NCBI RefSeq assembly: GCF_003334335.1
Contig: NZ_QOWQ01000013.1
DNA length: 64,000 nucleotides
Strand: one strand, 5' to 3'
Origin: Escherichia coli
GTDB taxonomy: Bacteria > Pseudomonadota > Gammaproteobacteria > Enterobacterales > Enterobacteriaceae
In this document: one piece after another, positions 1 to 64,000 of the stretch
Layout of the letters: every line of letters begins with the position of its first letter
Position numbering within the stretch: position 1 is the first letter of the stretch
The notes under the pieces: generated by a model
Seen by the model: only the letters and a program-made list of their open reading frames with translations
Database searches by the model: none
Told to the model about the DNA's origin: nothing
Program-made: the position numbers and the translations under genes

Positions 1-928
<928 letters not shown>

Positions 929-958
929 TCAAATTTAAATGATCAGATCAGTATACCG

Positions 959-2281
959 TTATTCGCTGATACGGCGATAGACAGTTGGTGTGCTTTCCGG
1001 TGCTTTATCGGCAAGTTTAATTGCCGCTTTCACCGCTTTCGCCGCTTCCTGCCAGCTGTTTTCGTCTTTCGCGTGGATAACCGCCAGCGGACGCTGACCG
1101 TCTACCTGGTCGCCCAAACGCGCCATATCAGTAAAGCCGACGCTGTAATCGATGGTGTCAGATGCCTGACGACGACCGCCGCCCATTGCAACCACTGCCA
1201 TCCCCAGCGCGCGGGTATCCATTTCACTGACAAAACCTTCGGTATCAGCATAGACTGCTTTCGTCAGCATCGCTGTCGGCAGATACTTCGCGTAGTTCTC
1301 AACGAAGTCGGTCGGGCCTTTTTGTGCCGCTACCATACGACCAAAGACTTCTGCCGCTTTACCGTTGTCCAGCACCGCCTGCAATTTCGCGCGCGCTTCG
1401 GCGTCATCTTTCGCCAGTTTGCCGGAGATCAGCATCTCCACACACAGCGCCATCGTGACATCAAACAGACGCGGGTTACGATATTCACCCGTCAGGAACT
1501 GCACCGCTTCACGAACTTCAACCGCGTTACCGGCACTGGAGGCCAGCACCTGATTCATATCGGTGAGCAGCGCGGTGGTGCGCACGCCAGCGCCGTTAGC
1601 CACGCCAACAATCGCTTCAGCAAGGGCTTCAGAGAGTTCGTAGGTCGGCATAAATGCACCGCTACCCACTTTCACGTCCATCACCAGCGCATCCAGACCT
1701 TCCGCCAGTTTCTTCGCCAGGATCGAGGCAGTGATCAGCGGGATGGAGTCCACGGTTGCGGTAATATCACGGGTCGCGTAGAAACGTTTATCCGCCGGAG
1801 CCAGTGAGCTGGTCTGACCGATAATCGCCACGCCGACGTCTTTAATAATTTCGCGGAAACGGTTGTCATCCGGGAAAATGTCGAAGCCAGGGATGGATTC
1901 CAGTTTGTCGAGCGTACCGCCAGTATGACCGAGGCCGCGACCGGAGATCATCGGAATATAGCCGCCGCAGGCAGCGACCATCGGCCCCAACATCAGCGAA
2001 GTGACGTCGCCGACGCCACCAGTGGAATGTTTATCAACAATCGGGCCATTCAGATGCAGGCTTTTCCAGTCGAGAACGGTTCCTGAATCTCGCATCGCCA
2101 TGGTCAGCGAGACACGCTCAGGCATTGTCATATCGTGGAAGAAAATGGTCATCGCGAGGGCGGCAATCTGCCCTTCGGAGATAGTGTTGTCGCGAATACC
2201 GTTGATAAAGAAACGAATTTCTTCATCGCTCAGCGCATGACCATCACGTTTTTTACGAATAATTTCTTGTGCGAGAAACAA
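959..2281 (-). CDS. deoA: Thymidine phosphorylase
   Basis: 440-aa ORF; [31 protein letters not shown] ... KHSTGGVGD motif; synteny between deoB and deoC. Confidence 0.95.
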
Positions 2282-2310
2282 GGTAACCTCCCGTGGAAAA
2301 GAGTATGAGG

Positions 2311-2395
2311 CGGCTTTTGCCGGATGCGTCTACGCCTTATCCGGCCTACGGGTAGATACGTCTCGTAGGCCTGATAAGCGCAGCGCATCAGGCGT
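2311..2395. repeat. REP/BIME palindromic element in deoA-deoC intergenic region
   Basis: gccggatgcg...gccttatccggcctac and inverted partner ...gtaggcctgataagcgcagcgcatcaggc typical of REP units. Confidence 0.7.
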
Positions 2396-2407
2396 AAAGC
2401 ATCTTAC

Positions 2408-3187
2408 TTAGTAGCTGCTGGCGCTCTTACCGTCGCCGTGGCCCAGCGCTTTCAACAGGCTTGCCAGCAGGCTGGAAGCGCCAAAGCGGTAGTGACGCGC
2501 ATCTGCCCAGTCAGCACCGAACAGTTCATCTGCAATCGCGAGATATTTCTGCGCATCTTCCGCAGTACGCACGCCGCCCGCTGGTTTGAAACCAACGGTT
2601 TTTTCTACGCCCATATCACGGATCACTTCCATCATGATGCGCGCGCTTTCCGGCGTCGCGTTCACAGCCACTTTACCGGTAGAGGTTTTGATGAAGTCCG
2701 CACCCGCTTTGATGGAGATTTCAGACGCTTTACGGATCAGCGCTTCGTCTTTTAGTTCGCCGGTTTCGATGATCACTTTCAGCAGTACATTCGCTGCCGC
2801 GCAAGCCTCTTTACAGGCTTTCACCAGGTCAAAACCAACCTGCTCGTTACCCGCCATCAGCGCGCGGTACGGGAACACCACGTCAACTTCATCGGCACCG
2901 TAGGCGATTGCCGCACGGGTTTCTGCCAGCGCGATTTCGATGTCGTCGTTACCGTGTGGGAAGTTGGTTACCGTAGCAATACGGATTTCCGGGGTGCCCT
3001 GCTCTTTCAGTGTTTTGCGAGCAATCGGGATAAAGCGAGGATAGATACAGATAGCGGCGGTATTGCCGACCGGGGTTTTGGCCTGATGACACAGAGCAAT
3101 TACTTTCTCGTCGGTGTCGTCGTCATTCAGGGTGGTCAGGTCCATTAATTTCAGTGCACGCAGGCTGCTTGCTTTCAGATCAGTCAT
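2408..3187 (-). CDS. deoC: Deoxyribose-phosphate aldolase
   Basis: Track ORF 2408..3211; N-terminus as I recall it ([24 protein letters not shown]) begins at the 9th codon, giving 259 aa with start codon at 3185-3187. Confidence 0.95.
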
Positions 3188-3231
3188 TTCATTCTCCTGG
3201 CTTGTCGCCAATAAAATTCACCTTGCGAGTT

Positions 3232-3247
3232 TGTTAGTATTCTAACA
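3232..3247. promoter_or_regulatory. DeoR operator-like 16-bp palindrome (deoP2-proximal, O2)
   Basis: TGTTAGTATTCTAACA about 45 bp upstream of the deoC start; near-perfect match to the DeoR operator palindrome TGTTAGAA/TTCTAACA. Confidence 0.7.
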
Positions 3248-3444
3248 TCTACTCCGCAACACACTTCGATATACATCACAATTAAGGAAATCTACTTACA
3301 AGTTTGCATCACTGTAATGCGATCTGGTTCAAATAATTCACTTTCAAATGAATGCGTCAGTGGTGGCAAACGCATCAGGATCAAAGTGAACATCACGAAA
3401 CTTCTTACAATGGCGCATCACCTTCGGCATAAAAGGAAAAGAAG

Positions 3445-4995
3445 ATGCCCACTTCTCATGAAAATGCACTGCAACAACGTTGCCAGCAAATTGTCACCAG
3501 CCCAGTGCTTAGCCCGGAGCAGAAGCGCCATTTTCTGGCACTGGAAGCAGAAAACAATCTGCCTTATCCGCAGCTGCCTGCCGAGGCCCGCCGCGCGCTG
3601 GATGAGGGTGTAATCTGCGATATGTTTGAAGGTCATGCGCCGTACAAACCGCGCTATGTCTTACCCGATTACGCCCGTTTTCTGGCGAACGGTTCCGAAT
3701 GGCTGGAGCTGGAAGGCGCGAAAGATCTTGATGACGCACTCTCTCTGCTGACCATTCTTTACCACCACGTACCGTCGGTCACATCGATGCCGGTCTACCT
3801 GGGGCAACTGGATGCGTTGTTGCAACCGTATGTTAGAATTCTAACACAAGACGAGATCGATGTTCGAATAAAACGTTTCTGGCGTTACCTCGACAGAACC
3901 CTGCCAGACGCCTTTATGCACGCCAATATCGGCCCGTCTGATTCGCCCATTACCCGCGCGATCTTACGTGCAGACGCAGAGTTGAAGCAGGTTTCACCGA
4001 ACCTGACCTTTATCTACGATCCTGAAATCACCCCTGATGACCTGCTGCTGGAAGTGGCGAAGAACATCTGTGAATGTAGCAAACCGCACATCGCCAACGG
4101 TCCGGTGCATGATAAAATTTTCACAAAAGGGGGCTACGGGATTGTGAGCTGTTACAACTCACTGCCGCTGGCGGGTGGTGGCAGCACGCTGGTACGCCTT
4201 AACCTGAAAGCCATTGCCGAGCGCAGCGAATCGCTGGATGACTTCTTTACGCGCACTCTACCGCACTACTGCCAGCAGCAGATCGCCATCATCGATGCGC
4301 GGTGTGAATTCCTCTATCAACAATCACACTTCTTTGAGAATAGCTTCCTGGTGAAAGAAGGGCTGATTAACCCTGAACGTTTTGTGCCAATGTTTGGCAT
4401 GTATGGGCTGGCGGAAGCGGTTAACTTGCTGTGTGAGAAAGAAGGGATTGCCGCACGTTACGGTAAAGAAGCCGCCGCAAATGAAGTGGGTTATCGCATC
4501 AGCGCGCAACTGGCGGAGTTTGTCGCCAATACCCCCGTGAAATATGGCTGGCAAAAACGCGCCATGTTACACGCACAGTCGGGGATCAGTTCCGATATCG
4601 GCACCACGCCGGGCGCGCGTTTGCCGTATGGCGATGAGCCAGATCCGATCACCCATCTGCAAACTGTCGCCCCGCATCATGCTTATTATTATTCCGGCAT
4701 CAGCGACATTCTGACCCTCGACGAAACCATCAAACGTAACCCGCAGGCACTGGTACAGCTTTGCCTCGGTGCCTTTAAAGCCGGAATGCGTGAATTTACC
4801 GCCAATGTCAGCGGTAACGATCTGGTTCGCGTTACCGGTTATATGGTGCGTTTGTCGGATTTAGAAAAATATCGCGCCGAAGGTTCACGCACCAACACCA
4901 CCTGGCTGGGCGAAGAAGCCGCACGCAACACTCGTATTCTGGAACGCCAGCCGCGCGTGATAAGCCATGAACAGCAGATGCGCTTTAGTCAGTAA
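3445..4995 (+). CDS. yjjI: YjjI-family putative glycyl-radical enzyme (DUF3029)
   Basis: 516-aa ORF; 3' end overlaps the downstream radical-SAM activase gene; conserved position between deoC and yjjW. Confidence 0.85.
3831..3846. promoter_or_regulatory. DeoR operator, perfect palindrome (deoP1-associated, O1), inside yjjI coding sequence
   Basis: TGTTAGAATTCTAACA perfect 16-bp palindrome, exactly 599 bp from the 3232 palindrome; that spacing matches the two-operator deo promoter architecture as I recall it. Confidence 0.7.
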
Positions 4996-5830
4996 GATTA
5001 TCCCCTTCTCCTGCGTTGACGGGCCAGGCAGTCGTCTGGCTCTGTTTTTGCAGGGCTGCAATCTGCGCTGCAAAAACTGTCACAATCCGTGGACGATGGG
5101 ACGCTGCAATGATTGCGGAGAGTGCGTGCCACAGTGTCCGCATCAGGCGTTGCAGATTGTTGACGGCAAAGTGATGTGGAACGCTGTGGTCTGCGAGCAA
5201 TGTGATACCTGCCTGAAGATGTGTCCGCAACATGCCACGCCGATGGCGCAATCCATGAGCGTGGACGAAGTGCTTAGCCATGTCCGCAAAGCAGTGCTGT
5301 TTATCGAAGGGGTAACGGTAAGCGGCGGTGAAGCCACGACCCAGCTGCCGTTTGTGGTGGCGCTGTTTACTGCTATCAAAAACGATCCGCAACTGCACCA
5401 TCTCACCTGTCTGGTGGACAGTAACGGTATGTTGAGCGAAACCGGCTGGGAAAAATTGCTTCCGGTGTGCGACGGCGCAATGCTCGATCTCAAAGCGTGG
5501 GGGAGCGAATGTCATCAGCAATTAACCGGACGCGATAATCAGCAGATTAAGCGCAGCATCTGTTTGCTGGCAGAGCGTGGCAAGCTGGCAGAACTGCGTT
5601 TGCTGGTAATCCCTGGCCAGGTGGATTATTTGCAACACATCGAAGAACTGGCGGCGTTTATCAAGGGACTTGGCGATGTTCCGGTACGCCTGAACGCGTT
5701 TCATGCCCACGGCGTGTATGGCGAGGCGCAAAGCTGGGCGAGCGCCACGCCGGAAGACGTTGAGCCGTTGGCTGATGCATTAAAGGTGCGCGGGGTGAGC
5801 CGGTTGATATTTCCGGCGCTCTATTTGTGA
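4967..5830 (+). CDS. yjjW: Glycyl-radical enzyme activating protein (radical SAM, extra ferredoxin-like Cys clusters)
   Basis: 287 aa; [11 protein letters not shown] radical-SAM cysteine motif plus additional Cys-rich clusters ([24 protein letters not shown]); overlaps yjjI by 29 nt. Confidence 0.85.
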
Positions 5831-5831
5831 C

Positions 5832-7128
<1,297 letters not shown>

Positions 7129-7132
<4 letters not shown>

Positions 7133-8238
7133 GCCAGATCCTCATTGTTAAATGTCGGGTCGTTCGCCTGCGGAGCATCGCTCACTTCGGCAACCAGCGT
7201 ATCGTTGGCGACTGGCGCAGGCGGAATAACGATCGATTCCGGCGTCACCACTGGCACCAGATGGCGGGTAAGCGGCGCTTTTTCAGTTAATAGCTTGCCA
7301 ACCGTGGCGAGGAAATATCGCCCGCATAAACGCCCAAGTTTATAGTCTTCACGCAGCGCCGGAATCCGACTGCCAAGCGCGATACTATGTAATGGCTTCG
7401 GTGGATAAATTTCGAATATCCGCAGCTTGCCCGGTGGTTTCTCAATAAATTGCTGGATGTCACGATAGCTGGTTTCATGATGCTGCACCAGATTGACCAG
7501 CGGCTGCAGGCTACTGTCACCCAGCCAGCGTTCCATGCGTTTGAACCACTGCGGCGTGTAGTACATTTGTGACGGCACAGTGCGAATGACGACCAACGTT
7601 TTAGCGCCCTGCCTTGCCGCCTCTTTAACCGGAATCGCATCACTGATCCCGCCATCCAGGTAGTTAATGCCTTCCAGCGACACTCCGCTACGATAAAAGC
7701 CAGGTATCGCACTGGAGGCGCGAATCACATCCAGCCAGTTTTGTTTGGTTGGTAAAAAGTAATTCGGCGCATAGTCATCCTGACGACAGGCGCACATATA
7801 AAACGATTTGCCGCTGTCAAACAACCGCGCGGCGGTATCCATTTGCAACGGCATCTGACTTGCGGTGGCCTCCACCAGCCAGTCGAGATCGATAAGATTT
7901 CCTCCACGCACAAAGCGCAATGGATCGAAAAATTCGCGTTTTGTGGTATAGCGCATGATGACTTTGCGCGCGTAACCGGGCTGATTGCAGATATACGCCG
8001 AGAGGTTCTGCGCCCCGGCAGATGTGCCGAGATAAAGATCGAAAGGATTAAACTGCGCGCGCATAAACTCATCCAGCACGCCAGCCGTGAAAATTCCACG
8101 CTGTCCGCCGCCTTCGCACACCAGAGCTATTCGTCCAGGCTGGAACGGCCTTAGCGACAACGGCGCAATATTACCAAGCGTTACAGGTATTCGCTGCCCC
8201 ACCTCTGCCTTCCTGTTTTTGTTGTGAAAGAATGACAA
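7129..8238 (-). CDS. yjjU: Patatin-like phospholipase family protein
   Basis: 369-aa ORF with GGGQRG glycine-rich loop and GTSAG serine motif; true start may be the GTG about 12 codons downstream (about 8202). Confidence 0.8.
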
Positions 8239-8323
8239 AGTAACGCAATTTATTATTCGCTAAAACCGCAAAAGCCAGTCCGCTGGACTGGCTTTGGATA
8301 AAATTTTCTTAATGGTCTGAAAT

Positions 8324-8485
8324 CTAGGGTCGTTTTCGGCCCATGAACAAACTCACCAGGAACAGAATAATCCCGACGACAAAGACAATTTTAGCTGCGC
8401 CTGCAGCGGTACCGGCCAGACCACCAAACCCAAGTGCGGCGGCGATTAACGCGATAACCAGAAATATGATGCCCCAACGAAACAT
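8324..8485 (-). CDS. ytjA: Small membrane protein, DUF1328 family
   Basis: 53-aa product [25 protein letters not shown]... from the internal Met of track ORF 8324..8515. Confidence 0.75.
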
Positions 8486-8611
8486 AAGCGTCTCCTTTAC
8501 CATAGTTAATGTCACCGCTTGATATGAGCGTGAAAATCACTCAATGCGATATTTTTAGTGTGGTGCACATCGCGCCTCCCGACAAAGTTCGGGAGGACGA
8601 ATTACGACGAA

Positions 8612-9217
8612 TTACTTAGTTTTCAGATCATTTTTAACGCTTTTCACACCATCTACCGCTTTGGCGATACTTTCAGCACGGTCGCTCTGTGCCTGGGAAT
8701 CGACGGTACCGGAGAGCTGAACCACGCCGTCGGTGGTTTCAACTTTCACATGACGGGAAGGGACGATATCGTCCGCCAGCAGTTTGGCTTTGATTTCACT
8801 GGTGGTGGCGGTGTCACCCGCGTAGCCCTTCACCGAGCCTTCTTTAGCGTCGCGAACGTGCAGTTTGTCGCTGACAGAGGTCACCCCTTCAACGCCTTTC
8901 GCCACTTTCACTGCCTCTTCGGCCTGGGCCTGGCTTTCAACGAAACCGCTCAGGGTCACGACTTTTTGATCGGTTTTTACAGAGATATCGGTGCTCTTGA
9001 TGTTGTCATGATCCACCAGGGCCGCCTTCACTTTCGCGGTGATGGCGCTGTCATCCATGAAATTACCGACTTTATTCATAGAGCTATCGACTTTTTGCCC
9101 TGCGCTTTCATTGGTAGTCTGTGCGTTGTTTTCCGCGTAGGCAGAGCCGGTCGCGACGGCAGAGGTCAACATTACAGCCAGCAGAGTTTTCGAAATCTTC
9201 AGTCTTGTCATAGTCAT
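8612..9217 (-). CDS. osmY: Osmotically inducible periplasmic protein OsmY (two BON domains)
   Basis: Product from [28 protein letters not shown] (signal peptide) within track ORF 8612..9295; 201 aa. Confidence 0.9.
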
Positions 9218-9609
9218 CGATTTATTCCTGTATGTTTGCTCGTAATTTGAGCCTGGCAACACGAGGTTGCATTGCTGAATAGGGAGAGACTTCACCCTCT
9301 ACAGAAGTCAATGGTCGCCATCACAAAAGCGATGGGTGATGAATAACGACCATTACAGCCTCTGAATCAGTTATTAATATCGGTAGAATGACAATCGACG
9401 GCTTTAGATACTGATATCTACGCATTGAACGGTATTTAACGCCGTCAGAAATGTCATTACTTTGTTAAATATAGATCACAATTTTGAAACCGCTCGGGAT
9501 ATCAGCGAAAACATAAGCAAAAGTGAATGTTTTAAGAACATTCCGTAAGCGGCTAATAAGGAAGGGAAATTGACAGGGCGCAGCGGCTACCGCGCCCTGG
9601 AGGCAAGAA

Positions 9610-11199
9610 TTAATGCTCGCGGGTCTGGTGGAACTGAACGTCCGGATAACGTTCCTGCGCCAGGCGCAGGTTGACCATGCTGGTAGCGATGTAAGCGAGG
9701 TTATCGCCGCCATCAAGCGCCAGTTGGCTTTCGTTCTTACGCTTGAACTCTTCGAATTTCTTCGCGTCCGCACATTCTACCCAGCGGGCAGTGGCAACGT
9801 TGACTGATTCATATACTGCTTCAACGTTGTATTCGCTCTTCAGGCGCGATACCACCACATCAAACTGCAGCACACCAACAGCACCAACGATCAAATCGTT
9901 GTTGGAGATCGGACGGAACACCTGCACCGCGCCCTCTTCGGAAAGCTGTACCAGCCCTTTGAGCAGCTGTTTTTGCTTCAGCGGATCTTTCAGGCGGATA
10001 CGACGGAACAGTTCTGGTGCGAAGTTCGGAATACCGGTGAACTTCATCATCTCACCCTGGGTAAAGGTGTCGCCGATCTGAATAGTGCCGTGGTTGTGCA
10101 GGCCGAGGATATCGCCCGGATACGCTTCTTCAACGTGCGAACGGTCGCCCGCCATAAAGGTCAGCGCGTCGGAGATAACCACATCTTTCGCAGTACGCAC
10201 CTGGCGCAGCTTCATGCCTTTTTCATATTTACCGGATACTACGCGCATAAACGCCACGCGGTCGCGGTGTTTCGGGTCCATGTTGGCCTGAATTTTAAAT
10301 ACGAAGCCGGTAAATTTGTCTTCGCTCGCCTCTACGGTACGGGTATCAGTCTGACGCGGCATCGGCGCAGGGGCCCACTCCACCAGGCCATCCAGCATAT
10401 GATCAACGCCGAAGTTACCCAGCGCAGTACCGAAGAATACCGGAGTGATTTCGCCCGCAAGGAACAATTCTTTGTCGAACTCGTTAGACGCGCCTTTCAC
10501 CAGTTCCAGTTCGTCACGTAGCTGCTGTGCCAGATCTTCACCAACCGCAGCGTCGAGATCCGGGTTATTCAGCCCTTTAACAATACGGACTTCCTGAATC
10601 GTGTGGCCTTTACCGCTCTGATAGAGATAGGTTTCGTCTTTATAAAGGTGGTAAACGCCTTTAAACAGCTTGCCGCAGCCAATCGGCCAGGTGATCGGTG
10701 CGCAGCCGATTTTCAGCTCGTTCTCAACTTCATCGAGCAGTTCCATCGGGTCGCGGATATCACGGTCAAGTTTGTTCATAAAGGTGAGGATCGGCGTGTC
10801 GCGCAGACGGGTAACTTCCATCAGCTTACGGGTACGATCTTCAACACCTTTTGCAGCGTCGATAACCATCAGGCAGCAGTCCACCGCCGTCAGGGTACGA
10901 TAGGTATCTTCCGAGAAGTCTTCGTGCCCCGGGGTGTCGAGCAGGTTAACCAGGCAATCGTGATACGGAAACTGCATCACAGACGTAGTAATGGAGATCC
11001 CACGCTGCTTTTCCATCTCCATCCAGTCCGACTTAGCGTGCTGGTTGGAACCACGGCCTTTTACTGTACCGGCGGTCTGAATGGCCTGTCCGAACAGCAG
11101 CACCTTCTCGGTGATGGTAGTCTTACCGGCATCCGGGTGAGAAATAATGGCAAAAGTGCGGCGCTTCGCCACCTCTTGCAAATAAGGAGACAACGTCAT
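9610..11199 (-). CDS. prfC: Peptide chain release factor 3 (GTPase)
   Basis: [28 protein letters not shown] (G1 motif) from the internal Met of track ORF 9610..11226; 529 aa. Confidence 0.95.
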
Positions 11200-11289
11200 A
11201 ATTCTTTCTTCTTGAGTAAGCGGCATCGCGCCGCGCTTGTTGAAAACGAAAAATTGCGGCTATTTTACCCATCAACGGGGGGGAGGCAA

Positions 11290-11967
11290 TCAGTGTTTAC
11301 ACAGGAGCTGCTCCAGTTCGTGCAACGAAGAAACGGTCCAGGTGGGCGCGATGCCTTCTGGTTGCTCGCGATGGTGCGCATTCAGCCAGCAGGTCGCAAG
11401 CCCGGCGTTGATGCCACCGAGAATATCGGACTCGGCAGTGTCGCCAACCATCAGCACGCGTGAACGGTCAGGATTGCCCGCCTGTTCCAGCGCATAATCG
11501 AAAATTTTCTTATTCGGTTTGGCAACGCCAACTTCTTCGGAAATCACCAGCAAATCGAAGTAATCACGCAGGCCCGTGCGTTCCAGACGCACTTGCTGCA
11601 AGGCGCTAAAGCCGTTGGTGATGATGCCGATTTTGGCGTTGCCACGAATGGCGTTAAGCAGAGAAACCGCGCCCGGCAGCGGCGTGCAGATTTCCGCCAT
11701 CGCATTAATAAAGGCATCGTTAAGCAAGCCTGCTTCAACTTTCAGCCGTTCGGCCCAGCTCTCAAAACGCCCGTGCTGAAGCTGTAATGAAGTGATCGCG
11801 CCGTTTTGATAATCCACCCACAGTGGCTTGTTAACGGCCTGATAGTCCTGAAAATCTTCAGCGGTAAAGGTGACGCTGTAATCAAGAAACATCCGCTGCA
11901 GGCCGGTGAATGAGTCAAAGGTAAACAGCGTTTCATCGGCATCAAAGAAAATCCAGTCCCACTTCAT
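11290..11967 (-). CDS. yjjG: HAD-family pyrimidine 5'-nucleotidase
   Basis: 225 aa; [18 protein letters not shown] motif I (DxDxT). Confidence 0.9.
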
Positions 11968-11981
11968 TATTCCACCTTGTC

Positions 11982-12428
11982 TTACATACTGATTGGCAAC
12001 GCCATGATGATGGCGTCTTCGCGACCGTCCGTGGTGGGGTAGTAATTGCGGCGAATCGTCGCCTCGTTAAAGCCTAAACTTTCGTACAGGGCAATGGCGG
12101 CAGCATTTGAGGCACGGACTTCCAGCCATAGTGTCGCCACGCCGCGTTTTTCCAGTTCGTCGATCAGATGTTCCAGCAGCACCCTTCCCAATCCCTGACG
12201 CTGATAGTCAGGATCGACCGCAATATTGAACAATGTAGCTTCATCCAGCACCACTTGCGTAATCGCAAACGCCGCCATTTTGCCGTTTTGCGTTAACTGA
12301 AAGTTGAGATAACGCTCGCCCTGGTTGCTGGCAAAGGTTTTTTCACTCCACGGAAAGGCGTGGGCGCGTTGTTCAATGTGGTAAGCCGCCGGTAAATCAG
12401 TCGTTTCGAGGGAAGAAATCGTGTTCAT
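11982..12428 (-). CDS. rimI: Ribosomal protein S18 alanine N-acetyltransferase
   Basis: 148 aa GNAT fold ([13 protein letters not shown]); synteny with holD. Confidence 0.9.
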
Positions 12429-12810
12429 ATGTGCAAATTTGTTGCCATAACGCGGCGCGTGCCGTTGGGTTTGCCCGTAATTCGGTGAGCGCCGGTGATG
12501 CCACCTGAGCGCCTTCCAGTGATAGCGGTTCGTCAGTACCCAACCGCCAGCTGTTGCAGCGACTGCCTTGCGGCAGCATCGCGATTTTTTCTGGCGTCAG
12601 TTGCAGCACTTGATCGGGGCTGACGGTTAATGCGCGCAGAACATCGCTCACTAAAGGATCGGTCAGGGCGGGAAGATCGTTTGCCACCATCACCAGACGG
12701 ACGTGTGCCGGGATCGCAATGGCAATCTCCCCCTGCAACGCGCCAGGGCGACGCAGCGACCACTGGGTAATGCCCAGTTGCTGTAACTGCCAGTCTCGTC
12801 GGGATGTCAT
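12397..12810 (-). CDS. holD: DNA polymerase III psi subunit
   Basis: 137 aa MTSRRDWQLQQLGITQWSLRRP; 32-nt overlap with rimI. Confidence 0.9.
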   Translation of the reverse strand: MTSRRDWQLQQLGITQWSLRRPGALQGEIAIAIPAHVRLVMVANDLPALTDPLVSDVLRALTVSPDQVLQLTPEKIAMLPQGSRCNSWRLGTDEPLSLEGAQVASPALTELRANPTARAALWQQICTYEHDFFPRND

Positions 12811-12912
12811 AGCGAATCGCTCCTGTTGTCAGGGGCGCAAATATAGCAAATTCGTCGATACCGCGCCAACATATGGCTATAATCGCCGCCAGTATCAATT
12901 GAGGAGCATTCC

Positions 12913-13944
12913 ATGTCTGCATTTACCCCGGCAAGTGAAGTCTTGCTGCGTCACAGTGATGATTTCGAACAAAGCCGTATTCTGTTTGCCGGAGACTTAC
13001 AGGATGACCTGCCCGCGCGTTTAGATACCGCGGCCAGCCGTGCTCATACCCAGCAATTTCACCACTGGCAGGTGTTAAGCCGCCAGATGGGGGATAACGC
13101 CCGTTTTAGTCTGGTCGCCACGGCGGATGACGTCGCAGATTGCGATACGCTGATTTACTACTGGCCGAAGAACAAACCGGAAGCCCAGTTCCAGTTGATG
13201 AATTTACTTTCTCTGCTGCCGGTGGGCACTGATATTTTTGTCGTTGGCGAGAACCGCAGCGGCGTGCGCAGCGCCGAGCAGATGCTGGCTGATTATGCGC
13301 CGTTGAATAAAGTCGACAGCGCCCGTCGCTGTGGCCTCTATTTTGGTCGTCTGGAAAAACAGCCGGTATTTGATGCCGATAAATTCTGGGGCGAATACAG
13401 CGTCGATGGCCTGACGGTCAAAACGCTGCCTGGCGTGTTTAGCCGCGACGGTCTGGATGTCGGTAGCCAGTTGCTACTCTCGACGTTAACCCCGCACACG
13501 AAAGGTAAAGTGCTGGATGTCGGCTGTGGCGCGGGTGTGCTTTCAGTTGCCTTTGCGCGCCATTCACCGAAAATTCGTCTCACCTTGTGCGATGTCTCTG
13601 CCCCGGCGGTAGAAGCCAGCCGTGCGACGCTTGCGGCCAACGGTGTTGAAGGTGAAGTCTTTGCCAGCAACGTCTTTTCCGAGGTGAAAGGTCGTTTTGA
13701 TATGATCATCTCCAACCCGCCGTTCCACGATGGGATGCAAACCAGCCTGGATGCGGCGCAAACGCTGATTCGCGGCGCGGTGCGTCATCTTAATAGCGGC
13801 GGCGAGCTGCGAATTGTAGCGAACGCCTTCCTGCCTTATCCGGACGTGCTGGATGAGACATTTGGCTTCCACGAAGTGATCGCGCAAACAGGGCGCTTCA
13901 AGGTGTATCGCGCCATTATGACCCGCCAGGCGAAGAAAGGTTAA
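12913..13944 (+). CDS. rsmC: 16S rRNA (guanine1207-N2)-methyltransferase
   Basis: 343 aa; SAM-binding [11 protein letters not shown] and NPPFH catalytic motif. Confidence 0.9.
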
Positions 13945-14140
<196 letters not shown>

Positions 14141-14175
14141 TTTCCAGCAATTACACCTCCGGCGATAATTAACTA

Positions 14176-14203
14176 TTGACGAAAAGCTGAAAACCACTAG
14201 AAT
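14176..14203 (+). promoter_or_regulatory. Sigma-70 promoter for tRNA-Leu (TTGACG -35, 16-bp spacer, TAGAAT -10, GC-rich discriminator)
   Basis: ttgacg at 14176-14181 and tagaat at 14198-14203, followed by gcgcctcc discriminator typical of stringently controlled stable-RNA promoters, about 40 bp upstream of the tRNA. Confidence 0.65.
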
Positions 14204-14244
14204 GCGCCTCCGTGGTAGCAATTCTTTTTAAGAATTGATGGTAT

Positions 14245-14331
14245 GCGAAGGTGGCGGAATTGGTAGACGCGCTAGCTTCAGGTGTTAGTGTCCTTACGGA
14301 CGTGGGGGTTCAAGTCCCCCCCCTCGCACCA
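14245..14331 (+). tRNA. leuQ: tRNA-Leu (anticodon CAG)
   Basis: GCGAAGGTGGCGGAATTGGTAGACGCGCTAGCTTCAGGTGTTAGTGTCCTTACGGACGTGGGGGTTCAAGTCCCCCCCCTCGCACCA; type II tRNA with long variable arm, CAG anticodon in CTTCAGGT loop, encoded CCA end. Single copy here; which of leuQ/P/V it corresponds to is not determinable. Confidence 0.9.
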
Positions 14332-14369
14332 ATTATCTTTACTTCCTTTCTTGTTTCTTCCCTGTTTTG

Positions 14370-14606
14370 TCATCCCTGATTCAAATTCATTAGCATCAGC
14401 ATGATGCCAGCACTAAGCGTCAGGCACGATGGTAGCAAAACGTAATGCCGTAACTGTTTGTGATACAGCATCACCGGCGTCAATACTAATCCCATAAGAA
14501 TGACAATCCGCCATTGATCCGGCGATAAATCCGCATACATCAGCCCTGCAATCAGCAATCCTGGCAGCAACACTCCCCAGCCACTGCCCAGCGTACGTTG
14601 CAACAT
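14370..14606 (-). CDS. yjjZ: Small membrane protein YjjZ
   Basis: 78-aa product MLQRTLGSGWGVLLPGLLIAGLMYADL... from the internal Met of track ORF 14370..14717. Confidence 0.7.
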   Translation of the reverse strand: MLQRTLGSGWGVLLPGLLIAGLMYADLSPDQWRIVILMGLVLTPVMLYHKQLRHYVLLPSCLTLSAGIMLMLMNLNQG

Positions 14607-14621
14607 GGTTTCATCTCTTTC

Positions 14622-14665
14622 ATTGATAATGATAACCAATATCATATGATAATTTTTATCATTTG
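14622..14665. promoter_or_regulatory. Fur box region upstream of yjjZ
   Basis: gataatgataaccaatatcatatgataatttttatcatt; overlapping matches to Fur consensus GATAATGATAATCATTATC. Confidence 0.6.
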
Positions 14666-14710
14666 CAAGCCAGAGAAATCCCTTGCTATCGGATAAACCT
14701 ATCGCTAGGA

Positions 14711-14730
14711 TTAGCAATCATTATCATTTA
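14711..14730. promoter_or_regulatory. Fur box immediately upstream of fhuF
   Basis: ttagcaatcattatcattta, 17 bp before the fhuF ATG. Confidence 0.6.
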
Positions 14731-14746
14731 GATTACTATCCCGATT

Positions 14747-15535
14747 ATGGCCTATCGTTCCGCACCGCTCTATGAAGATGTTATCTGGCGAACGCATCTC
14801 CAGCCACAGGATGCTGGGCTTGCACAAGCCGTACGTGCGACGATCGCCAAACATCGTGAACATTTGCTCGAGTTTATCCGCCTGGATGAACCCGCTCCGC
14901 TTAACGCCATGACGCTGGCGCAATGGTCATCACCGAATGCGCTAAGTTCTCTACTCGCGGTCTATTCCGATCATATCTATCGCAACCAACCAACGATGAT
15001 CCGCGAGAACAAACCGCTGATCTCACTATGGGCACAATGGTATATCGGCCTGATGGTGCCACCATTAATGCTGGCGCTACTGACGCAGGAAAAGGCATTA
15101 GATGTGTCGCCGGAACATTTCCACGTTGAGTTTCACGAAACCGGCCGTGCCGCCTGTTTCTGGGTCGATGTGTGTGAAGATAAAAACGCAACACCACATT
15201 CGCCGCAGCAGCGAATGGAAACGTTAATCAGCCAGGCGCTGGTTCCGGTTGTGCAGGCACTAGAAGCGACCGGAGAGATCAACGGCAAACTTATCTGGAG
15301 TAATACCGGTTATTTGATCAACTGGTATCTCACTGAGATGAAGCAACTGCTCGGCGAGGCGACGGTTGAATCGCTGCGCCATGCCCTCTTTTTTGAGAAA
15401 ACGCTCACGAACGGTGAAGATAATCCACTCTGGCGTACCGTGGTACTGCGCGACGGCCTGCTGGTGCGCCGCACTTGCTGCCAGCGTTATCGCTTACCGG
15501 ATGTGCAGCAATGTGGCGATTGTACGCTGAAATGA
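14747..15535 (+). CDS. fhuF: Ferric-siderophore reductase FhuF (C-terminal 2Fe-2S cluster)
   Basis: 262 aa ending CCQRYRLPDVQQCGDCTLK (C-C-x10-C-x2-C). Confidence 0.9.
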   Translation: MAYRSAPLYEDVIWRTHLQPQDAGLAQAVRATIAKHREHLLEFIRLDEPAPLNAMTLAQWSSPNALSSLLAVYSDHIYRNQPTMIRENKPLISLWAQWYIGLMVPPLMLALLTQEKALDVSPEHFHVEFHETGRAACFWVDVCEDKNATPHSPQQRMETLISQALVPVVQALEATGEINGKLIWSNTGYLINWYLTEMKQLLGEATVESLRHALFFEKTLTNGEDNPLWRTVVLRDGLLVRRTCCQRYRLPDVQQCGDCTLK

Positions 15536-15572
15536 AAGCACTGCCGGGGAAGTAAACCCGGCATAATGCGGA

Positions 15573-16250
15573 TTAATAGGGATGCAACACATTACTTGCT
15601 TCGCAATGCCGCATACATAACAGAATATCTGCGGCCTCCAACAACCCTGCATCAGAACTGACGCCCAGTTTCGACATCACATTAAATTTATGTGCACGGA
15701 TCGTTTTGATATTGCGTTTAAGCTGCTCGGCAATTTGTGTCATTGAGTAGCCACGCGACATAAAGCGCAATATTTCTCTCTCCGTCGGGCTTAACGTCCG
15801 GCTTTGGTTAATGTACCACTGATTGTTCAGTCGGTCGGTCGCCTGACGTACACCATTTAATGACAAAAAGAGTTCCTGATGAAAAATCTCCAGCGTTGAC
15901 GCTTTACTTAATACACCGTCCAGCGGTGATGGCGACAATGAACCAATCAGCCGAGCTTCAATATCATCATCCGCAATAACTAAACGCCGGGTACGCGGAA
16001 ACTTAATCGCCAGTTCAGTCAGGCAAGATAATCCCTCTCTGCGCTCACTTCTCATGGCAGAAAAAGAAAAAATAACCGCCGCAAATGAGATCCGCGACAT
16101 GGCATCCTGAAATGACTCCTGACTGGTATAGGTATGGAGCTTATAAGGGTTACCCGCAAACTTTCTGAATAAACTCTCAATACCGATACTGCTCATGACG
16201 CATTTTTCTATGAGTGCGACATTTCTCTTCTTAATTCGGCTGTGTTCCAT
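15573..16250 (-). CDS. bglJ: LuxR-family transcriptional activator BglJ
   Basis: 225 aa with C-terminal LuxR HTH ([24 protein letters not shown]). Confidence 0.85.
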
Positions 16251-16933
16251 TCTGCGGCATCTCCATAAACAGAAGGCAAGTTAAGTTCTCTTGCACCCTG
16301 CGCGCTATTTATCCATGCATACATTTCAGCGTTGCTGTGAATTGCCAGTCGACGCATCGCACTGTTTTTTTGGGCGCTGATAGTTTTATTACTTTTCTTA
16401 AGCAACGAAGCTATCTGGTTGATGCCCCATCCTTTACCTAATAGCCGCAGTACCTTGCGCTCTGAAAGAGTGAGAATGACGGAGCGATAGCTAAAATCAT
16501 GAGTTTCAGTCATTGCCGGAGAGGTCAGCATGGCGCTGATACGCTCTGCGTGCGTATTGCCGGAACGTACGGTCTTGACCAGATTCTCAATGGGTTCAAC
16601 ATCAGACAATAACGTCGCCGTAGGGCACATGAGCAATTCTACTGCCTGGGAATACCAGGAGCGTGACACCATGAAAACCCAGTGAATTTCCCGATATTGT
16701 GAAATTAAAGAATAATAATGCTCACAAACAGAACGTGGATCTTCACTTTCACCGGCTAAATCAGCAATGACTAATCCGGAACGACGTAATTGTAATAAGG
16801 TAAGGTCCTCCGCAGAGGCGCTGGATATTATTTCATATTCAGGGAAGTGAGTCCTCATGACCTCTTTTAACCCTGCTTGCATAACAGGTATTTTACTGAT
16901 AACAATTCCATTTTTGCAGCATCCTGGCAACAT
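16208..16933 (-). CDS. yjjQ: LuxR-family transcriptional regulator YjjQ
   Basis: 241 aa, C-terminal LuxR HTH ([22 protein letters not shown]); overlaps bglJ by 43 nt. Confidence 0.85.
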
Positions 16934-17551
16934 ATTTCCTCCACATCCACTGTCTAAAAATCATGATGGTTTATTCAGGATATTCATTCCTTAAATGTTT
17001 CCAGCAAATTAATAGATTAAGCGAATAAATTATCCTTAGCATTCACTTTCATATCAGCATACTCCTGCTGCACAACAACTCCACTGCATGTGTCAGAAGG
17101 TTAGCATCAAATGATAACCTGGTGAAATAGCCTGGAGACATTTAAAATATCTACATTAAGTTGTTAGGAATACTTAATGAAAAACAGAAATCACATTCAT
17201 TTAATTTATAATTAAATGATATCCCTTCCCGCAGAATGAAAAATCACACAACCAATATTTATTCAATGAAATCTGATGGTTTTAACTTGTTAACATTAAA
17301 AAACGTGCCCGGTTATCTATAATCCTGATTCGTAAAGGCCAAACAATAAATTCATTATAGTGATAATATTCATGTGATAGTTTGTTTGCGGCGAGAGATA
17401 ATTCGCTTTTTATCACCGAGCTTGTCCCGATAACCAGGATTAATCAGCGCAATTTTGATCTTAACCTACCGCAAAACAACCGTGCTTCATGATACAAATG
17501 GATTCTCATTATCTGAACAATACGCAGCACGTCTATGACAAAGGGCGAGTT

Positions 17552-18786
<1,235 letters not shown>

Positions 18787-18892
18787 AATTGCCTCGCTTA
18801 AGCACACGGATGAGAGACAGCCTCCTCTCCTCCGTGTGTTACTATAAAAGTTATCTCCCTTCTCGTTCATCGTTCCATATTTGAGAAACAGT

Positions 18893-19432
18893 ATGTCTTC
18901 CAGAGTTTTGACCCCGGACGTCGTTGGTATTGACGCCCTGGTACACGATCACCAAACCGTTCTGGCAAAAGCTGAAGGCGGTGTGGTTGCCGTATTTGCT
19001 AACAATGCCCCGGCGTTTTATGCCGTCACGCCTGCACGCCTGGCTGAACTGCTGGCGCTGGAAGAAAAGCTGGCGCGTCCGGGAAGCGATGTCGCTCTGG
19101 ACGATCAACTCTATCAGGAACCGCAAGCCGCTCCCGTTGCTGTACCCATGGGGAAATTCGCCATGTATCCGGACTGGCAACCCGATGCCGACTTTATCCG
19201 CCTGGCGGCGCTATGGGGCGTGGCACTAAGAGAGCCGGTGACCACCGAAGAACTGGCCTCATTCATTGCCTACTGGCAGGCGGAAGGTAAAGTCTTTCAC
19301 CATGTACAGTGGCAACAAAAACTGGCGCGCAGCCTGCAAATCGGTCGTGCCAGCAACGGCGGACTGCCGAAACGAGATGTGAATACGGTCAGCGAACCTG
19401 ACAGCCAAATTCCACCAGGATTCAGAGGGTAA
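18893..19432 (+). CDS. dnaT: Primosomal protein DnaT
   Basis: 179 aa from [29 protein letters not shown]; immediately upstream of dnaC. Confidence 0.9.
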
Positions 19433-19434
19433 CG

Positions 19435-20172
19435 ATGAAAAACGTTGGCGACCTGATGCAACGCCTGCAAAAAATGATGCCTGCCCATATCAAACCTGCT
19501 TTCAAAACGGGTGAAGAACTACTGGCCTGGCAGAAAGAACAAGGGGCGATCCGCTCCGCCGCTCTCGAACGTGAAAATCGGGCGATGAAAATGCAGCGCA
19601 CCTTTAACCGCTCCGGTATTCGTCCACTGCATCAGAACTGCTCCTTTGAGAACTATCGCGTTGAGTGTGAAGGGCAAATGAATGCGTTAAGCAAAGCGCG
19701 CCAGTATGTCGAAGAGTTTGACGGCAACATCGCCAGCTTCATCTTTTCTGGTAAGCCAGGAACCGGTAAAAACCATCTGGCGGCAGCAATCTGCAACGAG
19801 CTGCTGCTACGCGGTAAATCCGTATTGATCATCACCGTGGCCGATATTATGTCGGCGATGAAAGATACCTTCAGGAATAGCGGTACCAGCGAAGAACAAC
19901 TGCTTAACGATCTGAGCAACGTTGATCTGCTGGTGATCGATGAGATCGGCGTGCAGACCGAATCGAAATACGAAAAAGTGATCATCAACCAGATCGTCGA
20001 TCGCCGCTCTTCTTCCAAACGCCCAACCGGGATGCTGACCAACAGTAATATGGAAGAGATGACCAAGTTGCTGGGCGAACGCGTGATGGACCGTATGCGC
20101 CTGGGTAACAGTTTGTGGGTGATCTTCAACTGGGATAGCTACCGTAGCCGGGTAACGGGTAAAGAGTATTAA
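19435..20172 (+). CDS. dnaC: DNA replication helicase loader DnaC
   Basis: 245 aa; Walker A GKPGTGKNHLAAAI, Walker B LLVIDEIG. Confidence 0.95.
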   Translation: MKNVGDLMQRLQKMMPAHIKPAFKTGEELLAWQKEQGAIRSAALERENRAMKMQRTFNRSGIRPLHQNCSFENYRVECEGQMNALSKARQYVEEFDGNIASFIFSGKPGTGKNHLAAAICNELLLRGKSVLIITVADIMSAMKDTFRNSGTSEEQLLNDLSNVDLLVIDEIGVQTESKYEKVIINQIVDRRSSSKRPTGMLTNSNMEEMTKLLGERVMDRMRLGNSLWVIFNWDSYRSRVTGKEY

Positions 20173-20217
20173 TCCCCGTTTCTGGCGGTATACTGCGACA
20201 CAATTCCACCTTGAGTA

Positions 20218-20715
20218 ATGATGATGAAAACTGTTAAACATCTTCTGTGCTGTGCCATTGCCGCCAGCGCATTAATTTCCACCGGGGTGCATGCTGCGTC
20301 CTGGAAAGATGCGCTCTCCAGCGCCGCCAGCGAACTTGGCAACCAAAACAGCACGACACAGGAAGGCGGTTGGTCGCTCGCGTCATTAACTAACTTGCTT
20401 AGCAGCGGGAACCAGGCCTTAAGCGCAGATAACATGAACAATGCCGCAGGCATTCTGCAATACTGCGCGAAGCAAAAGCTGGCGTCGGTAACCGATGCCG
20501 AAAACATCAAGAATCAGGTGCTGGAAAAGCTGGGCCTGAACAGTGAAGAGCAAAAAGAGGACACCAACTATCTGGACGGCATTCAGGGTTTGCTGAAAAC
20601 CAAAGATGGTCAGCAACTCAATCTGGATAACATCGGAACGACTCCGCTGGCAGAAAAGGTGAAAACCAAAGCCTGCGATCTGGTGTTAAAGCAGGGGCTG
20701 AACTTCATTTCCTGA
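20218..20715 (+). CDS. yjjA: Secreted/periplasmic protein YjjA (DUF2501)
   Basis: About 164 aa with N-terminal signal peptide (MKTVKHLLCCAIAASALISTGVHA); start may be 1-2 codons downstream. Confidence 0.8.
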   Translation: MMMKTVKHLLCCAIAASALISTGVHAASWKDALSSAASELGNQNSTTQEGGWSLASLTNLLSSGNQALSADNMNNAAGILQYCAKQKLASVTDAENIKNQVLEKLGLNSEEQKEDTNYLDGIQGLLKTKDGQQLNLDNIGTTPLAEKVKTKACDLVLKQGLNFIS

Positions 20716-20968
20716 ACCGTTAAACGCCGCGTTTTAGCTGTTACCCGGCTGACGCGGCTCTCTCCTGCCCTTTTCCCTGCTCGTGGACGGTTTTACCCCT
20801 GTTACACGGGAAGCGACCGCGATCAAAAAAGTCTGTTTATAAACTAATTCCTAACAACATCGCATTTTTTTGACACTAGAATTGCAGCAATATAGCGACG
20901 CCATTACATTGTGCTTCTCAAAAAGCTTAAACGTTGGCTAAACGGCCCGGTTTAGTGAGGATCGCCCG

Positions 20969-23260
20969 TTGTCAGAACTACTCTCTTTCGCCCTTTTTCT
21001 CGCCTCTGTGCTGATTTACGCATGGAAAGCGGGACGTAACACCTGGTGGTTTGCAGCCACATTAACGGTGCTGGGGCTATTTGTCGTTTTAAATATCACC
21101 CTGTTTGCCAGCGACTATTTTACTGGCGATGGTATTAACGACGCGGTTCTCTATACCTTAACCAACAGCCTGACCGGTGCTGGCGTCAGCAAATACATCC
21201 TGCCGGGTATCGGCATTGTGCTGGGGCTGACGGCGGTGTTCGGTGCGCTGGGCTGGATCCTGCGCCGTCGTCGTCATCATCCGCACCATTTTGGTTACAG
21301 CCTGCTGGCACTCTTACTGGCGCTGGGTTCAGTGGATGCCAGCCCGGCATTTCGTCAGATAACGGAACTGGTGAAATCCCAGTCACGCGACGGCGACCCG
21401 GACTTTGCGGCTTATTATAAAGAGCCGTCGAAAACTATCACTGACCCGAAACTCAACCTGGTTTATATCTACGGCGAAAGTCTCGAGCGAACCTATTTTG
21501 ATAACGAAGCTTTCCCGGATCTCACGCCTGAACTGGGCGCGTTGAAAAATGAAGGCCTAGATTTCAGCCACACGCAGCAGCTGCCAGGAACGGATTACAC
21601 GATTGCGGGCATGGTGGCTTCTCAGTGCGGCATACCGCTGTTTGCCCCCTTTGAAGGCAACGCCTCCGCTTCTGTTTCCAGCTTCTTCCCGCAGAACATC
21701 TGTCTGGGCGATATCCTGAAAAACTCGGGTTATCAGAACTATTTCGTGCAGGGCGCGAATCTGCGTTTTGCCGGTAAAGATGTGTTCCTGAAGTCGCATG
21801 GCTTCGACCACTTATACGGCTCAGAAGAGCTGAAAAGCGTGGTCGCCGACCCGCACTATCGCAACGACTGGGGATTCTACGACGATACCGTTCTCGATGA
21901 AGCGTGGAAAAAGTTTGAAGAGCTTTCCCGCTCAGGTCAGCGATTCTCACTGTTTACCCTGACAGTCGATACCCATCACCCGGATGGTTTTATCTCGCGC
22001 ACCTGTAACCGCAAAAAATATGATTTTGACGGTAAGCCGAATCAGTCATTCAGCGCGGTAAGTTGCAGCCAGGAGAACATCGCGACGTTTATCAACAAAA
22101 TCAAAGCGTCACCGTGGTTTAAAGATACTGTCATCGTCGTCTCTTCTGACCATTTAGCGATGAACAACACGGCGTGGAAATACCTCAATAAGCAGGATCG
22201 CAATAACCTGTTTTTTGTCATCCGTGGCGACAAGCCGCAGCAAGAGACGCTGGCAGTGAAGCGTAATACGATGGATAACGGCGCGACGGTGCTGGACATT
22301 CTCGGTGGCGATAACTATCTCGGACTTGGTCGTAGCAGTTTATCCGGGCAGTCAATGTCGGAAATCTTCCTCAATATCAAAGAGAAAACATTGGCGTGGA
22401 AGCCGGATATCATCCGCCTGTGGAAATTCCCTAAAGAGATGAAAGAGTTCACCATCGACCAGCAGAAAAACATGATTGCCTTCTCGGGTAGCCATTTCCG
22501 TTTGCCGCTGCTGTTGCGGGTTTCAGACAAACGCGTGGAACCGCTGCCGGAAAGCGAATACTCAGCACCGCTGCGTTTCCAGCTGGCCGATTTCGCTCCA
22601 CGCGACAATTTCGTCTGGGTTGACCGTTGCTATAAGATGGCACAACTCTGGGCTCCGGAACTGGCACTTTCCACCGACTGGTGTGTCTCGCAGGGGCAGC
22701 TTGGCGGTCAGCAAATTGTCCAGCATGTTGATAAAACAATGTGGAAGGGCAAAACGGCATTTAAAGATACGGTCATCGACATGGCGCGTTACAAAGGCAA
22801 TGTCGATACGCTGAAGATTGTTGATAACGATATTCGCTACAAAGCCGACAGTTTCATCTTTAACGTCGCCGGTGCGCCAGAAGAGGTGAAACAGTTTAGC
22901 GGGATTTCCCGTCCGGAGTCGTGGGGCCGCTGGTCCAACGCGCAGCTGGGCGATGAAGTAAAAATCGAGTACAAGCATCCGCTGCCGAAGAAATTTGACC
23001 TGGTGATTACCGCCAAAGCATACGGCAATAACGCCAGCCGTCCTATTCCGGTACGCGTAGGCAATGAAGAACAAACTCTTGTGCTGGGCAATGAAGTGAC
23101 CACCACCACACTGCATTTCGATAACCCAACCGATGCCGACACACTGGTAATTGTGCCGCCGGAACCTGTCTCAACCAACGAAGGGAATATCCTCGGACAC
23201 TCGCCGCGTAAGCTCGGGATCGGCATGGTGGAAATTAAAGTTGTGGAACGTGAAGGGTAA
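20969..23260 (+). CDS. opgB: Phosphoglycerol transferase I (osmoregulated periplasmic glucan biosynthesis)
   Basis: 763 aa; TTG start predicted by track; N-terminal TM segments plus sulfatase-like catalytic domain. Confidence 0.9.
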
Positions 23261-23265
23261 TTCCT

Positions 23266-23320
23266 GACTGATGTGTAGGTCGCATAAGGTGCGACCTACA
23301 CACCTTCTCCGGCCTACAAA
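23266..23320. repeat. REP palindrome downstream of opgB (likely also a transcript-stabilising/terminating hairpin)
   Basis: gtgtaggtcgcataaggtgcgacctacac perfect inverted repeat followed by ccggcctacaaa. Confidence 0.7.
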
Positions 23321-23399
23321 ACATCATTGAGAAACAGAAAAAAAACAGCGCCCAACACTTCCCCGGACGCTGCATGGCAACTTTAATAATCTCGCCTTA

Positions 23400-24422
23400 T
23401 CAGAAAGTAATTACACCCTTAATCAACTCACGATTGTTAATCACATCGCGCTCGTAGGTTTCTGCCAGCGTGGCGAACGGATAGCGATGGGTTAACATCA
23501 TGTCAGCAGTGATTTTTCCTTCCGCCATCAGTCGACCGACTTTAGCAAAATCTTCCGGCGTGGCGTTGCGGCTGCCCATCATCGTCGTTTCTTTTTTATG
23601 GAATTCCGGATCGGAGAACTGCAACTCACCTTTAAACAGGCCGACAAATACCACCGTGCCGCCGTGACGAATCAGATTTACGGTGTTATTCATCGCATGT
23701 TGATTACCTGTCGCGTCGATCACTTTCTGCGCCAGCGAACCACCAAACTGCGCCCGCAGCTGCGCGTCAAAATCTTCGGCTGACGGGTCCAGCACGGGCA
23801 ACTCCAGACGCGTTGCCACATGTTCTCGGCGTGCCGGACTGGTATCCGCCACCACCACCTGTGCGCCATCAGCTTTAGCGATTGCCGCCGCGCCCAGACC
23901 GATTGGCCCCGCCCCGACCACCAGCACCTGCTCGCCGGGAGCAATGGCTGCACGACGCACCGCATGTGCGCTAATAGCGAAAGGTTCAATCAATGCTGCC
24001 GCCTGCGGGTCAATACCGTCTGCGGGCAAAATGTTCGCCACCGGCACGCTCAAATACTCACTAAAACCACCATCCTGATGCACACCAATAACTGAAATTT
24101 TTTCACAGCAATTGGTACGCCCGCTTTTACACGCCGGACATTGCTGACAGGCAACATAAGGGATCACAGCAACTTGCTGACCATTTTTAAGATCAGCAAT
24201 ATTTTTACCCAGCCCAACAATCTCCCCACATATTTCATGGCCTAAAACCCGTGGATAACTAAAAAATGGTTGATTTCCACCCCAGGCATGAATATCGGTA
24301 CCGCAAATCCCGACAGACTTAATTTTTATTAATGCTTCATTGTCACCCGGAATAGGTATCTCGCGTTGTTTCCAGACTAATTCTTTCGGCTGCTGGCAAA
24401 TTAAAACATTCATTGTAGACAT
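23400..24422 (-). CDS. lgoD: L-galactonate 5-dehydrogenase (Zn-dependent MDR family)
   Basis: 340 aa from MSTMNVLICQQPKEL; GHEICGEI zinc-binding motif and VVGAGPIGL Rossmann motif. Confidence 0.9.
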   Translation of the reverse strand: MSTMNVLICQQPKELVWKQREIPIPGDNEALIKIKSVGICGTDIHAWGGNQPFFSYPRVLGHEICGEIVGLGKNIADLKNGQQVAVIPYVACQQCPACKSGRTNCCEKISVIGVHQDGGFSEYLSVPVANILPADGIDPQAAALIEPFAISAHAVRRAAIAPGEQVLVVGAGPIGLGAAAIAKADGAQVVVADTSPARREHVATRLELPVLDPSAEDFDAQLRAQFGGSLAQKVIDATGNQHAMNNTVNLIRHGGTVVFVGLFKGELQFSDPEFHKKETTMMGSRNATPEDFAKVGRLMAEGKITADMMLTHRYPFATLAETYERDVINNRELIKGVITF

Positions 24423-24560
24423 GATTCGGCTCTCCATTTTTTGTTGCCTTAGATATCAATGAAAATGAAAAATGGCAGCGGAACGGAAAATCTGTTTTGT
24501 GAAAACACACGCATAAAAATGTTTTAAATCGGGTTTTAATGGACTCACAAGGAGGAAAAT

Positions 24561-25475
24561 ATGAGTCGCTCACAAAATTTACGCCACAATGTGATTAACC
24601 AGGTCATTGATGATATGGCGCGGGGTCATATCCCTTCCCCACTTCCATCGCAAAGTGCGCTGGCGGAAATGTACAACATCAGCCGCACTACAGTGCGTCA
24701 TATTCTCAGCCACTTACGCGAATGCGGCGTCTTAACGCAGGTTGGAAACGACTATGTTATTGCGCGTAAACCTGACCATGATGACGGTTTCGCCTGTACT
24801 ACCGCTTCAATGAGTGAACAAAACAAAGTGTTTGAGCAGGCTTTTTTCACGATGATAAACCAGCGTCAGTTACGCCCTGGGGAAACTTTTTCTGAACTGC
24901 AACTGGCGCGGGCCGCGGGTGTCAGCCCGGTGGTTGTAAGAGAATATCTTTTAAAATTCGGCCGTTATAATCTTATTCAAAGCGAAAAGCGCGGCCAGTG
25001 GAGCATGAAGCAATTCGATCAATCCTACGCCGAGCAGCTGTTTGAGCTACGCGAAATGCTCGAAACACATTCACTTCAGCACTTTCTCAACCTGCCTGAT
25101 CATGATCCCCGCTGGCTGCAGGCGAAAACCATGCTCGAACGTCATCGGCTACTGCGTGACAACATCGGCAATAGCTTTCGCATGTTCTCGCAACTTGACA
25201 GAGATTTTCACTCCTTACTGCTTTCAGCTGCCGACAATATCTTTTTTGATCAATCGCTTGAGATCATCTCAGTCATCTTTCATTTTCACTATCAATGGGA
25301 CGAAAGCGATCTTAAACAGCGCAATATCATTGCCGTCGATGAGCATATGACCATTCTCAGCGCTCTGATTTGCCGCAGTGACCTTGATGCCACCCTTGCG
25401 CTCCGTAACCATTTGAATTCAGCTAAACAATCAATGATTCGATCCATTAATGAGAACACGCGTTATGCTCATTAA
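24561..25475 (+). CDS. lgoR: GntR/FadR-like transcriptional regulator of L-galactonate catabolism
   Basis: 304 aa; divergent from lgoD, upstream of lgoT; N-terminal HTH (ALAEMYNISRTTVRHIL). Confidence 0.85.
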   Translation: MSRSQNLRHNVINQVIDDMARGHIPSPLPSQSALAEMYNISRTTVRHILSHLRECGVLTQVGNDYVIARKPDHDDGFACTTASMSEQNKVFEQAFFTMINQRQLRPGETFSELQLARAAGVSPVVVREYLLKFGRYNLIQSEKRGQWSMKQFDQSYAEQLFELREMLETHSLQHFLNLPDHDPRWLQAKTMLERHRLLRDNIGNSFRMFSQLDRDFHSLLLSAADNIFFDQSLEIISVIFHFHYQWDESDLKQRNIIAVDEHMTILSALICRSDLDATLALRNHLNSAKQSMIRSINENTRYAH

Positions 25476-25689
25476 GTACGGATTAAAAACAGCAAACTAT
25501 TAGCGGGTGCACGGTTTTATCAAAAGATAAATACCGGGAAATTCCCGCTTACCTATGCTCACAATCAGTCGACTAAAAATGTTTTTGTGAGCGGTAGTAA
25601 AGTCCTAAAACTTTAACCTGCCGTTAATGTCAACCTTGCGTAATGCACAATTACGTAAACAATTAAAATTATAAATACAGGAGTCCGGC

Positions 25690-27051
25690 GTGGAAAAAGA
25701 AAATATCACCCTCGATCCGCGTTCTTCATTTACTCCATCTTCGTCGGCAGATATTCCCGTGCCACCAGATGGATTAGTTCAACGCAGTACCCGAATTAAA
25801 CGCATTCAAACCACCGCCATGTTGTTATTATTTTTTGCGGCGGTAATCAATTATCTCGACCGCAGTTCGCTGTCGGTAGCAAATTTAACGATTCGTGAAG
25901 AATTGGGATTAAGTGCCACCGAAATCGGCGCTTTGCTCTCCGTGTTTTCACTCGCTTACGGGATTGCGCAACTTCCTTGCGGCCCACTATTGGATCGTAA
26001 AGGCCCGCGCCTGATGCTGGGACTCGGGATGTTCTTCTGGTCACTGTTCCAGGCAATGTCTGGCATGGTGCACAGCTTTACGCAGTTCGTGTTGGTGCGT
26101 ATCGGTATGGGGATTGGTGAAGCGCCGATGAACCCATGCGGTGTAAAAGTCATTAACGACTGGTTCAACATCAAAGAGCGCGGACGCCCGATGGGCTTCT
26201 TCAACGCAGCTTCTACCATTGGCGTTGCCGTAAGCCCACCGATTCTGGCGGCGATGATGCTGGTGATGGGCTGGCGTGGGATGTTTATTACCATTGGTGT
26301 GCTGGGGATTTTTCTCGCCATTGGCTGGTATATGCTCTATCGCAACCGCGAGCACGTAGAACTGACTGCCGTTGAACAAGCTTACCTCAATGCTGGTAGC
26401 GTGAATGCCCGCCGAGATCCGCTCAGTTTTGCCGAATGGCGCAGCCTGTTCCGTAACCGCACAATGTGGGGAATGATGCTCGGATTCAGTGGCATCAACT
26501 ACACTGCGTGGCTGTATCTGGCCTGGCTTCCTGGTTACCTGCAAACAGCCTATAACCTGGATTTAAAAAGCACAGGGTTGATGGCGGCTATCCCTTTCCT
26601 GTTTGGGGCTGCCGGGATGCTGGTCAACGGTTACGTTACTGACTGGCTGGTCAAAGGGGGAATGGCTCCGATTAAAAGCCGTAAGATCTGCATTATTGCC
26701 GGGATGTTCTGTTCTGCCGCCTTTACGCTGGTCGTACCGCAAGCGACAACATCCATGACGGCGGTTCTGCTGATTGGCATGGCACTGTTCTGTATTCACT
26801 TTGCCGGAACATCCTGCTGGGGCTTGATCCACGTCGCAGTTGCTTCTCGCATGACTGCGTCGGTGGGCAGTATCCAGAACTTTGCCAGCTTCATCTGCGC
26901 CTCTTTCGCGCCGATCATTACTGGTTTTATTGTTGATACCACCCATTCATTCCGTCTGGCACTAATCATCTGCGGTTGCGTCACTGCGGCGGGTGCACTG
27001 GCGTACATCTTCCTGGTTCGTCAGCCGATCAACGACCCACGGAAAGATTAA
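25690..27051 (+). CDS. lgoT: MFS L-galactonate:H+ symporter
   Basis: 453 aa, 12-TM MFS with anion:cation symporter signature. Confidence 0.85.
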   Translation: MEKENITLDPRSSFTPSSSADIPVPPDGLVQRSTRIKRIQTTAMLLLFFAAVINYLDRSSLSVANLTIREELGLSATEIGALLSVFSLAYGIAQLPCGPLLDRKGPRLMLGLGMFFWSLFQAMSGMVHSFTQFVLVRIGMGIGEAPMNPCGVKVINDWFNIKERGRPMGFFNAASTIGVAVSPPILAAMMLVMGWRGMFITIGVLGIFLAIGWYMLYRNREHVELTAVEQAYLNAGSVNARRDPLSFAEWRSLFRNRTMWGMMLGFSGINYTAWLYLAWLPGYLQTAYNLDLKSTGLMAAIPFLFGAAGMLVNGYVTDWLVKGGMAPIKSRKICIIAGMFCSAAFTLVVPQATTSMTAVLLIGMALFCIHFAGTSCWGLIHVAVASRMTASVGSIQNFASFICASFAPIITGFIVDTTHSFRLALIICGCVTAAGALAYIFLVRQPINDPRKD

Positions 27052-27060
27052 TCTCCCTAT

Positions 27061-27094
27061 GCCCGATAACATTTTGCTTATCGGGCATTTTTAT
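27061..27094. terminator. Bidirectional Rho-independent terminator between lgoT and tsr
   Basis: gcccgataa-cattttgc-ttatcgggc stem-loop followed by attttta; A/T tracts on both sides. Confidence 0.6.
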
Positions 27095-27099
27095 GGCGA

Positions 27100-28764
27100 T
27101 TAAAACGTTTCCCAGTTCTCCCCGCTATCTGCCACGGCCATTTTACGCGGCGCAGCTGGCGTCACGGTTTTTACCACAGCCGATGTTTCACGCTGCTGTT
27201 GCTGCTGTTGCTGAATCCGGAACACTGCCACAGCTTCGGTCAGGCGACTGGCCTGCTCTTCCAGCGCGGCGGCGGCAGCGGCAGATTCTTCCACCAGCGC
27301 AGCGTTCTGTTGGGTTACTCTGTCCATCTCAGCGACCGCTAAGCCAACCTGATCGATACCACGGCTCTGCTCATCAGAAGCCGAAGCAATTTCGCCCATA
27401 ATGTCCGTCACGCGGGTCACGGCACTGACAATCTCCGCCATTGTTTCCCCTGCGCTTTCGACCAGCGTAGAGCCAACATCTACTTTCCCCACCGAGTCTT
27501 CAATCAGGCTTTTAATTTCACGAGCCGCCTGAGCGCTGCGCTGGGCCAGATTACGCACTTCACCCGCGACCACCGCAAAACCGCGCCCTTGCTCACCCGC
27601 GCGCGCTGCTTCAACCGCCGCGTTCAAAGCGAGAATATTGGTCTGGAAGGCAATGCCGTCAATTACGCTGATAATATCGGCGATTTTCTGCGAACTGGTG
27701 GAGATATCGCGCATGGTCTGCACCACGTTATCCACCACTTTGCCGCCGCGTTGCGCCGTTTCAGAAGCACTTAACGCCAGGTGGCTGGCCTGGCGCGCAT
27801 TTTCGGCGTTCTGCTTCACCGTTGCGGTCAGTTGCTCCATGCTGGCTGCCGTCTCTTCCAGCGAAGCGGCCTGTTGCTCGGTGCGCGAAGAGAGATCGTT
27901 ATTGCCGGTAGCGATTTCGCTGGCACCGCTATAGATGGCATTGGCCCCGTTGCGCACATCACCGACGGTACGCATCAGCTCTCCCTGCATATGGCGCAAA
28001 CTCTCAGCCAGTTGCCCCATCTCATTAGAGCCATCCACCTCAATCGGTTTCACCAGATCGCCGCCTGCAATATGACGAATGCTGTCAATCAGGCGATTCA
28101 TTGGCGCTACCAACGAGGCTTTAATACCGAACCAGACGGCGAAGATGACCGCCAGTACGACGATCATCACGCCCACCAGAATCCACATCGCCTGGCTGTA
28201 GGAGGCATTATTATCGCTGACGGCGATATCATAGAGCCGATCGTTTTGCTCCATGTAAGCCACATACTGCTTCTCGAAACCGTCCTGATATCCCTGGGTC
28301 GGCTGATCAAAGAACTCGTTGATTTTGCCTGCACCTAACAGTTGGATCAGCTCCGCCAGCGCATTGTGATAAATATCGTAATTACGTTTGATCTCTGCCG
28401 CTGCGGCGGTGCTCTGACGCGGGTCACGCGGCAACGCTTCGTAATCCGCCCAGTTTTTTTCCGCCTGTTTCAGCGAAATACTGGCACTCTGCATCAGCTC
28501 AGCAACGGTTGAACCGCTACCAATATTATTCTGATCCATCATGTAGCGGATACCCGCGCGGTTGAGGGTGTTACGCGTCTGCAACAACGCGACCCAGCTG
28601 CCATTCAGCGTGGATTGCTGCTGGCGAATGGTTTGTAAAACAGTGAAATTTTCTTTGTCATTCTTTAAGGCATTAAAGAACAGACCGCCTGATGTCAGTT
28701 GTAAAAGGCCAAAAACGGCCAAAACCAGCAGTAAGCTGGTCACGATCTTGATACGTTTTAACAT
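27100..28764 (-). CDS. tsr: Methyl-accepting chemotaxis protein I (serine chemoreceptor)
   Basis: 554 aa from [22 protein letters not shown]; HAMP and MCP signalling domain; C-terminal NWETF pentapeptide; run of 7 Gln in the C-terminal linker. Confidence 0.95.
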
Positions 28765-28795
28765 GGTTTCTCTTTCCACTAGACAGATACACTGG

Positions 28796-28822
28796 TTGTC
28801 GGCCTGGTGGTGGAAAACTTTA
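28796..28822 (-). promoter_or_regulatory. Sigma-28 (FliA) class III promoter of tsr
   Basis: Minus strand reads TAAAGTTT-N11-GCCGACAA, matching the FliA consensus TAAAGTTT-N11-GCCGATAA, about 35-60 bp upstream of the tsr start. Confidence 0.7.
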
Positions 28823-28903
28823 TGCTGTGGAAAAGCGTCGGCACTGCTTTTGTTGCAGCAAACTTGCGTTTTTTGTGAGGGTCACACTCTATAGCGGCAG
28901 TTT

Positions 28904-29809
28904 ATGGTACAAAGTATCAATCTTCTTCGAACCAGTGATACTCCTATGGCTTATAGCATCGATATCATCTCCTGCATTACCGAACGGTTTATGGCGTTAA
29001 CAGCCACTGAAAAGCGTATCGCACAATTTATTCTTGATGACGTCTCTGCCGCAGTAGAGTTGCCAATTGCTGAGCTGGCACGGTTAACGCAAACCAGTCA
29101 GGCGTCGGTGACGCGTTTTGCCCGTGCACTGGGGTGCAAAGATGTCCGCGAGTTGAAAGTCAAACTGGCGCAGTCACTGGCTGTCGGGCAGCGGTTTATT
29201 CTCGATGTACCGGATCTTGACGGTGTTCAGGGGATCTACGAAGCGATTATTAGCGTGCTGGAGACGCATCGTCGTTCGCTGGATATGAATGCCATCAGCC
29301 AGGCTGTAAGCTGGTTAAGTCAGGCGCGGCAAATTCTTGCGTTAGGAACTGGCGGCGGTTCCACTATCTGTTCACAGGAGATTCAGTACCGTTTATTCCG
29401 TCTGGGGCTACCGGTGGTCAGTCAGAATGATGCCCTGATGATGAGAATGATGTGCTCGGCAGTCATGCCGCAGGATGTGGTGATTGTGCTTTCGCTGGGC
29501 GGTTATACACCGGAAATCATCGAAAGTGCGGCAATCGCCCGTCAGTATGGCGCGCGTGTTATTGCCATTACGCCAGCACAAACACCGCTGGCGGAACAGG
29601 TGGATCTGGTATTGCCGTTACTGGTTCAGGAAAGTGATTACATCTTTAAGCCCACCCCTTCCCGCTACGCGATGTTAGCCATGGTCGATGTACTGGCAAC
29701 AGAACTGGCAATGGCAAATAAAGCGCAGGCGAAAGATCGCCTGCGGCGGATAAAACTCGTGTTAGACAGCCACCGTGGGGGCGCTAACCGCCAGCCACTT
29801 GGCGATTAG
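28904..29809 (+). CDS. RpiR/MurR-family transcriptional regulator (HTH_6 + SIS domain)
   Basis: 301-aa ORF; N-terminal HTH (TEKRIAQFILDD...LARLTQTSQASVTRFARALG) and C-terminal SIS sugar-phosphate-binding-like domain; alternative start at Met15 (28946). Not part of the K-12 tsr-btsT interval as I recall it. Confidence 0.75.
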   Translation: MVQSINLLRTSDTPMAYSIDIISCITERFMALTATEKRIAQFILDDVSAAVELPIAELARLTQTSQASVTRFARALGCKDVRELKVKLAQSLAVGQRFILDVPDLDGVQGIYEAIISVLETHRRSLDMNAISQAVSWLSQARQILALGTGGGSTICSQEIQYRLFRLGLPVVSQNDALMMRMMCSAVMPQDVVIVLSLGGYTPEIIESAAIARQYGARVIAITPAQTPLAEQVDLVLPLLVQESDYIFKPTPSRYAMLAMVDVLATELAMANKAQAKDRLRRIKLVLDSHRGGANRQPLGD

Positions 29810-29818
29810 CATTGTCGG

Positions 29819-31288
29819 TTATGCTTCTTCAGGTTTGGTGATCACGACACTCTGGTTTTCACGCTCATTGGTGATAATAGCCAAAGCTTCTTCCCGGCTG
29901 ACCTGACTTGCTGGCGTTACCAACGTCACCAGTACGCCAGCGACCAGGCTGCCCAGCACTGACGGAATACACGGGTTACCCCAGTAAGCCAGCCAGTCGG
30001 CATTCATCAGCACCACAATTGACATCACCATACCGCTCACTAACGCCGCCAGCGCGCCCTGCCAGTTAAAGCGTAGCCAGAAGCGACCGAGAATCGAGCA
30101 GATAAACAGCCCGGACATCAGCATCGAAATCATTTTGGTAATGTAGCTGATGATGTCATTAGAGGTCAGAGCAAAGACCAGCGCCAGGCCAATAACAAAG
30201 GTCAACATCCAGCGTGAGTAAGTAATGGCCTTGTCCTCCGGCGGCATTCTGCCGGTAATCATGGTGTAGACGTCGCGCATCATAATCGCCACCGCCGCGA
30301 TGGCATCGGAGCTGGCAGAAGACATGGTGGCTGAAAGCCCGGCAATCAGCACCACCAGCCCAAGAATGGCAGGTAAGAAACTGGTCGCGAACAAGAAGGC
30401 GTAGTTGCTGTTTTCCAGATTTGGGTTCATGGTGAACGCCGCCATGCCGATAATGGCAGGCAAAATCGAGAAGAACAGATATAACACCCCAGTAATAACA
30501 AACGAACGGCGTACAGAGGGAACATCTTTACCCGAGTAAATACGCTGGCGATAAGACGGTGTGGCCAGTACGCCGACACCAATAACCAGCGCCAGCGAAA
30601 GCGCAGGTAGAACGCCCATTTTATCAATCGCAAACAGGCTCATCGCTTTTGGGTCCATCGCCTGTTCAATCGCACTCCAGCCGCCAACGTGAACAACGGC
30701 GAGAATAGCCATCAATATAAAGCCAAAGAACAGAATTAAGGCCTGAATGGTGTCTGTCCACACTACCGCCGAATAACCGCCGATAATAACGTAAATCGCA
30801 AAAGCTAAGGCGATAATTAATTTTGCTACAGTAAGATCAATACCTGTTGCCCAGGCAAGATACATACTGCCACCTAATATATGCGCCCCCAGCCAGCCAA
30901 TAGAGGCAATAAATATCATCAGGCCGACAATATTTTTAATTAAATGACTCCCGCCAGTATAATAAGATATTTCTTCACTCATGGTCATAAAACGTAATTT
31001 ACGTACCGGTGCAAACAGCCACGCCACCAGTAATATACCTACGGCCCCACCGACGCCATAAAGCATTCCGGCCCAGCCATTGCTGTAGCCAAAGCCCACG
31101 GCGCCCATACTGGAACCCGTGCCAACCATCGTGGCAACGGTTGAGCCCAGCGTCAGAAACAGCGGCAACGAACGCCCGCCCAGCAGAAAATCTTCTCCGC
31201 TTTTCTGATTACGAGACACAAACCAACCAAGCCAAATCATGGCGATGGCATAAATAATAAAGCCGACTAAAAAGATATGACTGTTCAT
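29819..31288 (-). CDS. Sodium:solute symporter (SSF family) transporter
   Basis: 489 aa, about 13 TM segments; N-terminal region typical of PutP/PanF-type SSF carriers. Confidence 0.75.
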   Translation of the reverse strand: MNSHIFLVGFIIYAIAMIWLGWFVSRNQKSGEDFLLGGRSLPLFLTLGSTVATMVGTGSSMGAVGFGYSNGWAGMLYGVGGAVGILLVAWLFAPVRKLRFMTMSEEISYYTGGSHLIKNIVGLMIFIASIGWLGAHILGGSMYLAWATGIDLTVAKLIIALAFAIYVIIGGYSAVVWTDTIQALILFFGFILMAILAVVHVGGWSAIEQAMDPKAMSLFAIDKMGVLPALSLALVIGVGVLATPSYRQRIYSGKDVPSVRRSFVITGVLYLFFSILPAIIGMAAFTMNPNLENSNYAFLFATSFLPAILGLVVLIAGLSATMSSASSDAIAAVAIMMRDVYTMITGRMPPEDKAITYSRWMLTFVIGLALVFALTSNDIISYITKMISMLMSGLFICSILGRFWLRFNWQGALAALVSGMVMSIVVLMNADWLAYWGNPCIPSVLGSLVAGVLVTLVTPASQVSREEALAIITNERENQSVVITKPEEA

Positions 31289-31390
31289 AATTCACATCCT
31301 GCCAGTAGAGAGAGAATAAAGTAAGAGTTCCCGGAGTGCTGAATGTATTCAGCACTCAATTGCGGTCTATTTTTTTAATTCTTAAATTTA

Positions 31391-31786
31391 TTAGCGGGTC
31401 GCGTTATAACAGGTCACATCGACTTCAACTTTACAATCGACAACCAGATCAGCTACACAACAAATACGTGCAGGCGGATTCTCGCCAAAAAATTCTCTGA
31501 ATACTTTATTAAATGACTGGAAATAGCGGGCGTCGGTCAGGATCACTTTCACGTGAACCACATCCGCCAGGCTATAACCGGCTTCAGTCATGATGTCGAC
31601 ACAGTTTTGGATCGCCAGTCGTGACTGTTCAACGATACCGCCTTCTACCACTTCACCGTTTTTCATGGGGGTTTGCCCGGAGACGTACAGCCAGCCGCCC
31701 GCCTCAACCGCCCTGGCAAACGGCAAATGCTGCCCGCCAGTGCCTGTTCCACCTTCCGTACCGTAACGTTTAATACTCATATTCAC
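31391..31786 (-). CDS. RidA/YjgF-family reactive enamine/imine deaminase
   Basis: 131 aa with the conserved RidA C-terminal signature (PARICCVADL...VEVDV). Confidence 0.75.
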   Translation of the reverse strand: MNMSIKRYGTEGGTGTGGQHLPFARAVEAGGWLYVSGQTPMKNGEVVEGGIVEQSRLAIQNCVDIMTEAGYSLADVVHVKVILTDARYFQSFNKVFREFFGENPPARICCVADLVVDCKVEVDVTCYNATR

Positions 31787-31789
31787 TCC

Positions 31790-33241
31790 TTAATGTGAGG
31801 TCTGGCGGCGCAGGAAGCGTCCCGCACGGCCTGTAATGTGTTTATCGCGACCATAGCTCATAACGCCGTTCACCATCACCGCCTCAATGCCATCTGCCGG
31901 GCGTTTGGGATCAGAAAAGCTGGCAACATCACGAATGGTTTGTGGATCGAACAACACCAGGTCCGCAAAATAGCCGACTTTCACCAGCCCACGCTGAGGC
32001 AGACGAAAACGGCTGGCAGAAAGCCCGGTCATTTTGTGGATAGCCGTGGTCAGTGGGAATAAGCCTTCATCACGGCAATAGTGACCCAGCACGCGAGGGA
32101 AAGCGCCCCATAAACGCGGATGCGGCATGGGATCATTGGGCAGTCCGTCAGAGCCAATCATACTGACCGGATAACTCAACACTCTGCGGACGTCGCGCTC
32201 GTCCATGTTGTAATAGATAGCCCCGGCAGGCATCAGCAACTTCGCGGCCTCCAGCATACTCATCTGCCAGTCGATGGCGATTTGTGCCAGTGTTTTCCCG
32301 GCCTGCTGCGGATGTGTTTGTGACCAGGTGATCACAATATCGAATTCGTCGGTGACTTGTTTGAGATCCAGCGTTGAAGAACTGGCCGAGTAAGGGTAGA
32401 CATCGCAGCCAATTTCCTGGTGTTGACGCATTTGGTCAAAAAAGGCCAACGTTTCTTTTGTCCGCCCCCAGTTTTTCGCCCCGGCGCATTTATGGTGGGA
32501 AACCACGACAGGCACTTTGCCATGACGCCCAATACGAAACGCCTCATCCAGGGCATCGAGAATCGGTTCAAATTCAGAACGCAGATGGGTGGTATAAACG
32601 CCCTTCTCACCGGCTAATTCTTCCGCCAGCGCCATGACTTCTTCGGTAGTCGCCTGAAATGCCGTTGCATAGGCCAGCCCGGAACTTAACCCCAGCGCCC
32701 CCTGACTCAACGCCAGACGTAAGTCGGCACGCATAGCGGCAATTTCATCCACCGTCGCCGGGCGAAACAGGTCGTCCATATGGTTATTACGCAGCGCCGT
32801 ATGACCAATCAGCGTGCCAACGTTCAGTGACGGCCTGGCTGCTTCCACTGCCTGGGCATAGCTTTCAACGGTAGGATAAATAAAGTGCTCTGCTTCCCCC
32901 AACAGATTCATCGGGTCAGGAACTTCACCTTTCATTTTCGCCGACGCCGCACTGATCCCGCAGTTACCGACAATCACCGTAGTGATCCCCTGGCTGATCT
33001 TTGGCAGATATTCCGGGATGCGAATAACGTTGATATCGTCATGGGTATGAACGTCGATAAACCCTGGTGCCAGCACCCGCCCTTCCCCGTCAATGACCTG
33101 CTGCGCCGTAACGTTAAGCGCAGGGGCAATATCGACAATCCGATCACCTGTTATTGCCACGTCACCGCGAAATTCAGGGCCGCCGCTACCGTCGATAACG
33201 GTCACATTTTTGATTAACCAGTCAACCTGCATGTTCGTCAC
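31790..33241 (-). CDS. N-acyl-D-amino-acid deacylase-like amidohydrolase (D-aminoacylase family)
   Basis: 483 aa; N-terminus IKNVTVIDGSGGP...APGFIDVHTHDD is the metal-binding HxH start of D-aminoacylase-type amidohydrolases; 4-nt gap to the RidA gene. Confidence 0.75.
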   Translation of the reverse strand: MTNMQVDWLIKNVTVIDGSGGPEFRGDVAITGDRIVDIAPALNVTAQQVIDGEGRVLAPGFIDVHTHDDINVIRIPEYLPKISQGITTVIVGNCGISAASAKMKGEVPDPMNLLGEAEHFIYPTVESYAQAVEAARPSLNVGTLIGHTALRNNHMDDLFRPATVDEIAAMRADLRLALSQGALGLSSGLAYATAFQATTEEVMALAEELAGEKGVYTTHLRSEFEPILDALDEAFRIGRHGKVPVVVSHHKCAGAKNWGRTKETLAFFDQMRQHQEIGCDVYPYSASSSTLDLKQVTDEFDIVITWSQTHPQQAGKTLAQIAIDWQMSMLEAAKLLMPAGAIYYNMDERDVRRVLSYPVSMIGSDGLPNDPMPHPRLWGAFPRVLGHYCRDEGLFPLTTAIHKMTGLSASRFRLPQRGLVKVGYFADLVLFDPQTIRDVASFSDPKRPADGIEAVMVNGVMSYGRDKHITGRAGRFLRRQTSH

Positions 33242-33432
33242 TCCATTTCTGCAATGGTGACAAGTTAACCATTTACAAGGACGAAAAACAGTGGAAAACT
33301 ACGCAAAACCCAGATGATTTTATGATACTTTTATTCATAAATAATAAGATAAATAAACTAAATATTTATATTTCATTTAGTTACAAATGATACTCACATC
33401 CGATACGGTGAAAAACTTAAAAGGTAAATGTT

Positions 33433-34653
33433 ATGAAATACCACTCAGAACCTCTGGTTCCCCATAAATCTGCCCTGATGCAAATGCCCGCAAATCTCCT
33501 TGCCGAAGATGTCTGTTTACCTGCCGCGATCATTAAAAAGCAGGCCCTGGAGAACAACATTACGTGGATGCAACGCTACGCTGACGCGCGCGGCGTTTCA
33601 CTGGCACCGCACGGTAAAACCACCATGACGCCGTGGATTTTTCAGGCGCAGCAGGCGGCTGGTGCCTGGGCAATAGGTGTCGGTAGCGCATGGCAGGCTG
33701 GTGCGGCAATGGCGAGCGGTATTCAGCGAGTGCTGATGGTTAACCAGCTGGTCGGCAAGGCGAATATGCAGTTGATTGCCCAGTTGCAACAACATTACCC
33801 GACGGTCGATTTTATCTGCTGTATCGACAGCATTGAGAACGCCCGCGCTTTGTCTGCCTTTTTTGCCAGTCAGCAACAGACACTGAACGTGATGATTGAA
33901 CTGGGTGTTCCCGGCGGGCGCTGTGGTTGCCGCTCAACGGATGCCGCACTGGCACTGGCTAAACAGGCAGCCCAATTACCGGGGTTACGCCTGCGGGGGC
34001 TTGAGTTATATGAAGGCGTTTTACACGGTGACGATCCACAACCGCAGGTAGAAGCTCTGCTGCGGGATGCCGCACAACTGGCCTGTGATATGGCAAATCT
34101 GGTTGATGGCGAGTTTATTCTCACCGGAGCAGGCACGGTCTGGTATGACGTGGTGTGCAATATCTGGCTGGCGGCAGAAAAGCCTGATAACTGCCGCATT
34201 GTTATTCGCCCTGGCTGCTACATCACTCACGACACCGGGATCTACGACGCGGCACAACAACAGTTGCTTGCCCGTGATCCTGTGGCCTGCGATCTGGCAG
34301 GCGATCTCACATCTGCGCTGGAACTGGTCGCCATGGTGCAATCGGTGCCGGAAGCTGATCGTGCGGTGGTAAATTTTGGTAAGCGTGATTGCGCCTTCGA
34401 CGCCGGACTGCCGCAACCAGTCGCCCACTACCGCAACGGCAAATCACTGGCATTTGATCCACAGGCGATTCGCAGTACAGGTATTATGGATCAGCACTGC
34501 ATGTTGCAACTGTCAGCTAATAGCGACGTGCAAGTGGGGGATATTCTGGTGTTTGGCACATCGCATCCGTGCCTGACCTTCGACAAATGGAAAACGTTGT
34601 TATTGACTGATGACGACTACAACGTACTGGCAGAATTAGACACTCTCTTCTAA
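33433..34653 (+). CDS. Alanine-racemase-fold (type III PLP) D-serine-dehydratase-like enzyme (DSD1 family)
   Basis: 406 aa; probable PLP lysine in APHGKTT near the N-terminus; fold-type III architecture with C-terminal beta domain. Confidence 0.7.
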   Translation: MKYHSEPLVPHKSALMQMPANLLAEDVCLPAAIIKKQALENNITWMQRYADARGVSLAPHGKTTMTPWIFQAQQAAGAWAIGVGSAWQAGAAMASGIQRVLMVNQLVGKANMQLIAQLQQHYPTVDFICCIDSIENARALSAFFASQQQTLNVMIELGVPGGRCGCRSTDAALALAKQAAQLPGLRLRGLELYEGVLHGDDPQPQVEALLRDAAQLACDMANLVDGEFILTGAGTVWYDVVCNIWLAAEKPDNCRIVIRPGCYITHDTGIYDAAQQQLLARDPVACDLAGDLTSALELVAMVQSVPEADRAVVNFGKRDCAFDAGLPQPVAHYRNGKSLAFDPQAIRSTGIMDQHCMLQLSANSDVQVGDILVFGTSHPCLTFDKWKTLLLTDDDYNVLAELDTLF

Positions 34654-34657
34654 GAAC

Positions 34658-34693
34658 GCCCCTTCGGTTAATTATCGAAGGGGCATTTTTATT
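34658..34693 (+). terminator. Rho-independent terminator after the DSD1-like gene
   Basis: gccccttcg-gttaattat-cgaaggggc hairpin followed by atttttatt. Confidence 0.7.
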
Positions 34694-34756
34694 GTGATCT
34701 CAATCACATATCCACCCGACGAATAATTCTTGCCCAACCGCTCACCGCCATTCCTG

Positions 34757-34785
34757 ACCGCTTACATCCCTAAAATAACCACTCA
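34757..34785 (+). promoter_or_regulatory. BtsR (YehT) response-regulator binding site in the btsT promoter
   Basis: Direct repeat ACCGCTTA (34757-34764) and ACCACTCA (34778-34785) separated by 13 bp, matching the ACC(G/A)CT(C/T)A-N13 repeat described for the yjiY/btsT promoter. Confidence 0.65.
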
Positions 34786-34920
34786 GTTATTTACCTTACT
34801 TTACGCGCGCGTAACTCTGGCAACATCACTGCAGGATAGCGGTCAATTTACCTCCTCAAACGCAACGCAAACCTAGAACGGCTTCGGCCAACTATTAATC
34901 AATACATGCCAGGTTTTACT

Positions 34921-37071
34921 ATGGATACTAAAAAGATATTCAAGCACATACCCTGGGTGATTCTCGGAATCATCGGTGCATTCTGCCTCGCGGTAGTTGC
35001 ATTACGTCGGGGGGAGCACGTCAGTGCCCTGTGGATCGTGGTCGCCTCTGTGTCGGTGTATCTGGTGGCTTATCGCTACTACAGTCTGTACATCGCCCAG
35101 AAGGTGATGAAACTCGACCCCACGCGCGCGACGCCTGCGGTTATTAACAACGACGGTCTGAACTACGTTCCGACCAACCGTTACGTGTTGTTTGGTCACC
35201 ACTTCGCCGCTATCGCCGGTGCTGGTCCGCTGGTTGGTCCGGTTCTCGCCGCGCAGATGGGCTACCTGCCTGGCACGCTGTGGCTGCTGGCGGGGGTAGT
35301 GCTGGCCGGTGCAGTACAGGACTTTATGGTACTGTTTATCTCCTCTCGCCGTAACGGCGCATCTCTCGGTGAGATGATCAAAGAAGAGATGGGACCAGTA
35401 CCGGGGACTATCGCGCTGTTTGGCTGTTTCTTAATCATGATCATCATCCTTGCCGTCCTGGCGCTGATTGTGGTTAAAGCCCTGGCCGAAAGTCCGTGGG
35501 GTGTCTTCACCGTTTGCTCAACCGTACCGATTGCGCTGTTTATGGGTATCTACATGCGCTTTATTCGTCCGGGGCGTGTGGGTGAAGTCTCTGTCATTGG
35601 TATCGTGCTGCTGGTTGCCTCTATCTACTTCGGTGGCGTGATTGCTCACGATCCGTACTGGGGTCCGGCACTGACCTTTAAAGACACCACCATTACCTTC
35701 GCGCTGATTGGCTATGCGTTTGTTTCCGCACTGCTGCCAGTGTGGCTGATCCTCGCACCGCGCGACTATCTGGCAACCTTCCTGAAAATCGGCGTTATCG
35801 TCGGCCTGGCGCTGGGTATCGTGGTGTTGAACCCGGAACTGAAAATGCCTGCGATGACCCAGTACATTGACGGTACTGGCCCGCTGTGGAAAGGCGCTCT
35901 GTTCCCGTTCCTGTTCATCACCATCGCCTGTGGTGCGGTATCTGGCTTCCACGCGCTGATCTCTTCCGGCACGACACCGAAACTGCTGGCTAACGAAACC
36001 GACGCGCGTTTCATTGGCTACGGCGCAATGCTGATGGAGTCCTTCGTGGCGATTATGGCGCTGGTTGCTGCGTCCATCATCGAACCGGGTCTTTACTTCG
36101 CGATGAATACCCCGCCTGCTGGCCTTGGCATCACCATGCCTAACCTGCATGAAATGGGTGGCGAGAACGCGCCGATCATCATGGCGCAGCTGAAAGACGT
36201 TACCGCACACGCGGCAGCGACCGTCAGCTCCTGGGGCTTCGTGATTTCGCCAGAGCAGATCCTGCAAACAGCGAAAGATATTGGTGAGCCTTCTGTCCTG
36301 AACCGTGCAGGTGGTGCGCCGACGCTGGCGGTAGGTATCGCTCACGTGTTCCACAAAGTGCTGCCGATGGCTGACATGGGCTTCTGGTATCACTTCGGTA
36401 TTCTGTTCGAAGCCCTGTTCATCCTGACCGCGCTGGATGCGGGTACCCGTTCTGGCCGCTTTATGCTGCAAGACCTGCTGGGTAACTTCATCCCGTTCCT
36501 GAAAAAAACCGACTCTCTGGTTGCCGGTATCATCGGTACTGCGGGCTGTGTGGGTCTGTGGGGCTACCTGCTGTATCAGGGCGTGGTCGATCCGCTGGGC
36601 GGCGTTAAGAGCCTGTGGCCGCTGTTCGGTATCTCCAACCAGATGCTGGCAGCCGTAGCGCTGGTACTGGGCACCGTTGTGCTGATTAAGATGAAGCGCA
36701 CCCAATACATCTGGGTAACTGTTGTTCCGGCTGTATGGCTGCTTATCTGCACCACCTGGGCGCTGGGCCTGAAACTGTTCAGCACCAACCCGCAGATGGA
36801 AGGCTTCTTCTACATGGCAAGCCAGTACAAAGAGAAGATTGCTAACGGTACTGACCTGACGGCACAGCAGATTGCCAACATGAACCACATCGTTGTGAAC
36901 AACTACACCAACGCGGGCCTGAGTATTCTGTTCCTGATTGTGGTGTACAGCATCATCTTCTACGGTTTCAAAACCTGGCTGAAGGTGCGTAACAGCGACA
37001 AACGTACTGACAAAGAAACTCCGTACGTTCCAATCCCGGAAGGCGGCGTGAAGATCTCTTCGCACCACTAA
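34921..37071 (+). CDS. btsT: Pyruvate/H+ symporter, CstA family
   Basis: 716 aa from MDTKKIFKHIPWVILGIIGAFCLAVVAL; polytopic CstA-family transporter. Confidence 0.9.
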   Translation: MDTKKIFKHIPWVILGIIGAFCLAVVALRRGEHVSALWIVVASVSVYLVAYRYYSLYIAQKVMKLDPTRATPAVINNDGLNYVPTNRYVLFGHHFAAIAGAGPLVGPVLAAQMGYLPGTLWLLAGVVLAGAVQDFMVLFISSRRNGASLGEMIKEEMGPVPGTIALFGCFLIMIIILAVLALIVVKALAESPWGVFTVCSTVPIALFMGIYMRFIRPGRVGEVSVIGIVLLVASIYFGGVIAHDPYWGPALTFKDTTITFALIGYAFVSALLPVWLILAPRDYLATFLKIGVIVGLALGIVVLNPELKMPAMTQYIDGTGPLWKGALFPFLFITIACGAVSGFHALISSGTTPKLLANETDARFIGYGAMLMESFVAIMALVAASIIEPGLYFAMNTPPAGLGITMPNLHEMGGENAPIIMAQLKDVTAHAAATVSSWGFVISPEQILQTAKDIGEPSVLNRAGGAPTLAVGIAHVFHKVLPMADMGFWYHFGILFEALFILTALDAGTRSGRFMLQDLLGNFIPFLKKTDSLVAGIIGTAGCVGLWGYLLYQGVVDPLGGVKSLWPLFGISNQMLAAVALVLGTVVLIKMKRTQYIWVTVVPAVWLLICTTWALGLKLFSTNPQMEGFFYMASQYKEKIANGTDLTAQQIANMNHIVVNNYTNAGLSILFLIVVYSIIFYGFKTWLKVRNSDKRTDKETPYVPIPEGGVKISSHH

Positions 37072-37080
37072 CCGTGTTTA

Positions 37081-37107
37081 GCCCCGCTTCGGCGGGGCTT
37101 TGTTCTT
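37081..37107 (+). terminator. Rho-independent terminator after btsT
   Basis: gccccgc-ttcg-gcggggc hairpin (GNRA-like loop) followed by tttgttctt. Confidence 0.75.
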
Positions 37108-37120
37108 ATCAGAGTGAACT

Positions 37121-37324
37121 ATGTTTGGTAACTTAGGACAGGCAAAAAAATATCTCGGCCAGGCGGCGAAGATGTTGATTGGCATTCCAGACTACGACAA
37201 CTACGTCGAGCATATGAAGACCAACCATCCCGACAAGCCGTACATGAGCTATGAAGAATTCTTCCGCGAACGCCAGAACGCGCGCTACGGCGGCGATGGT
37301 AAAGGCGGTATGCGCTGTTGTTAA
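37121..37324 (+). CDS. yjiX: DUF466-family small protein YjiX
   Basis: 67 aa [58 protein letters not shown]. Confidence 0.8.
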
Positions 37325-37334
37325 TGGAGAGAGC

Positions 37335-38291
37335 ATGAACCCGATTGCAGTTACCCTACTCACCGGTTTTTTAGGCGCGGGCAAAACCACCCTGCTGCGC
37401 CATATTCTTAATGAACAGCACGGCTACAAAATTGCCGTGATTGAAAACGAATTCGGCGAAGTCTCCGTTGATGATCAACTGATTGGCGATCGCGCCACGC
37501 AGATCAAAACGCTGACCAACGGCTGCATCTGTTGTTCGCGCTCCAACGAGCTGGAGGACGCGCTACTCGACCTGCTGGATAATCTCGACAAGGGCAATAT
37601 TCAGTTCGACCGTCTGGTCATTGAATGCACAGGCATGGCCGATCCCGGCCCGATTATTCAGACCTTTTTCTCCCATGAGATTTTATGCCAGCGTTACCTG
37701 CTGGACGGCGTGATTGCGCTGGTGGATGCGGTACATGCCGATGAGCAGATGAACCAGTTCACCATCGCCCAGTCACAGGTTGGCTACGCCGACCGTATTC
37801 TGCTGACTAAAACCGACGTCGCAGGTGAAGCAGAAAAACTGCGCGAACGCCTGGCACGCATCAACGCCCGCGCACCGGTCTACACCGTCACCCACGGCGA
37901 CATCGACCTGGGCCTGCTGTTCAACACCAACGGTTTTATGCTGGAAGAAAACGTCATCAGCACCAAACCGCGTTTCCACTTTATCGCGGATAAACAAAAC
38001 GATATTTCGTCGATTGTGGTGGAACTGGATTACCCGGTAGATATCAGCGAAGTTTCCCGCGTGATGGAAAACCTGCTGCTGGAATCGGCAGATAAACTGC
38101 TGCGTTACAAAGGGATGCTGTGGATTGACGGCGAACCTAACCGCCTGCTGTTCCAGGGCGTCCAGCGCCTCTACAGCGCCGACTGGGACAGGCCGTGGGG
38201 CGATGAAAAACCGCATAGCACGATGGTGTTTATCGGGATTCAGCTGCCGGAGGAAGAGATTCGGGCTGCGTTTGCGGGGTTGAGGAAGTAA
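37335..38291 (+). CDS. yjiA: COG0523-family metal-chaperone GTPase
   Basis: 318 aa from MNPIAVTLLTGFLGAGKTTLL (P-loop); CxCC motif (GCICCS). Confidence 0.9.
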   Translation: MNPIAVTLLTGFLGAGKTTLLRHILNEQHGYKIAVIENEFGEVSVDDQLIGDRATQIKTLTNGCICCSRSNELEDALLDLLDNLDKGNIQFDRLVIECTGMADPGPIIQTFFSHEILCQRYLLDGVIALVDAVHADEQMNQFTIAQSQVGYADRILLTKTDVAGEAEKLRERLARINARAPVYTVTHGDIDLGLLFNTNGFMLEENVISTKPRFHFIADKQNDISSIVVELDYPVDISEVSRVMENLLLESADKLLRYKGMLWIDGEPNRLLFQGVQRLYSADWDRPWGDEKPHSTMVFIGIQLPEEEIRAAFAGLRK

Positions 38292-38301
38292 GGGGTTATG
38301 G

Positions 38302-38328
38302 GCCGGATAAGGCGCAGCCGCATCCGGC
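38302..38328. repeat. REP-like palindrome between convergent yjiA and mrr
   Basis: gccggataaggcgcagccgcatccggc. Confidence 0.6.
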
Positions 38329-38336
38329 CTGATATT

Positions 38337-39251
38337 TCACTCAAAATAGTCCATATCCAGTTTCGGCACCTTCAACAAACGTGAAGAAACCCCTACTTCG
38401 TTTTCGATCATTAAGTGCACCAGGCGTTCCCCATCAACCAACACCATACCCTCAACGGATTGGGCAAAGTCACGCGCCTGAGAAGTAAATCCAGAAGTGG
38501 TAATAAACACCCCACGTTTCGCTTTTTGCCCAGCCAGTGCGCCGTAAAATGCCTGTAATTCTGGCCTGCCTACAGTATTCTGCCAACGTTTTGCCTGAAC
38601 ATAAACTTTCTCCAGGCCAAGTTTATCAAGCGATATCACACCATCGATGCCACCATCTCCAGTACCGCCAACACGCTGCAAATCATCACGGTGGCCGCCA
38701 TACCCCAGGCGATGCAAAACATCCAGAACAATGACTTCAAAGCGCGAAGGAGAAACCTGCAATAAGTTTTCCAGAGCCTCATCAGCCACCGCATCACGAA
38801 GCTCTTTTAGCGCCTGATCTAACCGATCGTCCGGGCTGCTCTTTGCAAGTTCTTCATGATCGGGAGAGTCGGCTTTCGGATCTAAATCGACGGCATCCGG
38901 CCGTGACTTAAGTTTGACATTCACAAAATCGAAGGCCAGATGGTTCGTCTCCTGCTCCGTCATTGGCTGGGGATGAGACGCAACCCAGTCAAAACCCGCA
39001 GGAGTCAGGCACCATTTGCCACGCGACAAACTTTGCGACAACCCGGCACGTTTTAAACGGTCATGCGCCCAGCCTGCACGATTTTTATAAACAAGTTGTC
39101 CGCTGGTAATGACTTTCGCTCGCTGGCTGTCATCCAGTCCTAATGCATCCGCGGCAGCCTCATGAACATCACGCGCGGCTGCACCTTCCGGTTTTGTCGC
39201 CAGATAACGCAGAACAGGTTCAATAAATTTGTCATAGGTTGGAACCGTCAT
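38337..39251 (-). CDS. mrr: Type IV methylation-dependent restriction endonuclease Mrr
   Basis: 304 aa MTVPTYDKFIEPVLRYLATKPEGAAARDVHEAAADALGL; N-terminal winged helix plus C-terminal PD-(D/E)xK region. Confidence 0.9.
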   Translation of the reverse strand: MTVPTYDKFIEPVLRYLATKPEGAAARDVHEAAADALGLDDSQRAKVITSGQLVYKNRAGWAHDRLKRAGLSQSLSRGKWCLTPAGFDWVASHPQPMTEQETNHLAFDFVNVKLKSRPDAVDLDPKADSPDHEELAKSSPDDRLDQALKELRDAVADEALENLLQVSPSRFEVIVLDVLHRLGYGGHRDDLQRVGGTGDGGIDGVISLDKLGLEKVYVQAKRWQNTVGRPELQAFYGALAGQKAKRGVFITTSGFTSQARDFAQSVEGMVLVDGERLVHLMIENEVGVSSRLLKVPKLDMDYFE

Positions 39252-39438
39252 AGTACATCCTTGCAGAATCAGGTAGATGTTTTTCGGCTACTATAACACT
39301 ACCAAAATAGGCGAACACGTTAGAAATGAGTCAGTTGCTGTGACCGTGGTCATTGCCCGGAAAGGTACAGAAAGCTAAGATGAGATGTTATGGGCCTTAA
39401 ATATTTGGACAGGCCCGCACAGCAATGGATTAATAACA

Positions 39439-42400
39439 ATGATGAATAAATCCAATTTTGAATTCCTGAAGGGCGTCAACGACTTCACTTATGCCATCGC
39501 CTGTGCGGCGGAAAATAACTACCCGGATGATCCCAACACGACGCTGATTAAAATGCGTATGTTTGGCGAAGCCACAGCGAAACATCTTGGTCTGTTACTC
39601 AACATCCCCCCTTGTGAGAATCAACACGATCTCCTGCGCGAACTCGGCAAAATCGCCTTCGTTGATGACAACATCCTCTCTGTATTCCACAAATTACGCC
39701 GCATTGGTAACCAGGCGGTGCACGAATATCATAACGATCTCGACGATGCCCAGATGTGTCTGCGGCTCGGGTTCCGCCTGGCTGTCTGGTACTACCGTCT
39801 GGTCACCAAAGATTATGACTTCCCGGTGCCGGTGTTTGTGTTGCCGGAACGTGGCAAAAACCTCTATTACCAGGAAGTGCTGACGCTAAAACAACAGCTT
39901 GAACAGCAGGCGCGAGAAAAAGCGCAGACTCAGGCAGAAGTCGAAGCGCAACAGCAGAAGCTGGTTGCCCTGAACGGCTATATCGCCATTCTGGAAGGCA
40001 AACAGCAGGAAACAGAAGCGCAAACCCAGGCTCGCCTTGCGGCGCTGGAAGCACAGCTTGCCGAGAAGAACGCGGAACTGGCAAAACAGACCGAACAGGA
40101 ACGTAAGGCTTACCACAAAGAAATTACCGATCAGGCCATCAAGCGCACACTCAACCTTAGCGAAGAAGAGAGTCGCTTCCTGATTGACGCGCAACTGCGT
40201 AAAGCAGGCTGGCAGGCCGATAGCAAAACCCTGCGCTTCTCCAAAGGCGCGCGCCCGGAACCCGGCGTCAATAAAGCCATTGCCGAATGGCCGACCGGGA
40301 AAGATGAAACGGGTAATCAGGGCTTTGCGGATTATGTGCTGTTTGTCGGCCTCAAGCCCATCGCGGTGGTAGAGGCGAAACGTAAAAATATCGACGTTCC
40401 CGGCAAGCTCAATGAGTCGTATCGCTACAGCAAATGCTTCGATAATGGCTTCCTGCGGGAAACCTTGCTTGAGCATTACTCGCCGGATGAAGTGCATGAA
40501 GCGGTGCCGGAGTATGAAACCAGCTGGCAGGACACCAGCGGCCAACAACGGTTTAAAATCCCCTTCTGCTACTCGACCAACGGGCGCGAATACCGCGCAG
40601 CAATGAAAACTAAAAGCGGCATCTGGTATCGCGACGTGCGTGATACCCGTAATATGTCGAAAGCCTTACCCGAGTGGCATCGCCCGGAAGAGCTGCTGGA
40701 AATGCTCGGCAGTGAACCGCAAAAACAGAATCAGTGGTTTGCCGATAACCCTGGCATGAGCGAGCTGGGCCTGCGTTATTATCAGGAAGATGCCGTCCGC
40801 GCGGTTGAAAAGGCAATCGTCAAGGGTCAACAAGAGATCCTGCTGGCGATGGCGACCGGTACCGGTAAAACCCGTACGGCAATCGCCATGATGTTCCGCC
40901 TGATCCAGTCCCAGCGTTTTAAACGCATTCTCTTCCTTGTCGACCGCCGTTCTCTTGGCGAGCAGGCGCTGGGGGCGTTTGAAGATACGCGTATTAACGG
41001 CGACACTTTCAACAGCATTTTCGACATTAAAGGGCTGACGGATAAATTCCCCGAAGACAGCACCAAAATTCACGTTGCCACCGTACAGTCGCTGGTGAAA
41101 CGCACCCTGCAATCAGATGAACCGATGCCGGTGGCCCGTTACGACTGTATCGTCGTCGATGAAGCGCATCGCGGCTATATTCTCGATAAAGAGCAGACCG
41201 AAGGCGAACTGCAGTTTCGCAGCCAGCTGGATTATGTCTCTGCCTACCGTCGCATTCTCGATCACTTCGATGCGGTAAAAATCGCCCTCACCGCCACCCC
41301 GGCGCTGCATACTGTGCAGATTTTCGGCGAGCCGGTTTACCGTTATACCTACCGTACCGCGGTTATCGACGGTTTTCTGATCGACCAGGATCCGCCTATT
41401 CAGATCATCACCCGCAACGCGCAGGAGGGGGTTTATCTCTCCAAAGGCGAGCAGGTAGAGCGCATCAGCCCGCAGGGAGAAGTGATCAACGACACCCTGG
41501 AAGACGATCAGGATTTTGAGGTCGCCGACTTTAACCGTGGCCTGGTGATCCCGGCGTTTAACCGCGCCGTCTGTAACGAACTCACCAATTATCTTGACCC
41601 GACCGGGTCACAAAAAACGCTGGTCTTCTGCGTCACTAATGCCCATGCCGATATGGTGGTGGAAGAGCTGCGTGCCGCGTTCAAGAAAAAGTATCCGCAA
41701 CTGGAGCACGACGCGATCATCAAGATCACCGGTGATGCCGATAAAGACGCGCGCAAAGTGCAGACCATGATCACCCGCTTCAATAAAGAGCGGTTGCCCA
41801 ATATCGTGGTGACCGTCGACCTGCTGACGACCGGCGTCGATATTCCGTCGATCTGTAATATCGTGTTCCTGCGTAAAGTACGCAGCCGCATTCTGTACGA
41901 ACAGATGAAAGGCCGCGCCACGCGCTTATGCCCGGAGGTGAATAAAACTAGCTTTAAGATTTTTGACTGTGTCGATATCTACAGCACGCTGGAGAGCGTC
42001 GACACCATGCGTCCGGTGGTGGTGCGCCCGAAGGTGGAACTGCAAACGCTGGTCAACGAAATTACCGATTCAGAAACCTATAAAATCACCGAAGCGGATG
42101 GCCGCAGTTTTGCCGAGCACAGCCATGAACAACTGGTGGCGAAGCTCCAGCGCATCATCGGCCTGGCCACGTTTAACCGTGACCGCAGCGAAACGATAGA
42201 TAAACAGGTGCGTCGTCTGGATGAGCTATGCCAGGACGCGGCGGGGGTGAACTTTAACGGCTTCGCCTCGCGTCTGCGGGAAAAAGGACCGCACTGGAGC
42301 GCCGAAGTCTTTAACAAACTGCCTGGCTTTATCGCCCGTCTGGAAAAGCTGAAAACCGATATCAACAATCTGAATGATGCGCCGATCTTCCTCGATATCG

Positions 42401-42951
42401 ACGATGAAGTGGTGAGTGTAAAATCGCTGTACGGTGATTACGACACACCGCAGGATTTCCTCGAAGCCTTTGACTCGCTGGTGCAACGTTCCCCGAACGC
42501 GCAACCGGCATTGCAGGCGGTGATCAATCGCCCGCGCGATCTCACCCGTAAAGGGCTGGTCGAGCTACAGGAGTGGTTTGACCGCCAGCACTTTGAGGAA
42601 TCTTCCCTGCGCAAAGCATGGAAAGAGACGCGCAATGAAGATATCGCCGCCCGGCTGATTGGTCATATTCGCCGCGCTGCGGTGGGCGATGCGCTGAAAC
42701 CGTTTGAGGAACGTGTCGATCACGCGCTGACGCGTATCAAGGGCGAAAACGACTGGAGCAGCGAGCAATTAAGCTGGCTCGATCGTTTAGCGCAGGCGCT
42801 GAAAGAGAAAGTGGTGCTCGACGACGATGTCTTCAAAACCGGCAACTTCCACCGTCGCGGCGGGAAGGCGATGCTGCAAAGAACCTTTGACGATAATCTC
42901 GATACCCTGCTGGGCAAATTCAGCGATTACATCTGGGACGAGCTCGCCTGA
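39439..42951 (+). CDS. hsdR: Type I restriction enzyme R subunit (EcoKI-like, family IA)
   Basis: 1170 aa from MMNKSNFEFLKGVNDFTYAIACAAENNYPDD; DEAD-box motifs (AMATGTGKT, VVDEAH). Confidence 0.95.
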   Translation: MMNKSNFEFLKGVNDFTYAIACAAENNYPDDPNTTLIKMRMFGEATAKHLGLLLNIPPCENQHDLLRELGKIAFVDDNILSVFHKLRRIGNQAVHEYHNDLDDAQMCLRLGFRLAVWYYRLVTKDYDFPVPVFVLPERGKNLYYQEVLTLKQQLEQQAREKAQTQAEVEAQQQKLVALNGYIAILEGKQQETEAQTQARLAALEAQLAEKNAELAKQTEQERKAYHKEITDQAIKRTLNLSEEESRFLIDAQLRKAGWQADSKTLRFSKGARPEPGVNKAIAEWPTGKDETGNQGFADYVLFVGLKPIAVVEAKRKNIDVPGKLNESYRYSKCFDNGFLRETLLEHYSPDEVHEAVPEYETSWQDTSGQQRFKIPFCYSTNGREYRAAMKTKSGIWYRDVRDTRNMSKALPEWHRPEELLEMLGSEPQKQNQWFADNPGMSELGLRYYQEDAVRAVEKAIVKGQQEILLAMATGTGKTRTAIAMMFRLIQSQRFKRILFLVDRRSLGEQALGAFEDTRINGDTFNSIFDIKGLTDKFPEDSTKIHVATVQSLVKRTLQSDEPMPVARYDCIVVDEAHRGYILDKEQTEGELQFRSQLDYVSAYRRILDHFDAVKIALTATPALHTVQIFGEPVYRYTYRTAVIDGFLIDQDPPIQIITRNAQEGVYLSKGEQVERISPQGEVINDTLEDDQDFEVADFNRGLVIPAFNRAVCNELTNYLDPTGSQKTLVFCVTNAHADMVVEELRAAFKKKYPQLEHDAIIKITGDADKDARKVQTMITRFNKERLPNIVVTVDLLTTGVDIPSICNIVFLRKVRSRILYEQMKGRATRLCPEVNKTSFKIFDCVDIYSTLESVDTMRPVVVRPKVELQTLVNEITDSETYKITEADGRSFAEHSHEQLVAKLQRIIGLATFNRDRSETIDKQVRRLDELCQDAAGVNFNGFASRLREKGPHWSAEVFNKLPGFIARLEKLKTDINNLNDAPIFLDIDDEVVSVKSLYGDYDTPQDFLEAFDSLVQRSPNAQPALQAVINRPRDLTRKGLVELQEWFDRQHFEESSLRKAWKETRNEDIAARLIGHIRRAAVGDALKPFEERVDHALTRIKGENDWSSEQLSWLDRLAQALKEKVVLDDDVFKTGNFHRRGGKAMLQRTFDDNLDTLLGKFSDYIWDELA

Positions 42952-43027
42952 CACGGTATCATTCCCGGCAATTTCTTCTTCTGCGGCCCCGAACATGCGG
43001 GCCGCTGCTTAATTTACGGAACTCACA

Positions 43028-44617
43028 ATGAACAATAACGATCTGGTCGCGAAGCTGTGGAAGCTGTGCGACAACCTGCGCGATGGCGGCGTTTCCTATC
43101 AAAACTATGTCAATGAACTCGCCTCGCTGCTGTTTTTGAAAATGTGTAAAGAGACCGGGCAGGAAGCGGAATACCTGCCGGAAGGCTACCGCTGGGATGA
43201 CCTGAAATCCCGCATCGGCCAGGAGCAGTTGCAGTTCTACCGTAACCTGCTGGTACATCTGGGCGCCGACAATCAAAAGCTGGTGCAGGCGGTGTTCCAG
43301 AACGTCAACACCACCATTACCCAGCCAAAACAGTTGACCGAACTGGTCAGCAATATGGATTCACTGGACTGGTACAACGGTGCGCACGGTAAGTCGCGCG
43401 ATGACTTCGGCGATATGTACGAAGGGTTGTTGCAGAAGAACGCGAACGAAACCAAGTCTGGCGCGGGCCAGTACTTCACCCCGCGTCCGCTGATTAAAAC
43501 CATTATTCATCTGCTGAAACCGCAGCCGCGTGAAGTAGTGCAGGACCCGGCAGCAGGTACAGCGGGCTTTTTGATTGAAGCCGACCGCTACGTTAAGTCG
43601 CAAACCAATGATCTGGACGACCTTGATGGCGACACGCAGGATTTCCAGATCCACCGCGCGTTTATCGGCCTCGAACTGGTGCCTGGCACCCGTCGTCTGG
43701 CGCTGATGAACTGCCTGCTGCACGATATTGAAGGCAACCTCGACCACGGCGGCGCAATCCGTCTGGGCAACACCCTGGGTAGCGATGGTGAAAACCTGCC
43801 AAAGGCGCATATTGTCGCCACTAACCCGCCGTTTGGCAGCGCCGCAGGCACCAACATTACCCGCACCTTTGTCCACCCGACCAGCAACAAACAGTTGTGC
43901 TTTATGCAGCATATTATCGAAACGCTGCATCCCGGCGGTCGTGCGGCGGTGGTGGTGCCGGATAACGTGCTGTTTGAAGGCGGCAAAGGCACCGACATCC
44001 GTCGTGACCTGATGGATAAGTGTCATCTGCACACCATTCTGCGTCTGCCGACCGGTATTTTTTACGCGCAGGGCGTGAAAACCAACGTGCTGTTCTTTAC
44101 CAAAGGGACGGTGGCAAATCCGCATCAGGATAAGAACTGTACTGATGACGTGTGGGTGTATGACCTGCGGACCAATATGCCGAGCTTCGGCAAGCGCACG
44201 CCGTTTACCGACGAGCATTTGCAGCCGTTTGAGCGCGTATATGGCGAAAACCCGCACGGCTTAAGCCCGCGCACGGAAGGGGAATGGAGTTTTAACGCCG
44301 AAGAGACGGAAGTTGCCGACAGCGAAGAGAACAAAAATACCGATCAGCATCTGGCTACCAGCCGCTGGCGCAAGTTCAGCCGCGAGTGGATCCGCACCGC
44401 GAAATCCGATTCGCTGGATATCTCCTGGTTAAAAGATAAAGACAGTATTGATGCTGACAGCCTGCCGGAGCCGGATGTATTAACGGCAGAAGCGATGGGC
44501 GAGCTGGTACAGGCATTGGGTGAACTGGATGCGCTGATGCGTGAACTGGGGGCGAGCGATGAGGCGGATGCGCAGCGTCAATTGCTGGAAGAAGCGTTTG
44601 GTGGGGTGAAGGAATGA
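43028..44617 (+). CDS. hsdM: Type I restriction-modification N6-adenine methyltransferase M subunit (EcoKI-like)
   Basis: 529 aa MNNNDLVAKLWKLCDNLRDGGVSYQNYVNELASLLFLKMC; NPPF catalytic motif (VATNPPFG). Confidence 0.95.
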   Translation: MNNNDLVAKLWKLCDNLRDGGVSYQNYVNELASLLFLKMCKETGQEAEYLPEGYRWDDLKSRIGQEQLQFYRNLLVHLGADNQKLVQAVFQNVNTTITQPKQLTELVSNMDSLDWYNGAHGKSRDDFGDMYEGLLQKNANETKSGAGQYFTPRPLIKTIIHLLKPQPREVVQDPAAGTAGFLIEADRYVKSQTNDLDDLDGDTQDFQIHRAFIGLELVPGTRRLALMNCLLHDIEGNLDHGGAIRLGNTLGSDGENLPKAHIVATNPPFGSAAGTNITRTFVHPTSNKQLCFMQHIIETLHPGGRAAVVVPDNVLFEGGKGTDIRRDLMDKCHLHTILRLPTGIFYAQGVKTNVLFFTKGTVANPHQDKNCTDDVWVYDLRTNMPSFGKRTPFTDEHLQPFERVYGENPHGLSPRTEGEWSFNAEETEVADSEENKNTDQHLATSRWRKFSREWIRTAKSDSLDISWLKDKDSIDADSLPEPDVLTAEAMGELVQALGELDALMRELGASDEADAQRQLLEEAFGGVKE

Positions 44618-45963
44618 GTGCGGGGAAATTGCCGGAGGGGTGGGTTGAAACCTACCTTTCTGAAATATGTAGTAAACCACAATATGGTTATACAACTAAG
44701 TCGAGCTTTACAGGTAATGTAAAATTTTTAAGAACTACAGATATTACTAAAGGTACTGTGGATTGGTCCACTGTACCTTATTGTTTGCAAAATCCTGATG
44801 ATATACTTAAATATCAGCTTCAAGATCGAGATATTGTTATATCCCGGGCTGGTTCCGTAGGTTTTAGTTTTTTAGTAAAAAACCCACCGAATAATGCTGT
44901 CTTTGCTTCGTACCTGATCAGATTCAAACCTTTTGATAATATTTCAGAGCTTTACTTGAAGCGTTTTTTAGAGTCCGGCAACTATTGGGTTCAGCTTGCC
45001 TCTATGTCGGCTGGAAATGCATTACAAAATGTAAATGCTCAAAAATTATCCACGCTTATAGTACCAATTCCTCCACTTGCCGAACAAAAAATCATCGCTG
45101 AAAAACTCGATACGCTGCTGGCGCAGGTAGAGAGCACCAAAGCACGTCTTGAGCAAATCCCACAAATCCTGAAACGTTTTCGTCAGGCGGTGCTATCTAG
45201 TGCTGTTAGCGGTAAGTTAATTGACAAAAGCTTCGAAAATAAATTAGAAAAGCTCAATTCGTTTGTATCTATAGATATTGGTAATGCGTTCAAAAGCTCA
45301 GAGTTTAGTGATGAAGGCGTTCCATTACTCCGAGGACAAAATATAGAACCCGGAGCATTACGTTGGGATGACACAAAAAAATTCCCAATAGATAAACTTC
45401 AAAAATATTCTCATTTATTTATTAATGAGGGCGATATTATATTAGCAATGGATCGCCCAATAATATCAAGCGGGTTAAAAATAGCTAAAGCCAAAAAAAG
45501 TGATCTTCCTTGCGTTCTGGTTCAACGAGTTGCCAGATTTAAAGATTTCGAAAATCTAATTCCTGACTATCTGTATTTGTTATTGAATGATGTGTCTTTT
45601 ATTAATTATATTCAACCAAATCAGACTGGTAGCGACATTCCGCATATCAGTGGAAAACAAATTTTAAACTTTGAGTGTAATGTCCCCTCTATCCCCGAAC
45701 AACGCGAAATCGTTCGCCGCGTCGAGCAACTCTTCGCCTACGCCGACACTATAGAAAAACAGGTTAACAACGCCTTAGCCCGCGTCAACAACCTGACGCA
45801 ATCCATCCTGGCAAAAGCGTTCCGTGGTGAGCTCACCGCCCAGTGGCGGGCCGAAAACCCGGAATTAATCAGCGGAGAAAACAGCGCCGCCGCGTTGCTG
45901 GAGAAAATCAAAGCTGAATGCGCAGCCAGCGGGGGTAAAAAAGCCTCGAGTAAAAAATCCTGA
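44614..45963 (+). CDS. hsdS: Type I R-M specificity subunit with EcoKI-type conserved framework but divergent target recognition domains
   Basis: 449 aa; conserved N-terminus (MSAGKLPEGWV), central (PIPPLAEQKIIAEKLDTLLAQV) and C-terminal (EIVRRVEQLFAYADTIEKQVNNALARV...) regions as in EcoKI HsdS from memory; the two intervening TRDs are AT-rich and different. ATGA start/stop overlap with hsdM. Confidence 0.9.
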   Translation: MSAGKLPEGWVETYLSEICSKPQYGYTTKSSFTGNVKFLRTTDITKGTVDWSTVPYCLQNPDDILKYQLQDRDIVISRAGSVGFSFLVKNPPNNAVFASYLIRFKPFDNISELYLKRFLESGNYWVQLASMSAGNALQNVNAQKLSTLIVPIPPLAEQKIIAEKLDTLLAQVESTKARLEQIPQILKRFRQAVLSSAVSGKLIDKSFENKLEKLNSFVSIDIGNAFKSSEFSDEGVPLLRGQNIEPGALRWDDTKKFPIDKLQKYSHLFINEGDIILAMDRPIISSGLKIAKAKKSDLPCVLVQRVARFKDFENLIPDYLYLLLNDVSFINYIQPNQTGSDIPHISGKQILNFECNVPSIPEQREIVRRVEQLFAYADTIEKQVNNALARVNNLTQSILAKAFRGELTAQWRAENPELISGENSAAALLEKIKAECAASGGKKASSKKS

Positions 45964-45975
45964 TCATTATTTTCT

Positions 45976-46003
45976 GGCGCACCTTTCCGGTGCGCTTTTT
46001 ATT
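45976..46003 (+). terminator. Rho-independent terminator after hsdS
   Basis: ggcgcacc-tttcc-ggtgcgc hairpin followed by tttttatt. Confidence 0.7.
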
Positions 46004-46097
46004 ATTTTACACCAATCATAACCCACACAAATATATTTAAATCATTCCAGAAATTGCCTATTTTATTCTATTTTTAGCTGGACTTTCCCTGTATTTA

Positions 46098-46113
46098 CTG
46101 ATGATATATCCAG
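46098..46113. promoter_or_regulatory. LexA (SOS) box upstream of symE
   Basis: CTGATGATATATCCAG fits CTG-N10-CAG with AT-rich centre (consensus CTGTATATATATACAG), about 80 bp upstream of the symE ATG. Confidence 0.65.
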
Positions 46114-46139
46114 GTATTTAGCGCGGTGCGGATGTGCGC

Positions 46140-46220
46140 CAACACACCCGCACCGCTAATCACAATCACTATTTATAGGGAATAGCAGTTATGACTGACA
46201 CGCATTCTATTGCACAACCG
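46140..46220 (-). ncRNA. symR: Probable SymR antisense sRNA (type I antitoxin) overlapping the symE 5' end
   Basis: Placement from the known K-12 arrangement, where SymR is encoded antisense across the symE ribosome-binding site and start codon; boundaries not determinable from sequence alone. Confidence 0.35.
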
Positions 46221-46532
46221 TTCGAAGCAGAAGTCTCCCCGGCAAATAACCGTCAATTAACCGTGAGTTATGCGAGTCGCTACCCGGATTACAGCCGTAT
46301 TCCCGCCATCACCCTGAAAGGTCAGTGGCTGGAAACCGCCGGTTTTGCTACCGGCACGGCGGTAGATGTCAAAGTGATGGAAGGCTGTATTGTCCTCACC
46401 GCCCAACCACCTGCCGCCGAAGAGAGCGAACTGATGCAGTCACTGCGCCAGGTGTGCAAACTGTCGGCGCGTAAACAAAAGCAGGTGCAGGAATTTATTG
46501 AGGTGATTGCCGGTAAACGAAAAGTCGCCTGA
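46191..46532 (+). CDS. symE: SOS-induced toxin SymE (AbrB/MazE-fold endoribonuclease-like)
   Basis: 113 aa [48 protein letters not shown]. Confidence 0.9.
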
Positions 46533-46540
46533 TACATTGA

Positions 46541-46570
46541 CCCGGTAGCGCCAGTGCTACCGGGTATTAT
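46541..46570. terminator. Bidirectional terminator between convergent symE and the GmrSD-like gene
   Basis: cccggtagc-gccagt-gctaccggg hairpin followed by tattatt. Confidence 0.6.
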
Positions 46571-46578
46571 TCGCCACG

Positions 46579-48672
46579 TTATACCAACGCGCTCTCCATC
46601 TGTTTTTCAAATGCCTGACGGATTAATCCCATAATGTAAGGAAGTTGTGCGAGGTCGCTGAAACCAATTTCTACATCGCCATTGCCCCAGCGCCCAACAT
46701 TTGTCACATCTTTGGCAATACCTTTCGGATCGACCAGTTCATGAAACTGCATATTAAGCGACAATCGCAGTCGGCTTTTTTGCGGCACAACATCAACAAA
46801 GTTCGTTTCCGCTTTAAACGCAATATAGAGCTTCAATACTTCCTGCGTGATCCCTGCGTCCAGGCGCATAACTTCATCGCGAAGATGATCGAATAACTCC
46901 CGACTATGCGAACCATCAGCAAGAAAAGGAAAATCATTCAGGCTGTAATTGGTTTTGTTTTCAGGCTTCCCCCGATAAACAGCTAAAACCTCTTCAGGAA
47001 GAGCAGGCGCTTGCCAGACCTGAATTGCAAGCTCTGCCAGACGATCGGCTCGGGCGTGAATGGCGGCTTCATCCCATTTTTCGCACTGTCCAAGACCGAT
47101 ATTCAAATAGAGCGGGCTATGTTTAAAGCCGTCTTCAATATCGCGTTTTTCCGCGAAAGGTCTGTCACTGTAGCGGGAGTTATAGCGCGTTAATGTGAGA
47201 TTCCCCAACGTATGCAACAGTTCTTTATGAATGCGTTGCCAGTCACTTCCCAGCTCTTCACGCCATTTAGCCGACAAATTTTCGTTCTGCGGCATAATAT
47301 GTTCAATCGTAAACTCTTCCACGCGCTCTCTGCGTTTATCGTTTTCCAGTCGTCGTAACCAGTAACTGCGACTGCGGAAGTTATAGAGATCGCGAACTTT
47401 TAATTCCCGTTTAAATTCATCATCGTTGGGGAAACGACGATATGAAGGTAGATTCAGAAAATGTACCTGAATACTTTCCAGATAATTTTCTTTATTAATG
47501 ACCTTATAAAAAGTAGCAAACGTCTTGTTAAGAGAATTTGTCGGAATCGCACATACTGCACGGCGGAAAACATAAGATTCAATTAAACGAATTATGTTCA
47601 GGAAATCTTCTTGAGACAAAACGCCATTTTTATAGTCATGATAAAGCGCCAGTAAGAAAGGATACGCCACATCGACCTTTAACTCGCGCAAATCCTGAAA
47701 AGCCGTAGCAAGCGATTTGTCACTTTCTTTTCCCAATGCCATTGCACAGTAATACTCCGCGTAGATGTGAATATCTTCAACCAGCCGATCTACGCCTTTT
47801 TCAGCAACACTCTGGCTGCGGGCATGGAGTTTAAATGCCTCATAGACTTCATCTGTCCGAGGGATCTCCCCTGTTTTTACCGTCAGATAATGACGCATAA
47901 AACTGTCAAAATATTCGCTGTAACCTTGCTGACCAAACGCGACTTCCATTGGACGCCAGTGATCTTCATACAACCGGGTTTGATGCTCTGGTTCGAGGCC
48001 CATCAGAATAAAATTGCGCACCAGATCGGCCTGACTTAACGCCTTACCGGTGGAGTTCATACTTTCAAAAATCAGTTGCGGATTATCCTGACCACGATTA
48101 AGCGCCACATCGACAATTAATAATTTTGCTAACCCACGACATAAGGGAATCAAATCATCCCCGAGTTTGGCAATTTGTTCATCAAAGAAAGTAAAGTTTT
48201 CCATTATTCGATGGGAATAGTTTTCTGGCATTGGTCTTTGTTTTATTAACGCCAGCAAACTGTCTTTATCAGTCTCGGTCAGCAGTAATTTAAATCCTTT
48301 CTCGCCGGACTCATAAGGATTGAGTAAATAATAATTACGCAATTTCATTGCTGAAAAGCCATCAAAAACTTCGTCTTCGCCAAGATGACGCGATAAAGCC
48401 TCAATCAGCAACATTGCGGTCGTCAGCCTTTGTTGACCATCAATGACCAGTAACGGAGAAATACCAGAAACCTGATACAACCCCTGCTCAATATAAACAA
48501 CCGAACCGATAAAATGCGCTGATATATCGTCACGCTTTCCGGCACGAATGATGTCGTCCCAAAGTTGCCGACATTGTTGTTCTGTCCATGAATAAGTCCG
48601 TTGATAAATGGGAATAACAAACTGCTGCGAACGTTTTAAAAAATCGAGTAGGCGGGCTTCTGTAGCTTTCAT
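46579..48672 (-). CDS. DUF262-DUF1524 (GmrSD-like) putative modification-dependent type IV restriction nuclease with unassigned C-terminal extension
   Basis: 697 aa; N-terminal IPIYQRTYSW and LLVIDGQQRLTTAML (DUF262 DGQQR motif); EHIMPQN...LGNLTL (DUF1524 His-Me finger-like); about 140 further residues of unknown affinity; sits where I recall K-12 having mcrBC. Confidence 0.75.
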   Translation of the reverse strand: MKATEARLLDFLKRSQQFVIPIYQRTYSWTEQQCRQLWDDIIRAGKRDDISAHFIGSVVYIEQGLYQVSGISPLLVIDGQQRLTTAMLLIEALSRHLGEDEVFDGFSAMKLRNYYLLNPYESGEKGFKLLLTETDKDSLLALIKQRPMPENYSHRIMENFTFFDEQIAKLGDDLIPLCRGLAKLLIVDVALNRGQDNPQLIFESMNSTGKALSQADLVRNFILMGLEPEHQTRLYEDHWRPMEVAFGQQGYSEYFDSFMRHYLTVKTGEIPRTDEVYEAFKLHARSQSVAEKGVDRLVEDIHIYAEYYCAMALGKESDKSLATAFQDLRELKVDVAYPFLLALYHDYKNGVLSQEDFLNIIRLIESYVFRRAVCAIPTNSLNKTFATFYKVINKENYLESIQVHFLNLPSYRRFPNDDEFKRELKVRDLYNFRSRSYWLRRLENDKRRERVEEFTIEHIMPQNENLSAKWREELGSDWQRIHKELLHTLGNLTLTRYNSRYSDRPFAEKRDIEDGFKHSPLYLNIGLGQCEKWDEAAIHARADRLAELAIQVWQAPALPEEVLAVYRGKPENKTNYSLNDFPFLADGSHSRELFDHLRDEVMRLDAGITQEVLKLYIAFKAETNFVDVVPQKSRLRLSLNMQFHELVDPKGIAKDVTNVGRWGNGDVEIGFSDLAQLPYIMGLIRQAFEKQMESALV

Positions 48673-48768
48673 TCTGACGTCTTTCCGTGAAGCGATGATT
48701 TCGCAATAATAACCACTTCCTTGTGGAGGTTATAGAGAAATCCTGTTTATCCGCGACGAACTGCCCCC

Positions 48769-48933
48769 TCACTCCACATCCTCCCTGCGTAACCCAATAT
48801 CCCTCAACCGCTCATCACTCATCTGCTGTAACACTCGTCGGGTCTGCATTTGCCGCCGCCAAAGCCTCACCGCCTGCCAGAGTTGCACAAGTCCAATAAA
48901 CGGTGCTTTAGCTTTGTTTTCGTGAAATTCCAT
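48769..48933 (-). CDS. yjiS: DUF1127 small protein YjiS
   Basis: Hand-translated (below the track length cutoff): MEFHENKAKAPFIGLVQLWQAVRLWRRQMQTRRVLQQMSDERLRDIGLRREDVE, 54 aa; strong RBS (gaggagg) upstream; 96 bp upstream of the GmrSD-like gene on the same strand. Confidence 0.75.
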   Translation of the reverse strand: MEFHENKAKAPFIGLVQLWQAVRLWRRQMQTRRVLQQMSDERLRDIGLRREDVE

Positions 48934-49109
48934 CTGCTGCCTCCTCATCTTTCAGAGGCTTCATCATCCGCCTTCTGGCAGCTCACAATACAGATGCAAA
49001 TATTAGTTTTATTTAACATACAAACAGGTTAAAACAGCATCTGCATCCGGTTTTTTAGCCTCATCTGTACCGGTTTTTCCCTCTGTATGGTCCAAATAAG
49101 GAATACAGC

Positions 49110-50522
49110 ATGACGCGTTATCAACATCTGGCGACTCTACTTGCCGAGCGGATTGAGCAGGGGCTGTATCGTCACGGGGAGAAATTGCCGTCGGTGCGCA
49201 GCTTAAGTCAGGAGCACGGCGTCAGTATCAGCACCGTGCAGCAGGCGTACCAGACGCTGGAGACGATGAAGCTCATCACTCCGCAGCCGTGTTCGGGTTA
49301 TTTTGTCGCACAACGGAAAGCCCAGCCGCCAGTACCGCCAATGACCCGTCCGGTGCAGCGCCCGGTGGAAATTACCCAGTGGGATCAGGTGCTGGATATG
49401 CTGGAGGCGCATAGCGACAGTTCCATTGTTCCGTTAAGTAAAAGCACGCCGGATGTCGAAACGCCCAGCCTGAAACCGCTGTGGCGGGAGCTAAGCCGGG
49501 TGGTGCAGCATAATCTGCAAACCGTTCTCGGTTATGACTTGTTAGCCGGTCAGCGAGTGTTGCGAGAGCAGATTGCCCGCCTGATGCTCGACAGCGGCTC
49601 GGTAGTCACCGCCGATGACATCATCATTACCAGCGGCTGCCATAACTCGATGTCGCTGGCGTTAATGGCGGTGTGTAAACCGGGCGATATTGTCGCGGTC
49701 GAATCCCCCTGTTATTACGGTTCGATGCAGATGCTGCGTGGCATGGGCGTGAAAGTGATTGAAATCCCAACCGATCCAGAAACAGGCATCAGCGTTGAAG
49801 CGCTGGAACTGGCGCTGGAGCAGTGGCCGATTAAAGGCATCATTCTGGTGCCAAACTGTAATAATCCGCTGGGATTTATTATGCCGGACGCGCGCAAACG
49901 GGCCGTTCTCTCTCTCGCTCAACGTCATGATATTGTGATTTTTGAAGATGATGTCTACGGTGAACTGGCAACGGAGTATCCGCGCCCGCGGACCATTCAT
50001 TCCAGGGATATCGACGGGCGAGTGCTGCTGTGCGGCTCGTTCAGTAAAAGTATTGCACCTGGCCTGCGCGTGGGCTGGGTCGCACCGGGGCGCTATCACG
50101 ATAAACTGCTGCATATGAAATATGCCATCAGCAGCTTTAATGTGCCGTCCACGCAAATGGCGGCGGCAACGTTTGTGCTGGAAGGTCACTATCATCGCCA
50201 TATCCGGCGGATGCGGCAGATCTATCAGCGCAATCTGGCACTTTATACCTGCTGGATACGGGAATATTTTCCCTGCGAAATCTGTATTACGCGCCCGAAA
50301 GGCGGATTTTTACTGTGGATAGAATTGCCTGAACAGGTCGATATGGTCTGCGTCGCGCGGCAGCTGTGCCGCATGAAAATCCAGGTGGCGGCAGGCTCGA
50401 TTTTCTCGGCTTCCGGCAAATACCGTAATTGTCTGCGCACCAACTGCGCTTTGCCGCTCAGCGAAACCTATCGCGAAGCACTGAAGCAAATTGGCGAGGC
50501 CGTGTATCGGGCAATGGAATAA
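49110..50522 (+). CDS. yjiR: MocR-family regulator (GntR HTH fused to aminotransferase-like PLP domain)
   Basis: 470 aa; N-terminal GntR HTH (LPSVRSLSQEHGVSISTVQQAYQTLE), C-terminal fold-type I aminotransferase domain. Confidence 0.85.
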   Translation: MTRYQHLATLLAERIEQGLYRHGEKLPSVRSLSQEHGVSISTVQQAYQTLETMKLITPQPCSGYFVAQRKAQPPVPPMTRPVQRPVEITQWDQVLDMLEAHSDSSIVPLSKSTPDVETPSLKPLWRELSRVVQHNLQTVLGYDLLAGQRVLREQIARLMLDSGSVVTADDIIITSGCHNSMSLALMAVCKPGDIVAVESPCYYGSMQMLRGMGVKVIEIPTDPETGISVEALELALEQWPIKGIILVPNCNNPLGFIMPDARKRAVLSLAQRHDIVIFEDDVYGELATEYPRPRTIHSRDIDGRVLLCGSFSKSIAPGLRVGWVAPGRYHDKLLHMKYAISSFNVPSTQMAAATFVLEGHYHRHIRRMRQIYQRNLALYTCWIREYFPCEICITRPKGGFLLWIELPEQVDMVCVARQLCRMKIQVAAGSIFSASGKYRNCLRTNCALPLSETYREALKQIGEAVYRAME

Positions 50523-50621
50523 ATTCGACATAGTGGCGAAGCGCCTGATTTCCTCTCACGAATAGAGTGTGACTCGTTTTATCTTTGCAGGGTAATCGCC
50601 ACGTTCCAGCATGGCTTAGGC

Positions 50622-50745
50622 AAAGTGCGCTTTGTTCATACCGGATGCGATGTGAACGCCTTACCAGGTCTACAAAATCTTTAAAGTTAAATATATTTAA
50701 TGGGTTATGTAGACCTGATAAGCGTAGCGCATCAGGCTGCTTTGC
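50622..50745. repeat. REP/BIME pair flanking an AT-rich core downstream of yjiR
   Basis: ccggatgcgatgtgaacgccttaccaggtctacaaaa ... ttatgtagacctgataagcgtagcgcatcaggc inverted arrangement. Confidence 0.7.
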
Positions 50746-50764
50746 GTTTGTCATCAGTCTCTGA

Positions 50765-51721
50765 TTAGTACTCGATCCATGGATCGCGCTTGCTTTCAGG
50801 CAAGGGCTGATCTAATGCCTGCATTTGCTCTGCCGAAAGTCCGGTATATCGTTGTATCCATTCAGGATCCGCCCCATTCTGCAACAACAATCGGAGGAGG
50901 CTCTTTTCCCCTTCTTCTTTCCCTTCTTTCCTCCCCCTCTCCCTTCCCAACAGCCATCCATCATTATGAATTCGCTCTGCAATCGTCATTATTCGCTCCC
51001 TGTGTTGTGGCATTCGACGGATAAGTTCGCTGATAAACTCATTAAAACGCGCTTCATCGCCAGTCAGTAAAATGTAATTTAACAGCGCGGTTATCTGGCT
51101 GTCATTAGCGCACCCTGTAACCAGTAATACTGCCAGTTGATCAATAAGCCCCATTAGATCGCGCTGGCGAATATGCTTTTGGATCAACTCCAGCAGGGCG
51201 ACTCTGCGATGCTGCACAATCTCGTCGTCTGGCACGACAGTGACATCCACCAGCGGGAACGCTGCGGTATAAAGCTTCCGTGCGGTAGCCGGGTCGGCAA
51301 ATTCGTCCAGCCAGCACAAAGACCAGGGGTAAGGACTACGGCTACCGTGATAAAACAGCATCGGGATGACCAGCGGTAGCGGCCGGCGTTTATCATGCTC
51401 GATATGGCGCTGCATCACCGCCATGGAATATCGCATCAGGCGAAAGGCCATATGGATATCCTCGCGGCTCTGATGTTCAATCACCACATAAATATAGCCA
51501 TCTCCTTCGCGGGTCTTTACCGACCACAGAATATCGGAATGTAGCGCCCGCAATTTTTCATCGACAAAGCTGGCGTATTCCAGTTTTAAGCTGTCGAGAT
51601 CGCACAGTTCACGTAAATCTTTGGGTAAGTGGATCTCCATAAAATCCCGCGCGGTGTCAGGGTGGGTGAGAAAAGATTTAAATAATGCGTCATGCGGCGT
51701 GCTGGTCGTGAAGTTTGTCAT
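50765..51721 (-). CDS. rpnD: Rpn-family recombination-promoting nuclease (PD-(D/E)xK, transposase_31-like), apparently intact
   Basis: 318 aa [33 protein letters not shown]...; single uninterrupted frame; the gene is split as yjiP/yjiQ in K-12 (from memory). Confidence 0.7.
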
Positions 51722-52187
51722 GGCGATCCGTCACCTGTAGATAAGATGGCCCGACTGTAGCGACTAACAAAACCATTCTCACCCGGCAATTTCCCATTCC
51801 CCGAGGTGCTTTCCAGGCTATTTTTGTTCCTCTGCAAACGATACATTTTTCCGGAAACAGGCTCGCGTTTTACATTTCCTGTACCCGGCAGATATTCCCC
51901 TTTCCACCGCACTCTTTTGATTAACCGCAAATTTTAATTACACTTAAGGTGTATATTTTCTATGCAACCCATCAATTCAAGAGGTGTAATGTGCTGATGA
52001 CTATTTGTAATCGTTATACATTCTGACCTGGAGTCAGAAGGTATTTCTCTGTCTGTGTGTTCACAGGCAGTGTGGTTGATTACATGAAATTCAGTACATT
52101 TGTCCTTCTCGCCTGCCTTTCGTCATTACCGACGGTATTGAATTTCGTTTTCCCCATTGGGGTTCTCCGGACAAGGAGTTGTTTGTT

Positions 52188-53420
52188 ATGCCACGTTTTT
52201 TTGCCCGCCATGCCGCCACGCTGTTTTTCCCGATGGCGTTGATTTTGTATGACTTTGCTGCGTATCTGTCGACGGACCTGATCCAGCCAGGGATCATTAA
52301 TGTGGTCCGTGATTTTAATGCCGATGTCAGTCTGGCCCCTGCTGCCGTCAGTCTCTATCTTGCTGGCGGTATGGCGTTACAGTGGCTGCTGGGGCCGCTT
52401 TCCGACAGAATTGGCCGCAGGCCGGTGCTGATTACCGGGGCGTTAATTTTTACCCTTGCCTGCGCCGCGACAATGTTCACCACGTCAATGACACAATTTC
52501 TTATCGCGCGTGCAATTCAGGGCACCAGTATCTGTTTTATTGCCACCGTTGGTTATGTCACGGTGCAGGAGGCGTTCGGACAGACAAAAGGGATCAAGTT
52601 GATGGCGATTATCACCTCCATCGTACTGATTGCGCCGATTATCGGCCCGCTTTCCGGCGCAGCTCTGATGCACTTTGTGCACTGGAAAGTCCTTTTTGCC
52701 ATCATTGCGGTTATGGGTTTTATCTCATTTGTTGGCTTACTGCTGGCGATGCCAGAGACGGTGAAGCGCGGCGCGGTTCCATTTAGCGCCAAAAGCGTCT
52801 TGCGCGATTTTCGTAATGTCTTTTGCAATCGGCTGTTCCTCTTTGGCGCAGCAACCATCTCTTTAAGCTATATCCCCATGATGAGTTGGGTGGCTGTCTC
52901 GCCGGTGATCCTGATCGACGCGGGCGGCTTAACAACTTCGCAGTTCGCCTGGACACAGGTTCCGGTGTTCGGCGCGGTGATTGTCGCGAATGCCATCGTG
53001 GCGCGTTTCGTTAAAGATCCGACCGAACCGCGCTTTATCTGGCGTGCCGTACCCCTTCAACTGGTTGGCCTCGCGCTGTTGATTATCGGCAATCTGCTGT
53101 CACCGCACGTCTGGCTGTGGTCGGTGCTGGGCACCAGTCTGTATGCTTTCGGGATTGGTTTGATCTTCCCGACCTTATTCCGCTTTACGCTGTTTTCCAA
53201 TAACTTACCGAAAGGGACCGTCTCCGCATCGCTAAATATGGTGATCCTGATGGTGATGTCGGTCTCGGTCGAAATCGGCCGCTGGCTGTGGTTTAACGGC
53301 GGTCGCTTGCCGTTTCATCTATTAGCCGTTGTGGCGGGCGTTATCGTCGTTTTCACCCTGGCGGGATTGCTCAATCGCGTGCGCCAACATCAGGCTGCCG
53401 AGCTGGCGGAGGAGCGGTGA
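52188..53420 (+). CDS. mdtM: MFS multidrug efflux transporter MdtM
   Basis: 410 aa from [31 protein letters not shown]; 12-TM MFS. Confidence 0.9.
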
Positions 53421-53460
53421 TTTTTGCGCGATCCTACCGTCAGGCTCTATTCTTAACGTT

Positions 53461-54741
53461 ATGAATAAACTCATTGAACTCAGACGCGCCAAAATGTTGG
53501 CGCTCTCTTTATTGCTTATCGCCGCTGCTACCTTTGTCGTTACGCTGTTTTTGCCGCCCAATTTTTGGGTGAGCGGCGTGAAGGCGATTGCTGAAGCGGC
53601 GATGGTCGGCGCGCTGGCGGACTGGTTTGCGGTGGTGGCGCTGTTTCGCCGCGTGCCGATTCCGATCATTTCTCGTCATACGGCGATTATCCCGCGTAAT
53701 AAAGACCGGATTGGCGAAAATCTCGGTCAGTTCGTGCAGGAAAAATTTCTCGATACCCAGTCACTGGTGGCATTGATTCGACGTCACGAACCGGCGTTGT
53801 TGATTGGCAACTGGTTTAGTCAGCCGGAGAACGCCCGCCGCGTTGGTCAGCATCTGTTGCAGATCATGAGCGGTTTTCTTGAACTGACCGATGATGCGCG
53901 TATTCAGCGCCTGCTTAAGCGCGCGGTCCACCGGGCGATTGATAAGGTTGATCTTTCTGGCACCAGTGCGTTGATGCTGGAGAGTATGACCAAAAACGAT
54001 CGTCATCAGGTGCTGCTCGATACGCTGATCGCACAGTTGATCGCCCTGCTCCAGCGCGATAAATCGCGCAAGTTTATCGCCCAGCAAATTGTTCGCTGGC
54101 TGGAGAGCGAGCATCCGCTAAAAGCCAAAATTTTGCCCACTGAATGGCTGGGCGAACATAGCGCGGAGTTAGTTTCTGACGCGGTGAATTCTTTGCTTGA
54201 TGATATTAGTCGCGATCGTGCGCATCAGATCCGCCATGCGTTTGATCGCGCCACTTTTGCCCTGATCGACAAGCTGAAAAACGATCCTGAAATGGCAGCG
54301 CGAGCCGATGCCGTAAAAAGCTATCTGAAAGAAGATGAAGCTTTTAACCGCTATCTCAGTGAATTGTGGAGGGATTTACGGGAATGGCTGAAAGCGGATA
54401 TCAACAGTGAAGATTCTCGTGTGAAAGAACGTATCGCACGAGCGGGTCAATGGTTTGGCGAAACGTTAATTGCCGATGATGCCTTGCGGGCGTCGTTAAA
54501 TGGTCATCTGGAACAAGCCGCGCACCGCGTCGCGCCTGAGTTTTCCGCATTCCTGACGCGCCACATCAGCGATACGGTAAAAAGCTGGGATGCCAGGGAT
54601 ATGTCGCGGCAAATCGAGTTAAATATCGGCAAAGATCTGCAGTTTATTCGTGTTAACGGTACGCTGGTTGGCGGATGTATTGGGCTGATTTTGTATTTGC
54701 TTTCGCAGCTCCCGGCCTTGTTCCCCCTCGGCAATTTTTAG
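53461..54741 (+). CDS. yjiN: DUF445-family inner membrane protein
   Basis: 426 aa from [27 protein letters not shown] within track ORF 53329..54741. Confidence 0.85.
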
Positions 54742-54856
54742 AAATCCATGAAAAACTAAGTGGCTAACCGCGAGAGAGATCAAATAAACCATACTAAAAG
54801 AATGGTAATAATGTGGCCTCTTTTCATTATCTCCCGTGGTACGGGGAAGGAAAATC

Positions 54857-56008
54857 ATGTCACTTGTCACCGATCTACCCGCCATTTTCGATCAGTTCTC
54901 TGAAGCTCGCCAGAAAGGCTTTCTCACCGTCATGGATCTCAAGGAGCGCGGCATTCCGCTGGTTGGCACCTACTGCACCTTTATGCCGCAAGAGATCCCG
55001 ATGGCAGCCGGTGCAGTTGTGGTTTCGCTCTGTTCCACCTCTGATGAAACCATTGAAGAAGCCGAGAAAGATCTGCCGCGCAACCTCTGCCCGCTGATTA
55101 AAAGCAGCTACGGCTTCGGCAAAACCGATAAATGCCCCTACTTCTACTTTTCTGATCTGGTGGTCGGTGAAACCACCTGCGACGGCAAAAAGAAAATGTA
55201 TGAATACATGGCGGAGTTTAAGCCTGTTCATGTGATGCAGTTACCGAACAGCGTTAAGGACGATGCCTCGCGTGCATTGTGGAAAGCCGAGATGCTGCGC
55301 TTGCAAAAAACGGTAGAAGAACGTTTTGGGCACGAGATTAGCGAAGATGCTCTGCGCGATGCCATTGCGCTGAAAAACCGCGAACGTCGCGCACTGGCTA
55401 ATTTTTATCATCTTGGGCAGTTAAATCCTCCGGCGCTTAGCGGCAGCGACATTCTGAAAGTGGTTTACGGCGCAACCTTCCGGTTCGATAAAGAGGCGTT
55501 GATCAATGAACTGGATGCAATGACCGCCCGCGTTCGTCAGCAGTGGGAAGAAGGCCAGCGACTGGACCCGCGTCCGCGCATTTTAATCACCGGCTGCCCG
55601 ATTGGCGGCGCAGCAGAAAAAGTGGTGCGCGCGATTGAAGAGAATGGCGGCTGGGTTGTCGGTTATGAAAACTGCACCGGGGCGAAAGCGACCGAGCAAT
55701 GCGTGGCAGAAACGGGCGATGTCTACGACGCGCTGGCGGATAAATATCTGGCGATTGGCTGCTCCTGTGTTTCGCCGAACGATCAGCGCCTGCAAATGCT
55801 CAGCCAGATGGTTGAAGAATATCAGGTCGATGGCGTAGTTGATGTGATTTTGCAGGCGTGCCATACCTACGCGGTGGAATCGCTGGCAATTAAACGTCAT
55901 GTGCGTCAGCAGCACAACATTCCTTATATCGCTATTGAAACAGACTACTCCACCTCAGATGTCGGGCAGCTCAGCACCCGCGTCGCGGCCTTTATTGAGA
56001 TGCTGTAA
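54857..56008 (+). CDS. yjiM: 2-hydroxyacyl-CoA dehydratase-like protein (HGD-D family component)
   Basis: 383 aa from MSLVTDLPAIFDQFSEARQKGFLTVMDL; conserved Cys residues typical of the dehydratase component. Confidence 0.8.
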   Translation: MSLVTDLPAIFDQFSEARQKGFLTVMDLKERGIPLVGTYCTFMPQEIPMAAGAVVVSLCSTSDETIEEAEKDLPRNLCPLIKSSYGFGKTDKCPYFYFSDLVVGETTCDGKKKMYEYMAEFKPVHVMQLPNSVKDDASRALWKAEMLRLQKTVEERFGHEISEDALRDAIALKNRERRALANFYHLGQLNPPALSGSDILKVVYGATFRFDKEALINELDAMTARVRQQWEEGQRLDPRPRILITGCPIGGAAEKVVRAIEENGGWVVGYENCTGAKATEQCVAETGDVYDALADKYLAIGCSCVSPNDQRLQMLSQMVEEYQVDGVVDVILQACHTYAVESLAIKRHVRQQHNIPYIAIETDYSTSDVGQLSTRVAAFIEML

Positions 56009-56017
56009 GGAGTGGCA

Positions 56018-56781
<764 letters not shown>

Positions 56782-56785
<4 letters not shown>

Positions 56786-57048
56786 AAGAGTTTTTATTTT
56801 TATTTCACTCCACGGTCGGCGTCATACAAACCCGCAAGGCGTTGCAGGCAGCGGGCATGACTTTTCGCGTCAGCGATATTCCCCGTGATTTACGCGGCGG
56901 CTGCGGGTTATGCATTTGGCTGACCTGTCCCCCCGGCGAGGAAATACAATGGGTGATCCCTGGGCAAACCGAAGCGATATATTGCCAGCAGGGCAGCGAC
57001 TGGCAGTGCGTGGTGCATTACGATGCAGAAGCGTCAACCAGGCAATAA
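56782..57048 (+). CDS. Small Cys-containing protein, possible DUF3343-like accessory partner of YjiL/YjiM
   Basis: 88-aa ORF whose ATG overlaps the yjiL stop (ATGA); MKEFLFLFHSTVGVIQTRKALQAAGMTFRVSDIPRDLRGGCGLC...; family assignment is by recollection of fold-like pattern only. Confidence 0.45.
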
Positions 57049-57360
57049 GATCTTTAAATATACCAACCGGATAATTGGCTGCGCATAATCCTGCATGAAG
57101 GAAGTTGTATTAAATATCTCACCTGCCATGAAATATTTCCCATCCACAAAATGAGCGATTTTTGATAGCACCTTACCATTTTACGTCTAAAATACAAAAT
57201 ACATTTTATTATACTTAAACCCATAATTATGCATAGAGAAATAAAATGATTACCGGGTGAGATAATGATAAAAGATAAGTTTCTGTGCGAAGCTTATCTT
57301 TACCCATCCCCCTGATTATTTTAGATTTAGAAGAACATTTCACAATTCAAGGATAAAAAT

Positions 57361-64000: not shown

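Follow-up and report, generated by a model that had tools for sequence, protein, structure and literature searches.

The deoCABD control region of Escherichia coli and its operators and promoter within the divergent gene yjjI

The deoC-yjjI locus and its operators

The stretch of DNA analysed here, referred to as the window, comprises 64,000 nucleotides of the Escherichia coli chromosome. The region of interest lies between two divergent genes, deoC on the minus strand and yjjI on the plus strand, and extends well into the second of these. Annotations of K-12 and of sequence-identical E. coli DNA give the regulated downstream genes as deoC-deoA-deoB-deoD, of which deoC and deoA are found inside the window. 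On the other side, yjjI is accompanied by the gene for its activase, yjjW, and E. coli chromosomes match the whole deoC/yjjI/yjjW stretch at 100% identity. The genes and operators are as follows:

2281..959, minus strand: deoA, next in deoCABD after deoC, within the window
2408..3187, minus strand: deoC, first gene of deoCABD, from the ORF list and from the RefSeq annotation of E. coli DNA with the identical sequence
3232..3247, no strand assigned: deoO2, a DeoR operator with one mismatch, overlapping the predicted -10 of deoP2; deo-strand sequence TGTTAGAATACTAACA
3445..4995, plus strand: yjjI, encoding an orphan glycyl radical enzyme of the YjjI family, 516 codons
3831..3846, no strand assigned: deoO1, a perfect DeoR palindrome in yjjI codons 129-134, overlapping the predicted -10 of deoP1
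4110..4125, no strand assigned: deoOE, TGATAAAATTTTCACA, with four mismatches, occupying yjjI codons 222-227 at a distance of 279 bp from O1
4967..5830, plus strand: yjjW, the activase of YjjI

An earlier, sequence-only reading of this DNA had pointed to two DeoR-type palindromes, and a sequence search confirms both their coordinates and their spacing. The first, TGTTAGTATTCTAACA, occupies 3232-3247 (deoO2), and the second, the perfect palindrome TGTTAGAATTCTAACA, occupies 3831-3846 (deoO1); both lie upstream of deoC, and their start-to-start distance is 599 bp (3831-3232). Measured against the 16-bp operator palindrome TGTTAGAA.TTCTAACA, O1 has no mismatch and O2 has one. They are the only two sites with three or fewer mismatches to TGTTAGAATTCTAACA in the whole 64-kb window, where 0.17 would be expected from shuffles, and an independent repeat search recovered the two together, once as a 19-nt direct repeat spaced by 599 (family D4) and once as an inverted pair (I2). 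The assignment of these sites to deoO2/deoP2 and deoO1/deoP1 agrees with the literature, in which both palindromes are quoted as DeoR sites with letters identical to those found here (PMC5326754), deoP1 and deoP2 are separated by 599 bp and locked by looping (PMC3334521), and O1 and O2 lie about 600 bp apart, with a third operator, OE, about 300 bp further upstream (PMC8053113). Electron micrographs have shown the deo loops, and for the natural operator spacing a looping of about 72% is predicted (PMC8053113).

The two-operator picture was thus correct as far as O1 and O2 are concerned, but it overlooked OE, which also lies within yjjI and is the single additional site in the 64 kb when up to four mismatches to TGTTAGAATTCTAACA are allowed. 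Its distance of 279 bp from O1 we take to be the exact value known for this pair, quoted above as about 300 bp. K-12 MG1655 carries identical copies of the three sites, at 4617263-78, 4616664-79 and 4616385-400; over the 1199 positions of 3102-4300, the strain studied here shows 8 differences from K-12, all outside the operators.

The placement of O1 and deoP1 inside yjjI, which had likewise been proposed, is true by coordinates and is backed by the cross-species nucleotide conservation described below. O1 corresponds to codons 129-134, deoP1 to codons ~138-146 and OE to codons 222-227 of 516, and the six O1 codons, TAT GTT AGA ATT CTA ACA, encode YVRILT. Since the YjjI family profile TIGR04040 spans residues 11-504, O1 belongs to the true reading frame rather than to a wrongly annotated N-terminus.

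How constant is the arrangement? O2 is kept in 70 species, 36-59 nt upstream of the deoC ATG and with no more than four mismatches. The O1-O2 distance ranges from 567 to 612 bp across species, with a mode of 601; as it is not strictly conserved, the value of 599 is not in itself functionally special. Strict helical phasing of the two operators was rejected, because spacings of 596-604 bp span almost an entire helical turn across species.

Promoters and activator sites

Several further elements can be placed between and around the operators. The precise points where transcription begins, the promoter of yjjI and a possible influence on yjjI expression are inferences.

3239..3244, minus strand: putative deoP2 -10, TAGAAT after TGn (extended -10), read from sequence; predicted start ~3232
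3265..3280, no strand assigned: CRP-1 of deoP2, TGTGATGTATATCGAA on the deo strand, a conserved block
3281..3317, no strand assigned: CytR operator region of deoP2, the conserved columns between the CRP sites in a 44-species intergenic alignment; boxes approximate
3318..3333, no strand assigned: CRP-2 of deoP2, 53 bp from CRP-1, conserved in the intergenic alignment
3378..3411, plus strand: likely yjjI promoter, with the invariant GGATCAAA (3378-3385) and a conserved -10, TACAAT (3406-3411); predicted start ~3418
3838..3843, minus strand: putative deoP1 -10, TAGAAT with TGn (extended -10), read from sequence; predicted start ~3831
3865..3884, minus strand: block upstream of the deoP1 -10, at about -34 to -53, deo-strand sequence AAACGTTTTATTCG, including the rare codons CGA and ATA

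On the deo strand, the motif TGnTAGAAT is contained within both O1 and O2 (TGTTAGAAT). From its predicted start, deoP1 would give a leader of ~644 nt, antisense to the 5' end of yjjI. The half of O1 that carries TGTTAGAAT is invariant in 74 of the 76 species in which deoC is adjacent to yjjI, Edwardsiella having TAAAAT, and nearly all the variation in O1 falls in the opposite half. The block at 3865-3884 is probably a -35/UP-like element of deoP1. A scan of 3100-4300 with sigma-70 and terminator consensus sequences called neither deoP1 nor deoP2, because the -35 hexamers of both are weak; this does not weigh against them, as each depends on an extended -10 and P2 additionally requires CRP. Rfam contains no family matching 3100-4300, so the long deoP1 leader shows no trace of any known RNA element.

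The centre of CRP-1, at 3272.5, lies at -40.5 relative to the predicted deoP2 start, which is the class II position for CRP. Its 16-mer, TGTGATGTATATCGAA, is found beneath an ETEC CRP ChIP-seq peak between yjjI and deoC (PMC4287617), and both the CytR/CRP arrangement and its mechanism at deoP2 have been described (PMC3454398).

Between CRP-2 and the yjjI ATG, GGATCAAA and TACAAT are the sole conserved blocks in the 44-species alignment, and GGATCAAA includes an FNR-type ATCAA half-site (3380-3384). A full FNR site (TTGAT-N4-ATCAA) was considered and rejected, as the ATCAA half alone is conserved; the left half matches at two of five positions in E. coli and is unconserved. The gene is listed as directly activated by FNR, with an FNR ChIP-seq peak at U00096.2 4,615,181 (PMC3688515); by our own coordinate conversion, this peak falls at about position 3352 of the window, ~25 bp from the half-site. 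The yjjI promoter is likely to be FNR-dependent.

This promoter would lie inside the O1-O2 loop and face deoP1 at a distance of ~414 bp, and interference between yjjI and deoP1 is plausible. On this view, the intragenic sites would serve yjjI chiefly or in addition to deo: DeoR bound at O1 and OE might act as a roadblock to yjjI transcription, and the convergent deoP1, once induced, might lower yjjI expression through an antisense overlap of ~414 nt, coupling yjjI to deoxynucleosides. That the two units are connected in this way is conceivable, though we consider it doubtful. The position of the likely yjjI promoter between O2 and O1 and opposing deoP1, the direct activation by FNR with a ChIP peak in the yjjI-deoC intergenic region (PMC3688515), and the retention of the divergent deoC-yjjI pairing in 76 of 80 species would all be in keeping with it. 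However, deo regulation alone fully explains the conservation, and the synteny of deoC and yjjI may simply be inherited. In the literature searched, no paper named both yjjI and DeoR.

Another reading is that the sites are (also) CRP sites, and that occupancy inside yjjI is due to CRP rather than DeoR. O1, O2 and OE are indeed each two mismatches away from TGTGA-N6-TCACA, but the window contains 26 sites within two mismatches of this core where 25.5 are expected, so a match at this level carries no weight. In O1 and O2, the position-4 G and the symmetry-related C, which are the most important contacts for CRP, are replaced. The ETEC ChIP-seq peak inside yjjI (PMC4287617) calibrates to ~3793-3813, ~35 bp from the centre of O1; however, such a peak could equally come from CRP bound at deoP2 and cross-linked to O1 via the DeoR loop. 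On balance, CRP is an improbable explanation. The CRP motif that the ETEC authors found in yjjI with MEME (3768-3783; PMC4287617) has ordinary, coding-type conservation (rank 1009 of 1533) and was rejected as a selected site.

Conservation and the imprint on yjjI codons

Do the sequences of O1 and OE reflect the regulation of deo or the needs of the YjjI protein? The yjjI comparison set consisted of 80 species, 76 of them with deoC adjacent and the other four belonging to Proteus, where no deo operon adjoins the gene. Throughout the 76 deoC-adjacent species of Enterobacterales, from Escherichia to Edwardsiella, O1 is found at yjjI nucleotide +386, with at most two mismatches, and OE at +665. 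Synonymous diversity, calculated over 47 non-redundant species, is 0.458 for yjjI overall, falling to 0.016 in O1 and to 0.008 in OE, the lowest in the gene, and OE is nearly invariant in all the deoC-adjacent species. A blind scan of yjjI for lost synonymous variation returned exactly O1, OE and the block upstream of deoP1. All of the 12 most conserved 16-nt windows, out of 1533, are located in one of these three elements, and the most conserved in the whole gene are held by the 3865-3884 block, whose synonymous sites are frozen in the deoC-adjacent species and variable in Proteus. Of the seven yjjI codons in the rarest class (AGA, CGA, CTA and ATA), four (AGA131, CTA133, CGA141 and ATA142) are clustered in O1 and P1.

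The four Proteus species, in which yjjI adjoins ytjB-serB-radA and has no deo operon next to it, lack both O1 and OE, and their codons at these places vary freely. The corresponding Proteus peptides are YVG[ENS]LT and DAVFGK, versus YVRILT and DKIFTK in the deoC-adjacent species. Edwardsiella, with 73-74% identity, is about as divergent as Proteus, yet it has deoC adjacent and has kept both sites.

Within E. coli itself, 60-nt queries against 5426 genomes placed the P1/O1 segment below a control in conservation, by identity bands that cannot localise the differences and are therefore uninformative. This apparently lower within-species conservation was traced to one common SNP, at 3862 (V140I), which is in the P1 spacer and outside the operators.

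On another reading, the intergenic O2 would be the only real site, and the palindromes inside yjjI would follow from the YjjI protein sequence, or be chance matches, with no regulatory role. This can draw on the facts that conserved residues dictate part of O1 (its Y, V, L and T occur in Proteus too) and that OE taken alone has four mismatches, ~2 such matches per 64 kb being expected (uniform-composition calculation). It is practically refuted by the synonymous-site and Proteus comparisons: freezing is confined precisely to O1, OE and the block upstream of deoP1, rare codons are kept there, and Proteus has variable codons and other residues at the corresponding peptide positions. The function of all three sites has also been reported (PMC5326754, PMC8053113).

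A known control region with doubly used nucleotides

The region is almost certainly the classical regulatory region of E. coli deoCABD, which was already known, with the nucleotides of O1, deoP1 and OE doubly used in yjjI; because these elements lie inside the yjjI coding sequence, the same nucleotides serve two functions. It is the same system as the described deoCABD control region, which it matches in its operators, in the spacings of 599 and 279 bp, in the genes downstream and in the CRP and CytR sites, and whose operators and looping are reportedly the subject of work by Dandanell and Hammer 1985, Valentin-Hansen et al. 1986 and Amouyal et al. 1989.

In the order OE (4110-4125), 279 bp, O1 (3831-3846), 599 bp and O2 (3232-3247), the operators would function as a set. 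DeoR on O1 and O2 would occlude the tandem promoters deoP1 and deoP2, since each of these operators contains the putative extended -10 TGTTAGAAT on the deo strand. By bridging operators, multimeric DeoR would form DNA loops that strengthen repression, and deoxyribose-5-phosphate would release it. Two CRP dimers would additionally activate deoP2, counteracted by CytR between them. Selection on this regulatory function has fixed codons of YjjI, rare ones included, and even amino acids. The sequences, spacing, context, conservation and codon imprint behind this account were computed here, and DeoR binding, looping and the inducer are taken from previous work (PMC5326754, PMC8053113).

Auxiliary operators inside genes are familiar from lac (O2 in lacZ) and gal (OI in galE), where they likewise loop with a promoter-proximal operator. 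In those systems, however, the intragenic operator is in a gene of the regulated operon, whereas in deo two operators and a complete promoter are in a divergent, unrelated gene under different control, probably by FNR, and are read antisense to it. The yjjI-deoP1 arrangement resembles cases of convergent-promoter interference and antisense overlap in layout only (~414 bp, counted from a predicted promoter).

What, then, does the locus add? It amounts to the rediscovery of a founding example of DNA looping as a means of long-range repression, and existing knowledge is unchanged. The added value is modest and lies in the visibility, within YjjI, of selection on the operators and deoP1, in the form of frozen synonymous sites, retained rare codons and altered residues across Enterobacterales, all of which are missing from Proteus, a natural negative control. 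The fixed positions of O1 and OE, the blind synonymous scan, the contrast with Proteus and the rare-codon cluster are new here. Any recoding, deletion or codon optimisation of yjjI should respect the overlap, since a clean deletion of the gene also takes out deoP1, O1 and OE, and the overlap is also relevant to the interpretation of deo or yjjI expression data.

Going beyond the classical deo control region, one may tentatively suppose, at rather long odds, that DeoR at O1 and OE together with the convergent deoP1 measurably modulates the FNR-dependent yjjI-yjjW genes and, separately, that O1 and OE arose within pre-existing coding sequence, changing YVG-LT/DAVFGK to YVRILT/DKIFTK. If this is true, an orphan glycyl radical enzyme would be tied to the availability of deoxynucleosides, and the locus would provide a clean natural example of how a regulatory site can remodel the sequence of a protein.

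DeoR operators of the deo–yjjI region

In the sequence-only reading, two DeoR-type palindromes were placed 599 bp apart at 3232-3247 and 3831-3846, and this is borne out both by reading the sequence and by a mismatch search of the 64-kb window. At ≤3 mismatches to the palindrome, only O1 and O2 are found in the whole window (shuffles expect 0.17), with a start-to-start distance of 599 bp; at ≤4 mismatches there is a single extra site, OE, lying exactly 279 bp past O1. Valentin-Hansen et al. reportedly gave exactly 279 bp for OE in 1986. The O1/O2 pair was also recovered by an unsupervised repeat search, as a 19-nt repeat with a spacing of 599.

Features of the deo–yjjI region
2281..959, deoA
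3187..2408, minus strand, deoC
3232-3247, O2, operator of deoP2: TGTTAGTATTCTAACA (read on both strands of 2400-4800)
3265-3280, CRP-1, CRP-like site of deoP2 (sequence match)
3318-3333, CRP-2, CRP-like site of deoP2 (sequence match)
3445..4995, plus strand, yjjI
3831-3846, O1, operator of deoP1: TGTTAGAATTCTAACA, a perfect palindrome (read on both strands of 2400-4800)
4110-4125, OE, third operator: TGATAAAATTTTCACA (mismatch search)
4967..5830, yjjW

The palindromes quoted as DeoR sites in a 2017 paper, TGTTAGAA-TACTAACA and TGTTAGAA-TTCTAACA (PMC5326754), are the deo-strand readings of these two sites, and another paper gives a 599-bp separation for the two deo promoters, which DeoR looping locks together (PMC3334521). 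The sites are the classical DeoR operators, and their assignment to deoP2 and deoP1 was correct. A loopometer study likewise places O1 and O2, bound by DeoR, ~600 bp apart at tandem promoters and OE ~300 bp further upstream, notes loops between all DeoR sites by electron microscopy, and predicts ~72% looping at the natural spacing (PMC8053113). This is a textbook system.

The segment 2400-5000 matches E. coli chromosomes at 100% identity and occurs in 5424 of 5426 complete genomes, where the genes annotated on it are deoC, yjjI (a glycine radical enzyme of the YjjI family) and yjjW (the activase of that enzyme). In K-12 MG1655, yjjW-yjjI is divergent from deoCABD and all three operators are present as in the window. 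Just downstream of yjjW, five to six REP-type repeats clustered in tandem (5869-6353) match Rfam naRNA4 (RF02564), and one more naRNA4 copy lies at 14023-14105, beside a tRNA-Leu gene. There is a single tRNA-Leu(CAG) gene (14245-14331) versus three in tandem in K-12 MG1655 (leuV, leuP, leuQ), reflecting either a real copy-number change or a collapsed assembly repeat. The SymR antitoxin RNA (RF01809, 94 bits) is on the minus strand at 46120-46196.

On the deo strand, both O1 and O2 start with TGTTAGAAT, in which a TAGAAT -10 hexamer is preceded by TGn, making an extended -10. Since this element lies inside both operators, a bound repressor would occlude it and cover the promoter. The deoP2 -10 runs from 3244 to 3239, with an inferred start at ~3232, so that the centre of CRP-1 falls at -40.5; CRP-2 is spaced 53 bp from CRP-1. 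CRP-1 is the motif that an ETEC study reported beneath its CRP ChIP-seq peak in the yjjI-deoC interval (PMC4287617), and the CytR/CRP mechanism at deoP2 has been described (PMC3454398). A consensus promoter scan called neither deoP1 nor deoP2, because their -35 hexamers are weak. At position 3862, within the spacer/-35 region of deoP1, E. coli strains commonly differ by G>A (yjjI V140I, e.g. in CFT073); most other genera have A (ATT), making the window's G the minority state.

Conservation and codon-level imprint on yjjI

Because the YjjI family model spans protein residues 11-504, O1 (codons 129-134) and OE (codons 222-227) lie within genuine coding sequence, and the distal palindrome is indeed embedded in yjjI. 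Among yjjI loci of 80 species, from Escherichia to Proteus, all 76 with deoC as divergent neighbour have a site with ≤2 mismatches to the DeoR palindrome at exactly yjjI nucleotide +386 and the OE sequence at +665. In 70 of the 76, the deoC ATG is preceded by O2 at a distance of 36-59 nt; the intergenic region is longer in Hafnia and Edwardsiella and offers only weak O2 candidates. The O1-O2 distance ranges over 567-612 bp (mode 601), and 599 is therefore the E. coli value rather than a conserved constant. Variation in O1 falls nearly all in the half without the deo-strand -10, which fits a dual role for the half that carries it.

A codon alignment, restricted to 47 species with <90% nucleotide identity, was scanned for loss of synonymous differences. 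The gene-wide fraction is 0.458; codons 222-228 (OE) score lowest at 0.008, then 129-134 (O1) at 0.016, followed by codons 138-146 (upstream of the deoP1 -10), the yjjW-start overlap and codons 295-300. When 16-nt windows of yjjI are ranked by conservation, the top 12 of 1533 are all within O1, OE or 3865-3884, and four of the seven rare AGA/CGA/CTA/ATA codons of E. coli yjjI (131, 133, 141 and 142) are in the O1/P1 segment. The fifth low-synonymous block (4327-4347, codons 295-300; 0.11 vs 0.46 gene-wide) reads TTC TTT GAG AAT AGC TTC and differs from the DeoR palindrome at 8 positions; no motif is obvious in it, and in Proteus the codons vary.

Four Proteus species provide a negative control: their yjjI adjoins ytjB-serB-radA with the deo operon absent nearby, and it has no DeoR-like site. 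The peptides at the O1 and OE positions are YVG[ENS]LT and DAVFGK, versus YVRILT and DKIFTK, and their codons are freely variable. Edwardsiella, about as divergent as Proteus (73-74% identity), has deoC adjacent and keeps both O1 and OE. The Proteus order radA-serB-ytjB-yjjI-yjjW (~500-5540 of the Proteus loci), set against yjjI / deoCABD-yjjJ-lplA-ytjB-serB-radA in E. coli, suggests that the deo block either came to lie beside yjjI by insertion or disappeared from Proteus, with O1, P1 and OE arising within yjjI afterwards. Codon 131 is GGA (Gly) in Hafnia and Edwardsiella, Gly in Proteus, and AGA, AAA or similar in Enterobacteriaceae, suggesting that a Gly-to-Arg change perfected the O1 palindrome.

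Transcription across the operators

A second ETEC CRP peak is listed within yjjI (PMC4287617). Calibration on two other peaks shows that coordinates in that paper differ from those of the current RefSeq record by 178-198 bp (~188 bp), and the corrected peak falls at ~3793-3813, roughly 35 bp from the centre of O1. The authors' own weak CRP motif for this peak (3768-3783) is not conserved in the 16-nt window ranking of yjjI. The peak may represent deoP2-bound CRP cross-linked to O1 via the DeoR loop, or weak binding of CRP to O1; the operators have 2 mismatches to the CRP core, a likeness of no statistical weight.

Between CRP-2 and the yjjI ATG, the intergenic alignment contains two conserved blocks only, GGATCAAA (3378-3385) and TACAAT (3406-3411), which we read as a putative yjjI promoter starting at ~3418. 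A published list of operons under direct FNR activation includes yjjI, assigning it a ChIP-seq peak and the entry "TSS not known" (PMC3688515); the converted peak lies at window ~3352, and conservation of the FNR site is limited to its ATCAA half. Near this peak is an imperfect 21-nt inverted repeat, TTCACTTT...AAAGTGAA (3337-3357 / 3370-3390), whose left arm is unconserved outside Escherichia and whose right arm holds the invariant GGATCAAA.

On this reading, the putative yjjI promoter would sit within the loop between O1 and O2, divergent from deoP2 and facing deoP1 ~414 bp off, and RNA polymerase transcribing yjjI would have to cross O1 and OE. With this placement and passage, the proposed interference between deo regulation and yjjI expression is geometrically plausible in both directions. 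Among the papers searched, none names yjjI together with DeoR. Possible cross-talk with yjjI is a modest question, and the codon imprint on YjjI, with its Proteus control, serves better as a neat example than as a new finding.

What the first reader, a model, noticed from the sequence alone, without database searches (positions are those of the whole stretch)
3445..5830. Uncharacterised glycyl-radical-enzyme / activase pair (yjjI-yjjW)
yjjI encodes a DUF3029-type putative glycyl radical enzyme and overlaps by 29 nt a radical-SAM activase (yjjW) carrying extra ferredoxin-like Cys clusters. The substrate of this anaerobic radical enzyme pair is, to my knowledge, not established. The operon sits directly beside the deo nucleoside catabolic operon and shares its regulatory region.
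Basis: partly seen in the sequence, partly recalled or inferred. Interest (0 to 1): 0.35.

Follow-up and report, generated by a model that had tools for sequence, protein, structure and literature searches.

The report
Orphan glycyl-radical enzyme pair yjjI-yjjW
This is the E. coli core-genome gene pair yjjI-yjjW, an oxygen-sensitive radical enzyme and its activating partner. The pair is already annotated, its substrate is still unknown, and control sites of the neighbouring deo nucleoside operon lie inside its coding sequence.

Summary
ORF 3445-4995 (516 aa) is YjjI and ORF 4967-5830 (287 aa) is YjjW, overlapping by 29 nt. The window's YjjI is identical to E. coli K-12 YjjI.

Every in-silico hallmark of a glycyl radical enzyme (GRE) is met:
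- the RVTG465Y glycine loop and the invariant finger-loop Cys236;
- an adjacent activase with CX3CX2C plus two ferredoxin-type motifs.

Both genes are under strong purifying selection and present in 5423 of 5426 E. coli genomes.

YjjI fails the defining catalytic features of PFL (Cys-Cys), class III RNR (second Cys, ATP cone, Zn site) and the eliminases (Cys-x-Glu). It is therefore a separate, minimal GRE lineage.

No paper in the searched library assigns a substrate. Published data show only direct FNR activation and anaerobic induction.

The link to nucleosides is suggestive, not proven. NupC-family transporters recur next to the pair in different arrangements, but the deo adjacency is largely inherited gene order.

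The deo regulatory region does more than abut yjjI. DeoR operators O1 and OE and promoter deoP1 lie inside the yjjI coding sequence.

Verdict: a real, already annotated "known unknown".

The parts
3445..4995 (+). yjjI CDS, 516 aa, YjjI-family glycyl radical enzyme
   Evidence: ORF. TIGR04040 787 bits. PF11230 E 3e-220. RefSeq annotation. Identical to K-12 b4380. dN/dS about 0.045.
4837..4839 (+). Codon of Gly465 in the R462-V-T-G465-Y motif, the predicted glycyl radical site
   Evidence: R462 and G465 are invariant in the 24-sequence alignment A1 and in A3. The motif lies between two short strands, 460-462 and 467-469, of the model. It aligns to the PFL 'RVSGY' motif.
4150..4152 (+). Codon of Cys236 (V-S-C236-Y-N), the predicted thiyl-radical Cys at the tip of the finger loop
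   Evidence: It is the only invariant Cys. It sits in the turn between strands 231-234 and 238-241. S235-C236 aligns with PFL C418-C419.
4967..5830 (+). yjjW CDS, 287 aa, radical-SAM GRE activase
   Evidence: TIGR04041 397 bits against a cut-off of 250. PFL-AE structures 8fo0 and 3c8f at E 1e-19. dN/dS about 0.09.
4967..4995 (+). 29-nt overlap of the yjjI 3' end with the yjjW 5' end, implying translational coupling
   Evidence: The same overlap occurs across Enterobacteriaceae and in L002. Synonymous sites here are unusually conserved: third-position conservation 0.95 against a mean of 0.66.
5057..5080 (+). YjjW C31-x3-C35-x2-C38 radical-SAM [4Fe-4S] motif, within [25 protein letters not shown]
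5105..5224 (+). YjjW ferredoxin-like insert with two CX2CX2CX3C motifs (C47-C57, C76-C86)
   Evidence: Matches polyferredoxin and ferredoxin chains and ferredoxin NCBIfam models.
3371..3384 (+). Candidate FNR site (CGCATCAGGATCAA). The right half-site ATCAA is perfect and the left half is poor.
   Evidence: The GGATCAAA block is invariant in 12 genera. It is centred about -40.5/-41.5 from the predicted start. The FNR ChIP summit in K-12 maps to about 3351. The assignment is an inference.
3406..3411 (+). Predicted yjjI -10 hexamer TACAAT (TSS about 3418; Shine-Dalgarno AGGA at 3434-3437)
   Evidence: T, A, A and T are invariant and the spacing to GGATCAAA is conserved. Not experimentally mapped: 'TSS not known' in PMC3688515.
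3232..3247 (.). DeoR operator O2 at deoP2 (TGTTAGTATTCTAACA)
   Evidence: 1 mismatch to the palindrome.
3265..3333 (.). The two CRP sites of deoP2, 3265-3280 and 3318-3333, with centres 53 bp apart
   Evidence: The ETEC CRP ChIP motif TGTGATGTATATCGAA is the reverse complement of 3265-3280. Conserved blocks.
3831..3846 (.). DeoR operator O1, a perfect palindrome (TGTTAGAATTCTAACA) inside yjjI codons 129-134 (Y-V-R-I-L-T). It contains the deoP1 -10 hexamer TAGAAT on the minus strand (3843-3838).
   Evidence: It lies exactly 599 bp from O2. Third-position conservation is 1.00, the top window in the whole gene. It is present in all genera that have the deoC neighbour and absent elsewhere. PMC6389913 states that a deoCABD promoter lies in yjjI.
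4110..4125 (.). Candidate DeoR operator OE (TGATAAAATTTTCACA) inside yjjI codons 222-227
   Evidence: It lies 279 bp beyond O1. The sequence is identical in most enterobacterial genera examined. It is the second-highest synonymous-site conservation window, 0.96.
5834..6353 (.). Array of five ~101-bp BIME/REP units filling the convergent gap between yjjW and yjjV
   Evidence: Rfam RF02564 naRNA4, 64-79 bits. The gap is 522 bp here, 419 bp in K-12 and 314 bp in EC14.

Best explanation
yjjI-yjjW is a functional, self-contained two-gene cassette, translationally coupled by the overlap. It encodes a minimal (516 aa) glycyl radical enzyme and its dedicated activase.

Inferred mechanism, from established GRE chemistry: under anoxia FNR activates a class II-type promoter about 27 nt upstream of the ATG. 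YjjW, using its CX3CX2C [4Fe-4S] cluster fed by two auxiliary ferredoxin-type clusters, cleaves SAM reductively. The resulting 5'-deoxyadenosyl radical abstracts a hydrogen from Gly465 of YjjI. During turnover the glycyl radical generates a thiyl radical on Cys236, which abstracts a hydrogen atom from the substrate.

YjjI has one catalytic Cys only. It has no PFL Cys pair, no RNR second Cys, and Asn rather than Glu at Cys+2. The reaction is therefore most likely not formate-lyase or RNR-type reduction. A radical lyase, elimination or rearrangement on a small polar metabolite is more likely. The invariant polar set R70, Y71, D150, H159, N186, N238, R251, E305, H376, Q378, D384, R392 would suit an anionic ligand such as a sugar phosphate, but whether these residues line the pocket was not checked.

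My best guess for the substrate class is a nucleoside-derived pentose or pentose phosphate. I hold this with low confidence.

Shown here: the genes, motifs, fold, selection, synteny and operator positions. Inferred: radical formation, promoter and FNR site assignment, reaction type, and substrate class.
For: Family HMMs are above their curated cut-offs and Pfam agrees.

G465, R462 and C236 are invariant in two independent alignments spanning 29-90% identity.

The activase is always adjacent on the same strand in all 90 or so loci examined, from Enterobacterales to Actinomycetota and Clostridia.

dN/dS is about 0.045 for yjjI and 0.09 for yjjW. The pair is present in 5423 of 5426 complete E. 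coli genomes.

Regulation: FNR ChIP binding plus FNR-dependent anaerobic induction (PMC3688515). FNR-activated class in PMC2634741. 4.3-fold anaerobic induction in Yersinia intermedia (PMC3792023). A conserved GGATCAAA-N21-TACAAT block.

Nucleoside link: a NupC-family transporter (TIGR00804 above cut-off) lies immediately upstream on the same strand in L002. It lies immediately downstream in Edwardsiella, Kluyvera, Trabulsiella, Pseudocitrobacter and Pluralibacter, and 5 kb away in Photobacterium. An integrated functional-association network (PMC2672614) grouped YjjI with YeiM and YjjJ in a deoxyribonucleoside-degradation module.
Against: No biochemical or genetic evidence for radical formation or for any activity was found.

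Outside Enterobacterales the neighbours are unrelated to nucleosides: an uncharacterised LysR regulator in Vibrio, Shewanella and Photobacterium, and assorted genes elsewhere.

The deo adjacency is inherited macro-synteny. Proteus keeps ytjB|yjjIW but lacks deo at that locus.

The FNR left half-site is poor. The ChIP summit (about 3351) lies midway between the candidate site and CRP-2, so the site assignment is uncertain.

Confidence: 0.85

Rival explanations
1. YjjI works in anaerobic nitrogen (nitrate/nitrite/NO) metabolism, as proposed from multi-species biclustering with narG.
For: It falls in the same conserved E. coli/Salmonella bicluster as narGHJI, with an FNR-like motif (PMC3228777). 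It is co-expressed with nrf, nap, nir, dms and frd genes and sits in GO gene sets for cellular and anaerobic respiration.
Against: Shared FNR control fully explains the co-expression. No NarL/NarP heptamer (TACYYNT) occurs in 3150-3500. No respiration or nitrogen genes neighbour the pair in any lineage examined. No known GRE acts on inorganic nitrogen species (background knowledge).
Confidence: 0.07
2. YjjI is a stripped-down class III-like ribonucleotide (or ribonucleoside) reductase that supplies or salvages deoxyribose units anaerobically.
Against: NrdD's second catalytic Cys (E. coli C175) falls in a gap, with no Cys nearby. C236 is the only invariant Cys. There is no ATP cone or specificity region: the alignment starts at NrdD residue 120. 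There is no C-terminal Zn-Cys4 site: YjjI has no Cys after residue 440. The NRDD Pfam hit has E 0.6. From memory, E. coli nrdD mutants cannot grow under strict anaerobiosis, so YjjI does not substitute for NrdD.
Confidence: 0.06
3. The pair is an evolutionary relic with no current function. It persists only because yjjI DNA carries the deo operators and deoP1.
For: Operators O1 and OE and promoter deoP1 lie inside the ORF and are the most conserved synonymous sites. No phenotype has been reported in the searched literature.
Against: dN/dS of 0.045 and 0.09 across the whole genes. Catalytic residues are invariant. The pair is intact in taxa that lack the deo neighbour and the operators, including Proteus, Vibrio, Shewanella, Clostridia and Actinomycetota. 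Expression is regulated.
Confidence: 0.02

Closest known systems
[quoted passage not shown]
   Different: YjjI has no ATP cone or allosteric sites, no second catalytic Cys, and no Zn-ribbon. It is about 200 residues shorter. Its activase is of the long PFL-AE/'PFLE_PFLC' type with two ferredoxin motifs, not NrdG-like.
PFL-like GREs: PflB/TdcE formate-lyases and the 1,2-eliminases, including E. coli PflD and YbiW
   Different: Sequence identity is 12-17%. YjjI lacks the 250-300 extra residues that surround the barrel. It has Ser-Cys instead of Cys-Cys, and Cys-Tyr-Asn instead of the eliminases' Cys-x-Glu (the motif is from background knowledge). The Pfam PFL-like model does not hit E. coli YjjI.
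GRE activases with auxiliary clusters (TIGR02494 PFLE_PFLC group: HypD-, CutC-, 4-HPAD- and sulfopropanediol-dehydratase activases)
   Same: YjjW has the N-terminal GxGxR...GC-x3-C-x2-C motif followed by a two-cluster ferredoxin insert. It scores 100-142 bits against these models.
   Different: It is below every curated cut-off except its own family, TIGR04041. Its partner is a different GRE lineage.

Membership tests
Glycyl radical enzyme superfamily | Ten-stranded alpha/beta barrel of the GRE/RNR type | tested here: met
Glycyl radical enzyme superfamily | C-terminal RVxG[FWY] glycine loop | tested here: met
   R462-V-T-G465-Y. R462 and G465 are invariant in A1 and A3. The motif aligns to the PFL RVSGY motif.
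Glycyl radical enzyme superfamily | Conserved Cys at the tip of the finger loop | tested here: met
   C236 is invariant. It lies in a hairpin turn. It aligns to PFL C419.
Glycyl radical enzyme superfamily | Dedicated radical-SAM activase encoded alongside | tested here: met
   yjjW overlaps yjjI by 29 nt here. The activase was adjacent in every locus that extended far enough to show it.
Glycyl radical enzyme superfamily | Stable glycyl radical detectable by EPR, or O2-dependent backbone cleavage | not testable with these tools
   No report was found in the searched literature.
YjjI family (TIGR04040 / PF11230) | Full-length HMM score above the curated cut-off | tested here: met
   787 bits against 498, covering profile positions 1-497 of 497. 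PF11230 positions 1-485 of 485.
YjjW family activase (TIGR04041) | HMM score above cut-off, a CX3CX2C motif, and two ferredoxin-type Cys motifs | tested here: met
   397 bits against 250. C31/35/38, C47/50/53/57 and C76/79/82/86.
Class III ribonucleotide reductase (NrdD) | Second catalytic Cys on the opposite face of the substrate (E. coli C175) | tested here: not met
   hhalign places NrdD C175 in a gap after YjjI P-R-Y71, and YjjI has no conserved Cys there.
Class III ribonucleotide reductase (NrdD) | N-terminal ATP cone or allosteric region and a C-terminal Zn(Cys)4 site | tested here: not met
   The alignment covers only NrdD 120-624. YjjI's Cys residues are at 13, 58, 209, 211, 236, 276, 287, 330 and 440, with none near the Gly loop. 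The Pfam NRDD hit has E 0.6.
Pyruvate formate-lyase type (PflB/TdcE) | Adjacent Cys-Cys pair in the finger loop | tested here: not met
   S235-C236 aligns to PFL C418-C419.
GRE 1,2-eliminases (dehydratases, CutC, HypD, IslA, PflD/YbiW) | Cys-x-Glu motif: a general-base Glu two residues after the Cys (motif from background knowledge) | tested here: not met
   The sequence is C236-Y237-N238, with N238 at least 90% conserved. An invariant Glu exists elsewhere (E305), but its position relative to the pocket could not be tested.

The most novel reading that the evidence does not exclude
YjjI founds a third, minimal GRE lineage, neither RNR nor PFL-like. It performs an undescribed anaerobic radical transformation of a nucleoside-derived pentose or pentose phosphate. 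Its expression in enterobacteria is physically wired into the DeoR O2-O1-OE repression loop and opposed by antisense deoP1 transcription, which couples it to nucleoside availability.
Probability: 0.15. Interest if true: 0.7.

Novelty: already known. Interest (0 to 1): 0.3.

Why it matters
PDB entries released in 2024 show PflD and YbiW bound to 1,5-anhydrohexitol-6-phosphates. That leaves YjjI as apparently the last E. coli K-12 GRE without a substrate. It is core-genome, FNR-induced and under strong purifying selection, so it presumably carries out a real anaerobic reaction in a heavily studied organism.

It lacks the catalytic signatures of every characterised GRE class, so its reaction could extend the known chemistry of the superfamily.

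The analysis gives concrete handles for experiments:
- the catalytic residues G465 and C236;
- a predicted FNR class II promoter;
- a candidate substrate area (nucleosides or pentoses);
- a warning that deletions or recoding of yjjI will disturb deoP1, O1 and OE, and hence deo regulation.

Tried and rejected
1. Sequence search of the PDB with YjjI alone found nothing (E > 0.9). Only the family profile gave weak PFL, YbiW and NrdD hits.

Distant contexts had to come from 12 exact-protein look-ups.

3. Gene-neighbourhood inference outside Enterobacterales led nowhere. Ferrimonas, Ilumatobacteraceae, Tepidibacter and several metagenomic contigs share only the activase.

4. I tried to retrieve a Haemophilus (HI0521) locus to test my recollection that nupC (HI0519) is adjacent. 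Cluster look-ups and a profile search of the distant clade did not surface a Pasteurellaceae protein. The point stays untested.

5. The LysR regulators next to the pair in Vibrio, Shewanella and Photobacterium match no characterised equivalog.

6. No FNR consensus with one mismatch or fewer, and no NarL heptamer, occurs in the spacer.

7. The consensus sigma-70 scan did not detect the yjjI promoter. It emerged only from the cross-genus alignment.

8. Literature searches on b4380, HI0521 and STM locus tags, and on 'glycyl radical enzyme' with nucleoside or deoxyribose, gave nothing relevant.

9. Three-dimensional pocket analysis was not possible, because model coordinates are not exposed to the scripting sandbox.
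Full report
**Observation.** The window carries two same-strand ORFs at exactly the coordinates given: 3445-4995 (516 aa) and 4967-5830 (287 aa), overlapping by 29 nt. The DNA is E. coli. 5423 of 5426 complete genomes hold at least 80% of the 3200-5900 stretch, and the best match is 99.1%. RefSeq annotates the same boundaries as 'YjjI family glycine radical enzyme' and 'YjjW family glycine radical enzyme activase'. The window's YjjI is 516/516 identical to K-12 b4380. YjjW differs at 5 residues and the deoC-yjjI spacer at 1 nt, so the K-12 literature applies directly. To the left lie deoC (ATG at 3187, minus strand) and deoA, then the rest of the deo operon. To the right lie a REP array, then yjjV, yjjU, ytjA, osmY and prfC.

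**Is it a glycyl radical enzyme with its activase?** Every feature that can be tested in silico is met.

- YjjI scores 787 bits on TIGR04040 (cut-off 498). YjjW scores 397 bits on TIGR04041 (cut-off 250). Pfam gives PF11230 (ex-DUF3029) at E 3e-220, and only a non-significant NRDD hit at E 0.6.
- I built a 24-sequence alignment spanning 29-90% identity. Fifteen columns are invariant. They include R462 and G465 of the C-terminal R-V-T-G-Y motif, and C236, which is the only invariant cysteine. A second alignment of the distant, mostly clostridial clade agrees.
- The AlphaFold2 model from the first alignment is confident (pLDDT 91.5, pTM 0.91). It places C236 in the turn of a beta-hairpin (strands 231-234 and 238-241) and G465 between strands 460-462 and 467-469.
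- By sequence alone the PDB holds no relative. With the family profile, the stretch Y-G-V-V-S-C236-Y-N aligns to PFL Y-A-I-A-C418-C419-V-S. hhalign links the whole barrel to E. coli NrdD residues 120-624 (probability 88.8%, E 2.5e-6), with VRLNLKAIA over NrdD ISLNLPRIA.
- YjjW has the GRE-activase N-terminus [15 protein letters not shown]31NLRC35KNC38HNP and two CX2CX2CX3C motifs (C47-57, C76-86). It matches solved PFL-AE (E 1e-19) and ferredoxin modules.

**Is it functional?** dN/dS against Salmonella and Citrobacter is about 0.045 for yjjI and about 0.09 for yjjW. dS is near saturation, so these values are approximate. The activase is adjacent on the same strand in every locus examined. These include Enterobacterales, Vibrio, Shewanella, Photobacterium, Ferrimonas, an Ilumatobacteraceae actinobacterium and Tepidibacter. 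Gene order is reversed once. The 29-nt overlap recurs across Enterobacteriaceae and in L002. Its synonymous sites are among the most conserved in the gene. This is consistent with translational coupling, since no good Shine-Dalgarno sequence precedes the yjjW ATG.

**Which kind of GRE?** None of the characterised classes fits.

- PFL type needs Cys-Cys. YjjI has Ser-Cys.
- Class III RNR needs a second Cys (E. coli C175), which falls in an alignment gap. It also needs an ATP cone or allosteric region and a C-terminal Zn site, all absent from YjjI.
- The 1,2-eliminases carry Cys-x-Glu (background knowledge). YjjI has C236-Y-N238.

YjjI is also about 200-300 residues shorter than these enzymes. 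The family is small. It has 541 clusters at 50% identity among 1.84 billion representatives, many of them fragments, with roughly 25 full-length clusters. It is nevertheless phylogenetically scattered. It occurs in Enterobacterales, Vibrionaceae, Shewanella, Psychromonas, Moritella, Ferrimonas and Pasteurellaceae. It also occurs in many Clostridia, and in Coriobacteriia, Chloroflexi, Oligoflexia and Actinomycetota. I therefore treat it as a separate, minimal GRE lineage lying between NrdD and the PFL-like enzymes.

**What is known about function?** Nothing biochemical turned up in the searched library.

- yjjI is bound by FNR in ChIP and is FNR-activated anaerobically, with the TSS unknown (PMC3688515). 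It is classed as FNR-activated in the HU-regulon study. It is induced 4.3-fold anaerobically in Yersinia intermedia.
- A biclustering study grouped it with narG and proposed 'nitrogen metabolism'. An integrated functional-association network (PMC2672614) put YjjI, YeiM and YjjJ in a deoxyribonucleoside-degradation module.

**Gene context.** In all Enterobacteriaceae loci that extend far enough upstream, and in Hafnia and Edwardsiella, deoCABD is divergent from yjjIW. In Proteus the pair sits next to ytjB-serB-radA-nadR, the same chromosomal neighbourhood, without deo. The deo adjacency is therefore largely inherited gene order and weak functional evidence.

More telling is a NupC-family nucleoside transporter (TIGR00804 above cut-off) that appears in different arrangements. 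It lies directly upstream on the same strand in L002. It lies directly downstream, convergent, in Edwardsiella, Kluyvera, Trabulsiella, Pseudocitrobacter and Pluralibacter. It lies about 5 kb away in Photobacterium.

In Vibrio, Shewanella, Photobacterium and L084 an uncharacterised LysR regulator sits convergently right after the activase. Elsewhere the neighbours are unrelated. I conclude that a nucleoside or pentose link is the best available lead, at roughly 25-30%.

**Regulatory architecture.** The DeoR palindrome occurs at 3232-3247 (O2, in the spacer) and as a perfect copy at 3831-3846, exactly 599 bp away, inside yjjI codons 129-134. A degenerate copy lies 279 bp further on, at 4110-4125 (codons 222-227). 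From memory, these spacings equal the published O2-O1 and O1-OE distances (Dandanell and Hammer 1985; Dandanell et al. 1987). On the minus strand O1 contains TAGAAT, the deoP1 -10 hexamer. PMC6389913 states that one deoCABD promoter lies in yjjI.

I ran an unbiased scan of third-codon-position conservation over 38 distinct enterobacterial yjjI genes (mean 0.66, sd of windows 0.10). It ranks O1 first (1.00), OE second (0.96), the yjjW start overlap third (0.95) and the deoP1 -35/upstream region fourth (0.92). O1 and OE are present in the genera where deoC is the neighbour and absent where it is not. In L002, for example, the peptide reads YVGDQT instead of YVRILT. In E. coli the operator forces the rare codons AGA and CTA.

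**Predicted yjjI promoter.** Aligning the spacer from 12 genera shows the deoP2 elements (O2; CRP sites 3265-3280 and 3318-3333). Separately, it shows an invariant GGATCAAA (3378-3385) followed 21 nt later by TACAAT (3406-3411). I read this as the yjjI promoter. The FNR half-site 14-mer (3371-3384) is centred about -40.5/-41.5 from a start near 3418, which is the class II geometry. The K-12 FNR ChIP summit maps to about 3351. That is equidistant from this site and CRP-2, so the assignment is an inference.

**Consequences, inferred.** The yjjI promoter and the first 413 nt or so of its transcript lie inside the DeoR O2-O1 loop. RNA polymerase must also pass O1 and OE. deoP1 transcripts run antisense across the yjjI 5' region and promoter. 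Whether this couples or opposes yjjI and deo expression is untested.

**Mechanism proposed.** FNR turns on the pair under anoxia. YjjW reductively cleaves SAM. The 5'-deoxyadenosyl radical abstracts a hydrogen from G465. The glycyl radical generates the C236 thiyl radical, which abstracts a hydrogen atom from the substrate. These steps are inferred from established GRE chemistry.

YjjI has one catalytic Cys, Asn at Cys+2 and an invariant Glu305. It also has a conserved polar and cationic set (R70, Y71, D150, H159, N186, R251, H376, Q378, D384, R392). On that basis I favour a lyase, elimination or rearrangement on a small polar, probably anionic metabolite over RNR-type reduction or formate-lyase chemistry. 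A nucleoside-derived pentose or pentose phosphate is the leading, low-confidence candidate.

**Verdict.** It describes an already annotated, recognised orphan family rather than a discovery. Its value lies in being a core-genome E. coli GRE with no assigned substrate and non-canonical catalytic signatures, and in the intimate embedding of deo control elements in its coding sequence. Interest is about 0.3.

Noticed in passing
window 3831-3846 and 4110-4125 (inside yjjI); 3838-3843 minus strand: DeoR operators O1 (a perfect palindrome) and OE, and the deoP1 -10 hexamer, lie within the yjjI coding sequence. They are the most conserved synonymous sites of the gene across enterobacterial genera. 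O1 imposes the rare codons AGA and CTA on the peptide YVRILT.
   Followed up: yes
window 3371-3411: An invariant GGATCAAA-N21-TACAAT block is found across 12 genera. It is the predicted class II FNR-dependent yjjI promoter, and the TSS has not been mapped in the literature I found.
   Followed up: partly
window 5834-6353: A tandem array of five ~101-bp BIME/REP units lies between the convergent yjjW and yjjV genes. Each unit hits Rfam naRNA4 (RF02564) above the gathering score. Copy number differs between strains: the gap is 522 bp here, 419 bp in K-12 and 314 bp in EC14.
   Followed up: partly
L084 10466-11362, L091 9465-10601, L092 9441-10451, L093 9493-10440 (all minus strand): An uncharacterised LysR-family regulator sits convergently, immediately after the activase gene, in Vibrio, Shewanella, Photobacterium and a related genome. 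It matches no NCBIfam equivalog above cut-off and may be the pathway's sensor in those taxa.
   Followed up: partly
window 3768-3783 (inside yjjI): The sequence CGTACCGTCGGTCACA equals the intragenic CRP ChIP motif reported for ETEC H10407 within yjjI. It lies about 55 bp upstream of the deoP1 -10 hexamer.
   Followed up: no
AFDB entry A0A077ZDX6: A 'Trichuris trichiura' protein that fuses Fer4_12, DUF3029 and Radical_SAM domains is 100% identical to E. coli YjjI. This is almost certainly E. coli contamination in the whipworm assembly, with yjjI and yjjW merged into one gene model.
   Followed up: no
L001 1285-1548 versus L095 9770 onward: Downstream of deoD, strain EC14 carries a small 264-nt helix-turn-helix gene where K-12 has hipH (yjjJ). 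This is a strain-variable spot next to the deo operon.
   Followed up: no

Follow-up and report, generated by a model that had tools for sequence, protein, structure and literature searches.

The leuQPV site holds one tRNA gene

The window, by which we mean the whole 64-kb stretch of DNA analysed here, belongs to Escherichia coli. Its identity to K-12 is 98.2%, and from deoB to tsr (window positions 1-28824) the two are collinear. The only tRNA gene in the entire window is that of tRNA-Leu with the anticodon CAG, located by ARAGORN at 14245-14331 on the + strand. The Rfam tRNA family RF00005 matches the same positions with 48.5 bits, where the gathering score is 29, and Tandem Repeats Finder reports no tandem array at the locus. 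The gene order rsmC, tRNA, yjjZ, fhuF is that of K-12, and the tRNA is transcribed away from rsmC. rsmC itself is positioned as in K-12 and other E. coli, its product differs from K-12 RsmC by one residue, and fhuF is annotated likewise in related genomes. In the annotation of K-12 MG1655 the site carries leuQ, leuP and leuV (b4370-b4368). A sequence-only reading of the window had noticed a lone tRNA-Leu(CAG) gene between rsmC and yjjZ, and had set it against three tandem copies in K-12. The first point is borne out by ARAGORN, Rfam and the neighbouring open reading frames, the second by the MG1655 annotation. The features of the locus are as follows.

12913-13944, + strand: rsmC, 16S rRNA m2G1207 methyltransferase; 343-aa open reading frame, the upstream neighbour that fixes the locus
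13950-14130, no strand: REP/BIME block between rsmC and the tRNA promoter; a length-polymorphic spacer outside the tRNA array
14176-14203, + strand: promoter of the leu tRNA operon (K-12 leuQ/leuV promoter); -35 TTGACG, 16-nt spacer, -10 TAGAAT
14204-14244, + strand: G+C-rich discriminator GCGCCTCC and 5' leader with a small hairpin AATTCTTTTTAAGAATT; same as the K-12 leuQ leader, which RNase P cuts off
14245-14331, + strand: single tRNA-Leu(CAG) gene; 87 nt, CCA encoded (ARAGORN, Rfam, alignments)
14332-14369, + strand: leuV-type 3' trailer; pyrimidine-rich, hairpin terminator absent, begins ATTATC as the K-12 leuV trailer
14370-14606, - strand: yjjZ (DUF1435, 78 aa), convergent downstream neighbour (from translation)
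14747-15535, + strand: fhuF, siderophore-iron reductase, second downstream neighbour (from translation)

The promoter at 14176-14203 gives 10 of 12 matches in a scan with the sigma-70 consensus. The upstream region is of the leuQ type and equals that of K-12 base for base from about -48 to the tRNA, and the promoter sequence is common to K-12 and all eight other strains aligned. The intact strong promoter of the sequence-only reading is also confirmed. We take it to be the leuV promoter, reportedly FIS-activated and growth-rate-regulated. From the position of the -10 hexamer, transcription would start near 14211.

The 87-nt sequences of leuQ and leuV are the same in K-12; that of leuP departs from them solely at position 48, with T in place of C. 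The window gene is of the leuQ/leuV type with C at position 48. Its 8-C run, an indel hotspot in these tRNA genes (PMC8510543), is intact. RNase P processing of the leuQPV operon transcript has been reported, and Rho-dependent termination of the operon is presumed, not demonstrated (PMC2190699). A search for a + strand intrinsic terminator downstream of the tRNA found none, which fits the presumed Rho-dependent termination. The trailer of the window, CCCTGTTTTGTCAT, is presumed to be the start of the termination region.

The REP/BIME block consists of two 61-nt copies (13953-14013 and 14064-14124) with one base different between them, and Rfam naRNA4 matches on the - strand at 14023-14105 with 73 bits. 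The block is 33 bp longer in the window than in K-12, and in O157 it is 111 bp shorter. We note that changes in block length do not follow the number of tRNA copies.

Exactly 236 bp of the array are absent

Alignment of the window with K-12 is collinear and near-identical on both sides of the tRNA, and exactly 236 bp are absent from the window. The missing length is 87 + 28 + 87 + 34, that is, two tRNA units and both spacers of the array.

Absent from the window: spacer 1 of the array (28 bp), AAAACCACGTTGATATTGCTCGCACTGG
Absent from the window: spacer 2 of the array (34 bp), in the version of the window's lineage, AACGAGGCGATATCAAAAAAAGTTAGATGACTGT

Upstream of the one remaining tRNA the window keeps the promoter and leader of leuQ, and downstream of it the trailer of leuV, while the leuP variant with T48 is gone. 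Since leuQ and leuV are identical and the window gene is of their type, the junction is placed somewhere inside the tRNA and no narrower. What the window has is therefore a contracted leuQPV allele and not the canonical three-gene array: the location, the promoter and leader, the 87-nt tRNA and the trailer are present, and the three-gene array with its spacers is absent. The earlier reading had offered two alternatives for the single copy: either recombination among the tandem copies had reduced their number, or the assembly had collapsed the repeat. Both are supported in the sense that the anatomy of the 236-bp gap is compatible with either.

Other regions of the window

A 101-bp tandem array of REP-like units lies between yjjV and yjjW (5842-6358), with 5.1 copies and a 94% match; K-12 has about four copies. 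A 5.9-kb block between tsr and btsT (28825-34737) is absent from K-12 and encodes an RpiR/HexR-like regulator, a sodium/solute symporter, a Rid-family protein, an amidohydrolase and a BhcC-like aldolase, so that it looks like an accessory catabolic cluster. The variable restriction ('immigration control') region spans 42966-48763. Identity to EcoKI is only about 95% in hsdM and at the beginning of hsdS, and the larger part of hsdS (44614-45963) is without alignment. The mcrBC-yjiV-yjiT segment of K-12 is replaced in the window by about 2.2 kb with a 697-aa open reading frame (46579-48672, - strand) that has no NCBIfam match.

A gene for a 712-aa pentapeptide-repeat protein (57361-59499) is located within a segment unaligned to K-12 (56993-59757), between the yjiL-side genes and yjiK. 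Only 13 contigs of the public collection encode exactly this protein. Behind this gene, at 59635, the window has a run of four C, as against five in four closely related contigs from drafts or metagenomes. The run lies in the loop of a terminator-like hairpin, and the difference may be genuine or may be a sequencing error in a homopolymer. We considered this 1-bp difference as a hint of homopolymer error in the assembly and rejected it as a single site that is not evidence. No multi-copy IS element is found in the nine open reading frames annotated from regions differing from K-12; the rest of the window is collinear with K-12.

The nearest relative of the window has three copies

None of the complete RefSeq E. 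coli genomes is closer to the window than about 99.3%, which suggests that the window assembly is itself probably a draft. The nearest relative found is the draft GCA_049547825.1, whose 89-kb contig has one mismatch to the window in about 20 kb and otherwise differs only by the 236 bp. This contig has three tRNA-Leu(CAG) genes, and in the flanks of its tRNA array 561 of 561 positions equal those of the window. The 101-bp array between yjjV and yjjW is likewise identical in the two. The window is not a piece of this contig, as it would extend past the contig's start. With such a near-identical relative in the three-copy state, the single copy of the window is private to the strain or to the assembly.

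Other sequences of the lineage mostly stop at the tRNA. The exact YjjZ protein of the window is rare (6 contigs in an exact-sequence look-up) and serves as a lineage marker; one of these contigs, that of GCA_049547825.1, spans the tRNA array. The FhuF variant of the window is too common for such use. Two Logan contigs of the window haplotype end 30 nt inside the tRNA, and one of them, from SRR3951467, is identical to the window over the 10.3 kb adjoining the tRNA. From gene position alone, by coordinate arithmetic, the contig of GCA_040707435.1 would begin about 3 nt past the tRNA. Among the contigs with the exact pentapeptide protein none spans the tRNA: they end short of it or, by coordinates, start there. 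A scan for the exact 76-nt haplotype gave no match in the GTDB representative genomes and JGI metagenomes. On other backgrounds, nine contigs with the same FhuF protein, among the matches listed, have rsmC-yjjZ spacings of 661, 628 or 550 bp. Judged by gene coordinates only, each spacing would correspond to a three-copy array combined with one of three REP lengths.

One-copy alleles are common and recurrent

Copy number at the site was counted in 5,426 complete RefSeq E. coli genomes by two independent queries. The first contains both inter-tRNA spacers with short tRNA flanks; both spacers are present in 4,947 genomes, one only in 52 and neither in 427. The second is a 207-nt query of leader, tRNA and trailer, which is covered contiguously only if there is one copy; at a threshold of at least 80% coverage it is found in 425 of the 5,426. 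The counts agree (425 vs 427), and thus about 7.8% of the genomes have one copy, about 1% two and about 91% three. The one-copy allele is an ordinary and common copy-number variant, and hundreds of public genomes already have it in their annotation.

About 315 genomes carry the O157-type leader, which assigns roughly three quarters of the one-copy genomes to the O157:H7 lineage. The O55:H7 genome DEC5D is multi-copy. The remaining one-copy genomes, about 110, are scattered. In the three two-copy alleles examined (TR01, MJ-T and CFSAN004176) spacer 1 is kept and the second gene is of the leuQ/leuV type. The two tRNA-Leu genes of CFSAN004176 are annotated as 86 and 85 nt with a shortened 8-C run. 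These short runs are either real hotspot indels, in which case the genes would be defective, or homopolymer errors of the assembly.

In an alignment of nine strains, supplemented with strain U90, the one-copy state occurs on at least five backgrounds that differ in the upstream REP block and in trailer SNPs.

Window: long REP, trailer CCCTGTTTTGTCAT
JL05: REP K-12-like
PapRG-06-3: long REP, other SNPs
O157: REP 111 bp shorter
U90: 98.4% identity to the window over 9.3 kb

One-copy alleles on such different REP and SNP backgrounds imply independent events. The single copy of O157, by its REP and SNP differences, is also an independent event that was inherited clonally, whereas the nearest relative of the window has three copies. 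The complete genomes of the K-12 laboratory strains MC1061, ME8067 and OV2 show a lone tRNA-Leu gene at the leuQPV site. The identity of their flanks to K-12 is 100% in MC1061 and ME8067 and 99.7% in OV2, and their ancestor had three copies. Their single copies are private contractions, or collapses, in laboratory lineages. Descent of one-copy strains from a three-copy ancestor places contraction on the timescale of laboratory strain histories, that is, decades.

The backgrounds also bear on the question whether the window inherited its single copy, either from its ancestors or by recombination from a one-copy donor of the O157 or JL05 type. One-copy alleles are indeed clonal in some lineages (O157:H7, the 2020S05-013 and GF strain series), and U90 is 100% identical to the window over the 207 bp around the tRNA. 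However, the identity of U90 falls to 98.4% over the 9.3 kb, the first SNPs lying 83 bp before and 62 bp after the tRNA, and JL05, PapRG-06-3 and O157 deviate in REP structure or by trailer SNPs. The nine contigs with the same FhuF protein, taken by gene coordinates and among the matches listed, have three-copy-like spacing. The flanks of the window equal those of the three-copy relative over 20 kb and are unlike those of every one-copy genome examined. On these last two grounds an ancestral or imported allele was rejected, and we regard it as highly improbable.

Real deletion or assembly collapse

We suggest that the single copy of the window is probably a real and very recent deletion, present in the organism and not in the assembly alone; this weighting comes from rough base rates. 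Genuine one-copy alleles are common and recurrent among complete genomes, recent laboratory lineages included. In E. coli, RecA-independent template switching deletes DNA between direct repeats of about 100 bp often enough to be measured readily (PMC7145654), and the loss of tRNA gene copies is tolerated and can even be beneficial in poor media (PMC9981150). Against the deletion stand the three copies of GCA_049547825.1 and a one-copy state without independent support in the lineage.

The same points feed the other explanation, in which the three-gene array is real and the assembler crossed the leuQ/leuV repeat once, skipping spacer 1, leuP and spacer 2. The product of such a collapse is indistinguishable in sequence from that of a real deletion. 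Perfect 87-bp repeats exceed the k-mers common in short-read assembly, the window assembly is probably a draft, and other assemblies of the window haplotype break at the tRNA instead of resolving the array. The three-copy state of the near-identical relative, with its identical flanks, is also what a collapse predicts. However, the usual failure of assemblers at such repeats is a contig break, as in the related drafts, and not a false join, and the window, 64 kb of contiguous sequence, crosses the locus without interruption. The sister-strain draft GCA_049547825.1 resolved the array correctly. The window assembly reproduces the 5.1-copy 101-bp array exactly as in this relative, which argues that it is not generally prone to repeat collapse. 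Real one-copy alleles, moreover, are common in complete genomes, with recent laboratory lineages among them. We thus treat collapse as a serious possibility, which nevertheless falls short of being probable.

Proposed origin and function of the one-copy allele

For a real deletion we propose the following sequence of events.

Step 1: In the three-gene array leuQ and leuV are direct repeats whose starts are 236 bp apart. Unequal crossing-over between sister strands, or RecA-independent template switching or slippage, may take place between them.

Step 2: The exchange would result in a precise 236-bp deletion, with the loss of one unit of tRNA and 28-bp spacer and one unit of tRNA and 34-bp spacer. 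The leuQ promoter and leader would thus be joined to the leuV trailer via one recombinant 87-bp tRNA-Leu(CAG) gene. The deletion would be very recent, as it would follow the split from the near-identical relative that still has three copies.

Step 3: The remaining operon would be monocistronic, with the strong promoter unchanged. Maturation of the 5' end by RNase P, termination and trimming would proceed as in K-12, and gene dosage from the leuQPV site would be one third of normal.

With its promoter unchanged, the window locus is predicted to function as a monocistronic tRNA-Leu(CAG) operon. tRNA-Leu(CAG) reads CUG, the commonest codon of E. coli. If leuT is located elsewhere in the genome as in K-12, the strain has two tRNA-Leu(CAG) genes and not four. 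With two genes in place of four, tRNA-Leu(CAG) could make up less of the tRNA pool and growth could be slower in rich media; in poor media the change could have no effect or be of help (PMC9981150).

It is conceivable, although we consider it unlikely, that leuQPV acts as a fast and recurrent dosage switch. Arrays would then contract from three copies to one within clones, as in the window, the K-12 stocks and the O157:H7 branch, and one copy would perhaps be favoured in slow-growth or nutrient-poor lifestyles and not be a product of neutral drift. If this were true, the window and its three-copy sister would make a natural near-isogenic pair for the fitness effect of a halved tRNA-Leu(CAG) dosage.

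As the one-copy allele is already present in about 8% of complete E. coli genomes, the whole O157:H7 lineage included, the window adds nothing new on mechanism. Its practical use is a caution for annotation and for comparative tRNA counts: a single copy can be real at the leuQPV site, and copy number there can differ within one clone between isolates or between assemblies.

Comparison with known systems

The closest reference is the leuQPV operon of K-12 itself. Both have the same site between rsmC on one side and yjjZ and fhuF on the other, with the same promoter, leader and trailer, and the tRNA of the window equals both leuQ and leuV. They differ in that K-12 has three genes and the window one, without both spacers and without the T48 of leuP.

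In O157:H7, where the one-copy allele is fixed, genomes such as FDAARGOS_293, TB21-1 and Z869 likewise have a lone tRNA-Leu(CAG) at this site, and their leader and trailer are joined as in the window. However, they have 111 bp less REP sequence and four SNPs in the leader or trailer. MC1061, ME8067 and OV2 resemble the window in the proposed kind of event, a private and very recent contraction with flanks near-identical to those of the three-copy parent. They are laboratory lineages with complete-genome assemblies, whereas the window assembly is probably a draft.

As to the type of rearrangement, the pSTL assays with 101-bp repeats, which address RecA-independent template switching or sister-strand exchange, are similar in that close direct repeats of about 100 bp undergo precise loss of one repeat together with the intervening DNA (PMC7145654). 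In those assays the repeats are plasmid-borne and the loss is selected, whereas the leuQPV repeats lie in the chromosome, as tRNA genes that are highly transcribed and face replication head-on (PMC8510543).

Last but not least, the glyVXY array, with three or four copies across E. coli, is also built of identical tandem tRNA genes whose number varies by strain (PMC4539685). It concerns another tRNA at another locus, and tRNA-Leu(CAG) is not discussed in that work.

Follow-up and report, generated by a model that had tools for sequence, protein, structure and literature searches.

We describe the 140 bp between the divergent genes yjjZ and fhuF of an Escherichia coli chromosome as, most probably, two promoters that each carry their own Fur cluster as a separable operator. 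Repression of both genes by Fur through this region is close to certain, and cluster 1 likely serves chiefly as the operator of yjjZ and cluster 2 chiefly as that of fhuF. The clusters are the fhuF1 and fhuF2 Fur sites of K-12 together with the yjjZ core-regulon promoter, and are as such already published. The analysis itself showed the sequence matches, the placement with respect to published start sites and the conservation; Fur binding and Fur dependence are taken from published work on K-12, whose DNA is near-identical, and on other strains, and not from the allele analyzed here.

The window (the whole stretch of DNA analyzed, 64,000 nucleotides) is E. coli chromosome; of 5426 complete E. 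coli genomes, 5425 matched its bases 14300-14800, with yjjZ, fhuF and tRNA-Leu as the annotated genes. The gene layout given in the preliminary description, with yjjZ and fhuF divergent around a shared spacer, was borne out by the open reading frames at 14606..14370 (minus strand) and 14747-15535 (plus strand). The local features are as follows.

12913-13944, plus strand, rsmC
14245-14331, plus strand, tRNA-Leu(CAG)
14370..14606, minus strand, yjjZ coding sequence, an open reading frame of 78 aa plus stop, named yjjZ in 5425 E. coli genomes
14607-14746, the yjjZ-fhuF intergenic region, 140 bp between divergent genes
14747-15535, plus strand, fhuF coding sequence, an open reading frame matching NCBIfam NF007932, ferric-siderophore reductase
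bglJ and yjjQ, both on the minus strand, local genes

Relative to K-12 MG1655, the intergenic region has no indels and four substitutions (14608, 14675, 14693 and 14708), and the start codons of yjjZ and fhuF lie 141 bp apart in the window and in K-12 alike; published K-12 coordinates therefore transfer directly to the window. The 140-bp region was found in 5425 of 5426 complete genomes, with at least 99% identity in 2563 and 100% in some. Its GC content is 32%, compared with 51% across the window. The identity of FhuF is supported by profile matches to NF007932 (481 bits against a cut-off of 300) and TIGR03951 (233 bits), and the C-terminal motif CC-x10-C-x2-C is present in a translation that ends in CCQRYRLPDVQQCGDC.

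Several observations concern the surroundings of the intergenic region. Nucleotide identity to K-12 is 94.9% for yjjZ, with 6 of 78 residues differing, 96.5% for fhuF, 98.2% for rsmC and 99.3% for bglJ, and database proteins labelled E. coli range down to approximately 77% identity to the YjjZ of the window, a variability that is unusually high for a core gene. The rsmC-yjjZ interval (13945-14331) holds one tRNA-Leu(CAG), whereas K-12 has three (leuQ, leuP and leuV). Upstream (5') of this tRNA gene, a 61-bp REP-type unit occurs twice in direct orientation (13953-14013 and 14064-14124; 98% identical), and an Rfam naRNA4 match above the gathering score, representing one REP-type copy, was obtained at 14023-14105 on the minus strand (73 bits). 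At a permissive E-value, the Rfam scan returned no match in the intergenic region, the only matches being the tRNA and the REP/naRNA4 units further upstream. The terminator scan returned a single weak match, located inside yjjZ and at the level expected by chance.

Fur sites were sought by scanning for the 19-mer consensus GATAATGATAATCATTATC and the 15-mer 7-1-7 motif TGATAATNATTATCA. The elements of cluster 1 and of the yjjZ promoter are listed below; the mapping of the ChIP-exo peak P137 uses an older K-12 coordinate version that was inferred from its "intergenic" label.

14618..14670, unstranded, Fur cluster 1, the high-affinity operator, equal to the published footprint "fhuF1" (4603763-4603815 in K-12)
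14623..14668, unstranded, imperfect palindrome of 46 bp centered on CATATG, an inverted repeat with 26-nt arms that are 81% complementary
14625..14643, unstranded, best 19-bp Fur box, GATAATGATAACCAATATC, 2 mismatches
14647..14661, unstranded, best 7-1-7 Fur box, TGATAATTTTTATCA, 1 mismatch, center at 14654
14663..14668, minus strand, yjjZ -35 hexamer TTGCAA, from the promoter scan and also named in PMC10301672
14641..14646, minus strand, yjjZ -10 hexamer TATGAT, from the promoter scan and also in PMC10301672
14633, minus strand, yjjZ transcription start site, published as 4,605,777 with the ATG at 4,605,804 (NC_000913.3), 27 nt 5' of the ATG
14639..14654, unstranded, MG1655 Fur ChIP-exo peak P137, assigned to yjjZ (4603779-4603794, iron-replete, intergenic; PMC10164565)

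The 19-mer box at 14625-14643 is the sole site in 64 kb with three or fewer mismatches to the consensus, and shuffles of the whole window gave none. The two best 19-mers of the window (14625 with 2 mismatches and 14648 with 4) and its three best 7-1-7 15-mers (14647 with 1 mismatch, 14624 and 14630 with 2 each) all fall in cluster 1, within the span 14619-14666. Because the 140-bp region is AT-rich, it was also shuffled separately as a composition control: in 5000 local dinucleotide shuffles, none reached two or fewer mismatches, and the observed eight sites with seven or fewer mismatches were equalled or exceeded with P = 0.0008. The 19-mer starts follow a 6-bp phase (14619, 14625 and 14631; 14642 and 14648; and, in cluster 2, 14707 and 14713). 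The cluster placed at 14622-14665 by the preliminary description is thus real and far above chance, and it contains the best Fur-consensus matches of the 64 kb. It is identical base for base to K-12, and the strongest Fur site predicted there (22.3 bits, coordinate 4603779, -93 from the fhuF ATG; Chen 2007, PMC2189734) maps to 14654, the center of the best 15-mer of the window. Cluster 1 covers the -35 hexamer, the -10 hexamer and the published start site of yjjZ. The spacer of this promoter was counted as 16 bp, whereas the ROSE study prints 18 bp (PMC10301672).

Two further observations were made within cluster 1. The palindrome holds a promoter-like TTGATA-16-TATGAT match at 14623-14650 on the plus strand (10/12), directed to fhuF, which mirrors the yjjZ promoter, with overlap of both -10 hexamers at CATATG. 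Among published start sites, none agrees with this mirror match, which may be a mere by-product of the Fur-box sequence. Many database calls of YjjZ are 91, 98 or 133 aa long and begin further upstream than the mapped start at 14633, the 91-aa form starting at an ATG at 14645 within the Fur boxes; these longer calls are probably over-extended, with 78 aa being the supported length.

Cluster 2 lies over the start of fhuF, with the elements given here.

14700..14753, unstranded, Fur cluster 2, the low-affinity operator, equal to the published footprint "fhuF2" (4603680-4603733)
14712..14726, unstranded, core Fur box within cluster 2, TAGCAATCATTATCA, departing from the 7-1-7 consensus at 3 positions
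14683..14688, plus strand, fhuF -35 hexamer TTGCTA, read from the sequence, 17 bp 5' of the -10
14706..14711, plus strand, fhuF -10 hexamer TAGGAT (K-12 TATGAT), 5-6 nt 5' of the published start sites
14716..14717, plus strand, fhuF transcription start sites (4603717/4603716; Chen 2007, PMC2189734, Fig. 5 legend)

Cluster 2 extends over the -10 hexamer and start sites of fhuF as well as its 30-nt leader and ATG. By consensus, cluster 2 is not clearly above chance. Its two 19-mers, at 14707 and 14713, have seven mismatches each, and at least one such site (seven or fewer mismatches) occurred in 24% of local shuffles and at least two in 5.8%; its 15-mer at 14712 is among six in the window that share fourth rank with three mismatches. 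The reality of cluster 2 rests on its conservation across genera and on the published low-affinity footprint. The second cluster of the preliminary description (14711-14730) is accordingly present, conserved and footprinted, although it is weak and does not clearly exceed chance by consensus alone. In seven aligned loci, the core AATCATTATCATTTAGATT is nearly invariant and the CTTGC of the -35 is invariant, and TAGGAT serves as the fhuF -10 in six of the seven, the window included. Of the four substitutions relative to K-12, only that at 14708 touches a functional element, namely the fhuF -10 inside the fhuF2 footprint. At this position K-12 has T, whereas G is found in the window, in E. marmotae and in four of five other aligned loci, the exception being L007 with TAATAT. 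The K-12 base, which is nearer to the -10 consensus, looks derived.

Published functional data bear directly on both clusters. In DNase I footprints, 50 nM Fur protected fhuF1, and protection of fhuF2 was weak; a gel shift was also reported for Fur on the K-12 region, and secondary footprints were extended at higher Fur concentration, with Fur extending along the DNA (Chen 2007, PMC2189734). ChIP-exo of Fur has been published for nine E. coli strains, and in the table of their core Fur regulon of 36 genes yjjZ is the first entry and fhuF is also included (Gao 2023, PMC10164565). Across these nine strains, deletion of fur changed expression by log2 5.5-11.3 for yjjZ and 2.0-8.5 for fhuF (PMC10164565). 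The yjjZ start site was silent in the wild type and seen in vivo only in the fur deletion strain, although it was strong in vitro with sigma-70 holoenzyme alone (ROSE, PMC10301672). These deletion and start-site data contradict a lack of Fur-dependent regulation of yjjZ. In the uropathogenic strain CFT073, yjjZ belongs to the direct Fur regulon. In Salmonella, a yjjZ-lacZ fusion is Fur-repressed, and the iron-poor host cytosol induces PyjjZ-gfp 23-fold; adding iron represses this reporter. MG1655 peak P135, which is labelled fhuF (4593337; PMC10164565), was set aside, being approximately 10 kb off and apparently mislabelled. The fhuF-lacZ fusion is the classical Fur titration reporter, and its exceptional sensitivity has been ascribed to weak binding of Fur-Fe2+ by the fhuF promoter. 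Thus, fhuF behaves like a gene with a weak proximal site, despite the 22-bit site approximately 60 bp upstream.

The comparison set consisted of 12 loci with YjjZ homologues (L002-L013) from at least eight genera, making 13 other loci with K-12 included. Four layouts were distinguished.

Compact divergent fhuF and yjjZ: E. marmotae (140 bp), Shimwellia (169 bp), Pantoea (175 bp) and L011 (154 bp)
GGDEF gene between fhuF and a divergent yjjZ: C. koseri, Enterobacter sp., Franconibacter pulveris, L005 and L007
GGDEF gene divergent from yjjZ, with fhuF not nearby: Yersinia mollaretii and L010
Neither fhuF nor the GGDEF gene beside yjjZ: Symbiopectobacterium

In the five loci of the second layout, a GGDEF gene of approximately 0.9-1.1 kb, with its flanks, separates fhuF from yjjZ, and either cluster remains beside its own gene. 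The homologue of cluster 1 (…TGACAAATGAGAAA…TATCATATGATATTGGTTATCATTATC…) lies directly 5' of yjjZ, while that of cluster 2, CTTGC…17 bp…TAGGATTrGCAATCATTATCATTTAGATT, lies directly 5' of fhuF with the -35 and -10 retained. A Fur box was found 5' of yjjZ in 12 of the 13 other loci, K-12 included, with only a weak match in Symbiopectobacterium, and the conservation of this box spans Escherichia, Citrobacter, Enterobacter, Franconibacter, Shimwellia, Pantoea and Yersinia. Copies of yjjZ without an adjacent fhuF keep the box as well, L010 having a perfect TGATAATCATTATCA and Yersinia mollaretii a box with a 2-mismatch 15-mer (3-mismatch 19-mer). In most loci, nearly all 15-mers with three or fewer mismatches sit at the yjjZ and fhuF promoters. 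Counting the window and K-12, fhuF and yjjZ are linked in 11 of 14 loci.

The GGDEF gene, of the diguanylate cyclase type, is divergent from yjjZ in Citrobacter, Enterobacter, Franconibacter, Yersinia and three further loci (L002, 1681-2748; L003, 1717-2781; L005, 1686-2612; L006, 1726-2790; L007, 1673-2743; L010, 1692-2711; L012, 1619-2719) and is absent at the Escherichia, Shimwellia and Pantoea loci. It might itself be iron-regulated, judging from the position of the strong Fur cluster in the GGDEF-yjjZ divergent region. Loss of this gene in Escherichia was considered as a firm direction of change and dropped, given the compact layouts of Pantoea and Shimwellia and the Yersinia arrangement of GGDEF gene and yjjZ without fhuF.

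We hypothesize that the 140 bp comprise two back-to-back sigma-70 promoters, each of which would be occluded by its own overlapping Fur-box cluster. Under iron sufficiency, Fur dimers would fill the palindromic cluster 1 and exclude RNA polymerase, leaving yjjZ almost silent, and the weaker cluster 2 would hold fhuF under looser repression; both promoters would be released when iron is low or Fur is lost. The clusters would be separable modules that lie close together in Escherichia by happenstance. Promoter occlusion is the mechanism suggested by the overlap of boxes and promoter elements. The assignment of each cluster mainly to its own promoter follows from the natural separation of the two by the GGDEF gene, the strong and weak footprints, the weak affinity inferred from fhuF-lacZ, and the unequal de-repression in MG1655, in which the log2 changes upon fur deletion of 7.9 for yjjZ and 2.0 for fhuF (PMC10164565) match a strong and a weak operator. 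Since the change for fhuF varies so widely between strains, operator strength is not the sole variable. In Escherichia, crosstalk is possible: Fur might spread, an upstream promoter element might be interfered with, or the mirror promoter-like match might be involved.

The preliminary description had proposed that both genes are iron-repressed from one compact region. Repression of both genes is upheld by the published footprints and fur-deletion data, whereas its implication that both depend on cluster 1 as a single shared operator is less favored than two separable ones. Under such sharing, cluster 1 would nucleate Fur, which would then spread or loop to cluster 2 or block a second fhuF promoter. 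The geometry lends itself to this, as the clusters are approximately 30 bp apart, the cluster 1 footprint stops 13 bp short of the fhuF -35, and one arm of cluster 1 forms an inverted repeat with cluster 2 at 82% complementarity. The extended secondary footprints at higher Fur concentration (PMC2189734) also speak for sharing, as do the single ChIP-exo peak assigned to yjjZ and fhuF together in W3110 (PMC10164565) and the recurrence of the compact two-cluster layout in Pantoea, Shimwellia and L011. The plus-strand 10/12 match in the palindrome points the same way, in that a second, Fur-controlled fhuF promoter could be hidden in cluster 1. However, in the five GGDEF-split loci fhuF keeps just its proximal box and promoter, the only mapped fhuF start sites are those at 14716/17 (PMC2189734), and fhuF is a weak-affinity Fur target that is much less de-repressed than yjjZ in MG1655. 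We therefore consider a single shared operator unlikely and retain two operators, each at its own promoter, as the preferred explanation.

Cluster 2 could also be read as mainly an OxyR operator, or as plain AT-rich promoter DNA, with Fur control of fhuF exerted from cluster 1 only. Repression of fhuF by oxidized OxyR has been reported, and the best local match to the OxyR consensus ATAGnTnnnAnCTAT-n7-ATAGnTnnnAnCTAT (13/20, at 14688-14724) overlaps the fhuF -35, -10 and start site; this match fits the reported repression, yet it is within background level, as 15 sites in the window score at least 13. Such a reading also draws on the lack of significance of cluster 2 by Fur consensus alone. 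It is very improbable all the same, as Fur does protect cluster 2 in vitro, if weakly (PMC2189734), the box AATCATTATCATT is nearly invariant across genera, and roles for OxyR and Fur are not mutually exclusive. That AT-rich divergent promoters simply mimic Fur boxes by chance, with no Fur function, has some appeal in a region of such low GC content where Fur hexamers resemble -10 and -35 elements, but it can be dismissed almost outright, as none of the 5000 composition-matched shuffles reached the observed match and published footprints, ChIP-exo and fur-deletion data contradict it (PMC2189734, PMC10301672, PMC10164565).

YjjZ is a DUF1435 protein (Pfam PF07256; E=1.5e-35, residues 1-75 of the 75-position model), and no NCBIfam model matches it. 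Hydropathy peaks define three hydrophobic segments at approximately residues 9-25, 32-48 and 55-75, and the Salmonella orthologue has been described as "3TM". The family is small, as a set of 1.84 billion proteins contains 52 representatives of it at 50% identity, and its named members are confined to the Enterobacterales. Residues M46, L47, H49 and P59 are invariant and L52, R53, L57 and L58 nearly so; these conserved positions are concentrated in the loop joining segments 2 and 3 and in the first part of segment 3, giving the motif M-L-x-H ... L-L-P. The function of YjjZ is stated as unknown in the literature (e.g. Gao 2023, PMC10164565), and the earlier remark that it has no established function holds across the literature searched. 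In Salmonella, a yjjZ deletion was among 29 single and multiple deletion mutants tested, and it did not belong to those in which cytosolic colonization was reduced. Co-regulation and synteny suggest that YjjZ may be involved in iron homeostasis. Since FhuF is reported to be loosely membrane-associated, and yjjZ is both co-regulated with fhuF and linked to it in most loci, one speculative idea, which we rate as a long shot, is that YjjZ is a membrane partner of FhuF that tethers this [2Fe-2S] reductase to the inner membrane or links it to an electron source or a hydroxamate-siderophore importer.

Among known systems, the closest is K-12 itself, where fhuF1/fhuF2 (PMC2189734) and the yjjZ core-regulon promoter (PMC10164565) represent the same locus, and footprints, promoters and start sites map directly onto the window. 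The two differ in the fhuF -10, which is TATGAT in K-12 and TAGGAT in the window (14708), and in naming, as the publications name both sites after fhuF, whereas the strong site is here assigned to yjjZ. The enterobactin regions fepA-fes, fepB-entC and fepD-entS are divergent pairs that are likewise compact and bidirectional, with Fur boxes over promoter elements and both genes iron-responsive. In the usual description of these regions, the Fur sites overlap the two promoters simultaneously. The yjjZ-fhuF region differs from them in having two clusters of very different strength that are separated by approximately 30 bp and, in other genera, by a gene. Enterobactin-cluster regions are listed among the footprinted Fur sites (Chen 2007, PMC2189734). 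The product of Salmonella yjjZ (SL1344_4483 / STM14_5469) is an ortholog that belongs to DUF1435, is 78 aa long and has three transmembrane segments; the gene resembles E. coli yjjZ in its repression by iron and Fur, and is induced in the host cytosol. Salmonella presumably has the GGDEF gene STM4551 between fhuF and yjjZ, as in Citrobacter and Enterobacter.

The discovery value of these results is small, as the Fur titration assay has relied for decades on Fur control of fhuF as its read-out, and membership of yjjZ in the core regulon is documented. What the analysis contributes is the placement of the stronger site, one of two that bear the name of fhuF, as the probable operator of yjjZ, and the proposal that the two operators are evolutionarily separable modules. 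YjjZ is the product of one of the most strongly Fur-repressed genes of E. coli, has no known function and stays linked to fhuF, making it a reasonable target for work on the release of iron from siderophores.

Follow-up and report, generated by a model that had tools for sequence, protein, structure and literature searches.

The AT-rich spacer flanked by the divergent operons yjjQ-bglJ and yjjP-yjjB in Escherichia coli as a probable H-NS-silenced control region

The spacer that separates the divergent operons yjjQ-bglJ and yjjP-yjjB in this Escherichia coli contig is, at a probability of roughly 90%, a shared regulatory region whose AT-rich centre would be silenced by H-NS and whose silencing would be countered by LeuO, with MarA also binding the spacer and IS elements disturbing it. 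All coordinates refer to the window, that is, the whole 64-kb stretch of DNA that was analyzed. The spacer and its flanking genes are as follows.

16934 to 17551, unstranded: yjjQ/yjjP intergenic spacer, 618 bp (open reading frame [ORF] list, RefSeq annotation, and composition)
16208 to 16933, minus strand: yjjQ, LuxR-type regulator, first gene of the yjjQ-bglJ operon (ORF of 241 aa; RefSeq)
15573 to 16250, minus strand: bglJ (RefSeq; NCBIfam NF008548, 383 bits versus a cutoff of 176)
17552 to 18322, plus strand: yjjP, ThrE family, annotated as a putative succinate exporter (ORF of 256 aa; RefSeq)
18313 to 18786, plus strand: yjjB (RefSeq; NCBIfam NF007391, 325 bits versus a cutoff of 249)

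The gene names were taken from RefSeq, where both a 100%-identical copy of the spacer and MG1655 are annotated, and all four agree with the initial annotation. BglJ and YjjB score over curated NCBIfam equivalog cutoffs, while YjjQ is placed only as a LuxR-type relative and YjjP only as a ThrE-family relative. The genes are arranged as two operons, with the expected overlaps of 43 nt between bglJ and yjjQ and of 10 nt between yjjB and yjjP. Neither RefSeq copy has a feature annotated between yjjQ and yjjP. The GC contents of yjjQ (44.9%) and bglJ (45.1%) are low compared with the 51 to 53% of neighboring genes (51% for genic DNA overall); values for neighboring genes and intergenic regions were taken from the annotation of strain 537-20, which was used for the colinear part at 14244 to 28807 only.

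The initial annotation had described an AT-rich region of about 600 bp between the divergent operons, with A/T runs concentrated at 17100 to 17400, and the observation is confirmed in both respects: the region coincides exactly with the annotated spacer, and its lowest 300 bp are at 17088 to 17387. The spacer has a GC content of 34.3% (65.7% AT), compared with 50.7% GC (49.3% AT) for the window, in which only 2.0% of 618-bp windows have a GC content as low or lower. Control regions silenced by H-NS are recognized by an AT content well over the genome average across at least 200 to 300 bp, and the spacer has such a composition in the following two segments.

16857 to 17465, unstranded: AT-rich tract (100-bp GC scan)
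17088 to 17387, unstranded: AT-rich core, the putative main H-NS-bound segment (composition; H-NS binding from the K-12 literature)

The tract, defined by 100-bp windows with less than 40% GC, consists of two overlapping runs (16857 to 17118 and 17065 to 17465); on the yjjQ side it reaches about 75 bp into the 5' end of the gene, and on the yjjP side about 85 bp remain between it and the ATG. The core has a GC content of 29% (71% AT), which ranks third lowest among such segments in the 64 kb, and GC falls to 24 to 30% in 100-bp windows across 17101 to 17375. Runs of A/T of at least 7 bases occur at 16.2 per kb in the spacer and 5.7 per kb window-wide, a difference of about threefold, with the longest run in the spacer covering 19 nt (17199 to 17217), and TpA steps make up 8.4% of the dinucleotides in the spacer versus 4.5% in the window. 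Beyond the spacer, 100-bp windows at 36 to 41% GC occur in places over the first approximately 280 bp of yjjQ (16651 to 16950). The spacer is not the most AT-rich stretch of the window, as the region at 57079 to 59258 is longer and lower in GC, and in the colinear part the nearby short spacers yjjZ/fhuF (32% GC) and lgoD/lgoR (36% GC) are equally AT-rich. Since AT-rich spacers are common upstream of genes, composition alone is no proof of silencing.

The evidence for silencing comes from K-12. A megablast search with the 618 bp found the spacer in 5,424 of 5,426 complete E. coli genomes, nearly always as a single chromosomal copy, and an intact spacer is missing from 13 E. coli genomes. It matches the MG1655 spacer (4602859 to 4603476; the MG1655 coordinate is 4620410 minus the window position) at 611 of 618 positions (98.9%), with seven single nucleotide polymorphisms (SNPs). 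Because the two spacers are this similar and equal in length, with zero indels, results on regulation in K-12 transfer to this strain. The yjjQ-bglJ operon is repressed by H-NS and activated by LeuO according to several papers that cite Stratmann 2008 (PMC5025477, PMC4264507, PMC2646131), and loss of hns and stpA would allow its expression (PMC3950696; likewise PMC5025477 and PMC2646131). To judge by its title, as given in the reference list of PMC3950696, the paper by Stratmann, Madhusudan, and Schnetz (2008, J Bacteriol 190:926) treats H-NS and LeuO as regulators of both yjjQ-bglJ and the divergent yjjP. In genomic SELEX the region was recorded as an RpoD-bound spacer in the form "yjjP < HNS > yjjQ" (PMC3946193). 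The H-NS repression of yjjQ-bglJ claimed in the initial annotation is thus published for K-12 (PMC5025477, PMC3950696, PMC2646131, PMC4264507, with the SELEX result in PMC3946193), and the interpretation of the spacer as H-NS silenced is supported by this literature in combination with the 98.9% identity. Both silencing by H-NS and antisilencing by LeuO date from the 2008 publication, and the interpretation is therefore not new. When LeuO activates the native operon, BglJ is still too scarce to matter in laboratory conditions (PMC5025477).

Insertions in the same spacer have been reported from experimental adaptation. During adaptation of K-12 to the mouse gut, IS insertions recurred in the yjjP/yjjQ spacer, appearing in 57% of wild-type mice (PMC4674774), and one such insertion raised yjjP about 2-fold aerobically (PMC5094792). 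The effect of IS insertion in the spacer was later ascribed to succinate transport (PMC12332998).

A further regulator is MarA, for which chromatin immunoprecipitation sequencing (ChIP-seq) in enterotoxigenic E. coli (ETEC) H10407 gave a yjjP<>yjjQ peak over the site gcatcaaatgataac (PMC5684230, Table 1), a sequence that bound MarA in vitro at 0.3 uM, the lowest concentration tried (PMC5684230). The leuL<>leuO region is also tabulated as a MarA target (PMC5684230). The published 15-mer has exactly one occurrence in the 64-kb window:

17104 to 17118, plus strand: MarA binding site (marbox) GCATCAAATGATAAC (exact match to the published 15-mer)

Targets of MarA/SoxS/Rob are marked by a marbox, which the spacer carries, while binding itself is known from the ETEC H10407 literature. 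The center of the marbox lies about 85 to 100 bp from either of the predicted yjjQ and yjjP promoters. The exact 15-mer was used after an improvised marbox consensus was dropped, having missed the published site and given fewer matches than chance. The MarA site was absent from the initial annotation, and its presence in this strain is a small addition of the present analysis.

Taken as a mechanism, these reports suggest that H-NS binds the AT-rich and TpA-rich center of the spacer, from which a filament or bridge, as we infer, would spread over or trap the flanking promoters, leaving yjjQ-bglJ essentially silent and yjjP at a low level of expression. LeuO, a LysR-type regulator, would bind within the spacer and counteract H-NS at yjjQ-bglJ, and MarA would bind at its own site. 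IS elements landing in the spacer would disturb this arrangement and raise yjjP, and such insertions would be selected in the mouse gut. H-NS repression, LeuO antagonism, selection by H-NS in vitro, MarA binding, and the IS effect are all results that others obtained with K-12 or ETEC, and they would apply to this strain by virtue of the 98.9% identity. The bases that nucleate H-NS, the positions of the promoters, and the choice between filament and bridging are putative.

The locus is widely conserved in the Enterobacteriaceae. Scanning one genome per species with YjjP yielded 80 loci from Escherichia, Citrobacter, Salmonella, Enterobacter, Lelliottia, Klebsiella, Raoultella, Kluyvera, Kosakonia, Phytobacter, and other genera. 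yjjQ-bglJ is divergent from yjjP in 75 of the 80 loci, or 75 of the 76 with enough upstream sequence, and these represent at least 15 genera. The other five comprise four truncated contigs and one locus with bglJ and no YjjQ match. The latter belongs to Enterobacter sp. Bisph1 (L040), where bglJ is detectable in the interval at approximately 3250 to 5000 and no YjjQ match (E ≤ 1e-8) was found before yjjP; yjjQ may have been lost or have decayed in this organism. In Enterobacter, Lelliottia, Leclercia, and relatives (L026 to L044 and others), dnaT is 1.1 to 1.9 kb farther from yjjB than in Escherichia, which implies that one or more extra genes have been inserted between yjjB and dnaT.

In 53 species the two operons are directly adjacent, and their spacer is 347 to 709 bp long (median, 458) with a median GC content of 36.4%, in loci of 49 to 56% GC. 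In a further 22 loci (for example, L008, L045, and L073), which include Klebsiella, Raoultella, Kluyvera, Citrobacter amalonaticus, C. sedlakii, and others, the operons are about 2.6 kb apart. One insert was examined, that of Klebsiella pneumoniae (L059, 2641 to 4723), and it contains pobA, encoding 4-hydroxybenzoate 3-monooxygenase (TIGR02360, 651 bits versus a cutoff of 539), and a gene for an AraC-type regulator; the other 21 split loci have the same spacing and GC profile. Split loci contain a block of 25 to 35% GC within about 300 bp upstream of yjjQ, and the 250 bp upstream of yjjP have a GC content of 39 to 46%. As the loci split by pobA keep the AT-rich block near yjjQ, the block belongs to yjjQ-bglJ, and the upstream region of yjjP by itself has an ordinary composition. 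The center of the spacer, at about 17180 to 17400, is unalignable even among Escherichia clades yet remains AT-rich. Such conservation of composition without conservation of sequence, which is seen across the family, is what a composition-reading H-NS would require, and it argues against a hidden gene. The flanking proteins also evolve at different rates, with identities between genera of 35 to 74% for YjjQ and BglJ versus 83 to 91% for YjjP, and the low GC content of yjjQ and bglJ is found in every genus.

On either side of this variable center are promoter-proximal blocks that are conserved, along with several predicted promoters.

16938 to 16942, minus strand: yjjQ Shine-Dalgarno sequence GGAGG (CCTCC on the plus strand), conserved across 70 loci
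17029 to 17057, minus strand: predicted sigma-70-like promoter CTGATA-17-GATAAT towards yjjQ (consensus scan)
17177 to 17205, plus strand: predicted yjjP promoter ATGAAA-17-TTTAAT (PMC3946193; placed by reading the sequence), in the nonconserved core
17296 to 17323, plus strand: best consensus promoter match, TTAAAA-16-TATAAT, 10/12, towards yjjP (consensus scan)
17455 to 17460, plus strand: TTGATC block upstream of yjjP (cross-species alignment)
17490 to 17498, plus strand: TGATACAAA, extended -10-like element TGnTAnAAn, conserved at a fixed 32 nt 3' of TTGATC
17541 to 17545, plus strand: yjjP Shine-Dalgarno sequence AAGGG, conserved at 0.8 to 0.9 across 78 loci

The consensus scan gave six sigma-70-like sites in the spacer versus 4.0 ± 2.0 expected, which is no excess. 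CTGATA-17-GATAAT and ATGAAA-17-TTTAAT are the predicted promoters of yjjQ-bglJ and yjjP, respectively, in the genomic SELEX study (PMC3946193). On the yjjQ side, the block with the GATAAT -10 hexamer is kept in Escherichia, Citrobacter, and Salmonella, and the Shine-Dalgarno sequence and ATG are conserved. On the yjjP side, TTG[AG]TC is present in 79 of 79 sequences at 75 to 103 bp ahead of the yjjP ATG, with a T-rich or TGCACA-like upstream flank. Comparison of TTGATC by eye with the sigma-70 -35, CRP, FNR, ArcA, and NarL consensus sequences gave no fitting half-site, and 32 nt separate it from the -10-like element. That element, TGATACAAA, is a candidate for the yjjP core promoter. The match TTAAAA-16-TATAAT is not conserved across genera and may be a spurious promoter of the kind typical of AT-rich DNA; the SNP at 17321 (A here, T in MG1655) changes its TATTAT to a perfect TATAAT.

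The same alignment bears on where yjjP starts. The N terminus of YjjP, the Shine-Dalgarno sequence, and the ATG at 17552 are conserved in 78 loci. An alternative ATG at 17489 would give an ORF of 277 aa and a spacer of 555 bp. The abstract of Stratmann 2008 reportedly gives an intergenic region of 555 bp, which corresponds to 16934 to 17488 and implies the upstream ATG, while RefSeq and the cross-species alignment favor 17552. Because the -10-like element overlaps the ATG at 17489, which is not conserved as a start, ATG 17552 is the conserved and real start of yjjP.

The term "xenogeneic" in the initial annotation is the part that did not hold, for a spacer present in 5,424 of 5,426 genomes and an arrangement present in 75 species representatives mark resident, old DNA. 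Horizontally acquired DNA has a patchy distribution, and the distribution seen here is the reverse; the term is unsupported for a locus that belongs to the E. coli core and has long been part of the Enterobacteriaceae. That yjjQ-bglJ forms a recently acquired genomic islet under xenogeneic silencing in the strict sense is accordingly very improbable, and this reading is already largely refuted by distribution. It would draw on the 45% GC of yjjQ and bglJ compared with 51 to 53% in their neighbors, on the much faster divergence of YjjQ and BglJ than of YjjP, and on the tRNA-Leu gene that lies about 1.2 kb from the bglJ 3' end, beyond fhuF and yjjZ. The atypical composition of the two genes is real, but with yjjQ low in GC in every genus it gives no sign of recency and suggests genes that have long been resident and have kept their bias; the annotated neighbors and the repeat scan revealed no integrase, IS element, or direct repeats flanking the locus, and the divergent arrangement is shared by 75 of 76 species loci. 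It is barely credible that the unusual length of the spacer reflects an unannotated gene for a small protein or small RNA. Two small ORFs are present, one on the minus strand at 17282 to 17416 (44 aa, GTG start) and one on the plus strand at 16857 to 16994 (45 aa), together with a weak terminator-like hairpin at 17390 to 17407, but a terminator count of 1 versus 0.7 expected is at chance level, and neither the MG1655 RefSeq annotation nor Rfam has an entry in the spacer. At E ≤ 1, Rfam matches in 14000 to 21000 were limited to tRNA, naRNA4, and a chance match to snoR116 (20536-21, E = 0.88, far under the gathering score). As the sequence under the 44-aa ORF is unalignable between Escherichia clades, no coding or structural conservation is possible there, and the small ORFs were rejected for want of conserved sequence beneath them.

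A different objection is that the spacer is an ordinary long promoter region with two promoter sets, UP elements, and MarA and LeuO sites, in which H-NS silencing is of no consequence. The six sigma-70-like sites, the specific regulator site at 17104 to 17118, the conserved promoter-proximal blocks on both the yjjQ and yjjP sides, and the equally AT-rich spacers at yjjZ/fhuF and lgoD/lgoR would all be accommodated by such a view. It does not account for the published derepression in hns mutants and the in vitro selection by H-NS of a sequence 98.9% identical to this one, nor for an AT-rich center that lies between the conserved promoter blocks rather than on them and keeps its composition without its sequence, and in the split loci the separate upstream region of yjjP is ordinary in composition. 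This reading is quite unlikely, and the H-NS-silenced control region remains the preferred interpretation.

Within that silenced region, nucleation of H-NS is plausible, and a motif scan suggests where it might take place at the level of bases. A high-affinity nucleation motif for H-NS, tCG(t/a)T(a/t)AATT (TCGWTWAATT), was reportedly described by Lang et al. in 2007. No exact TCGWTWAATT is present in the spacer, and matches at 9 of 10 positions number three (17007 to 17016, 17197 to 17206, and 17210 to 17219) versus 0.5 expected, a modest enrichment as judged from 1,000 shuffles of the spacer itself, of which 16 reached three. Two of the three near matches are the arms of one palindrome.

17197 to 17219, unstranded: perfect 23-bp palindrome TCATTTAATT-TAT-AATTAAATGA, each arm matching TCGWTWAATT at 9 of 10 positions (repeat scan)
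17007 to 17016, minus strand: third 9/10 match to the H-NS motif, TCTATTAATT (motif scan)

The strict H-NS 10-mer TCGATAAATT is not enriched in the spacer, where two matches with two mismatches are about the window average. The palindrome sits in the middle of the core and is one of only five distinct perfect palindromes of its kind in the 64-kb window; the repeat scan of the spacer otherwise gave short pairs at chance level only. The palindrome is unchanged in MG1655 and absent from other Escherichia clades, that is, lineage specific. Its inner part, TAATTTATAATTA, fits the T-N11-A box of LysR-type regulators (17199 to 17211), a fit that is trivially likely by chance in AT-rich DNA. From its sequence the palindrome is a reasonable candidate for H-NS nucleation or for LeuO binding.

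The published K-12 model, in which H-NS acts on both divergent units and is antagonized by LeuO, is the model proposed here for what is the same locus, of the same length and with the same flanking genes; the difference lies in the seven SNPs, among which is the one that creates the perfect TATAAT hexamer. The bgl and leuO loci likewise have an AT-rich control region, strong repression by H-NS in the laboratory, and antagonism by LeuO or BglJ-RcsB. bgl is also activated by IS insertion (PMC9678765, PMC2646131), and leuL<>leuO resembles the yjjQ/yjjP spacer in carrying a MarA site (PMC5684230). In contrast to bgl, where silencing involves H-NS sites upstream and downstream and a loop, the published binding at the yjjQ/yjjP spacer is central, between the divergent promoters, and the windows of 36 to 41% GC at 16651 to 16950 are no more than a hint of a bgl-like element downstream, in yjjQ. 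The H-NS targets in Salmonella pathogenicity islands share with this spacer an AT content higher than that of the genome, whereas the yjjQ locus is core and ancient and has a control region of about 0.6 kb rather than being a multigene island.

Work of the Schnetz laboratory made the locus, its silencer, and its antisilencer textbook examples from 2008 onward, and their discovery value here is small. The spacer serves as a positive control, as it shows that a reading of composition alone can find real H-NS targets. Besides the MarA site, the small additions made here are the finding that the AT-rich block is linked to yjjQ across genera, the conserved elements upstream of yjjP, and the yjjP start codon. 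A tentative extension, for which the odds are rather against, is that the AT-rich block is an ancient yjjQ-linked silencer module in which composition is selected across the Enterobacteriaceae and not sequence. Such a module would travel with yjjQ-bglJ past an inserted pobA and regulator gene, where yjjP would be left with an ordinary promoter, and in Escherichia would also restrain yjjPB. The LeuO/BglJ-RcsB circuit would then be tied into the mar stress response through MarA sites in the spacer and in the leuO region. If so, the restraint of yjjPB would be a side effect, which would explain the repeated selection in the gut of IS insertions that uncouple it. The spacers split by pobA offer a natural experiment on whether repression of yjjP in E. 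coli is a by-product of the adjoining yjjQ silencer. The spacer also touches on gut adaptation, being a recurrent IS target in mice next to yjjPB, which is annotated as a succinate exporter.

Several other features of the window were observed. A single tRNA-Leu(CAG) gene is present at 14245 to 14331, in contrast to the three copies in tandem at this place in MG1655 (leuQ, leuP, and leuV) and in strain 537-20; the single copy was probably left by a deletion through recombination between copies. Between rsmC and this tRNA gene, at 14023 to 14105, is an Rfam match to naRNA4 (CssrE, a REP-derived nucleoid-associated RNA) with 73 bits, which is over the gathering score. Colinearity with strain 537-20, which has the hpa operon there, ends at about 28800, and over about 28800 to 52000 the window continues into the hsd restriction-modification region. 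The best matches to 28000 to 52000 among complete E. coli genomes are only about 97% identical, which indicates that the source strain is not closely represented among them. The longest tracts of the lowest GC content in the window (27 to 30%) are at 57079 to 59258 and fall within an ORF on the plus strand at 57361 to 59499. This ORF encodes 712 aa with pentapeptide repeats and lies downstream of a yjiL-like gene for an acyl-CoA dehydratase activase; its NCBIfam matches are under the cutoffs, and PADLOC gave no match to it. Compared with the yjjQ spacer, the region at 57079 to 59258 is the stronger candidate for DNA that is truly foreign and targeted by H-NS.

Follow-up and report, generated by a model that had tools for sequence, protein, structure and literature searches.

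A 9-bp in-frame repeat at the base of the Tsr receptor tether varies by whole units among Escherichia coli genomes

The NWETF pentapeptide at the C terminus of Tsr binds CheR and CheB, and the linker of roughly 30-35 residues that precedes it is described as unstructured (PMC7390727). In a 64,000-nucleotide stretch of Escherichia coli DNA (GCF_003334335.1, NZ_QOWQ01000013.1; "the window" below means this whole stretch), a preliminary description picked out seven consecutive glutamines in this linker and read them as an expansion relative to K-12 Tsr that might alter tethering. The locus raises three questions: what the repeating unit is, whether the window or K-12 carries the unusual form, and whether a linker of this length would be expected to behave differently.

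Results

The glutamine run lies in tsr

The features discussed below are as follows.

27100..28764, minus strand: tsr CDS, serine chemoreceptor, 554 aa plus stop, ATG at 28764-28762 (from the ORF and translation)
27193..27213, minus strand: 9-bp in-frame tandem repeat, (CAGCAACAG)x2 + CAG, Q518-Q524, two-unit (7Q) allele (from the sequence and Tandem Repeats Finder, TRF)
27118..27216, minus strand: flexible C-terminal tether, I517-E549, 33 aa (30 aa in K-12) (from the CDS coordinates, PMC10561060 and PMC4692393)
27103..27117, minus strand: NWETF pentapeptide, residues 550-554 (from the translation; role from PMC7390727 and PMC4692393)

By near-identity to known genes, domain architecture, the presence of NWETF on a non-conserved tether and chromosomal position, the gene is tsr. 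Over its last 301 nt it matches the tsr that PGAP annotates in E. coli N61 at 100%, and the protein differs from that of K-12 W3110 only at residues 92, 178 and 548 and by a QQQ insertion. Pfam detected TarH at residues 1-176 (E 9e-55), HAMP at 217-263 (E 9e-12) and MCPsignal at 327-484 (E 3e-62). Its convergent neighbor is lgoT, as in K-12, N61, ST131 and O157:H7, and the wider neighborhood is that of N61: lgoD, lgoR and lgoT, then tsr, then a MurR/RpiR-regulator island, followed by btsT, yjiX, yjiA, mrr and hsdRMS. From its ATG the protein begins MLKRIKIV...; the mechanical ORF list runs this frame five codons further upstream, to a GTG, but we took the ATG as the start because it is the one annotated by PGAP for the identical N61 gene and is shared with K-12 Tsr. 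The region is present, and annotated as tsr, in 5,383 of 5,426 complete E. coli genomes, and the window is chromosomal E. coli DNA. A role in serine sensing and CheR/CheB-dependent adaptation is predicted for the window protein.

Upstream of tsr (28904-29809, plus strand, and beyond), the window strain, like N61, carries a five-gene island comprising a MurR/RpiR regulator, a sodium:solute symporter, RidA, an N-acyl-D-amino-acid deacylase and an amino acid deaminase (compare 12748-18455 of locus L096); many other strains have hpaR in its place. Downstream, a TRAP transporter replaces lgoT in some strains (LF82, Es_ST80, 13081). Because both sides vary by strain, the flanks of tsr form a variable region. 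Convergent lgoT and tsr are 48 bp apart, and at 27061-27092 in this intergenic stretch a GC-rich hairpin (gcccgataa / ttatcgggc) with a T-run after it looks like an intrinsic terminator for lgoT, possibly a bidirectional one. A plus-strand ORF at 26976-27401 was rejected as a functional gene, since it runs antisense to tsr, which is annotated and strongly conserved, and nothing was seen in its favor.

The repeating unit is 9 bp and sits at the base of the tether

On the plus strand, 27193-27213 reads ctgctgttgctgctgttgctg; the minus strand is CAG CAA CAG CAG CAA CAG CAG, encoding glutamines at residues 518-524. Sequence and translation thus bear out the seven-glutamine run in the C-terminal linker of Tsr. 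Its placement held in part: the run does lie in the linker, but not just before NWETF as had been stated, since it begins at residue 518, among the first tether residues after I517, and ends 25 residues before the pentapeptide.

In K-12 W3110, tsr is 1,656 nt long and encodes 551 aa, with four glutamines at this point (CAGCAACAGCAG, read as ATT CAG CAA CAG CAG CGT), in agreement with the K-12 tether sequence in a published table (PMC10561060). The lengths of 554 and 551 aa, which the preliminary description had given as three codons apart, were therefore correct, and its own caveat that K-12 might share the seven-glutamine run is disposed of by the codon count. One 9-bp unit, CAGCAACAG, accounts for the whole of this difference. 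Beyond the repeat and the three substitutions, the two proteins are alike, being encoded by the same gene at the same locus adjoining lgoT and sharing the domain order TarH, HAMP, MCPsignal, tether and NWETF; whereas the window form has two units, seven glutamines and a 33-aa tether, K-12 Tsr (WP_000919536.1 in W3110) has one unit, four glutamines and a 30-aa tether.

TRF assigned the run a period of 9 bp, with 2.4 copies and 100% matches, that is, head-to-tail copies of a defined unit, as in a variable-number tandem repeat (VNTR). Elsewhere in the 64-kb window it rated two more short arrays about as highly, so a 2.4-copy 9-bp array is statistically unremarkable on its own. Those chance arrays of similar score are what could be said for dismissing the run as a low-complexity stretch or assembly artifact that is biologically invariant. 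That reading is refuted, and hardly credible, given discrete alleles in 9-bp steps in thousands of independent complete genomes, all of them with the frame kept and called as intact tsr by PGAP. It is because E. coli genomes differ here in exact multiples of 9 bp that we regard this as a true repeat locus.

Four alleles differ by whole units, and the window carries the commonest

The alleles follow the general formula (CAGCAACAG)n + CAG, with n = 2 in the window, and copy number varies by whole units, giving record spans of 292, 301, 310 and 319 bp. The frequencies below, out of 5,383 genomes, were inferred from BLAST identity bands and sampled record spans over complete E. coli genomes, and are affected by the over-representation of laboratory K-12 derivatives and clinical clones among RefSeq complete genomes.

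n = 1: 4Q, 551 aa, tether 30 aa, the K-12 form, about 21.5%
n = 2: 7Q, 554 aa, tether 33 aa, the window form, about 75% (75.4%)
n = 3: 10Q, 557 aa, tether 36 aa, as in HS and LF82, about 2.8%
n = 4: 13Q, 560 aa, tether 39 aa, about 0.2%

The window thus carries the modal allele, while the K-12 form is in the minority, and the length polymorphism of the CheR/CheB tether that had been suspected is real.

With the 7Q query, 4,057 genomes matched at ≥95% identity, where 30 of 30 evenly sampled rows spanned 301 bp, and 1,326 matched at 90-95%, with a 292-bp span in all 9 full-length rows sampled there; the 301-bp span accounted for 30 of the 39 full-length rows in this even sample. Of 60 rows sampled evenly with the K-12 query, 44 spanned 301 bp, 14 spanned 292 bp and one spanned 310 bp; the remaining row was a deletion variant. 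The 310-bp class corresponds to three units (10 Gln), an allele present in at least 60 genomes. A synthetic four-unit (13Q) query, to which identical genomes exist in the collection, divided the genomes into bands of 12 (≥99%, 13Q), 153 (95-99%, 10Q), 4,058 (90-95%, 7Q) and 1,160 (80-90%, 4Q). The two independent partitions agree on the 7Q class (4,058 with the 13Q query vs. 4,057 with the 7Q query), and the 12, 153 and 1,160 genomes account for the 1,326 below 95% identity to the 7Q query with one left over. Direct reading gave 4Q in K-12, AR_452, AH25, F1005 and FDAARGOS_1303; 7Q in the window, N61, ST131, O157:H7 and others; 10Q in Es_ST80, HS, KSC64 and LF82; and 13Q in RM14723 (13 Gln, 560 aa).

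The left-over genome is most likely strain 500111 (locus L002, NZ_CM129039.1; tsr at 137-1768), its identity being lowered by a 33-bp deletion. Its Tsr of 543 aa carries the 7Q allele and has lost V491-L501 through an in-frame deletion between short AAL direct repeats; the loss lies in the C-terminal methylation helix and takes out methylation site E493. Judged from its sequence, this Tsr is probably impaired or altered. The neighboring lgoT is a pseudogene.

Synthetic 8Q and 6Q queries built on the common O157-type haplotype retrieved only 7Q genomes, at 99.0%. Against complete E. coli genomes, a synthetic 1Q query gave nothing at ≥99% and a 16Q query gave no 328-bp span, these two queries being judged on record spans only, since BLAST split their alignments in two and made the identity bands unreliable. 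Because no alleles in 3-bp steps (6Q, 8Q) were found, the mutating unit is 9 bp and not a CAG triplet; the CAG/CAA trinucleotide first proposed as the unit must accordingly be replaced by CAGCAACAG. CAA interruption of a CAG tract suppresses single-codon slippage, and such a block would explain why steps at tsr are always of three codons.

The reading frame is kept in all alleles, and PGAP annotates every one as intact tsr. All sampled K-12 derivatives were 4Q, and three records of strain 8178 were all 10Q. With a unit that is a multiple of three and alleles that are stable within clones, the locus is not a phase-variable contingency locus: the CDS stays intact, and neither frameshift switching nor high within-clone instability was seen. 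No niche or host association was visible in the match lists, where all alleles occurred in human, animal and environmental isolates.

The two-unit allele is probably ancestral

Among the matches listed, the closest outgroup was a GTDB species representative of the Escherichia lineage, labelled E. coli SCPM-O-B-8794. Its Tsr is 554 aa long, with 95% protein identity and 178 differences in 1,623 nt. At the repeat it reads ATA CAG CAA GCG CAA CAG CGT CAG CAT, or IQQAQQRQH(E), which aligns with 7Q without a gap. No genome of E. albertii, E. fergusonii or Salmonella was among the matches listed in the outgroup scan. Tsr orthologues of 82-87% identity from Leclercia, Enterobacter, Citrobacter, Kluyvera and Superficieibacter were 553-557 aa long and carried QQ[DE]QQ[KR]-type sequences at the position of the repeat.

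Rooting the whole-gene tree in 7Q took 8 steps vs. 10 when the length state of the outgroup was counted, and 8 vs. 9 when it was not; in the 3' sub-alignment, counting that state gave 8 vs. 9, and leaving it out gave a tie at 8 vs. 8. We infer 7Q, the most parsimonious root, to be the ancestral state of extant E. coli, with 10Q and 13Q as most likely expansions. The 4Q allele of K-12 is most likely a contraction, because 7Q is both the most parsimonious root and a match to the outgroup length. The window does have three codons more than K-12, as the preliminary description held, but its view of them as an expansion from a K-12 norm does not stand, 7Q being the majority form, the outgroup length and the parsimonious root.

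The outgroup segment (CAGCAAGCG CAACAGCGT CAG) is an imperfect repeat, and on that account the perfect two-unit repeat of E. coli must have arisen earlier, by duplication or homogenization. The path may have led via a 4Q-like intermediate, at 5 events vs. 7 substitutions. Comparison of the outgroup 3' end with E. coli genomes turned up no intermediate alleles; the best matches, at 84.4%, all had the 7Q span.

Units have been gained and lost repeatedly, with recombination contributing

An alignment was made of the window, the outgroup and 21 further tsr genes selected to represent the alleles. Under ordered parsimony on a neighbor-joining gene tree of 22 sequences, at least 8 unit gains or losses were needed. 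The changes are recurrent rather than one historical indel, and recombination has contributed to their distribution.

Could the recurrence of 4Q and 10Q on different backgrounds be wholly the work of recombination spreading single ancient indels, with no repeated slippage? A variant encoding QQQQQQQQHQ at codons 518-527, with three units and a G-to-T change in the last (CAGCAACAT), occurs in 2014C-3338 (L084) and DCE7 (L085) on near-identical flanks, although the whole genes are 29 differences apart. Sharing of these flanks across divergent genes indicates recombination of the tsr 3' end, which adds to the apparent homoplasy, and the exchange of neighbors around tsr (lgoT vs. TRAP transporter, hpaR vs. 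MurR/RpiR island) likewise suggests a recombination-prone region. However, moving one ancient indel would bring its flanking SNPs along, and that is not the pattern found. Immediately around the repeat, 4Q alleles have at least three haplotypes (K-12/AR_452/AH25, F1005 and FDAARGOS_1303), and each of these is nearer to some haplotype with 7Q or 10Q than to its 4Q counterparts. The flanks of HS and KSC64 (10Q) are identical to those of the 7Q strain NT1N25, and the 13Q genomes match the 10Q flanks of Es_ST80 at 100%. We therefore regard recombination as the sole cause as improbable.

We consider it very likely, instead, that the run is the two-unit modal allele of an in-frame 9-bp tsr repeat at the base of the disordered tether, slippage-driven, ancestral as 7Q, and serving as a near-neutral spacer. 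In this mechanism the perfect 9-bp units would invite replication slippage or unequal exchange, with gain or loss of whole units, and recombination would reshuffle some of the resulting alleles among tsr backgrounds. The repeat encodes the first non-conserved residues (518 onward) past the end of the cytoplasmic helical bundle, a segment that would act as a passive spacer at the foot of the tether whose far end carries NWETF, where CheR and CheB dock.

Unit changes are predicted to have small effects on tethering

Tether residues 517-549 fall outside all Pfam domains. In published accounts conservation in Tsr ends at residue 517 (PMC4692393), and the flexible chain starts at I517, anchored at R516, with a tether of 30 aa in K-12 (PMC10561060). 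These placements bear on a reading in which the glutamine run extends the C-terminal helix of the four-helix bundle, so that each unit gained or lost would shift the tether anchor by ~0.45 nm. Poly-glutamine beside a coiled coil tends to be helical, which counts for such an extension. So does the Q-rich character of the segment after I517 across Enterobacteriaceae orthologues, which is more conserved than the remaining tail. Yet in these accounts conservation stops at residue 517 and the flexible chain starts there, and EPR on Tar, as relayed in PMC10561060, showed a disordered C-terminal segment; we hold a helical extension to be distinctly unlikely.

In the orthologues, roughly the first six residues after the conserved AVFRI are Q-rich across the Enterobacteriaceae (QQDQQK, QQEQQK, QHDQQR, QQAQQR), and the tail beyond this Q-rich base is poorly conserved (C-terminal 40 residues at loci L008-L019, L034, L065 and L066). 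Conservation of the Q-rich character hints at some constraint on the base of the tether. The Pantoea stewartii orthologue has NRETF in place of NWETF.

For the effect of length, quantitative data come from Tar. In Tar-only cells with tethers of 22, 29, 34 and 46 aa, dose-response and adaptation data were all fitted by a tethered-particle model, in which the peak position x0 of tethered CheR was linear with length, at 0.128 ± 0.048 nm per residue; contour length is 0.36 nm per tether residue, and adjacent methylation sites are roughly 1 nm apart (PMC10561060). One repeat unit is 3 of about 30 tether residues. Carried over from Tar to Tsr, each unit is predicted to add about 1.1 nm of contour and to shift x0 by about 0.4 nm, an extrapolated shift smaller than the roughly 1 nm spacing of adjacent methylation sites. 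The natural tethers of 30-39 aa also fall inside the 22-46 aa range of the Tar constructs. By analogy, then, length changes are probably subtle and near-neutral in their effect on the kinetics of serine adaptation, and every natural allele is expected to work. The functional relevance of linker length that the preliminary description suggested is plausible in principle, with a one-unit effect predicted to be small.

A stronger version would take the window as an expansion over a normal K-12 Tsr, its longer linker meaningfully altering CheR/CheB tethering as an adaptive tuning knob for serine adaptation. The window is indeed three codons longer than K-12; Tar tether length measurably and linearly affects the distribution of CheR (PMC10561060); repeated independent unit changes could reflect selection; and the perfect repeat implies some duplication in the E. 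coli lineage. But an allele found in about 75% of genomes, at the outgroup length, is no departure from the norm. One unit is predicted to move the reach of CheR by only about 0.4 nm, the natural lengths lie where Tar constructs still gave dose-response and adaptation data, no niche or host association was visible in the match lists, and among the papers searched none was found that reports a phenotype. We judge this account rather unlikely. It is likewise quite doubtful that the 30/33/36/39-residue series as a whole is a selected tuning knob, in which recurrent 9-bp gain and loss adjusts the reach of CheR and CheB along the methylation helices. If such tuning were true, the speed and precision of serine adaptation would be set differently among E. 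coli lineages, and K-12, the basis of all quantitative Tsr models, would have an atypically short tether.

Discussion

The tsr repeat resembles coding VNTR loci in bacteria in its perfect tandem unit, its whole-unit differences among strains and its recurrence on different backgrounds. Unlike a typical coding VNTR, it has a very low copy number (1-4) and is stable within clones, and its unit, as a multiple of three, gives no on/off phase variation. It is like eukaryotic poly-glutamine tracts in being a glutamine homopolymer made of interrupted CAG/CAA codons; unlike them, it is far shorter, has no context of aggregation or disease, and changes by a 9-bp unit rather than by triplet expansion.

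The closest functional parallel is the C-terminal linker of Tar, the same kind of disordered NWETF tether, whose length determines how the tethered enzyme is distributed in space (PMC10561060). The sequences are unrelated, the Tar tether being Pro-rich and that of Tsr a glutamine run followed by mixed sequence. The Tar variants of 22, 29, 34 and 46 aa were engineered, whereas the Tsr series of 30, 33, 36 and 39 aa is natural. Li and Hazelbauer in 2006 reportedly also dealt with Tar tether-length variants.

Textbooks and models of Tsr are based on the K-12 protein, and with it on the minority 30-residue tether. That tether has been described as shorter than the 34 aa of Tar, in a way that fits the distances to the methylation sites (PMC10561060). 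As a 33-aa Tsr tether, nearly as long as that of Tar, is present in about 75% of genomes, the shorter-linker argument holds for K-12 and not for the species. The natural 4Q/7Q/10Q/13Q series supplies ready-made tether lengths on which the tethered-particle model could be tried for Tsr. Beyond that, the locus is an ordinary short in-frame repeat polymorphism of a well-known gene, and the practical point is small.

Among the papers searched we found none on the tsr repeat polymorphism or its phenotype, and two apparent leads on a tsr VNTR were rejected (one concerned a TS reagent, the other TSR PCR targets). The variant proteins themselves can nevertheless all be found, with annotation, in public genomes.

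Other repeats in the window

Two further arrays in the window lie outside tsr. A gene at 57361-59499 (plus strand) encodes a 712-aa pentapeptide-repeat protein, whose relatives are annotated by PGAP as "pentapeptide repeat-containing protein" or as the type III secretion effector EspX6 (O157:H7). It has a match in only 637 of 5,426 E. coli genomes, with record spans that vary by strain. Near the C terminus of this protein, a 24-bp tandem array of 9.0 copies at 59171-59387 encodes octapeptide repeats of the SxDKQAKN type; it is likely a real VNTR, and a more striking one than the tsr repeat. At 5842-6358, a 101-bp unit is repeated 5.1 times with 94% matches and contains REP-like sequence (GCCGGATGCGGCG...CTTATCCGGCCTAC), features that suggest a probable BIME/REP cluster.

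Follow-up and report, generated by a model that had tools for sequence, protein, structure and literature searches.

The DNA between tsr and btsT in an Escherichia coli genome is probably a five-gene ong cassette, an old allele of a multi-allelic interval

In the 64,000-nucleotide stretch of Escherichia coli DNA analysed here (the window), the genes tsr (27100–28764, minus strand) and btsT (34921–37071, plus strand) stand 6,156 bp apart, versus 377 bp in K-12 MG1655, where the two are adjacent and divergent, as the original prediction had it. This raises the question of what fills the gap and how it came to lie there. According to the open reading frame (ORF) list of the window, the interval is filled by five ORFs, all of them intact and, as had been predicted, without counterpart in K-12. 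The RefSeq annotation of a 99.9% identical genome places the same five genes there. The enzymes had been read as being of D-amino-acid type; instead, their pocket residues, their synteny and a published listing for E. coli E308 match the ong pathway, and the cassette ongR-ongIT-ongD-ongB-ongC appears, judged by its sequence, to be the cytoplasmic core of the ong gene cluster, whose substrate is N-acetyl-D-glucosaminate (GlcNAc1A). We consider it likely, by comparison with characterised systems, that the cassette is a five-gene ong core for GlcNAc1A and an old allele of a multi-allelic interval, kept by selection and moved by homologous recombination and deletion with no mobile element. The gene identities, the conservation of specificity residues, the synteny and the population data in this account are observed directly.

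The gene nearest to tsr, ongR (28946–29809, plus strand), encodes a MurR/RpiR-family regulator (HTH_6 and SIS) and is the predicted repressor of the cassette. It has NCBIfam HexR/MurR-type matches and is annotated accordingly in RefSeq, its E. fergusonii orthologue carries the Pfam domains HTH_6 and SIS, and it shares 51–55% amino acid identity with the regulator of Vibrio ong clusters. ongIT (29819–31288, minus strand; TIGR00813) encodes a sodium:solute symporter, the predicted importer of the oxidised amino sugar, with 68–69% amino acid identity to Vibrio OngIT. ongD (31391–31780, minus strand; TIGR00004) encodes a RidA-family imine/enamine deaminase that is 84–86% identical to Vibrio OngD and 96% identical to that of Leclercia. 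Between ongD and ongIT lies a perfect 24-nt palindrome, GAGTGCTGAATGTATTCAGCACTC (31334–31357), which is specific to E. coli and was not conserved among other Enterobacterales. ongB (31790–33232, minus strand), identified by alignment to PpOngB and KleDacyl and by Pfam Amidohydro_3, encodes a subtype-V (Cys/His/His) amidohydrolase, the predicted N-acetyl-D-glucosaminate deacetylase. ongC (33433–34653, plus strand) faces away from ongB, an arrangement also seen in other clusters, and encodes a fold-type-III PLP deaminase similar to D-serine dehydratase. Its domains are Pfam PF01168 (Ala_racemase_N) and PF14031 (D-ser_dehydrat), it matches PDB 3GWQ (E=3e-107), it is 44–46% identical to Vibrio OngC, and it is predicted to be a D-glucosaminate ammonia-lyase producing a 2-keto-3-deoxy sugar acid. 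The AT-rich control region shared by ongB and ongC (33233–33432) contains three blocks kept across Enterobacterales in a 13-species alignment (33262–33279, 33285–33308 and 33323–33337); the blocks, spanning 33262–33337, are candidate operators.

The same five protein families, namely an RpiR repressor, an SSS transporter, a RidA protein, an OngB-type deacetylase and a fold-type-III PLP deaminase, are clustered in the ong systems that Vibrio and Pseudoalteromonas prydzensis ACAM 620 use in oxidative chitin utilisation (PMC9537276; Wang et al. 2025, PMC12017989). Genetics and biochemistry have established that GlcNAc1A use depends on OngIT, OngB, OngC and OngD, and that OngR acts as a repressor (Jiang 2022, PMC9537276). 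In P. prydzensis, where induction by GlcNAc1A and its deacetylation and deamination to KDG have also been demonstrated, growth on GlcNAc1A requires OngIT, and OngD is essential in vivo. All five E. coli genes have orthologues that share a cluster in Vibrio, where a PfkB-type KdgK, an Eda-type aldolase and an 819-aa ORF are their neighbours. The E. coli proteins are 44–86% identical in amino acids to those of Vibrio, and the OngB specificity residues are kept. In contrast to the P. prydzensis and Vibrio clusters, the E. coli cassette carries no kdgK, ongA, TonB-dependent receptor or LPMO gene, its gene order differs, and related enterobacterial clusters have DgoK/DgoA-type finishing enzymes instead of the KdgK/Eda type. 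The presence of the ong cassette in E. coli is already known: the supplement of Jiang 2022 (PMC9537276) lists DQW89_RS21245-21270 of E. coli E308 as ongR/IT/D/B/C, and these are exactly the genes that adjoin tsr. Its table scores kdgK, lpmo, ongOT-1 and ongA as absent in E. coli, and enterobacterial clusters are filed among the ong clusters.

If E. coli follows P. prydzensis in substrate, in the flux through the pathway and in regulation, the process would comprise five steps. First, the Na+/solute symporter OngIT would import GlcNAc1A, the C1-oxidised sugar released by LPMO attack on chitin. Second, the Zn amidohydrolase OngB would deacetylate it to D-glucosaminate. Third, the PLP enzyme OngC would remove water and ammonia, leaving 2-keto-3-deoxygluconate, while OngD (RidA) would accelerate hydrolysis of the imine intermediate. 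Fourth, housekeeping KdgK/Eda or DgoK/DgoA, encoded elsewhere, would complete the conversion to pyruvate and glyceraldehyde-3-phosphate; from K-12, we take kdgK and dgoK to be present in E. coli. Fifth, OngR (RpiR/SIS) would keep the divergently arranged promoters of ongB and ongC repressed as long as substrate is absent. No kinase ORF was found in 28825–34692, and no DgoK-like or DgoA-like match in the whole window. The ORF list of the interval likewise contains no LPMO, TonB-dependent receptor OngOT or periplasmic hexosaminidase OngA; without an LPMO, outer-membrane receptor and hexosaminidase, E. coli could only scavenge free monomer made by others. The enteric PTS route for D-glucosaminate reportedly also takes an oxidised amino sugar into a KDG-6-phosphate/aldolase pathway; it differs in that phosphorylation comes first, the lyase is unrelated, and neither a deacetylase nor an SSS transporter takes part.

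ongB aligns ungapped with PpOngB (PDB 9KB1) at 53.7% identity, and over its full length with KleDacyl (PDB 9G5M) at 84%. The metal site and catalytic Asp are present (C91/H216/H246/D362), and 17/18 PpOngB cavity residues are kept, including S286 (=S292) and Q292 (=Q298); the single difference is PpOngB G348, which is N342 in E. coli. Five positions (A187, A250, S284, S286 and Q292) separate GlcNAc1A deacetylases from D-aminoacylases. All five are OngB-type in the E. coli enzyme (PpOngB Ala193, Ala256, Ser290, Ser292 and Gln298), while AfDam has F/M/G/T at the first four and Leu at the position of Q292. Where the D-aminoacylase pocket has Phe191, Met254, and Leu298 or Arg295, with Thr at PpOngB Ser292, E. 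coli ongB has Ala, Ala, Gln and Ser. Glu220 of PpOngB, which binds the C4 hydroxyl, is conserved in the alignment.

Some observations nevertheless run against GlcNAc1A: the 84% identical Klebsiella orthologue acts on N-acetyl-D-amino acids in vitro, the glycine G348 of PpOngB is replaced by N342, OngC is just 44–46% identical to the Vibrio enzyme, and kdgK, ongA, the TonB receptor and the LPMO are missing from the cassette. The DgoK/DgoA-type genes in sister clusters of Enterobacterales hint at a galacto-configured substrate. Together with the replacement of Gly by Asn in the sugar pocket, they point to a view that we hold as speculative, namely that the enterobacterial ong branch, the E. coli cassette with it, is a distinct system for scavenging, in gut or soil, oxidised amino sugars of other configuration or origin, not a leftover of the chitin pathway. 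Its substrates could be N-acetyl-D-galactosaminate, or D-glucosaminate or D-galactosaminate from oxidised mucin- or diet-derived amino sugars. If so, the long persistence of the cassette as a minority allele would reflect niche-specific selection.

A C4 epimer as the substrate is unlikely. Here, the enterobacterial variant would convert N-acetyl-D-galactosaminate or D-galactosaminate to 2-keto-3-deoxygalactonate, to be finished by DgoK/DgoA. Clusters of Leclercia, Cedecea, Rahnella, Buttiauxella, Enterobacter and Paraburkholderia do carry a DGOK-family kinase (Pfam PF05035, E=4e-90) and an aldolase scoring above the cut-off for 2-dehydro-3-deoxy-6-phosphogalactonate aldolase, whereas Vibrio clusters carry PfkB-type KdgK and Eda instead, and Asn takes the place of G348 in both the E. 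coli and the Klebsiella enzyme. However, the E. coli cassette, lacking both kinase and aldolase, gives no direct hint, the C4-hydroxyl binder Glu220 is conserved, and Jiang 2022 (PMC9537276) counts the enterobacterial clusters among those of the ong type.

The cassette could also be a module for N-acyl-D-amino acids, in which N-acetyl-D-serine, -threonine or -methionine is taken up and cleaved by a D-aminoacylase, a DSD1-like deaminase acts next and RidA quenches the enamine. KleDacyl, the 'D-acylase' of Klebsiella pneumoniae (PDB 9G5M/9GV8, PMC12149444), has a cavity identical to that of E. coli ongB, including Q292 and N342, and hydrolyses several N-acetyl-D-amino acids in vitro; P. prydzensis OngC, too, deaminates D-serine and D-threonine. 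However, KleDacyl was characterised as a biocatalyst on these substrates only, in assays at 0.2–0.5 mg/ml with GlcNAc1A not among the substrates, and its polar pocket bound glycerol (PMC12149444), whereas no N-acetyl-D-amino acid was a substrate for PpOngB or for two homologues. The ongB pocket has the polar OngB set and not the hydrophobic/basic set of true D-aminoacylases, the SIS domain of the regulator is of sugar type, and sister clusters carry kinase and aldolase genes for 2-keto-3-deoxy sugar acids. We regard such a module as unlikely and retain the ong core for GlcNAc1A as the probable reading.

How the ong cassette came to lie between tsr and btsT was addressed in 5,426 complete E. 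coli genomes. The K-12-type spacer occupies the interval in 2,753 of them, the hpa cluster in 2,068 (38%) and an O157 orphan gene in 363. The ong allele is present in 194 (3.6%, about 4%), 35 of which combine it with a hydroxyproline-type cluster; one decayed remnant, in strain HH45, brings the count to 195 in all. The accessory status of the cassette was thereby borne out. The locus is multi-allelic, with blocks that replace one another (K-12 spacer, hpa, O157 orphan, ong, and ong with hydroxyproline), and the predicted insertion into a K-12-like site gives way to replacement, since K-12 has a 135-bp spacer of its own that is unrelated to the cassette. No detectable cassette remnant was found in the K-12 spacer. 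The tsr haplotypes linked to ong differ from other tsr haplotypes.

The left edge of the cassette had been placed at 28823, which proved essentially exact. Homology to K-12 and O157 ends at 28824 (blastn), all alleles diverge at 28824–28825, and a six-allele alignment puts the common breakpoint 3 nt (28823–28825) upstream of the tsr −35 box. The promoter of tsr (28796–28822, minus strand), found where predicted, is of the sigma-28 type, for which the FliA consensus is established. It consists of the −10 element GCCGACAA (reverse complement of 28796–28803) and the −35 element TAAAGTTT (reverse complement of 28815–28822), separated by an 11-nt spacer, and is kept in the K-12, O157, hpa and ong alleles. 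On the right, an intrinsic terminator with an 11-bp stem followed by a T-run stands after ongC (34658–34684, plus strand); the same stem, with a different loop, lies 3' of hpaC in hpa alleles. The first btsT-side sequence common to all alleles is a CRP-consensus-like palindrome, TGTGATCTCAATCACA (34693–34708), which corresponds to TGTGATATGAATCACA at an equivalent distance in K-12 and, from its match to the consensus, is predicted to bind CRP. The backbone resumes at 34693 in all alleles and at 34658, the terminator stem, in ong and hpa alleles; the cassette DNA therefore ends at about 34657–34692. The predicted right edge, 34756, lay about 64–99 bp too far right. Thus the cassette-specific DNA runs from 28825 to about 34657–34692, and lies between the two promoters as claimed, but its right side is not flush with the btsT site at 34757. 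Upstream of btsT (34737–34785, plus strand) are the repeats ACCGCTCA (34737–34744), ACCGCTTA (34757–34764) and ACCACTCA (34778–34785). The last two form a direct repeat with a 13-bp spacer, which we take to be a BtsR-type site, a motif reportedly defined by Kraxenberger and colleagues in 2012; its predicted retention at 34757–34785 was confirmed, both repeats being present. From 34738 on, the window is 98% identical to K-12 (blastn).

None of the hallmarks of a mobile genomic island (integrase or transposase, tRNA or att target, flanking repeats) was found. As anticipated, the ORF list shows no integrase-like ORF in the tsr-btsT interval, there is no tRNA within 20–45 kb, and the longest direct repeat common to both edges measures 5 bp, short of the mean of 5.6 for shuffled sequence. 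The GC content of the cassette (51.5%) is near that of the whole window (50.7%), also as predicted. Within the cassette, carriers diverge by 0.05–2.3%, close to what flanking core genes show, and the cassette has a pS of 0.04–0.09 and a pN/pS of 0.02–0.05, which is suggestive of purifying selection. In Leclercia and E. fergusonii the same cassette abuts tsr, in the tandem order tsr|ong|hpa. The missing integrase, tRNA and boundary repeats, the flank-like diversity and this tandem arrangement argue for an old cassette that is gained, exchanged and lost through homologous recombination and deletion. Identity between E. coli and E. fergusonii is mosaic, at 97–98.5% for the ong genes versus only 81% for tsr, which argues that the block was exchanged between lineages, beyond inheritance and loss. 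Of the earlier proposal that the cassette is ancestral and was lost in K-12, the first part fits its divergence, its low pN/pS, the HH45 remnant and the Leclercia and E. fergusonii copies; with no remnant in the K-12 spacer, loss in K-12's own lineage is no more than plausible.

A recent genomic island, put into a K-12-like intergenic site by a mobile element, would suit the occurrence in only 3.6% of genomes and the horizontal movement seen in the closeness of ong relative to tsr between E. coli and E. fergusonii, but it is highly improbable, being already contradicted by the missing mobility hallmarks (integrase, tRNA, IS element and boundary repeat alike), backbone-like GC, a divergence of carriers that reaches 2.3% and a pS that reaches 0.09, breakpoints common to the unrelated hpa and O157 alleles, and a K-12 spacer that was swapped out and not interrupted.

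A close parallel to ong is the hpa (4-hydroxyphenylacetate) cluster of E. coli B/C/W, which occupies the same interval with the same left breakpoint, right terminator stem and CRP-like site, has no mobility genes and, in both E. fergusonii and Leclercia, forms a tandem with ong; none of the complete E. coli genomes has the ong-hpa junction of the E. fergusonii type. hpa differs from ong in its aromatic ring cleavage chemistry and is far commoner. Many of the listed ong carriers come from poultry and other animals.

The five genes lie between tsr (27100-28764, minus strand) and btsT (34921-37071, plus strand), within the K-12 map order opgB-lgoD-lgoR-lgoT-tsr ... btsT-yjiX-yjiA-mrr-hsdRMS, which is reversed in the window. 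The original prediction had taken tsr and btsT to be adjacent and divergent in K-12, and this was correct: they are divergent neighbours in MG1655, with a spacer of 377 bp. In the window, the spacer measures 6,156 bp and contains five intact ORFs: ongR (28946-29809, plus strand), ongIT (29819-31288, minus), ongD (31391-31780, minus), ongB (31790-33232, minus) and ongC (33433-34653, plus). The predicted gene inventory is confirmed by the RefSeq annotation of a 99.9% identical genome, which has the same five genes, including a MurR/RpiR regulator, a sodium:solute symporter, a RidA protein and an "amino acid deaminase".

On the left, alignment with K-12 and O157:H7 extends to 28824. The -35 hexamer of a sigma-28-type tsr promoter lies 3 nt downstream of this point in the direction of tsr. 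This promoter, read from the sequence as TAAAGTTT-N11-GCCGACAA on the tsr strand, occupies exactly the predicted position, 28796-28822. On the right, BtsR-type direct repeats (ACCGCTTA-N13-ACCACTCA) are present at 34757-34785, as predicted. A printed BtsR motif was looked for in PMC5552118 and was not found there. However, the right edge does not fall at 34756, since in the alignments shared sequence begins earlier, with homology resuming at 34738 for K-12, at 34687 for O157 and at 34675 for the E. coli B allele, which is of the hpa type. All members of a six-allele alignment contain a CRP-consensus-like palindrome (34693-34708, TGTGATCTCAATCACA; TGTGATATGAATCACA in K-12), and the terminator after ongC (34658-34684) has a stem common to the ong and hpa alleles, with differing loops. 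The variable DNA therefore extends from 28825 to about 34657-34692. Where the window has the cassette, K-12 has its own 135-bp spacer; thus, the difference is a replacement and not a pure insertion. The left breakpoint is identical in all alleles of the alignment, and about 35 bp beyond it are common to the hpa and O157 alleles, which suggests that the O157 allele derives from the hpa allele.

Several smaller features were observed around these junctions. In the ong, hpa and O157 alleles, the two recognised repeats are preceded, at a distance of 12 bp, by a third BtsR-type octamer (ACCGCTCA, 34737-34744), for which K-12 has GCCGCTCA; the octamer may be part of the real BtsR binding site. The hpa-type alleles have an extra segment of about 130 bp directly upstream of the btsT start (about 15275-15400 in comparison locus L092; 3225-3354 in L003), possibly a small repeat element; ong, K-12 and O157 alleles lack it. 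At 28793-28815, the tsr leader and promoter spacer of ong-linked alleles form a distinct haplotype that is 24/32 identical to K-12 and in part closer to Leclercia and E. fergusonii than to other E. coli alleles.

The cassette had been described as accessory and element-free, and the results agree. The tsr-btsT interval of the window holds no integrase-like ORF, no tRNA gene that could be an integration target lies within 20-45 kb, and the two cassette boundaries have no inverted repeats above chance. The longest direct repeat shared by the left and right boundaries is 5 bp, which is below chance. GC content is 51.5% in the cassette and 50.7% in the window. Allele-specific searches over 5,426 complete E. 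coli genomes placed ong in a minority (194 genomes, plus one remnant); the K-12-type spacer was found in 2,753, the hpa cluster in 2,068 and an O157-type orphan CDS in 363, so that the four classes account for 5,379 genomes. The O157:H7 orphan CDS (L004, 2400-2942) is 543 bp long and AT-rich, and encodes the hypothetical protein WP_000934391.1. Thirty-five ong carriers have an additional nine-gene cluster between ongC and btsT, exemplified by 21888-31918 of L085 (E. coli O6:H16 2011EL-1370-2). It encodes an Ldh-family oxidoreductase, an APC permease, an aldehyde dehydrogenase, a DHDPS-like protein, an AraC regulator, a 4-hydroxyproline epimerase, two FAD oxidoreductases and a 2Fe-2S protein, and looks like a hydroxyproline catabolism module at the same site. 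The interval is thus a clean swap site, where ong, hpa and hydroxyproline-type modules alternate between two fixed promoter elements. The hpa cluster is said to have been mapped here by Prieto et al. in 1996; nothing specific on a tsr-yjiY hotspot was found in the open literature.

Individual carriers showed further changes. One has an IS3 inside the cassette. In the HH45 remnant (L086, 1455-4231 and 5989-8282), both ongB and ongC contain frameshifts, ongB is also truncated, and nothing is left of ongR, ongIT and ongD. On the other side of tsr, HH45 has a TRAP transporter operon in place of lgoT, so that variation extends to the left neighbour of tsr.

The cassette had also been predicted not to be recent, in line with its divergence. 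Among eight carriers, the cassette diverges by 0.05-2.3%, lgoT and tsr by 0.1-3.4% and btsT-yjiA by 0.4-2.7%, with similar clustering. Its synonymous divergence of 0.04-0.09 and pN/pS of 0.02-0.05 indicate an old and functional cassette. Among the K-12, O157, hpa and remnant alleles, tsr haplotypes are only 0.4-1.5% apart, while those linked to ong are 1.6-3.8% away from them. This points to long-standing linkage of tsr with ong and, in some backgrounds, to import of the tsr-btsT tract as a whole; there are hints that the ETEC allele was imported as a long divergent tract spanning tsr to btsT.

Exchange was also evident within and between species. On the left side and in the cassette, strain AR_0085 matches the window at 99.9% or complete identity, while the right side (btsT-yjiA) is 2.3% diverged, which places a recombination breakpoint near the right edge of the cassette. 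In the same strain, 81 bp are inserted between btsT and yjiX (window 37072-37120; L002 12250-12379). Within ongC, identity drops sharply from about 98% to about 70% at its last 19 nt (34635-34653; AELDTLF), where the residues are those of the E. fergusonii/ETEC type and nearly every synonymous site differs; this switch is one more old recombination edge. E. fergusonii CP079891 has the order tsr | ongR ongIT ongD ongB ongC | hpaR hpaG.... Its ong genes are 97-98.5% identical to those of the window, while tsr is 81% and the tsr-ongR spacer 82% identical; hpaR is 80.5% and hpaG-hpaX 96-97% identical to E. coli. Judged by this mosaic, there has clearly been exchange of blocks between species. Leclercia has the order tsr | ongR dgoA-like dgoK-like ongIT ongD ongB ongC | hpaR hpaG..., and ong protein identities of 76-96% are comparable to those of Tsr (87%) and LgoT (91%), which supports an old association of ong, and of ong with hpa, with the tsr locus. 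The tsr-btsT interval is a tidy case of metabolic polymorphism kept up by homologous recombination.

The prediction that the cassette is ancestral and was lost in K-12 is plausible. It is favoured by the ong-hpa tandem in two other taxa and by the decaying HH45 remnant, whereas the K-12 spacer bears no trace of a cassette, and, as seen in the inter-species mosaic, gain by homologous recombination does occur. Among complete E. coli genomes, none covers at least 80% of the E. fergusonii ongC-hpaR junction. The notion that the 135-bp spacer is itself a decayed piece of the cassette or of ongC was rejected: locally aligned to the whole cassette, it scores 33, compared with a shuffle mean of 27.6, and 25/300 shuffles scored as high; against the 120 bp that precede the CRP-like site, the score was 16 (mean 16.1), with no remnant. 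A by-eye match to the ongC 3' end was due to chance.

In two Vibrio genomes, all five proteins have their counterparts in one cluster, with amino-acid identities of 44-86%. [quoted passage not shown] 2022, PMC9537276). There, OngC is a D-amino-acid-deaminase-like enzyme converting D-glucosaminate to KDG and NH3, OngR a MurR/RpiR repressor, OngIT an SSS transporter, and OngD an essential RidA protein with no assigned role. The window has only the OngR-OngIT-OngD-OngB-OngC subset, whereas the Vibrio clusters also hold a PfkB-type KDG kinase, an Eda-type aldolase and an 819-aa ORF. Orthology of OngC, OngD, OngIT and OngR is based on the Vibrio clusters and on the table of Jiang et al. In the supplement of that study (PMC9537276), the entry "ong cluster +" is given to 13 E. 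coli strains, E. fergusonii ECD227 and Escherichia sp. MOD1-EC4550, all scored as lacking lpmo, ongOT-1, kdgK and ongA. The locus tags that it gives for E. coli E308, DQW89_RS21245-21270, correspond exactly to the five genes adjoining tsr in that genome. The pathway and its E. coli carriers are therefore already known, and current understanding is not overturned; our analysis adds the exact junctions, the allele frequencies, a link to a Klebsiella enzyme and a DgoK/DgoA twist in sister clusters.

The OngB protein of the window is 53.7% identical, with zero gaps, to PpOngB of P. prydzensis (PDB 9KB1), whose substrate is GlcNAc1A (2-acetamido-2-deoxy-D-gluconate), a product of LPMO attack on chitin. 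Its Cys/His/His/Asp catalytic set is complete. The residues that distinguish GlcNAc1A deacetylases from true D-aminoacylases have been defined (Wang et al. 2025, PMC12017989). Of the cavity residues of PpOngB, 17/18 are kept, including Ser286 (=Ser292), Gln292 (=Gln298), Ala187, Ala250 and Ser284; the sole difference is Gly348 to Asn342. In the Alcaligenes D-aminoacylase, the residues equivalent to Ala187, Ala250, Ser284 and Ser286 are Phe, Met, Gly and Thr, as read from the alignment, and that equivalent to Gln292 is Leu298, as reported in the literature. OngB is 84% identical to KleDacyl, a Klebsiella pneumoniae "D-acylase" (PDB 9G5M) reported to hydrolyse N-acetyl-D-amino acids at high enzyme concentration, with GlcNAc1A never among the substrates, and to bind glycerol in a polar pocket (PMC12149444). 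PpOngB and two homologues are inactive on N-acetyl-D-amino acids (PMC12017989). Our analysis suggests that the recently crystallised Klebsiella enzyme probably acts as a sugar-acid deacetylase.

Gene identities and residue conservation are direct observations; for substrate, flux and regulation in E. coli, we infer the following scheme. OngIT would import the monomeric sugar acid, OngB would remove acetate, OngC would carry out a PLP-dependent alpha,beta-elimination, and OngD, by RidA chemistry, would probably hydrolyse the imine released by OngC. The resulting 2-keto-3-deoxy acid would be finished by kinases and aldolases encoded outside the window, as in K-12. OngR would repress the divergent ongB/ongC promoters within an AT-rich 200-bp region (33233-33432), in which three blocks are nearly invariant across 13 Enterobacterales. 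The terminator at 34658 would shield btsT against read-through from ongC. A palindrome at 31334-31357 was rejected as a conserved OngR operator, being unconserved in other Enterobacterales.

To judge from sister clusters, the enterobacterial branch might act on a galacto-configured acid. The clusters of Leclercia, Cedecea, Rahnella, Buttiauxella, Enterobacter and Paraburkholderia have two extra genes, encoding a DGOK-family kinase (PF05035, E=4e-90) and an aldolase that scores above the NCBIfam cut-off for KDPGal aldolase. These stand in for the KdgK/Eda pair of Vibrio; the E. coli cassette has neither pair. The underlying contig scan returned at least 80 loci, and the lack of Salmonella, Citrobacter and Klebsiella among the matches listed says nothing about carriage in these genera.

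That ongB-like genes repeatedly occur near chemoreceptor genes, such as tsr in Escherichia and Leclercia, may be a coincidence. Many Pseudomonas among the matches listed (L017, L028, L030, L037, L040 and others) have only the ongR-ongB pair (identities of about 63% and 45%), and at about 600-2000 bp downstream of ongB the opposite strand encodes a methyl-accepting chemotaxis protein.
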